From assembly GCA_013151785.1 (NCBI GenBank), contig JAADHP010000029.1, forward strand, positions 1 through 25,659: a stretch of 25,659 nucleotides of DNA. Direction: 5' to 3'. Source of the stretch: Nitrospirota bacterium (GTDB taxonomy: Bacteria > Nitrospirota > Thermodesulfovibrionia > Thermodesulfovibrionales > JdFR-85). The notes beneath the pieces were generated by a model. That model saw only the letters and a program-made list of their open reading frames with translations. It ran no database searches and was not told the DNA's origin. Of this stretch, positions 1 through 25,659 are shown in pieces. How positions within the stretch are numbered: position 1 is the first letter of the stretch; each line of letters begins with the position of its first letter. The position numbers and the translations under genes were made by a program.

Positions 1-107
1 TTTTTAGATGGTGGAGCTATATGATACTCCTTTTTTTTAAGAAGGTTTGACAGGGCCTTCCTGAAAAGCTCGTTCATATTTTCTGTCTTCTTTTTTTCCG
101 TCTTCAT
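1..107 (-). CDS. 5' part of a hypothetical protein running off the left edge (MKTEKKKTENMNELFRKALSNLLKKKEYHIAPPSK...)
   Basis: Manually read open minus-strand frame from ATG at 107 (alternative in-frame ATG at 158) to the window edge with no stop; divergent from 249..707; no recognisable motif. Confidence 0.3.
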   Translation of the reverse strand, partial: MKTEKKKTENMNELFRKALSNLLKKKEYHIAPPSK

Positions 108-173
108 GCTCCCCGCCCACAGACAAACTATCTTTACTTTCAGGATATCAAAAAACATTTAGGTTTGCAATGT

Positions 174-224
174 ATGATTTAAATCATAACATCAAATTGA
201 CCGTAGTCATTATATTTAAATATA
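174..224. promoter_or_regulatory. Cluster of palindromic operator-like sites; two resemble CRP/FNR-family boxes
   Basis: ATGAT-TTAA-ATCAT (174-187, perfect palindrome), TTGAC-CGTA-GTCAT (197-210) and TATATTTAAATATA (211-224, perfect palindrome), all upstream of the RBS for 249. Confidence 0.45.
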
Positions 225-248
225 AACACAAAAACAGGAGGTAAGACC

Positions 249-707
249 ATGAAAAAAGATACCATCGAGGGTTGTCCGACATGCTCATCAATAGGTGAGT
301 TAAAAAAAGAGGAAAAACCAGAAAGGCTTCTTTCCCACTGGCCGATCCAGATCAAACTGATGGGTACGGTTATACCCTTTTTAAACAATGCCGATTTGCT
401 TGTTGCTGCCGATTGCACGGCCTTTGCAGTAGCAGACTTTCATAACAGGTTTCTTGGTGACAGGAAGCTATTGATTGGCTGTCCAAAATTAGACAATGCC
501 CAGTTCTATGTTGACAAGTTCACAGAGATATTCACCAATATACCGATAAAAAGCCTTGTTTGCCTGAGGATGGAGGTGCCCTGTTGTGGTGGAATGACCA
601 TGATTCTTAGGGAAGCCCTGAAAAGGGCAGGCAAAGAAATCCCCTTCAAGGAGATTATAGTAGGCGTAAGAGGAGATTTGCTTAAAGAAACAGTAATCAA
701 CGAATAA
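249..707 (+). CDS. Cys-rich putative FeS-binding protein (stand-alone form of the domain usually found C-terminal to a 4Fe-4S ferredoxin)
   Basis: Motifs HWPIQIKL, ADLLVAADC, LLIGCPKLD, MEVPCCGG; SD AGGAGG upstream. Confidence 0.75.
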   Translation: MKKDTIEGCPTCSSIGELKKEEKPERLLSHWPIQIKLMGTVIPFLNNADLLVAADCTAFAVADFHNRFLGDRKLLIGCPKLDNAQFYVDKFTEIFTNIPIKSLVCLRMEVPCCGGMTMILREALKRAGKEIPFKEIIVGVRGDLLKETVINE

Positions 708-1793
708 GGAAGACCCTCACGATATAAAATAGATAAAAGGCCCCACCTGCCAACAATGCCCGGGCAGGGAGGCTTTTTCTTTTTCTTATTGAGATAAGTA
801 GTATCAGGCTCATTGCCACTGTGGAAAGCAGATTTATATATTCTGCCTGGGTGAATCTCCATTCTGTAAAAGATAGTCCTATTGCCACAGGTATAGTGGA
901 CTGAAACACCATGGCCCCCCGGTCAGGTTTGCAAGTCCTATGGTGTCCTTACCTTTCAGTGTCCAGGTTATAGAGTTAAATTTTTCGGGTAATTCTGTAG
1001 CCACAGGTGTGATCAATAGTGAAAGTACAAGAGGACTGACCCCTGATTTTACAGAGAGAATACCAAGATACTCAACAAATATATGGGCCCCTACAATAAT
1101 AAGCCCAAGCCCTGTAAGGGTCTGAATGATAATCCAACGTAGCCTTAAAGGACAGCCAATTATAAAAGAGAAATGAAAGTGGTCAGTGTACTCTTCGCCA
1201 TCTATGGCCTCATGACCAAGGGACATCTTAAAAAAAACTATATACACTATTATAAGTAATACTGCATAGAGATGCCTCAAAAGAGGGTTATTAATATAAG
1301 ATACCAGAAGCAGCCCTGACATTATAAAAATAAAGAAGATAAGCTCAAGCTTTAGGGCAGAGCGGTTAATATTTAGTGTAGCCTGTGTTCTTCCCTTATA
1401 TATATAATGTATAACAACGGTTATACCAAGCAAAAACATGGCAAGTGTGGAGATCATAAAAGGTGCACCAAGGATTGCTCCAACTGCTATTCCTTCTCGA
1501 GAGGCCTCTTTGCCAAAAAGTAGTGCAAGCACAGGTACCATGGTCTCTGGAAGGGCGGTGCCAACAGCAGCAAAAAGGCTACCAACCGTTGCATGAGACA
1601 TGTTAAGCCTATCGCCCAGGCACTCAACCCCATTGGCAAATAGCTCACAACCACTAAGGATTGTAAAGATTCCAAGTAGCAGTACGAATATAATTAAAGG
1701 ATAACCTGGTGACATATGCTCAGGCAATTTAGAAAGCCAGGCCAAAAGGGCTGAAAAAACCGACAGTGCTGCAACAGTTATGACATATCTCAT
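697..1793 (-). pseudogene. Sodium:calcium (CaCA-family) antiporter, frameshifted at a G6 homopolymer (pseudogene, phase-variable locus or sequencing error)
   Basis: ORF 879..1793 has alpha-1 (AAVGTALPE) and alpha-2 (ATELPE...ANLTG) repeats, then drifts into GPWCFSPLYLWQ. The expected continuation (AMVFQSTIPVAIGL...) is in ORF 697..912 in another frame. Junction on the minus strand: ACC GGGGGG CC ATG (C6 at 915-920 on +). SD AAGGA upstream of 1793. Confidence 0.85.
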
Positions 1794-1868
1794 AGGAAAT
1801 TCCTTATAATTAGTTTATTGTATAAAAGCAGGTTAAAAGACCATAAAGGATAACATAATGCTTGGAAT

Positions 1869-2555
1869 ATGAAAAAGTATTTATTAAAAGAGTATGGTTC
1901 CTGGGCGGTGGCTACATTTAGCTATATTGCCGGTATAACCGGTGGTAGCTATGATGTAAACAGGCTGATAATAGGAGCCCTGGCCTGTTTTCTGCTGATA
2001 AATTCAAAGGAGGCCCTGGCCCAATGGTTTAAGGCATCAAAGAAGGAGGCTGCTCCGGCTTTTTTTATCCAGGCACTGCTTGGTGCTATTATAATTATGT
2101 TTATATTAAAAGACGGAATTACAGATTTTATACCATATATGGTATTGCCAATACTGTACATTGTATTTTTCAGGTTTAAAGGTGAACACTTTTTATTAAC
2201 CGAGGTTACAGGTTTTCTCTCACTTGGGCTTTCAACACTTGTTTCATATTATATATGTAATGCCGGAATCAATTTTACCCTCTATATGGTGGTGGCACTT
2301 TTCTTTACGGCAGGGGTTTTTAAGGTAAGGCTCCAGTTAAGGAAGGGACTCTTCGAAAAACTTACCATGCTCGGTTATGTAGCGTTTCTTGTGGTTGTAT
2401 ATTTACTGACTGGTACATCATTGGTCATTGCTTTGCCCCTTGTGGAGAATATTTTTTATGCCCTGAAACCATATAAGGTAAAGCTCAGATACACTGGCTG
2501 GATCGAGCTTTCCAAATCATTGGCCTTCCTGATTTTGTTGAAGTTGTATAGCTAA
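1869..2555 (+). CDS. YwiC-like integral membrane protein
   Basis: N-terminal KEYGSWA resembles the YwiC P-x-(E/Q)HGAW motif; multiple hydrophobic segments; C-terminal GWIEL. Confidence 0.7.
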   Translation: MKKYLLKEYGSWAVATFSYIAGITGGSYDVNRLIIGALACFLLINSKEALAQWFKASKKEAAPAFFIQALLGAIIIMFILKDGITDFIPYMVLPILYIVFFRFKGEHFLLTEVTGFLSLGLSTLVSYYICNAGINFTLYMVVALFFTAGVFKVRLQLRKGLFEKLTMLGYVAFLVVVYLLTGTSLVIALPLVENIFYALKPYKVKLRYTGWIELSKSLAFLILLKLYS

Positions 2556-2643
2556 AAAATGATGAAATAACAATAAGTTAAGCAACTTCAACCCCTTAAT
2601 AAACCTGATAAAAAAAACTTATATAAGGATTTTAATTTTTTTC

Positions 2644-2673
2644 TTGAAATCTAAAAAAGGGTTTATGTAGTAT
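2644..2673 (+). promoter_or_regulatory. Putative sigma70 promoter for adk-sat-aprBA
   Basis: TTGAAA (2644-2649), 18 nt spacer, TAGTAT (2668-2673), 53 nt before the adk ATG. Confidence 0.45.
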
Positions 2674-2726
2674 ATTGCGGTTTCTGTGTGGGGTCTGTTC
2701 AAAAAACTCTAATGGAGGTATAGATA

Positions 2727-3377
2727 ATGAGAATCGTTTTATTAGGCGCACCAGGTGCGGGGAAGGGGACTCAGGCAAAAAAACTCATTGAAAAATATGG
2801 CATTCCTCAGATTTCCACCGGCGATATCCTCAGAAAGGCAGTAGCAGATGGCACACCTTTAGGTAAAGAGGCAAAATCATATATGGACAGGGGTGAGCTT
2901 GTTCCAGATTCAGTTGTGATTGGTTTGGTTAAAGAGCGTCTTCAGCAGGATGACTGCAAAAAGGGCTTTATTCTTGATGGCTTTCCACGCAATACATCCC
3001 AGGCAGAGACCCTGGATCAGGTCCTTGACGAGATGGGTATGCCACTTCAGGTGGCCCTGAGTGTGGATGTTGACTTTGATGTGCTAATGAAGAGGCTCAC
3101 AGGTAGAAGGACTTGCAAGTCCTGTGGTCAGATGTATAATATATATTTCAGCCCACCTCAGAAGGAAGGTGTTTGTGACAAGTGTGGAGGGGAGCTCTAT
3201 CAGAGGGATGACGACAAGGAAGAGACCATCAAGAAGCGTCTCGAGGTTTATGAGGCCCAGACAGCACCACTGATAGATTATTATGAGAAAAAGGGAATTC
3301 TTAAAAGGGTAAATGGCGTAGGCAACATAGACGAGATCTTTGCCAATATCTGTGCAATCTTAGACAGCATCAAATAA
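2727..3377 (+). CDS. adk: Adenylate kinase with four-Cys (metal-binding) LID
   Basis: P-loop [29 protein letters not shown]...CDKC; SD GGAGG. Confidence 0.98.
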
Positions 3378-3403
3378 TTTTACTATAAAAGGAGGATCTA
3401 AGA

Positions 3404-4618
3404 ATGGCTTTAGTTAATCCCCATGGTAAAGAGAAAAAGTTAAAACCCCTGCTTGTTGAAGGTGATGAGCGCAAGGAACTGCTTGAAAAGGCAAAGACCC
3501 TTACACAGGTCAGAATGACCTCCAGAGAAACTGGTGACCTCATAATGCTTGGTATTGGTGGTTTTACACCTCTTGAGGGTTTTATGGGTTATGACGACTG
3601 GAAGGGTGTTTGCGATGAGATGAAGCTTTCAGATGGCACCTTCTGGCCAATTCCAATCACTCTTTCAACCACTAAGGGACAGGCAGACAGTATCAAGGAA
3701 GGTGAAGAGGTTGCCCTTGTAGATGAAGAAACTGGCGAGATAATGGGTGTTATGACCGTTCAGGAGAAATACACAATAGATAAAGAGCATGAATGTAAGC
3801 AGGTTTTCAGGACAACCGATACAGAACATCCTGGCGTGGCAAAGGTGATGGCTCAGGGAGATGTTAACCTTGCGGGTCCTGTTAAGGTATTAAGTGAGGG
3901 TGTCTTCCCGGAAAAGTACAAAGGGATCTATATGAGACCGGCGGAGACGAGAAAGGCCTTCGAGGAAAAGGGTTGGTCAACAGTTGCAGCCTTCCAGACC
4001 CGTAACCCAATGCACCGTAGTCATGAGTATCTTACCAAGATTGCCATTGAGATCTGCGATGGTGTTTTCATCCATATGCTTCTTGGTAAACTCAAACCCG
4101 GCGACATTCCTGCAGATGTAAGGCAGAAAGCAATTGATGCTCTGATAGAAAACTACTATGTAAAAGACACTATAATGGTTGGTGGTTATCCTCTTGATAT
4201 GAGGTATGCTGGTCCAAGAGAGGCACTGCTTCATGCAGTTTTCAGACAGAATTATGGCTGCAGTCACCTGATTGTAGGTCGTGACCATGCAGGTGTTGGT
4301 GACTATTATGGTCCTTTTGATGCTCAGAAGATCTTCGATGAGATACCCGCTGATGCACTTGAGACAAAGCCACTGAAAATCGACTGGACCTTCTATTGTT
4401 ACAAGTGTGATGGTATGGCCTCTATGAGAACCTGCCCACATAGCAAGGAAGACAGGCTCATTCTCAGTGGAACCAAACTCCGTAAGATGCTTTCCGAGGG
4501 TGAAGAGGTGCCCGAGAAGTTCAGCCGTCCAGAGGTTCTCAAGATTCTCCGTGAGTACTACGAGAGCCTTACCGAGAAGGTTGAAATCAAGCTGCACAAA
4601 TACGCAGAGGGTGAGTAA
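3404..4618 (+). CDS. sat: Sulfate adenylyltransferase (ATP sulfurylase), dissimilatory type
   Basis: [34 protein letters not shown]-terminal CYKC...CPH zinc site; SD AGGAGG. Confidence 0.98.
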
Positions 4619-4748
4619 GCTGAAGGATAAATTTTCAGGAGTATGGGGAGATATCCTAAGGCAAGAAGGGAGGTGGAGAGACCTCGAAACCCAAATTCTC
4701 TCGGTAGTTTTTTTACAAAACTTTAAAAAAAAGTAAGGAGGTAAAAGT

Positions 4749-5183
4749 ATGCCAAGCTATGTGATCACTGAGAAATGTGACGGCTGTAAAGGACAGGAAA
4801 GAACCGCATGCATGTACATCTGCCCAAACAACCTGATGAAGCTCGACAGGGACAGAATGAAGGCTTACAATCAGGAGCCAGATCAGTGCTGGGAGTGCTA
4901 TAACTGTGTTAAGATCTGCCCACAGCAGGCCATCGAGGTAAGGGGCTATCAGGACTTCTGCCCAATGGGTGCAAATGTTATTCCTCTGAGAGGTACTGAT
5001 GCCATTATGTGGACCATCAAATTCCGTGACGGTTCTCTCAAGAGGTTCAAATTCCCAATAAGGACTACACCAGAGGGTTCCATTGATCCTTATGCTGGTA
5101 AACCTGAGGCTGATATCAACAGGATTAAAGAGCCTGGCTTCTTCACCCATCAGGGCGAGGGCAAGGAGATGCCAACTCCTTAA
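4749..5183 (+). CDS. aprB: Adenylylsulfate reductase beta subunit (2x[4Fe-4S])
   Basis: CDGC...CMYICP and CWECYNCVKICP; WTIKFRDG...RFKFPIRTTPEGS; directly upstream of aprA. Confidence 0.98.
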   Translation: MPSYVITEKCDGCKGQERTACMYICPNNLMKLDRDRMKAYNQEPDQCWECYNCVKICPQQAIEVRGYQDFCPMGANVIPLRGTDAIMWTIKFRDGSLKRFKFPIRTTPEGSIDPYAGKPEADINRIKEPGFFTHQGEGKEMPTP

Positions 5184-5241
5184 TGGAAGTAAGTAAAATA
5201 TGGTTTTAAAAATACTGAATTAATCTAAAAAGGAGGAAGTC

Positions 5242-7224
5242 ATGGAAAAGGAAACTTGCACTTTTTCATATTGTGCCGAGCCTGAGATTGTTGAGGTTGA
5301 GACCGATATTCTTTTAGTTGGTGGTGGAATGGCATGCTGTGGTGCTGCTTTTGAGGCAGCAAGATGGGCACAGGGTAAAAACATCAGAATAGTTATGGTT
5401 GATAAGGCTGCAACAGACCGTTCCGGTTCAGTTGCTATGGGTCTCAGTGCTATCAATACCTACATGGGTGAGAATGATCCAGCTGACTATGTAAAGTATG
5501 TCAGGGCCGACCTGATGGGCATCATCAGGGAAGACCTGGTTTACGACCTTGGCCGTCATGTTGACGACTCTGTTCATCTTTTCGAGGAGTGGGGTCTTCC
5601 AATCTGGAGGATCACAGACGAGGGTAAGAAGGTTGACGGTGCCGAGGCAAAGAAGATCGGCAAGACCCTTAAAGAGGGCGCCAAGCCAGTCAGGTCTGGT
5701 CGTTGGCAGATCATGATCAACGGTGAGTCCTACAAGGTCATCGTTGCAGAGGCTGCTAAGAAGGCTCTTGAGATAAACCGCCAGGAAACTGGCATGGAGC
5801 AGAACCACTTTGAAAGGGTGTTCATCGTTAAGCTCATCCCTGATGCCGATAATCCTAACAGAGTTGCTGGTGCAGTTGGTTTCAGCGTTCGTGAGCACAA
5901 GGCCTATGTCTTCAAGGCGAAATGCATGCTCGTAGCTGCTGGTGGTTGTGTTAATGTTTTCAGACCAAGGTCCACCGGTGAGGGTATGGGTAGGACCTGG
6001 TTCGCAGTCTGGAATGCTGGTTCCACCTATGCAATGCCAGCCGAGCTTGGTGCAAAGATGGTTCTCATGGAAAACAGGTTCGTTCCAGCAAGGTTTAAGG
6101 ACGGTTATGGTCCTGTTGGTGCATGGTTCCTGTTCTTCAAAGCCAAGGCAACCAACGCACTTGGTGAGGACTACTGCGCCAAGTATCATGAGGAGCTGAA
6201 GCAGAGATATGGTAAATACGCCGAGATCCTTGGTACTTGTCTCAGAAACACAGCAATGATGGAAGACATGAAGAAGGGTCTTGGCCCAATCTGGATGAGA
6301 ACAGACCTTGCCTTCGAGGAAGCCAAGAAGACAATGGATGCCAAAGAGCTCAAACACCTCGAGGCAGAGGCATGGGAAGACTTCCTTGACATGACCATCG
6401 CACAGGCTGGTCTGTGGGCGGCAAACAACATCCGTCCAGAGGAGAAATACTCTGAGCTCATGCCTTCAGAGCCATATCTGCTTGGTTCCCACGCAGGTTG
6501 TGCAGGCCTGTGGACAAGTGGTCCAGAAGATATCTGCAAAAAGCACGGTCTTGATGAGTACTTCTGGGGCTACAACAGGATGACCACAATAGATGGTCTG
6601 TTCACCGCAGGTGACGGTTGTGGAGCATCCGGTCACAAGTTCTCCTCAGGCTCCCATGCTGAGGGTCGTATCGCTGGAAAAGAGATGGTCAGATATGTAC
6701 TTGATCATCAGGACTATCAGCCAAAGCTCGCAAAAGATCCTAAAGAGTATGTGGCAGAGATATTCCTGCCCTTTGAGATCTATGAGAAATACAAAAACTA
6801 CACCACCGATCCTAATGTCAACCCACACTACATCAGGCCAAGCATGCTCCAGAAGAGGCTCCAGAAGATCATGGACGAGTATGTCGCTGGTGCCGGTTAC
6901 TGGTACATGACCAGTAAGACCATGCTTGAGGAAGGTCTCAGGCAGCTTGAGATGCTGAAGGAAGATGCTGCAAGGATGGCTGCTGCAGATCATCACGAGC
7001 TGATGAGGTGCTGGGAGAACTACCACAGGATCGTGGCTGGTGAGGCCCATGCAAGACACATCCTCTTCAGGGAGGAGACCAGGTATCCTGGTTACTACTT
7101 CAGGGGCGACTTCCCACAGATCGACGACGAGAACTGGAAGTGCTTCACAGTCTCCAGAATCAATCCAGAAAACGGCCAGTGGGAATTCGAAAAGGTTCCT
7201 TACAAGCAGATCATTCCTGATTAA
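5242..7224 (+). CDS. aprA: Adenylylsulfate reductase alpha subunit (FAD)
   Basis: GGGMACCG, MGLSAINTY, WQIMINGESYK, RFKDGYGPVGAWF, GHKFSSGSHAEGR, EETRYPGYY. Confidence 0.98.
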   Translation: MEKETCTFSYCAEPEIVEVETDILLVGGGMACCGAAFEAARWAQGKNIRIVMVDKAATDRSGSVAMGLSAINTYMGENDPADYVKYVRADLMGIIREDLVYDLGRHVDDSVHLFEEWGLPIWRITDEGKKVDGAEAKKIGKTLKEGAKPVRSGRWQIMINGESYKVIVAEAAKKALEINRQETGMEQNHFERVFIVKLIPDADNPNRVAGAVGFSVREHKAYVFKAKCMLVAAGGCVNVFRPRSTGEGMGRTWFAVWNAGSTYAMPAELGAKMVLMENRFVPARFKDGYGPVGAWFLFFKAKATNALGEDYCAKYHEELKQRYGKYAEILGTCLRNTAMMEDMKKGLGPIWMRTDLAFEEAKKTMDAKELKHLEAEAWEDFLDMTIAQAGLWAANNIRPEEKYSELMPSEPYLLGSHAGCAGLWTSGPEDICKKHGLDEYFWGYNRMTTIDGLFTAGDGCGASGHKFSSGSHAEGRIAGKEMVRYVLDHQDYQPKLAKDPKEYVAEIFLPFEIYEKYKNYTTDPNVNPHYIRPSMLQKRLQKIMDEYVAGAGYWYMTSKTMLEEGLRQLEMLKEDAARMAAADHHELMRCWENYHRIVAGEAHARHILFREETRYPGYYFRGDFPQIDDENWKCFTVSRINPENGQWEFEKVPYKQIIPD

Positions 7225-7232
7225 TAGAGGTT

Positions 7233-7260
7233 AAAGAGGGGGCATTAGCCCCCTCTTTTT
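7233..7260 (+). terminator. Intrinsic terminator after aprA
   Basis: AAAGAGGGGGC-ATTA-GCCCCCTCTTT followed by further T residues. Confidence 0.85.
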
Positions 7261-7282
7261 AAATTTTTATTGTGTGTTAACT

Positions 7283-7344
7283 CCTGTCATTCTGAAGCTG
7301 TTTCTGCTGAATTAAGGAAATAGATTCAGAGTGACAGGTTTTTT
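7283..7344 (+). repeat. Long REP-like hairpin with T6 tail (possible second terminator)
   Basis: CCTGTCATTCTGAA (7283-7296) pairs with TTCAGAGTGACAGG (7325-7338) with one G-T; inner CTGTTTC/GAAATAG; TTTTTT at 7339-7344. Confidence 0.6.
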
Positions 7345-7380
7345 AAGGTTAAAATAATTCCAGTAATAAGGAGGCATTAA

Positions 7381-8646
7381 ATGGCTATAGCTCCTGACAA
7401 AACGGTACTTGTCATAGGAGGAGGCATAAGCGGACTTACAGCAGCACTTGAAACTGCAGAGGCTGGAACAAAAGCGGTAATTGTGGAACGGAATCCCTAC
7501 CTGGGAGGACGGGTAGCTCAACTTTACAGGTATTTTCCAAAGCTCTGTCCACCTTATTGTGGGCTGGAACTAAACTTCAGAAGAATCAAGGAAAATCCTG
7601 CAATCACCTACTACACGCTCTCAGAGGTTGAGGAGATTTCTGGTTCGGCAGGAGATTTCACGGTCAAGATCAAACAGAAGGCAAGATATGTAAACGAAAA
7701 ATGTACAGCCTGTGGTGCCTGTGTTGAAGCCTGTCCAGTTGAGAGACCAAACGAGTTCAATTTTGGCCTGGATAATACCAAGGCAATTTACTTGCCTCAT
7801 GAGCTGGCTTTTCCAATGAGATATGTAATAGATACTGCGGTGTGTAAGGGTAAAGAATGTGCAAAATGTGTTGAGGCGTGCAAATATGGTGCTATTGACC
7901 TGGATATGCAGGATAAAACAATAGAATTGAATGTAGGTGCAATCGTATTTGCAACAGGATGGAATCCTTACGATGCTTCAAAGATGGATAATCTCTCCTT
8001 TGGCAAGGTTAAAAATGTAATTACAAACATGATGATGGAGCGCCTGGCTGCACCCAATGGACCAACAAAGGGCAAAATACTTAGGCCTTCTGATGGCAAA
8101 GAGGTGCAGAACATTGCTTTTGTTCAGTGTGCAGGTTCAAGGGATGAAAATCATTTGAACTATTGCTCAGCAATATGCTGTATGGCAACAATGAAACAGG
8201 CCACTTATATAAGAGAGAAGAACCCTGAATCAAAGGTTACTGTATTTTATATAGACCTCAGGGCTCCCGGAAAGTACGAAGACTTCTACAAGAAGGTTGA
8301 ATCTGATGAGAACATACAGTTTATAAAAGGTAAGGTGGCAAAGATTGAGGAAGACCCTGAGACACAGGATGTAATTGTTACAGTTGAGGATGTAGCTAAT
8401 GTGAAGAAGATACATGAGAAATTTGATATGGTTGTGCTTGCCACAGGTATGGAGCCTCAGACCAGAACACAGAGATTTCCAGGTGGCATTAATACAGAGG
8501 AGAACGGGTTCATTTTATCAGACGGTCTACCTGAGGGTATATTTGCTGTGGGTGTTGCTGGCAGACCTGCAGATGTTAATACCTCTAACCAGGATGCAAC
8601 TGCCAAGGCTATAAAGTGCATACAAACACTTGTAGGAGGTAAATAA
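7381..8646 (+). CDS. qmoA: Quinone-interacting membrane-bound oxidoreductase subunit A (HdrA-like flavoprotein)
   Basis: GGGISG FAD motif, FPKLCPPYCG, FVQCAGSRD...YCSAICC; position after aprBA; SD AAGGAGG. Confidence 0.96.
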   Translation: MAIAPDKTVLVIGGGISGLTAALETAEAGTKAVIVERNPYLGGRVAQLYRYFPKLCPPYCGLELNFRRIKENPAITYYTLSEVEEISGSAGDFTVKIKQKARYVNEKCTACGACVEACPVERPNEFNFGLDNTKAIYLPHELAFPMRYVIDTAVCKGKECAKCVEACKYGAIDLDMQDKTIELNVGAIVFATGWNPYDASKMDNLSFGKVKNVITNMMMERLAAPNGPTKGKILRPSDGKEVQNIAFVQCAGSRDENHLNYCSAICCMATMKQATYIREKNPESKVTVFYIDLRAPGKYEDFYKKVESDENIQFIKGKVAKIEEDPETQDVIVTVEDVANVKKIHEKFDMVVLATGMEPQTRTQRFPGGINTEENGFILSDGLPEGIFAVGVAGRPADVNTSNQDATAKAIKCIQTLVGGK

Positions 8647-10974
8647 ATGGAAAAGAAGGTAGGAGTCTATATATGTAAGGATTGTGGAATTGGGGAAGCA
8701 CTGAATATTGAGCAGCTTGAGTCTGTTGCCAAGGAGTACCATCCAGCAGTATGTAAGGTGCATGATTTCCTTTGTAGTCAAGAAGGCGTACAGGTAATAA
8801 AGGACGATATACAGAATGAAGGCATAAATACCATTGTAATTGCTGCTTGCTCAATGAGGGTAAATACTGATGTTTTCAGTTTTGACCCTCAGAAATATGT
8901 GACTGAAAGGGTAAACCTTCGTGAGCATGTGGTATGGTGTCAGCCTCCAAATGATGAAAATACCCAGAGGATGGCTGAAGACTACCTCAGACTTGGTATA
9001 GTAAGGGCCCAGAAGGCAGAGCCTCCAACACCAAAAACAGGTGATTTAGAAAAGACCATCCTTGTTGTTGGTGGAGGAGTGGCTGGCCTTAGTGCGGCAC
9101 TGGAGGCTGCCAGGGCAGGTTACAAGGCAGTGATAGTAGAGAAGGCTGAGGAGCTTGGTGGTAGGATCAAAAAGATGAAAAAAGTCTTACCCAGTAAACC
9201 ACCCTATCAGGAACCACAAACACCAGATATAGATGAAAAAATAAAGGCTGTTGAGGAAAACCCGAACATAACAGTTTATACAAATTCTCAGGTAGTCAGT
9301 ATTGAAGGCGAGCCAGGTATGTTTGATGTAACAATTTGTAAAAATGATGCAGTTACCATTAAAGAGATTGATATAAACGAAGAGGTCAAATCAGGTGGGC
9401 CTGCAAGGTTTCCTCTTCCCGAGTGTTCCTCACCTGAAACTGTCAGGGTTGGTGCAGTTGTATTCACAATCGGATGGAAGCCTTATGATGCCACCAAACT
9501 GGAAGAGCCCTTTGGTTATGGCAAATTCAAGAATGTTATAACCAACTGGGAACTTGAAGAGATGGTCTCAAATGGTGGTGTAAAAAGACCATCTGATGGC
9601 TCAACACCAAAAAGCGTTGTCTTTATCCAGTGTGCTGGCCAGCGAGACGAAAATCACCTGCCTTATTGTTCATCTGTATGCTGCCTGACATCCCTTAAAC
9701 AGGCAAAATACATAAGAGAGGCAAACCCGGATGCTGGAGCCTTCATCATTTACAAGGATATGAGAACTCCCGGGCTTTATGAGAATTTCTACAAGAGCAT
9801 GCAGGATGACGAAGGTGTATTCCTCATTAAAGGAGAGATTCAGAGCATCGAGGAAAATGCCGATGGTTCTATTCAGATCAAGGTTGAGAACAAACTTCTC
9901 AACACCATTGATGTAATAAATGCAGATATGGTGGTGCTTGCCACTGGTATGGTAACCAATATGGTTCCAGAGGGCAGAGAACCAAAAGAGCTAACAAGGG
10001 ATCAGGAATACATTGGAGAGATTGTCTCGAAGCAGACCGAGGATGGTGTGGTAGAGGAGCTTGTACCATATCCGATAGCCCTTAATCTGAAGTATCGTCA
10101 GGGTCCTGAGATGCCCTATCTGAAATATGGATTCCCTGATTCACACTTTATCTGTTTCCCTTATGAGACTAGGAGAACAGGTATATATGCTGCAGGTGCT
10201 GCAAGGCATCCGATGGATGCTGCCCAGGCCGCCATGGACGGAGCAGGTGCAGCACTTAAGGCCATACAATGTATAGAGAGGACTTCTGAGGGGTATGCAG
10301 TACATCCAAGGTCCTGGGATCAGACCTTTCCGGTGTTCAGGCTCGAGTCCTGTACACAGTGTCGTAGATGTACTGTTGAGTGTCCTTTTGGTGTGCTTGA
10401 TGAGGACGAAAAGGCAACACCTCAGGAACATCCATACAGATGTCGTCGTTGTGGTACATGTATGGGTGCATGTCCACAGAGGATTATCAATTTCAGCGAC
10501 TACAGCATTGATATGATTTCTTCCATGCTCCAGGAAATGCAGGTTCCTGATGAAAGTGAGCTTTTCCCATATATTGTTGCATTTATTTGTGAAAACGACG
10601 CATACCCAGCCTTCGACATGGCTGGTCTGAACAGGTTACAGCTTCCACCAAACTTCAGGCTGATAAGGCTTCGTTGTCTTGGTGGTATGAACCTGGTCTG
10701 GGTATCTGATGTGCTTTCTAAGGGTGCAGATGGTGTAATCCTTATCGGATGTAAGTTTGGTGAGGATTATCAGTGCCACTTTATTAAGGTGTCTCAGATG
10801 GCAAATGAGCGTCTTGGCAAGGTTCAGGAGACTTTAAGCAGGTTGATGCTCGAGGCAGAAAGGGTGAAGATGGTTCAGCTTGCTATTAATGAGTATGATC
10901 AGTTGCCACAGATACTTAGCGAGTTTGCTGAACAGGTTAAGGAAATAGGAGCCAATCCATATAAAGGCTTCTAA
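8647..10974 (+). CDS. qmoB: QmoB (HdrA-like FAD/FeS domain plus ferredoxin plus MvhD-like C-terminus)
   Basis: GVYICKDC, GGGVAG, QCAGQRD..YCSSVCC, CTQCRRCTVECP, CRRCGTCMGACP, MvhD-like ICENDAY..RCLG..GCKFGEDYQCHF; abuts the qmoA stop. Confidence 0.96.
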   Translation: MEKKVGVYICKDCGIGEALNIEQLESVAKEYHPAVCKVHDFLCSQEGVQVIKDDIQNEGINTIVIAACSMRVNTDVFSFDPQKYVTERVNLREHVVWCQPPNDENTQRMAEDYLRLGIVRAQKAEPPTPKTGDLEKTILVVGGGVAGLSAALEAARAGYKAVIVEKAEELGGRIKKMKKVLPSKPPYQEPQTPDIDEKIKAVEENPNITVYTNSQVVSIEGEPGMFDVTICKNDAVTIKEIDINEEVKSGGPARFPLPECSSPETVRVGAVVFTIGWKPYDATKLEEPFGYGKFKNVITNWELEEMVSNGGVKRPSDGSTPKSVVFIQCAGQRDENHLPYCSSVCCLTSLKQAKYIREANPDAGAFIIYKDMRTPGLYENFYKSMQDDEGVFLIKGEIQSIEENADGSIQIKVENKLLNTIDVINADMVVLATGMVTNMVPEGREPKELTRDQEYIGEIVSKQTEDGVVEELVPYPIALNLKYRQGPEMPYLKYGFPDSHFICFPYETRRTGIYAAGAARHPMDAAQAAMDGAGAALKAIQCIERTSEGYAVHPRSWDQTFPVFRLESCTQCRRCTVECPFGVLDEDEKATPQEHPYRCRRCGTCMGACPQRIINFSDYSIDMISSMLQEMQVPDESELFPYIVAFICENDAYPAFDMAGLNRLQLPPNFRLIRLRCLGGMNLVWVSDVLSKGADGVILIGCKFGEDYQCHFIKVSQMANERLGKVQETLSRLMLEAERVKMVQLAINEYDQLPQILSEFAEQVKEIGANPYKGF

Positions 10975-11028
10975 GGTGAAGTAAAACTTAGTTAAATAGG
11001 TAACTAATAAAATTTTCAGGAGGTATAT

Positions 11029-12135
11029 ATGCCAGAGGAGAGGGTGCTTTCACCGGACATAAACTTTATTCGTGACCTGAAGAAGGTTGGTGGTGAGACA
11101 TTAAAGAAGTGTTATCAATGTGCCACTTGCTCGGTTGTATGTCCTATGTCTCCAGATGACAGGCCGTTTCCTCGTAAAGAGATGATAATGGCTCAGATGG
11201 GTCTTAAAGAAAGCCTGCTTGCTGATCCGGATATCTGGTATTGTCATAACTGCAATGACTGTTCAAAGTACTGTCCAAGAGGTGCAAGGCCAGGTGATGT
11301 GCTTAGTGCTTTAAGGGCTAAGTTTATAAACGAGAATGCGATTCCCAGCTTCATGGCTAAGATAGTTAGAAATCCAATATTGGCCCTGGCCATACCATTT
11401 GTTGTACTGTTTTTAACACTTGCTGCAACAGGTAATCTTCATATACCTGAAGGTAAAATAGTTTATTCCCACTTCTTTCCAATTGATGTTATTGAGAAGC
11501 TGTTTATTCCACTGGTAGGGCTTGCAGGAATTACCTATATTGTCAGCCTTCTTAGGTTCTGGGGTAAGCTAAAAACCTTAAACGGTACCAACTACCAGAA
11601 GGGCTTTGGCGATGCCTTTGTTGAGACCATCGTGGAGTTCCTGAAGCACACAAAATTTACCAAGTGTGAGACCAATGCTGACAGAAAGAATGGGCATATG
11701 CTCGTCTTCTATGGCTTTGTGGGGCTGTTTATCACAACCTGCTGGATTACCTTTTACTATTATGTAATGAAGATACATTCACCAATATCACTCGGTGATC
11801 CAATGAAGTGGTTTGCCAATATCAGTGCTATTTCACTGCTTGTAGGTATACTTGCAATTATTGGAAGCCGTATGAAGGACAAGGGTATAAACACAAAGAC
11901 CTCATCCTTTGACTGGACCTTTATTATAATGGTTCTGTTGCTGGCTGTTACAGGTATACTTACAGAGCTTACAAGGCTTGCCGGTATAAGGCAGATAGCC
12001 TATCCCATGTATTTCGTACATCTAATGTTTGTGTTTTATATTATCGTTTATTTCCCATATTCCAAACTTGCCCATATGGGATACAGAGCCCTTGCTATAA
12101 CATACTATAAGATGGTTGGAAAGGATGTAATGTAA
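11029..12135 (+). CDS. qmoC: QmoC (HdrC-like 2x[4Fe-4S] plus heme b membrane domain)
   Basis: CYQCATCSVVCP, CHNCNDCSKYCP, then TM helices with His in YSHFF, NGHML, FVHLM and LAHMG. Confidence 0.95.
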   Translation: MPEERVLSPDINFIRDLKKVGGETLKKCYQCATCSVVCPMSPDDRPFPRKEMIMAQMGLKESLLADPDIWYCHNCNDCSKYCPRGARPGDVLSALRAKFINENAIPSFMAKIVRNPILALAIPFVVLFLTLAATGNLHIPEGKIVYSHFFPIDVIEKLFIPLVGLAGITYIVSLLRFWGKLKTLNGTNYQKGFGDAFVETIVEFLKHTKFTKCETNADRKNGHMLVFYGFVGLFITTCWITFYYYVMKIHSPISLGDPMKWFANISAISLLVGILAIIGSRMKDKGINTKTSSFDWTFIIMVLLLAVTGILTELTRLAGIRQIAYPMYFVHLMFVFYIIVYFPYSKLAHMGYRALAITYYKMVGKDVM

Positions 12136-12575
12136 TGAAGGTACAGGACATTCTTAATGAGAAAGGAAGAGAATTAATAACTGTTGCAGCTGATACCGAA
12201 ATTGCTGATGCTGCTGTAAAAATGATGCAGCGTAATATAGGTGCGTTACTGGTAGAAGAGGCTGGCAAACTCATAGGTCTGATAACCGAGAGAGATATCA
12301 TAAAAATATTAGCAAAGACTCATTGTGATATGAAGGGTTTGAGAGTGCGAGATATCATGGTACCAGCAGAAAATCTTCTTGTAGCAGAGCCTGAGGATGA
12401 GGTTGAGTATGTAATGGCTGTTATGATCCAGAATGCTATTAGGCACATGCCCATTGTGGAAAAGGGTGAATTAATTGGGATAATTTCTATTAGAGATGTT
12501 GTTAAGACTCATGTCAGAAAGCTGAAGGCCGAGATCCATTTTCTAAAGGAGTACATTTCTGATAAGTACATTTAA
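12135..12575 (+). CDS. Stand-alone CBS-domain pair protein
   Basis: IGALLV..LIGLITERD and IRHMPIV..LIGIISIRD CBS repeats; ATG overlaps the qmoC stop (TAATG). Confidence 0.9.
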   Translation: MKVQDILNEKGRELITVAADTEIADAAVKMMQRNIGALLVEEAGKLIGLITERDIIKILAKTHCDMKGLRVRDIMVPAENLLVAEPEDEVEYVMAVMIQNAIRHMPIVEKGELIGIISIRDVVKTHVRKLKAEIHFLKEYISDKYI

Positions 12576-12631
12576 GGATTTAGAAGTTTAGGCATTTTGC
12601 CAGAAAATAAAACCAAAAGGAGGTATGGTGA

Positions 12632-14674
12632 ATGGAAAGTTTAACTAATCTGGCTGCGTTGTTCGGGGCTGGGGGATTGCTACTGGCACTTATAATCTTT
12701 GCTGCAGTCTCAAAAAAGCCAGACGGCAATGAGACAATGCGTGAGATTGCAGCAATGATTCATGAAGGTGCCATGGCATACCTGAAGAGACAGTACAGCA
12801 TACTGTCTATCTTCATTATTATTGTTTTTATTGCCATGTTCTTCTACCTTGGCGCACCATCTGCAATTGCCTTCCTCTCTGGAGCAATATGTTCAATTGC
12901 AGCAGGTTTTCTTGGTATGAAGGCAGCTACTAAGGCAAATGTCAGAACTGCAGAGGCAGCAAACCAGTACAAGCCTGATCACTCGAAGGCTCTATCGGTT
13001 GCATTTAATGGTGGGGCTGTTATGGGTCTTGCTGTAGCAGGTATCGGTCTTTTGGGTGTAGGTATTTTCTATTATCTCTATGGTCGTGATCCACAGACAG
13101 CATTTATAATCAATGCCTTTGGTATGGGTGCCTCATCAATAGCCCTGTTTATGCGTGTTGGTGGTGGTATTTATACAAAGGCAGCCGACGTTGGTGCCGA
13201 CCTTGTTGGTAAGGTTGAGGCAGGAATTCCGGAAGACGACCCACGTAACCCTGGTGTTATTGCTGACAATGTGGGCGACAACGTGGGCGATGTGGCTGGT
13301 ATGGGTGCTGACCTTTTTGAGTCTTATGTTAACTCTATTATAGCTTCTATTGCTATAGGTGCAACTGCCGCAGTTGGCTCCAAGATAGCCGGTCTTGGTT
13401 CACCGCTTCACCTTATGGCACTCCCTGTGCTGCTTGCTGTAATGGGTATAATCTCTTCAGTGCTGGGCATCCTTGCAATGAGAATACTTGAGAAGATGGA
13501 TCCTGCAGCAGCTTTACGTTATTCGACCTTTATAGCTGCTGGTATATTTCTGGTTCTTTCCTATTTCGCAACCTCTTCACTTGAGGTAAGCAATCATGTA
13601 TTCTGGGCAGTTGTTGCTGGTTGTATTGGCGGTATAATAATCGGTCTTTTAACAGAGTACTACACCTCTGGTGCTCCAATTAAGAAGATTGCAGAGGCCT
13701 CACAAACAGGACCAGGTACTAATATAATTACTGGTCTGGCAGTAGGTCTTGAAAGTACAGCCCTTCCAGTGCTTGGTATATGTCTTGCAATTTTTATTGC
13801 CGACAGGGTTGCAGGTCTCTATGGTATTGGTATTGCTGCAGTTGGTATGCTTGGTACAATTGGTATAACCATGAGTGTTGACGCTTATGGCCCAATTGCT
13901 GACAATGCCGGTGGTATCTCTGAGATGGCTGGTCTTGGTGAGGATACCCGTGAGATCACCGATAGCCTGGATGCACTGGGTAACACAACAGCAGCAATCG
14001 GTAAGGGTTTTGCAATCGGCTCTGCTGCACTAACAGCACTTGCTCTTTTCTCTGCATACACTCAGAGTGTTAATGCTGTTAGAGTACAGAAAGGTCTGGA
14101 GAAACTCTCAATTATAATCACAGATCCAATGGTGGTTATCGGTTTACTGTTAGGTGGAATTCTACCATTCTTTGTTGCAGCTCTTACAATGACAGCTGTT
14201 GGTAAGGCTGCTTTTGAGATGGTTAACGAGATCAGACGCCAGTTCAGGGAAATTCCTGGTCTGTTAGAAGGAAAGCCTGGTGTTAAACCAGACTCTAAAA
14301 GATGTGTTGATATCTCAACTGCATCAGCTTTAAAGCAGATGATACTTCCAGGCCTTACTGCTGTTATAAGTCCTATACTTGTTGGATTCTTATTAGGCCC
14401 GGCAGCCCTTGGTGGTATGCTCGCTGGAGCTACAGTTGCTGGTGTAATGTTAGCACTTATGATGGCCAATGGTGGTGGTGCCTGGGACAATGCCAAAAAG
14501 TATATCGAGAAAGGTAACCTCGGTGGTAAGGGGTCAGAGGCTCACAAGGCTGCCGTTGTTGGTGATACAGTGGGTGATCCATTCAAAGATACCTCTGGTC
14601 CTTCAATGAACATTCTAATCAAGCTTATGAGCGTTGTTTCACTGGTTATTGCTCCATTAATTGCCCTTTTATAA
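12632..14674 (+). CDS. hppA: Membrane-bound ion-translocating pyrophosphatase, K+-dependent family, probably Na+-pumping
   Basis: [55 protein letters not shown]; GNTTAAIG (Ala, not Lys); GADLFESY; SD AGGAGG. Confidence 0.95.
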
Positions 14675-14691
14675 GGCAAAAGGAAATCTTA

Positions 14692-14739
14692 AAAATAAAA
14701 AGGGGCAGGATGGAAAAACATTCTGCCCCTTTTTATTTT
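14692..14739. terminator. Bidirectional intrinsic terminator between convergent hppA and sdhD
   Basis: AAAATAAAAAGGGGCAGGATG-GAAAAA-CATTCTGCCCCTTTTTATTTT: 21-bp stem (one G-T) with A/T tracts on both sides. Confidence 0.9.
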
Positions 14740-14753
14740 AGTAATTGTTTTTA

Positions 14754-14763
14754 TTCTATTAAT
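14754..14763 (-). repeat. Left copy of a 10-bp inverted repeat (TTCTATTAAT on +), immediately after the sdhD stop
   Basis: Exact reverse complement of ATTAATAGAA at 21267-21276. Confidence 0.6.
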
Positions 14764-15078
14764 CTAATAGAGAATTATTATGATTCCTTGTATAAACAAT
14801 AAAACCGCAATTGTATACAATGAAAACTTCATAATACGAAGCTTCCTTGTATTTGTGACATACTCTATAATTATTCCCCATATTCCATTAAACCCATGAT
14901 ATATGACCGAAAGAAGAAATAGTGTGTCAAAGGTTTTCCAAAAGGGTGATGAGAGTCGAGAAATTACTGACTCAAAACTTATGTTATCAGGATTTGAGTA
15001 GTGCATTAAATAAAAGTGTATAATCAGACCTATTAGAAGAATAAGACCGGTAATTCTTTGTAAAAACCACATGATCAT
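14764..15078 (-). CDS. sdhD: Succinate:quinone oxidoreductase / fumarate reductase hydrophobic anchor subunit D
   Basis: WFLQRITG, His in IIHFY and IYHGFNG, three TM helices; follows sdhC. Confidence 0.88.
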   Translation of the reverse strand: MIMWFLQRITGLILLIGLIIHFYLMHYSNPDNISFESVISRLSSPFWKTFDTLFLLSVIYHGFNGIWGIIIEYVTNTRKLRIMKFSLYTIAVLLFIQGIIIILY

Positions 15079-15098
15079 ATTGGGTAATACTTTCCTCC

Positions 15099-15431
15099 CT
15101 AAAAAAATGGTATACTGCCAAAAACTAAAAGCACAAAACCAACCAGAAAAGCTGACCAGAATAGTGGTTTTTGTAATCGAGTAGGAACCCCCAGCTCCAG
15201 GAGTGTTACTCTAATACCGTTAAGTCCATGAGCAAGCACCAGTGCAAGAAGTCCAATTTCGCTAATTTTTACAAATGGATTTTCCATCAACTGTAGTATC
15301 TTTTTGTATGATTCGGGATCCTTAAGATGGCTGAGCACATAGAGATGTACAAATATATATAGGGTGAGTAACACTCCAGTAATCCGGTGTATTAGCCATG
15401 CTATCGAGCCTGTATGCCAGCGGTACCGCAT
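15099..15431 (-). CDS. sdhC: Succinate:quinone oxidoreductase cytochrome b subunit C
   Basis: AWLIHRITG, FVHL, LAHGLNGIRV; three TM helices. Confidence 0.9.
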   Translation of the reverse strand: MRYRWHTGSIAWLIHRITGVLLTLYIFVHLYVLSHLKDPESYKKILQLMENPFVKISEIGLLALVLAHGLNGIRVTLLELGVPTRLQKPLFWSAFLVGFVLLVFGSIPFF

Positions 15432-15522
15432 ATTTCTTTTACCTTGTCCTTCTTATTTTTATTCCTTCTGGTGTTTTGTATAATCAGTCAGGGGATCTCC
15501 TTTATTTATATTTTTTCAGGTC

Positions 15523-16167
15523 TTATCCCTTCTTTATAATTACTGTTTTAAAGGTGCCTTCAAGCTCTGCCTTCAATGCCCTGAAGTTGCCCTTTCCTTT
15601 TGTCCTTATGACCACTTTGCGAAGGCCTTCCTTTACCCCTTCATAGGATGTCAGAATGCTTTGCAGGCTGAAGCCATACTTTCTGATAATGTCTGCCACA
15701 TCCTTAATCGAGCCTGGCCTGTCTTCTACCACTGCATAGATACGATGCCCTCCATGCCTTATTCCGGTTATATCAACCACAACACGGAAGATGTCGCGAT
15801 CTGAGATAATACCCACAAGTTGGCCTTTTTCAAGCACAGGCAAAGAGCCTATGTTTTTCTCAAGCATTGTAAGGGCGGCCTCTTCAATTGGTGTGTCCGG
15901 TGTGGTAGTGATAACCTTCTTTTTCATTATCTCCTTTACCCTTGTTTTTGCAAGCAGGTAGTGAAGCTCGTAAACATCCAGTGATGTAGCCTTTGAAGGT
16001 ATGTACTCCTTTATATCCCGATCAGATATGATACCCTTTATTTTATCGTTCTTAACTACTGGCAGGTGTTTGATATTCTTTTCTTTTAAAATTCTGGCTG
16101 CTGTTGATACAGAATCATCGGGCATTACAGTAAAAACCTTTTTAGTCATCCAGTCTTTTACAAACAT
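15523..16167 (-). CDS. CBS-pair plus ACT-domain protein (AcuB-like)
   Basis: MFVKDWMT..IKHLPVV..GIISDRD, IGSLPV..GIISDRD, followed by ACT-like VEDRPGSIKDVADII. Confidence 0.85.
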   Translation of the reverse strand: MFVKDWMTKKVFTVMPDDSVSTAARILKEKNIKHLPVVKNDKIKGIISDRDIKEYIPSKATSLDVYELHYLLAKTRVKEIMKKKVITTTPDTPIEEAALTMLEKNIGSLPVLEKGQLVGIISDRDIFRVVVDITGIRHGGHRIYAVVEDRPGSIKDVADIIRKYGFSLQSILTSYEGVKEGLRKVVIRTKGKGNFRALKAELEGTFKTVIIKKG

Positions 16168-16168
16168 T

Positions 16169-16873
16169 TTATACCCCCAGATATGCGGTTTTTACATGCT
16201 CGTTATGGAGCATGCTTTCACCGGTACCTTCCATTACAATACGACCATTTTCAAGCACATAGGCGCGGTCTGCTATAGTAAGTGACTGTTTGACATTCTG
16301 CTCTACGATTAGAACGGTTGTGCCCTCCTGCCTTATCTTTTTTATTACATTGAATATCTCTTTAACAAGTATGGGAGCAAGTCCAAGAGATGGCTCATCG
16401 AACATCATAAGCCTGGGTTTTGCCATCAGGCCCCTGCCGATGGCAAGCATCTGTTGCTCACCACCACTGAGGGTACCGGCAATCTGTCTTCTCCTTTCCT
16501 TTAGTCTCGGGAAGAGTTCAAAGACCATCTCCTTTGTCTTCTCCCGCTGCCTCTTTGCCTCTCCCTTAAGTGCGCCCATGTCCAGGTTTTCCTCGACTGT
16601 CATCTCAACAAAAAGACGTCTTCCCTCAGGTACATGCACAATGCCCATCTCGATAAGTCTGTATGGTTTTACTGTATGAATGGGGGTTCCTTCAAAGATT
16701 ATTTCACCAGGTGATGGCCTTAACAGCCCTGATATGGTTTTTAGCAGGGTTGTCTTGCCAGCACCATTTGCCCCAATTAGGGAGACTATTTCGGCCTTTT
16801 CCACATGAAAAGAAACTCCCCAGATTACCTGCAGGTCACCATAGAAAACATTTACATCCCGTACTTCAAGCAT
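16169..16873 (-). CDS. livF: Branched-chain amino acid-type ABC transporter ATP-binding protein
   Basis: GANGAGKTT, HVPEGRR, LSGGEQQM, DEPSLGLAP, VEQN. Confidence 0.95.
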   Translation of the reverse strand: MLEVRDVNVFYGDLQVIWGVSFHVEKAEIVSLIGANGAGKTTLLKTISGLLRPSPGEIIFEGTPIHTVKPYRLIEMGIVHVPEGRRLFVEMTVEENLDMGALKGEAKRQREKTKEMVFELFPRLKERRRQIAGTLSGGEQQMLAIGRGLMAKPRLMMFDEPSLGLAPILVKEIFNVIKKIRQEGTTVLIVEQNVKQSLTIADRAYVLENGRIVMEGTGESMLHNEHVKTAYLGV

Positions 16874-17591
16874 CCTGAGCCTCCCCTAAATAGGCCTCTA
16901 TTACTAAGGGGTTGTTTGCTATCTCTTCAGGTGTGCCTTCTGCTATCTTTTCTCCATAGTTTAAAACCACAATCCTGTCGGAGATAGACATTATTACCTT
17001 CATGTGATGCTCGATAATCAATATGGTAATGCCGCTTTCCCTTATTTTTTTTACAATCTCAATGGATTTGTTCAGCTCCGTGGGATTAAGCCCTGCAAAG
17101 GACTCATCAAGCAGAAGCAACTCTGGCTCTGTTGCCAGAGCCCTTGCGATCTCAAGTCTCTTTCTTTTTCCAAGGGGCAATCCCTTTGAGATCATATCCC
17201 TGTCGTCGTATAGTTCCGTGAATTTGAGAATCTCTAAAGCCTTTTTCTCTGCCTCAGAACGAGATTTTGTGCGCAGGAATGCCGAGGCAATCACATTGTC
17301 AAGCACTGTCATACGCTGAAGTGGCTTAACCACCTGGAAGGTCCTTGCTATGCCGAGGCGGCATATCTGATGAGGTTTCATACCCGATATCCGTTTGCCT
17401 TTAAAAAATATCTCACCCTGAGAGGGCTTGTAAAAGCCATTGATAACATTAAAGAGAGTGGTTTTTCCAGCCCCGTTTGGGCCTATCAGGGCAACAATCT
17501 CGCCTTTATTAACTGTAAAGGAGACATCCATTACTGCTGCCAGACCACCAAAGAATCTTGAAACTCCTCTAACCTCAAGTAATGCCGTCAA
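16866..17591 (-). CDS. livG: Branched-chain amino acid-type ABC transporter ATP-binding protein
   Basis: FGGLAAV, GPNGAGKTT, ARTFQ, LEIARALAT, IEHHM, EAYLG. Confidence 0.95.
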   Translation of the reverse strand: MTALLEVRGVSRFFGGLAAVMDVSFTVNKGEIVALIGPNGAGKTTLFNVINGFYKPSQGEIFFKGKRISGMKPHQICRLGIARTFQVVKPLQRMTVLDNVIASAFLRTKSRSEAEKKALEILKFTELYDDRDMISKGLPLGKRKRLEIARALATEPELLLLDESFAGLNPTELNKSIEIVKKIRESGITILIIEHHMKVIMSISDRIVVLNYGEKIAEGTPEEIANNPLVIEAYLGEAQDA

Positions 17592-18526
17592 GAACGCCTC
17601 CCAAATCCGAATATCCTTTTTAACTTGGAGAAGTCTCCAACTATTCCGTTAGGCAAAAAGATTATTATCAGTATAAGCAGGATGCCAAACAGTGTTTGAT
17701 GGGCAGAGCCAAGCCTTGGCAGACTCCTTATGAACTCTGCAAGTATGACCATTATTACAGCACCAACAACAGGCCCCCAGAAGGTGGCCACTCCACCAAC
17801 CATAACAACCATTATGGTTACGATTGATATGTCATGAAGTGCAAAGACCACTTCGGGGTCGATGTATCCCATGTAGTTAGTATAAAAGGCACCGGCAAGA
17901 CCGGTCAGTACGGCACTAAGGCAAAGGGCAATGGTTTTGTAAAGAGTTGTGTTTATTCCAAGGGATTCGGCTGCATCCTGGTCTTCCCTGATTGCTACAA
18001 AGTAGTATCCCAGGCGCGACTGGATTACCTTTCTTACAACCAGAAATGTAAAAAGCGAAAGTCCCAAAATTATGTAGTAGTACCAGGTCTTTTCAACCCA
18101 GGTTCTTTCCTTTAGCATTATGCCAAGGGTGCCCTGGGTAAAGTTTCTCAGGTTTTCTGCCGTTACCCTGAAGACCTCTCCCATTGCAAGGGTGGCAAGG
18201 GCAAAGAATGGGCCTCGAAGCCTAAGGCAGATAAATCCGATAATTAATGCCTCTACCACAAGTATCGGAATGCTAAGCGGTATGCCCCACCATGCAGAAA
18301 CTCCACCTTTAAAATAAAGTATTCCGGCTGTGTAGGCACCTACACCAAAGAATGCAGCATGTCCAAAGGAGACCTGCCCGCAGTAACCACCAAGAAGATT
18401 CCATGCCATACCGATCACCGACCACATGAGCATCAGTATCAGTATGTGCATCACATAGGTGCTAAGTCCCAGAAAGGGAAGCACTGCCATAAGAGCAAAA
18501 ACTATGTAAGGTGCGTATCTCTTCAT
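17588..18526 (-). CDS. livM: Branched-chain amino acid-type ABC transporter permease
   Basis: WNLLGGYCGQVSFGHAAFFG, LRLRGPFFALATL, AIREDQDAAESLG. Confidence 0.93.
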   Translation of the reverse strand: MKRYAPYIVFALMAVLPFLGLSTYVMHILILMLMWSVIGMAWNLLGGYCGQVSFGHAAFFGVGAYTAGILYFKGGVSAWWGIPLSIPILVVEALIIGFICLRLRGPFFALATLAMGEVFRVTAENLRNFTQGTLGIMLKERTWVEKTWYYYIILGLSLFTFLVVRKVIQSRLGYYFVAIREDQDAAESLGINTTLYKTIALCLSAVLTGLAGAFYTNYMGYIDPEVVFALHDISIVTIMVVMVGGVATFWGPVVGAVIMVILAEFIRSLPRLGSAHQTLFGILLILIIIFLPNGIVGDFSKLKRIFGFGRRS

Positions 18527-19452
18527 CCTCCAAGCCTTCGTCTTCTAAGTAGTGATGCCACTCCACCGGGCAGAAATATAAGGGCTAAAATAAAAATGGC
18601 AAACCTGCCAACCGGTGCCCAGCCCATACCAATATAGGTGGCTGTTAAAGATTCAAAGATTCCAAGTAGCAAACCACCAATAATTGCTCCTACTGTAGAG
18701 CCAAGGCCACCAAGGATGGTGATAACAAAGGCGATAAGTGTAAACCTTCCACCAAGGGCTGGATAAAGATAATATATGGGAATAAAAAGACATCCAGCAG
18801 CCCCCACCAGTGCTGCACCAAGGCCAAAGGTGATAAGCCTCATGCGCTCCACATTAACGCCCATCAACAGGGCGGCATCAATGTCCTGGGCAGTTGCCCT
18901 TATTGATTTACCGGTGTCTGTTTTGCTTAGAAAAAACCACAGTGCAATGGTAATTATCACAGCCATCACAAAGGATACGGTCCAGGGTACAGAAAGGGAT
19001 AACTCGATAGGGGAACCTCTCCAGTAATCGCTCAGATACCAGGCATCAGAGGCATAATCCACAGGGGTTGAGCGATAATCAGAGGTAAAAAAGATTGTCG
19101 CCAGATTGGCAAGCACCATACCGATTCCAACGGTAAGGATTACCTGGTTTTCGGGAAGAATGGATTCCACCTTCAGCACTGGATTTATAAGAAATTTCTG
19201 GATGGCCATTCCAAACAAAAACATCAGTGGGGCCACAATGAGAACAGATACATAAGGGTCTATATGAAAGAGCACGAATAGCCAGTAGGCCATGTACATG
19301 GCCACCATCATAAGCTCACCATGAGCAAGATTGATGATCTTCATTACGCCCATGATGAGCGTCATGCCAATACCTATTAAGGCATACAGACCACCCAGTA
19401 GGAGGCCTGATATTAGGGTTTGAAGCAGTACCTCTAAGGCTACTGAGTCCAC
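18523..19452 (-). CDS. livH: Branched-chain amino acid-type ABC transporter permease (GTG start)
   Basis: GGLYALIGIGMTLIMGVMKIINLAHGE, GKSIRATAQD, ILGGLGS; SD AAGGAG. Confidence 0.93.
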   Translation of the reverse strand: MDSVALEVLLQTLISGLLLGGLYALIGIGMTLIMGVMKIINLAHGELMMVAMYMAYWLFVLFHIDPYVSVLIVAPLMFLFGMAIQKFLINPVLKVESILPENQVILTVGIGMVLANLATIFFTSDYRSTPVDYASDAWYLSDYWRGSPIELSLSVPWTVSFVMAVIITIALWFFLSKTDTGKSIRATAQDIDAALLMGVNVERMRLITFGLGAALVGAAGCLFIPIYYLYPALGGRFTLIAFVITILGGLGSTVGAIIGGLLLGIFESLTATYIGMGWAPVGRFAIFILALIFLPGGVASLLRRRRLGG

Positions 19453-19509
19453 AATATTAATATCTCCTTACACTACTGTCCGATATTAATGATTATTTGT
19501 TGTAACATA

Positions 19510-19634
19510 GAGGATATTAATTTTGAGCGGTTTTAATTTTGCTAAAAATTTGCCATGGAGGGCAAATAGCAAAATTTCCTTAGAACAGACCAGGGATAGC
19601 CTGTGAGAATGAGTCAAAAAATTAATATCCCCTG
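19510..19634. mobile_element. Palindromic MITE/REP-like element, copy 1 (between livK and livH)
   Basis: Terminal inverted repeats GGATATTAATTTT/AAAATTAATATCC, internal hairpins; 31 nt (19512-19542) identical to 20978-21008. Confidence 0.75.
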
Positions 19635-19664
19635 TGTTTTTATTATCAGACACTACGGATTTCC

Positions 19665-20858
19665 TTACCTTCTATCGCGCCAGCGTGGTATAGGATATAC
19701 ATAATGTTTTGTTGCATATTTTACGGGCCAGATGGTCTCATGTTTACCATTGATGACCTGTAGAACCAGGGTATCCATGAAGTTCTGGTTCTGGTAGCCC
19801 TCGCGGTCTTCGAACTTGATAGGACCAAAGGCAGTAACAATGTTGGTCTTCTTCATGGCAACCCTGATGTCCTCTGGTGTCCAGGACTTTGCCCTTTCAA
19901 GGACATCCTTTATCACATAGAGAGCTGAATATGCCTCGGCACCATGATAAGATGGATATTTGCCATAGCGAGATTTGTATTTTTCAGCAAACTCCTTGGC
20001 CCCTGGGTATGAAACCTGTGGGCTCCAGAGGGTTGCTGTTACCACATACTCGGAGGCATCCTTTGCGTTTTCTATAAACTCAGGGATTGCAAAGCCTGCT
20101 GCACCACCGGCAAAGAGTTTGGCGTCTATTCTGAGCTCTTTTATCTGTCGCATAAGTAGTGCAGCATCCATCACATAAGAAACCATATAAATTACATCTG
20201 GCCTTTTTGATTTAACCTTTGAGAGTATTGGTTTGAAATCGACTGCTCCACTTTCATATTTTTCTTTAAGAACCACTTTTATGCCAAGTTTTTTGGCATC
20301 CTTTACCATTCCTTCGGCACCCTTTGTGCCAAAGTCAGAGCTTTCATATAGGATTGCTATGGTTTTAGGTTTTACCACCTCTTTGAGAAAGGATCTAAGA
20401 CCGCTTGTGTAGTATGAGACCGATGGGTTCATACGGAAAACATATTTATAGTTCTGTTGGGTTATATTATCTGCAGCACCTGTAACTACCAGATAAGGAA
20501 CTTTACGTTCCTCTGCAACTGCGGCAATTGCCTTTGAGCACGATGAGCTATATTCACCGAAAATAACAGGCTGTTTCAGCACATCGATTATCTTCTCTGC
20601 TATTGCCCTTGAGATTTCAGGCTTGCCCTGTGAGTCTTCAAACTCGAGTATGACTTTCTTCCCTTTTATACCACCCTTTGCATTTATTTCCTCCATGGCT
20701 ATCTCATAAGAGCGTTTCTCAATTTCACCAAACTTTGCCTTGCTCCCTGTCAGTGGTAGAGGGATTGTAAATTTTACTGTATCTGCAGCCAGACTAAATC
20801 CGGCAAAGACAAACACCATAAAAAAGGCCAGAACCCCGACGACCCATCTCTGTCTCAT
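19665..20858 (-). CDS. livK: ABC transporter substrate-binding protein, Leu/Ile/Val-binding (PBP1) family
   Basis: Signal peptide (..FSLA-ADT), PLTGSKAKFG, EEINAKGGI, GEYSSS, YVFRMNP; SD AAGGAGG. Actual substrate not determinable from sequence. Confidence 0.9.
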   Translation of the reverse strand: MRQRWVVGVLAFFMVFVFAGFSLAADTVKFTIPLPLTGSKAKFGEIEKRSYEIAMEEINAKGGIKGKKVILEFEDSQGKPEISRAIAEKIIDVLKQPVIFGEYSSSCSKAIAAVAEERKVPYLVVTGAADNITQQNYKYVFRMNPSVSYYTSGLRSFLKEVVKPKTIAILYESSDFGTKGAEGMVKDAKKLGIKVVLKEKYESGAVDFKPILSKVKSKRPDVIYMVSYVMDAALLMRQIKELRIDAKLFAGGAAGFAIPEFIENAKDASEYVVTATLWSPQVSYPGAKEFAEKYKSRYGKYPSYHGAEAYSALYVIKDVLERAKSWTPEDIRVAMKKTNIVTAFGPIKFEDREGYQNQNFMDTLVLQVINGKHETIWPVKYATKHYVYPIPRWRDRR

Positions 20859-20898
20859 GACAACCTCCTTATTGTTTATTGATGTTTTTAATAGGATA

Positions 20899-20907
20899 AT
20901 TATACCA
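20899..20907 (-). promoter_or_regulatory. Extended -10 promoter for the liv operon
   Basis: Minus strand reads TG-G-TATAAT, 40 nt upstream of the livK ATG. Confidence 0.6.
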
Positions 20908-20973
20908 TATTATAGTTTCAAAAAAGGTTCGTTGTGGAGTCGGGTAAGAATACGAGAAGAACAGATTAGAATA

Positions 20974-21100
20974 CAGGGGATATTAATTTTGAGCGGTTTT
21001 AATTTTGCAAAGTGCTTGCCGTGATGGCAAGCACGCAAAATTTCCTCGGAGCGGGCCATGGATGGCCTGCGAGAATGAGACGAAAAATTAATATCCCCTG
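20974..21100. mobile_element. Palindromic MITE/REP-like element, copy 2 (most intact)
   Basis: Perfect 20-bp inverted repeat ATACAGGGGATATTAATTTT (20971-20990) / AAAATTAATATCCCCTGTAT (21084-21103), i.e. CAGGGG...CCCCTG flanked by TA on both sides; two internal hairpins. Confidence 0.8.
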
Positions 21101-21153
21101 TATATATCATTGTTCTCGGAAGGTAGTGCAGATGAATAATTATTGTTTAAAAG

Positions 21154-21246
21154 GACAGAGGGGTAATGGGTCTGAACGGTTTTGATCATCACCAAAGCCT
21201 CACCTGGATGGTGAGGCATGATGTGAAGGTCCATTACCCCTCTGTC
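21154..21246. mobile_element. Divergent shorter member of the same palindromic family, copy 3
   Basis: 16-bp perfect inverted repeat GACAGAGGGGTAATGG/CCATTACCCCTCTGTC; motif TGAACGGTTTTGAT (12/14 identical to copies 1-2); hairpin GCCTCACC-TGGAT-GGTGAGGC. Confidence 0.7.
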
Positions 21247-21259
21247 TTTAGCGCAAAAT

Positions 21260-21268
21260 TGCTACAAT
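21260..21268 (+). promoter_or_regulatory. Possible extended -10 promoter giving a near-leaderless sdhA mRNA
   Basis: TG-C-TACAAT ending 9 nt before the sdhA ATG; no SD sequence upstream of sdhA. Confidence 0.4.
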
Positions 21269-21276
21269 TAATAGAA
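21267..21276 (+). repeat. Right copy of the 10-bp inverted repeat (ATTAATAGAA), 1 nt before the sdhA ATG
   Basis: Exact reverse complement of 14754-14763. Confidence 0.6.
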
Positions 21277-21277
21277 A

Positions 21278-23011
21278 ATGGAAGTCATTGTACATAACTA
21301 TGATACAGTTATAATTGGCTCCGGCCTTGCAGGCCTGAGAGCAGCCCTTGAGACCACTGCTACGGGTTCTGTAGCAGTGCTTGCCAAACTTTATCCTACC
21401 CGCTGTCATTCCACTGCTGCACAGGGTGGTATTGCTGCAGCCCTTGGCAATGAAGAACCAGACAGCCCTGAATGGCATTTTTACGACACAGTAAAAGGCA
21501 GTGATTTCCTTGGCGACCAGGATGCCATAGAGGTAATGTGTGAGGATGCAGTTCGTACAGTGGTGGAGCTTGAGCACATGGGAGTACCCTTTTCCCGCAC
21601 ACCTGAGGGCAAAATTGCCCAGAGGCGTTTTGGTGGACATACAAGGGAGTTTGGAGCCGCACCTGTTAGAAGGGCCTGTTATTCGGCAGACCGCACAGGC
21701 CACGCCATAGTGTTTGCCCTGTATGAACAGTGTATGCTTAAGGGTGTTCAGTTTTTCTCTGAGTTTCATGTGCTTGACATAGTGGTGGAAGAAGGAAGAT
21801 GCCAGGGTGTTATTGCAATGGAAATAAAGACAGGCAAGCTACATGCCTTTCAGGCAAAGGCAACGCTGGTTGCAAGTGGTGGGTATGGAAGGGTCTTTAA
21901 AACCACATCCAATGCACTGGCAAGCACCGGTGATTGCCTTGGAATGCTTTTTAATCGTGGACTTCCGCTTGAGGATATGGAGTTTTTCCAGTTTCATCCA
22001 ACCGGTATCTATGGCCTGGGCATACTTATTACCGAAGGTGCAAGGGGCGAGGGAGGAGTATTGAGAAACTCAAAGGGCGAGAGGTTTATGGAGCGTTATG
22101 CGCCCACAATAAAAGACCTTGCACCAAGAGACATGGTTTCAAGAGCCATACTTACCGAGATAAGGGAGGGCAGGGGAATTGATGGTAGAGACTATGTCTA
22201 TTTAGACCTTACCCATGTGCCAAGGAAAAACATAGAGGAACGCCTTCCGGAGATCTCATCCTTCTGCAAGATATACCTTGGCATCGACCCTGCAGAGGAA
22301 CCAATCCCGGTGCTTCCAACTGCCCATTATGCAATGGGTGGTATCCCCACTGATGTGGATGGCAGGGTGTTAAGAGACGAAAAGGGCGTAACTGTTGAAG
22401 GGCTTTATGCTGCTGGTGAATGTGCCTGCGTGTCTGTACATGGGGCAAACCGGCTTGGTTGCAATTCACTGCTTGATACGGTTGTGTTTGGCAGAAGGGC
22501 AGGCAAGGCAATAAACAAGGAACTAAATGGATTAAAGCAGGGTAGTATTAAAAAGGAATTAATCAATCAGGTGTTTGAAGAGATTGACAGACTAATAAAT
22601 TCAAAAGGTACGGAAAAAATAGGGAAGATAAGAAAGCAGCTTCAGCAGAAGATGATGGAGCATTGCTCAGTGTTCAGAACCGAAGAGCACCTGAAGATGC
22701 TCATTGATGAGCTTAAGGATATTAAGGAGAGATACAGGGATATTGGCCTTAAAGACACTTCCGGTGCCTTTAATACAGAGTTGTTAGAGGCTATAGAGCT
22801 TGGCCACCTGATAACTCTTTCAGAGGTGATTGCCCACTCGGCCCTGAGGCGTACAGAAAGCCGTGGGGCCCACTACAGGGAGGACTTTCCAAAAAGGGAT
22901 GATGAAAACTGGCTTAAACATACCCTGGCCTTTAAGAAAAGCGGTGCAATTGAGTTTGCATACAAACCAGTCAGGATTACTAAATTTCAGCCCCAGGAGC
23001 GTAAATACTGA
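21278..23011 (+). CDS. sdhA: Succinate dehydrogenase / fumarate reductase flavoprotein subunit
   Basis: [14 protein letters not shown] (flavinylation His), [45 protein letters not shown]. Confidence 0.97.
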
Positions 23012-23013
23012 TT

Positions 23014-23721
23014 ATGAAGAGATACATATTCAGAATAAAGAGGTTTAATCCAGAGACAGATCAGGCGCCTTACTGGCAGAACTTTGAGGTCAAGCTCGAG
23101 CCCATGGAGCGATTACTTGATGGACTATTACGAATAAAGGAAGAACAGGATGGCTCACTTACCTTTCGCCGTTCCTGTGCTCATGGAATATGTGGCTCCT
23201 GTGCCATGAAGATAAACGGCCGTAACAGACTTGCCTGTCAGACATTGATAAAAGACATGCCAGAGACAGTGGAGATAGAACCACTTGAGGCTTATCCAGT
23301 TATTAAAGACCTCGTGGTTGATATGGAGCCATTCTTTTCAAAAAACGAGGAGGTTATGCCATATCTTATAAATAACGACCCACCGCCAGATAGAGAGAGG
23401 CTACAAAGCCCTGATGATCAGCAGCGGCTGGTTGAGTCGATAACCTGCATTATGTGTGGCTCCTGCACATCGGCCTGTCCTGTTTACTGGTCAGACAGGC
23501 AGTATCTTGGCCCATCTGCCCTGCTCAAGGCATTCAGATTTATCTTTGACACCAGAGACAGGGCGACAGAGGAACGACTTAAACGAATCATCCACTCCCA
23601 TGGCCTCTGGCGGTGCCATTCTATTTACAACTGCGTTGAGGTCTGTCCAAAGGAGATAGACATCACCTCTCACATAGCGGCTCTGAAACGTTTTGCCTTA
23701 CGAAACAGGCTAAAGCCCTAA
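23014..23721 (+). CDS. sdhB: Succinate dehydrogenase / fumarate reductase iron-sulfur subunit
   Basis: FRRSCAHGICGSC...LAC ([2Fe-2S]), CIMCGSCTSACP ([4Fe-4S]), CHSIYNCVEVCP ([3Fe-4S]). Confidence 0.97.
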   Translation: MKRYIFRIKRFNPETDQAPYWQNFEVKLEPMERLLDGLLRIKEEQDGSLTFRRSCAHGICGSCAMKINGRNRLACQTLIKDMPETVEIEPLEAYPVIKDLVVDMEPFFSKNEEVMPYLINNDPPPDRERLQSPDDQQRLVESITCIMCGSCTSACPVYWSDRQYLGPSALLKAFRFIFDTRDRATEERLKRIIHSHGLWRCHSIYNCVEVCPKEIDITSHIAALKRFALRNRLKP

Positions 23722-23763
23722 TTCCCACCTCGCAGGTGGAACACCCACCTACGAGGTGGGAAT
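23721..23763. repeat. Nested palindrome / double hairpin after sdhB
   Basis: ATTCCCACCTCG...CGAGGTGGGAAT 12-bp outer inverted repeat; alternatively CCACCT-CGC-AGGTGG plus CCCACCT-ACG-AGGTGGG. Confidence 0.75.
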
Positions 23764-23802
23764 GGTAAATAATTGGTTTTTATATAAGCCATTGTAATAT
23801 AA

Positions 23803-25659
<1,857 letters not shown>

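Follow-up and report, generated by a model that had tools for sequence, protein, structure and literature searches.

What are the three similar stretches that lie, all in the same orientation, between positions 19510 and 21246 of a 25,659-nucleotide contig of a Nitrospirota bacterium (the window, taken at its full length)? The original prediction, made from the letters alone, saw in them three copies of a novel structured element, either a non-coding RNA or a non-autonomous mobile repeat, in which stem sequences change and pairing is kept. Our analyses indicate, with a probability that we put at about 80%, that these stretches are copies of a MITE family whose members all carry one conserved structured module.

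Three elements of the window and their relatives

A covariance model built here (R1) matched all three stretches with cmsearch, each on the + strand, at the places and in the common orientation that had been predicted; the predicted extents, by contrast, proved too short for copies 1 and 2. All three fold better than dinucleotide shuffles, with z-scores of -5 to -10. The shared motif TGA(G/A)CGGTTTT and the predicted stem exchanges are real, and the exchange of TTTGC/GCAAA for CATCA/TGATG corresponds, in alignment A1, to the basal helix of hairpin P2 in two subfamilies.

Copy 1 is a full element of 188 nt (19471-19658, + strand) of subfamily A, built on the transposon backbone that we call type II, with outer ends CACTACTGTCCGATA... 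and ...TATCAGACACTACGG, arms, a closing stem and a core. The core (19508-19634, +; R1 score 108.9 bits, E 7e-27) comprises the closing stem P1, a junction and the two hairpins P2 and P3, and its closing inverted repeat pairs 19504-19524 with 19618-19638 (21 nt, 90%). The termini fit the consensus CA[AG]T[AG][GC]TGTCCG[AG]TAAA, common to 10 paired elements in the genome, and are flanked by a target-site duplication, ATCTCCTTA on the left (19462-19470) and ATTTCCTTA on the right (19659-19667), identical at 8 of 9 bases. Compared with the list of open reading frames and read on the minus strand, the left duplication holds the AAGGAG ribosome-binding site of a permease gene (18523-19452) and the right one the TAA stop codon of a binding-protein gene (19665-20858). 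Because both a stop codon and a ribosome-binding site are restored by the duplicated target, copy 1 illustrates how such an insertion can land harmlessly between neighbouring genes of an operon.

Copy 2 has the best-preserved fold and the more eroded periphery. Its core (20974-21100, +) scores 125.3 bits with R1 and has a minimum-energy fold of -65.3 kcal/mol (z -9.8); the closing inverted repeat, 20971-20990 with 21084-21103, is perfect over 20 nt, and the stem runs on outwards as GAGAAGAACA.../...TGTTCTC. The R1 match, the minimum-energy fold and alignment A1 together place, on the + strand, P1 at 20972-20990 with 21084-21102, a first junction strand GAGCGGTTTT at 20991-21000, the basal part of P2 at 21001-21008 with 21035-21042, its A-rich bulge at 21009-21011, its apical part at 21012-21020 with 21026-21034, P3 at 21052-21059 with 21062-21070 (loop within CCATGGATGG) and a second junction strand GAGAATGAGACGA at 21071-21083. 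By-eye comparison with the type II consensus, which 13 of 19 and 8 of 13 bases of its degenerate outer ends still fit, suggests that the whole element probably spans about 20934-21132; no recognisable target duplication was seen at these putative ends.

Copy 3 (21151-21249, +) belongs to subfamily G and ends 29 nt ahead of the start of sdhA (21278). It has a 19-nt closing repeat (I15; 21151-21169 with 21231-21249, 95%), the junction TCTGAACGG and a hairpin P2 that reads GATCATCAC.. / GCCTCACC-TGGAT-GGTGAGGC; the R1 match (21157-21243, +, 49.2 bits) has 28 model positions deleted. As had been noticed, this copy lacks the second hairpin, and comparison with a full-length relative at C84:3594-3720 suggests that P3 was lost by deletion between a pair of TGATG repeats.

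The family extends far beyond these copies. Instead of the three predicted, about 150 occur in the genome (2.0 Mb, 72% complete), with at least 147 covariance-model matches and 180 nhmmer matches, and the covariance-model search that had been proposed for relatives found the element in 49 of the 121 genomes of the order, and it also occurs outside that order, in a further order of the class and in two more classes of the phylum. The elements are 190-250 nt long and exist in many dispersed copies. They contain no conserved reading frame, because their stems co-vary regardless of codons. A coding role was considered and rejected: ATG occurs in some loops and is not conserved.

Insertions on two transposon backbones

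The copies are true insertions, and the same core rides on at least two transposon backbones, in both orientations. Type II, to which window copies 1 and 2 are assigned, has the ends CAGTRSTGTCCGRTAAA and a 9-bp target duplication; type I has the ends CCCAAATCC... (also given as CCCAAATCCAG) and AT-rich duplications of 5-6 bp. Exact 9-bp duplications flank 6 type II elements of subfamily A, besides window copy 1 with its 8 matching bases, and exact 5-bp duplications flank 22 type I elements, for a chance expectation per pair, estimated from base composition, of ~5e-6 and ~1e-3, respectively. Ends and duplications were called by pattern search, local alignment being unreliable in the AT-rich flanks. 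The site of copy 1 is empty in five other genomes (G017, G009, G013, G011 and G015), the first of which has the target once, as GGCTCCTTA, and in G005 another subfamily is inserted in the corresponding gap. For copies 2 and 3, nothing comparable lies upstream of sdhA in its closest orthologues, where synteny is not kept. Target duplications and empty sites, together with the covariation described below, bear out the idea of a non-autonomous mobile repeat with a conserved structure.

Backbone and core are separable. Type II ends also enclose unrelated cargo (on C262, on C224 and in a 286-nt element of G057 with the duplication ATCTACAGG), and core-less deletion forms exist for both backbone types. 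The module lies in the two orientations within its backbone at ratios of 34:12 in subfamily B and 10:2 in subfamily A; the best tree has 6 orientation changes, at least 2 of which are forced by well-supported branches. In genome G062, each copy has a closing-stem sequence of its own, without common outer arms or visible duplication, and no terminal inverted repeats are shared among these copies. Such copy-specific stems are not explained by a sequence-specific transposase. In window copy 2, the outer ends have decayed and the inner fold is perfect. The copies of G062 and window copy 2 suggest that the module is maintained for its own sake.

Which enzymes move these backbones? IS1380 and IS1634 are families with IS4-related DDE transposases, and this genome encodes transposases of both. 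The type I ends CCCAAATCCAGCG resemble those of IS1380, which read as CCTGAATCCTGCG, and those of IS1634, which read as CCTAAAATCC with a 6-bp duplication in G003; the 5-6-bp duplications in AT-rich targets are a further likeness. However, the ends are similar rather than identical, neither insertion sequence holds the core, neither family follows the element in its occurrence (only 5 of 22 relatives have IS1380, most have the element), and window copies 1 and 2 sit on the other backbone, type II, which lacks a candidate partner. For neither type I nor type II did we find an autonomous element whose ends match exactly. ISAs1 was considered for type II and rejected: a truncated gene next to one such end in G079 seems to be there by chance, and no member of the family turned up in G057, G013, G011 or this genome, all of which have type II ends. 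The contig ends in G057 and G079, examined for a full-length element, proved to be the 286-nt gene-less element.

A companion suggestion of IS630-like insertion at TA does not hold. The TA beside CAGGGG...CCCCTG lies inside the stem and is replaced by GA/TC or CA/TG in other copies; the true ends lie ~35 nt farther out and are flanked by the 9-bp duplication.

A conserved fold on one strand

The conserved module, of ~125 nt, consists of a closing stem P1 of 16-29 bp around two hairpins. P1 leads into a U:A pair, tandem sheared G·A/A·G pairs, a co-varying R:Y pair and, in most cases, a C:G pair, after which a three-way junction opens onto P2, in two parts with an A-rich bulge, and P3. The loops of both hairpins are of the form (A)YGGA(Y), P2 reading CCNGGAKGG, which fits AYGGAY in part, and P3 reading CATGGATG in 47 of ~90 copies. 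An optional fourth hairpin is present in roughly one copy in four. The co-varying stems first noticed in three copies hold in large alignments: changes on both sides affect 33 of 39 pairs among 42 copies of this genome, and 38 of 39 among 51 copies from more than 25 genomes. In the latter alignment, 96.9% of cells are paired, versus 36-43% when the partners are slid, a value reached by none of 500 shuffles. The junction R:Y pair behaves likewise within this genome, where ~80 of ~80 copies with A have T opposite and 23 of 23 with G have C. Across families, orders and classes, the junction and loop bases are nearly invariant, with more than 50% of the stems replaced. What is preserved thus seems, judging from these alignments, to be the fold itself and not the sequence of its stems. 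Hammerhead, twister, hairpin and other ribozyme cores were compared with the junction by eye, and none fits.

The fold belongs to one strand. Alignment A2 contains 58 G·T against 12 A·C pairs (binomial p 2e-8), and the closing stems of this genome 50 against 7, or 32 against 6 as distinct events; the + strand is the better folder in 76 of 82 copies. This excess of G·U over A·C implies that folding is a property of one strand, in the form of RNA or of single-stranded DNA. The original choice between a non-coding RNA and a mobile element thereby changes its nature: the mobile-DNA part stands, and the RNA is not an alternative to it, since the G·U pattern means that one strand of the mobile element folds. 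The core is antisense to co-directional flanking genes in a ratio of 29:13 (p 0.02), so that transcripts reading through from those genes contain, for the most part, the strand that folds less well. Of the sequencing runs listed, those containing the window are of DNA. A GC skew of -0.024 ± 0.010 in the surroundings of the copies gives no information on a replication-strand bias.

A probable MITE family with a conserved inside

Some bacterial MITEs have a conserved fold, such as ERIC/IRU of enterobacteria, bcr1 of Bacillus cereus and the Correia elements of Neisseria. Like the elements studied here, they are non-coding and intergenic, 100-250 nt long, bounded by terminal inverted repeats and target duplications, present in up to hundreds of copies in either orientation, and endowed with a stable hairpin-type fold for which compensatory changes have been reported in some cases. 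As a rule, miniature transposons are recognised by their ends and drift on the inside. Here the pattern is reversed, junction and loops being conserved and ends variable; moreover, unlike in those families, one core occurs on two backbones (with 9-bp and 5-6-bp duplications), its conservation is phylum-wide and it folds on one strand only.

As a possible mechanism, the backbones would be moved in trans by DDE transposases. The module itself has been inverted repeatedly between the arms of its closing stem. The module may be kept because only copies with a foldable + strand multiply or persist. Our best guess is that a protein binds the folded strand, in the form of RNA or of single-stranded DNA, by way of the junction and the pair of like loops. 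The conserved inside, the rewritten stems, the one-strand fold and the two backbones point to an unrecognised partner, protein or process, that reads shape, and the element is a possible handle for finding it.

A possible relation to TwoAYGGAY

No Rfam family, self-cleaving ribozymes and riboswitches included, matches the window at gathering thresholds, and relaxing the E value to 10 yields only snoRNA and miRNA noise, without RF01731. Within the whole genome, however, it is three of these elements that give the best matches of RF01731 (19.8, 19.7 and 19.4 bits, the gathering score being 43). This model describes TwoAYGGAY, a motif of unknown function from the human gut, Gammaproteobacteria and Clostridiales (Weinberg et al. 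2010, PMC2864571). Both structures have a long closing helix around two hairpins, and the second hairpin of TwoAYGGAY, GCC-AUGGAU-GGC, aligns to P3 with the same polarity. Yet, at 19-20 bits, the elements are not members by the Rfam rule; their P2 loop goes no further than (N)UGGAK, they have no junction sequence in common with the motif, the host phylum is another, and the element here is demonstrably part of mobile DNA. The claim of novelty is therefore true at the level of Rfam families and tempered by this weak resemblance to an orphan motif, for which the element offers a possible biological context.

A tentative, more far-reaching idea, which we consider rather doubtful, is that the module is an autonomous, shape-recognised one-strand element, a deep relative of TwoAYGGAY, that would spread itself and be maintained through a candidate protein that reads the G·A junction together with both (A)YGGA(Y) loops, hitching on at least two unrelated backbones. 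If so, the TwoAYGGAY class would gain a biological context in mobile DNA, and these elements would represent a new class of bacterial elements, selfish or domesticated, that are defined by their structure.

The module might also be the real unit as a functional non-coding RNA, a distant TwoAYGGAY relative that works together with a protein, perhaps a reverse transcriptase, and the backbones mere vehicles. We find this possible, though not probable. Strand-specific G·U pairs, a junction that is both elaborate and conserved and includes a tertiary-type R:Y pair, two like loops with the recurrent P3 sequence, and a fold kept where the backbone is absent (G062) or decayed (window copy 2) speak for such an RNA, and RF01731 finds its best matches on these elements, on the right strand, with its second hairpin on P3. 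A preprint of 2026, judged by its word counts, names TwoAYGGAY 52 times along with reverse transcriptase and cDNA. Nevertheless, the scores of these matches are less than half the gathering score, a reverse transcriptase is absent from this genome and occurs in 1 of 11 genomes of the family, 9 of which have the element, and none of 24 reverse transcriptase genes has a core closer than 1.5 kb. The mostly antisense position relative to neighbouring genes, the lack of a conserved promoter within the element (by eye) and the ~150 copies, odd for the gene of a trans-acting RNA, argue in the same direction.

An improbable role for transposases of single-stranded DNA

Two same-strand hairpins with like loops, together with the strand asymmetry, could also be expected from a single-stranded-DNA element of a Y1 (HUH) transposase of the RAYT/IS200 kind, which would bind both hairpins and use the closing stem as a target, namely the tips of palindromes including those of other miniature transposons. 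The copy-specific closing stems of G062, with no duplication there, and the central position of the module in two unrelated palindromic backbones, in both orientations, suit this scheme, as does the single RAYT gene of this genome; RAYT-like genes occur in 41 of 49 genomes with the module versus 42 of 72 without it (a weak association; p 0.005, kin not being independent). We nonetheless hold it to be improbable. The genome has no empty closing-stem palindromes, every GGGGATATTAATTTT arm being partnered ~110 nt away, and the closing stem multiplies along with the core within subfamilies; the core-less short forms retain pieces of the closing stem, which makes them deletions and not empty targets; and G014 and G011 have many copies and no RAYT.

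The suggestion of a REP/RAYT family fares no better, given the target duplications and a RAYT gene without elements within ~1.4 kb on either side; neither a model match nor hairpin repeats were found at its locus (L012). REPINs share with these elements the abundance of intergenic hairpin repeats with compensatory stem changes and a RAYT gene in the genome, and differ in being simple REP doublets, where we see a three-way junction, target duplications and no GTAG/CGTC head (by eye); the RAYT gene here is not flanked by the repeat. An origin from IS200/IS605 (PATE, omega-RNA) was rejected because of the inverted ends and duplications and because no TnpB zinc-ribbon domain was found in this genome, which is 72% complete.

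An unlikely origin by arm-to-arm copying without selection

A very improbable alternative, in which hairpin-templated repair or strand switching copies one arm to the other without selection on the fold and the junction is conserved only through the youth of the copies, draws on the repeated inversion between arms, which shows that arms interact, on a palindromic rearrangement at C50:1-170 and on the rarity of one-sided relative to double changes, but it is largely refuted by covariation of the pairs, by the excess of G·T over A·C, which it does not predict, and by the R:Y covariation between two unpaired junction strands, which it leaves unexplained, youth being also unable to account for a near-invariant junction and loops across classes with more than 50% of the stems replaced. 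On a practical note, the repeats account for ~1% of the genome, occur at the ends of many contigs, and probably add to the fragmentation of such assemblies.

Repeat copies in the window and the genome

The three copies of the structured element originally predicted in the window (19510-19634, 20974-21100 and 21154-21246) were recovered by independent means. Repeat finding returned a direct repeat of 132 nt and 80% identity between 19504-19635 and 20970-21101, as well as inverted repeats that close the three copies (21 nt in copy 1, 20 nt in copy 2 and 19 nt in copy 3). R1, a covariance model built from 42 diverse copies of the same genome (alignment A1), matched the three with 125, 109 and 49 bits. 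Every copy folds with z-scores of -5 to -10 relative to dinucleotide shuffles, on both strands. Copy 3 scores low because, as predicted, its second hairpin is absent; judged against a full-length relative on another contig (C84:3594-3720), the hairpin was probably lost by a deletion between a pair of TGATG repeats. No Rfam family reached its gathering threshold in the window, where searches at E up to 10 gave only noise. A 23-nt inverted match (87%) links 19575-19597, part of the P3 hairpin region of copy 1, with 14252-14274, in a region first read as hppA, and may be either a chance match or a repeat fragment.

The genome assembly to which the window belongs as contig C107 (2.0 Mb in 307 contigs, 72% complete) contains many more copies. 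A profile built from 15 of them matched 180 places and R1 found at least 147, amounting to about 1% of the genome, with many copies located at contig ends.

A conserved fold maintained on one strand

Stem sequences differ strongly among subfamilies but all of them share one architecture: a closing stem, P1, of 16–29 bp; a first junction strand, YTGARCGGNTTT; a two-part hairpin, P2, whose loop reads CCNGGAKGG and whose 5' strand has an A-rich bulge of 5–6 nt; a second junction strand, CCTCGGAG; a hairpin, P3, with the loop CATGGATG; and a third junction strand, CGAGAATGA..YGAAA. That stems change while pairing is kept, as originally proposed from three copies, holds in much larger alignments: both sides change at 33 of the 39 pairs in A1 and at 38 of the 39 in A2, whose 51 copies come from more than 25 genomes. 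The fitting of A2 to the model works in favour of pairing; A1, which was not fitted, gives the same picture. In A2, 96.9% of the cells are paired, versus 36–43% when partners are slid by 1–3 columns, and none of 500 shuffles reached the observed pairing values.

The junction also co-varies. TGA-A-CGG is accompanied by ..TG(T)AA without exception, in about 80 of about 80 copies of this genome, and all 23 copies with TGA-G-CGG have ..CGAAA or ..CGGTAA; the rule is broken once among the 51 cross-genome copies. In antiparallel reading, P1 is extended across the junction by U:A, then G·A and A·G, then R:Y and, most often, C:G. This succession is a tandem sheared G·A motif in the 5'-YGAR-3' context that such motifs favour, and one that is stable as RNA and as DNA alike. 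The conserved sequence motif noticed at the outset is real and corresponds to this junction. In 25 of 106 copies of the genome (e.g., C2:3436-3602 and C87:5641-5808), from subfamilies A, B, D and E alike, the junction contains a further, optional hairpin (GGGGNCCCCAGAAAATC-loop-GATTTTCTGGGG), the fourth, placed between GAGAAT and GATGTG.

The two strands are not equivalent. Among the paired cells of A2, G·T or T·G occurs 58 times versus 12 for A·C or C·A (p 2e-8), and the closing stems of 106 copies of the genome hold 50 G·T versus 7 A·C (32 versus 6 distinct events). Folding energy is lower on the motif-sense (+) strand in 76 of 82 copies. Gene conversion between arms, or a constraint on duplex DNA, predicts equal numbers of G·T and A·C; the excess of G·T therefore indicates that it is one strand, of + polarity, on which pairing is kept. 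Since G·T is tolerated in RNA and in single-stranded DNA, the asymmetry fits either. With respect to co-directional neighbour genes, the folded core is antisense in 29 cases and sense in 13 (p 0.02), so that host transcripts mostly carry its weaker strand.

Insertion as miniature transposons

The elements extend beyond the originally predicted limits. Subfamily A, which includes copies 1 and 2, has inner arms CAGGGGATATTAATTTT and outer ends CA[AG]T[AG][GC]TGTCCG[AG]TAAA, and six of its copies are flanked by exact 9-bp duplications (type II backbone). The full element of copy 1 spans 19471-19658 between ATCTCCTTA and ATTTCCTTA (TAAGGAGAT and TAAGGAAAT on the minus strand). The binding-protein gene (19665-20858, minus strand) takes its TAA stop from the right duplication, and the left one provides the permease gene (start 19452, minus strand) with its AAGGAG ribosome-binding site. 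In five other genomes (G017, G009, G013, G011 and G015) these two genes are 8–38 nt apart and the target is single, and in G005 a different subfamily sits in the same gap.

The outer ends of copy 2 are degenerate, and no duplication could be recognised around it. An IS630-type TA duplication proposed for it in a companion reading was rejected, as TA is part of the stem and appears as GA/TC or CA/TG in other copies. A promoter-like site upstream of the binding-protein gene (20909-20938, minus strand; TCCACA, 18-nt spacer, TATAAT), the best of the region with 10 of 12 matches, has its -35 box inside the degenerate left outer arm of copy 2, which may thus contribute part of the putative promoter of the binding-protein operon. 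The nearby sdhA gene (21278-23011) is 84–90% identical to those of three genomes of another genus (G010, G003 and G017) and 76% to those of the same genus, and second, diverged copies of sdhA and liv stretches occur in the assembly (C162 and C49). This pattern may reflect either mis-binning of the window contig or gene transfer.

The ends of subfamily B (~57 copies) are CCCAAATCCAGC, and 22 of its copies are flanked by exact AT-rich duplications of 5 bp; subfamilies C, D and E resemble it in their ends and have duplications of 5–6 bp (type I backbone). The family is real and its insertion mechanism is of a known kind, that of MITEs. Duplications and empty sites bear out the mobile family foreseen in the original prediction, whereas the REP/RAYT link suggested with it was not supported: target duplications are present, and none of these elements lies near the RAYT gene of the genome. 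RAYT-like genes are commoner in genomes carrying the module (41 of 49 versus 42 of 72 without it, though related genomes are not independent), and copy-rich genomes without RAYT exist.

A module separable from its vehicles

Of the 121 genomes searched from the order, 49 carry the module according to R1; they represent 11 of the 13 families, with 1 to more than 28 copies per genome. The model also matched one further order of the class and two further classes of the phylum; nucleotide similarity alone reaches only the family of the window. What subfamilies A and D have in common is the core and ~27 bp of P1, beyond which, in an alignment judged by eye, their backbones are unrelated. Type II ends also enclose unrelated insides, for example in C262, C224, another family beginning CAGTAGTGTCCAGAATAATTTCAG, and a 286-nt element of genome G057 with the duplication ATCTACAGG. 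More gene-less families with CAGTAGTGTCC ends and other insides (CAGTAGTGTCCAGAATAATTTCAGATTTGTAAACAAGGCAGGG...) occur in the genome, e.g., at C21:8134, C22:3235, C105:5375, C245:1320 and C295:276, and some families with these ends carry runs of GGTAAATGAGTAAATG-type short repeats. Both backbones have core-less short forms, which retain fragments of P1 or the junction and are thus deletion products rather than empty vehicles.

Core orientation relative to the asymmetric outer arms is 34:12 in B and 10:2 in A. The tree of B cores contains 6 orientation changes, at least 2 of them forced by supported branches, and identical or near-identical cores occur in opposite states, which points to repeated inversion between the P1 arms. 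In genome G062 (loci L165-L174), every copy has its own closing stem of 19–29 bp, perfectly self-complementary, with neither common outer arms nor evident target duplication. The module is separable from its vehicles.

Comparison with known systems and interpretation

We found no literature on such repeats in Thermodesulfovibrio. The Rfam TwoAYGGAY model gave only four matches in the whole genome at E up to 10, the best three being these elements on the right strand; at 19.4–19.8 bits against a gathering score of 43, Rfam's own rule excludes membership. Its second hairpin, GCCaUGGAuGGC, aligns to P3, which reads CATGGATG in 47 of ~90 copies, and its long closing helix to P1 plus the outer arms, while P2 matches partially. 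We consider the module and TwoAYGGAY to be either distant relatives or products of convergence. In a 2026 preprint (10.64898/2026.09.22.753630), TwoAYGGAY is named 52 times alongside reverse transcriptase and cDNA, and we tested this link directly. No reverse transcriptase was found in the 72% complete assembly; one occurs in 1 of 11 genomes of the family, versus the element in 9 of 11, and none of 24 reverse transcriptase genes has a core within 1.5 kb.

The element moves and folds on one strand, and its fold and junction are under constraint. The main rival explanation sees the module itself as an RNA with a function of its own. We commit to the reading that these are miniature transposons whose spread or survival would depend on a module read by its shape on the + strand, most likely by a putative protein that touches both of the similar loops as well as the G·A junction. 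For a MITE, it is unusual to have a folded core that is conserved across the phylum, specific to one strand and carried by two backbones.

Candidate transposases

Among the transposase genes of the genome are one IS1380, two IS1634 and one RAYT. The ends of IS1380 (CCTGAATCCTGCG, the same in G057) and IS1634 (CCTAAAATCC, with a 6-bp duplication, TTAATC, in G003) are similar, though not identical, to those of type I. No core was found inside an IS1380 or IS1634 element, and no transposase partner was found for type II ends. Contig C50 (1-3272; loci L096 and L011) is a nest of mobile DNA, in which an IS1634 element is inserted in the P2 helix of a core copy, an IS1380 element (1799-3272) follows directly, and positions 1-170 form a palindromic P3-P4-P3'-P2' rearrangement of the core. 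In G003 (contig C9; L018:1250-1350), about eleven tandem 9-mers, TCAAACGGT and variants such as TTGAACGGT, adjoin the left end of IS1634, and their unit resembles the conserved junction motif of the core, TTGAACGGTTT.
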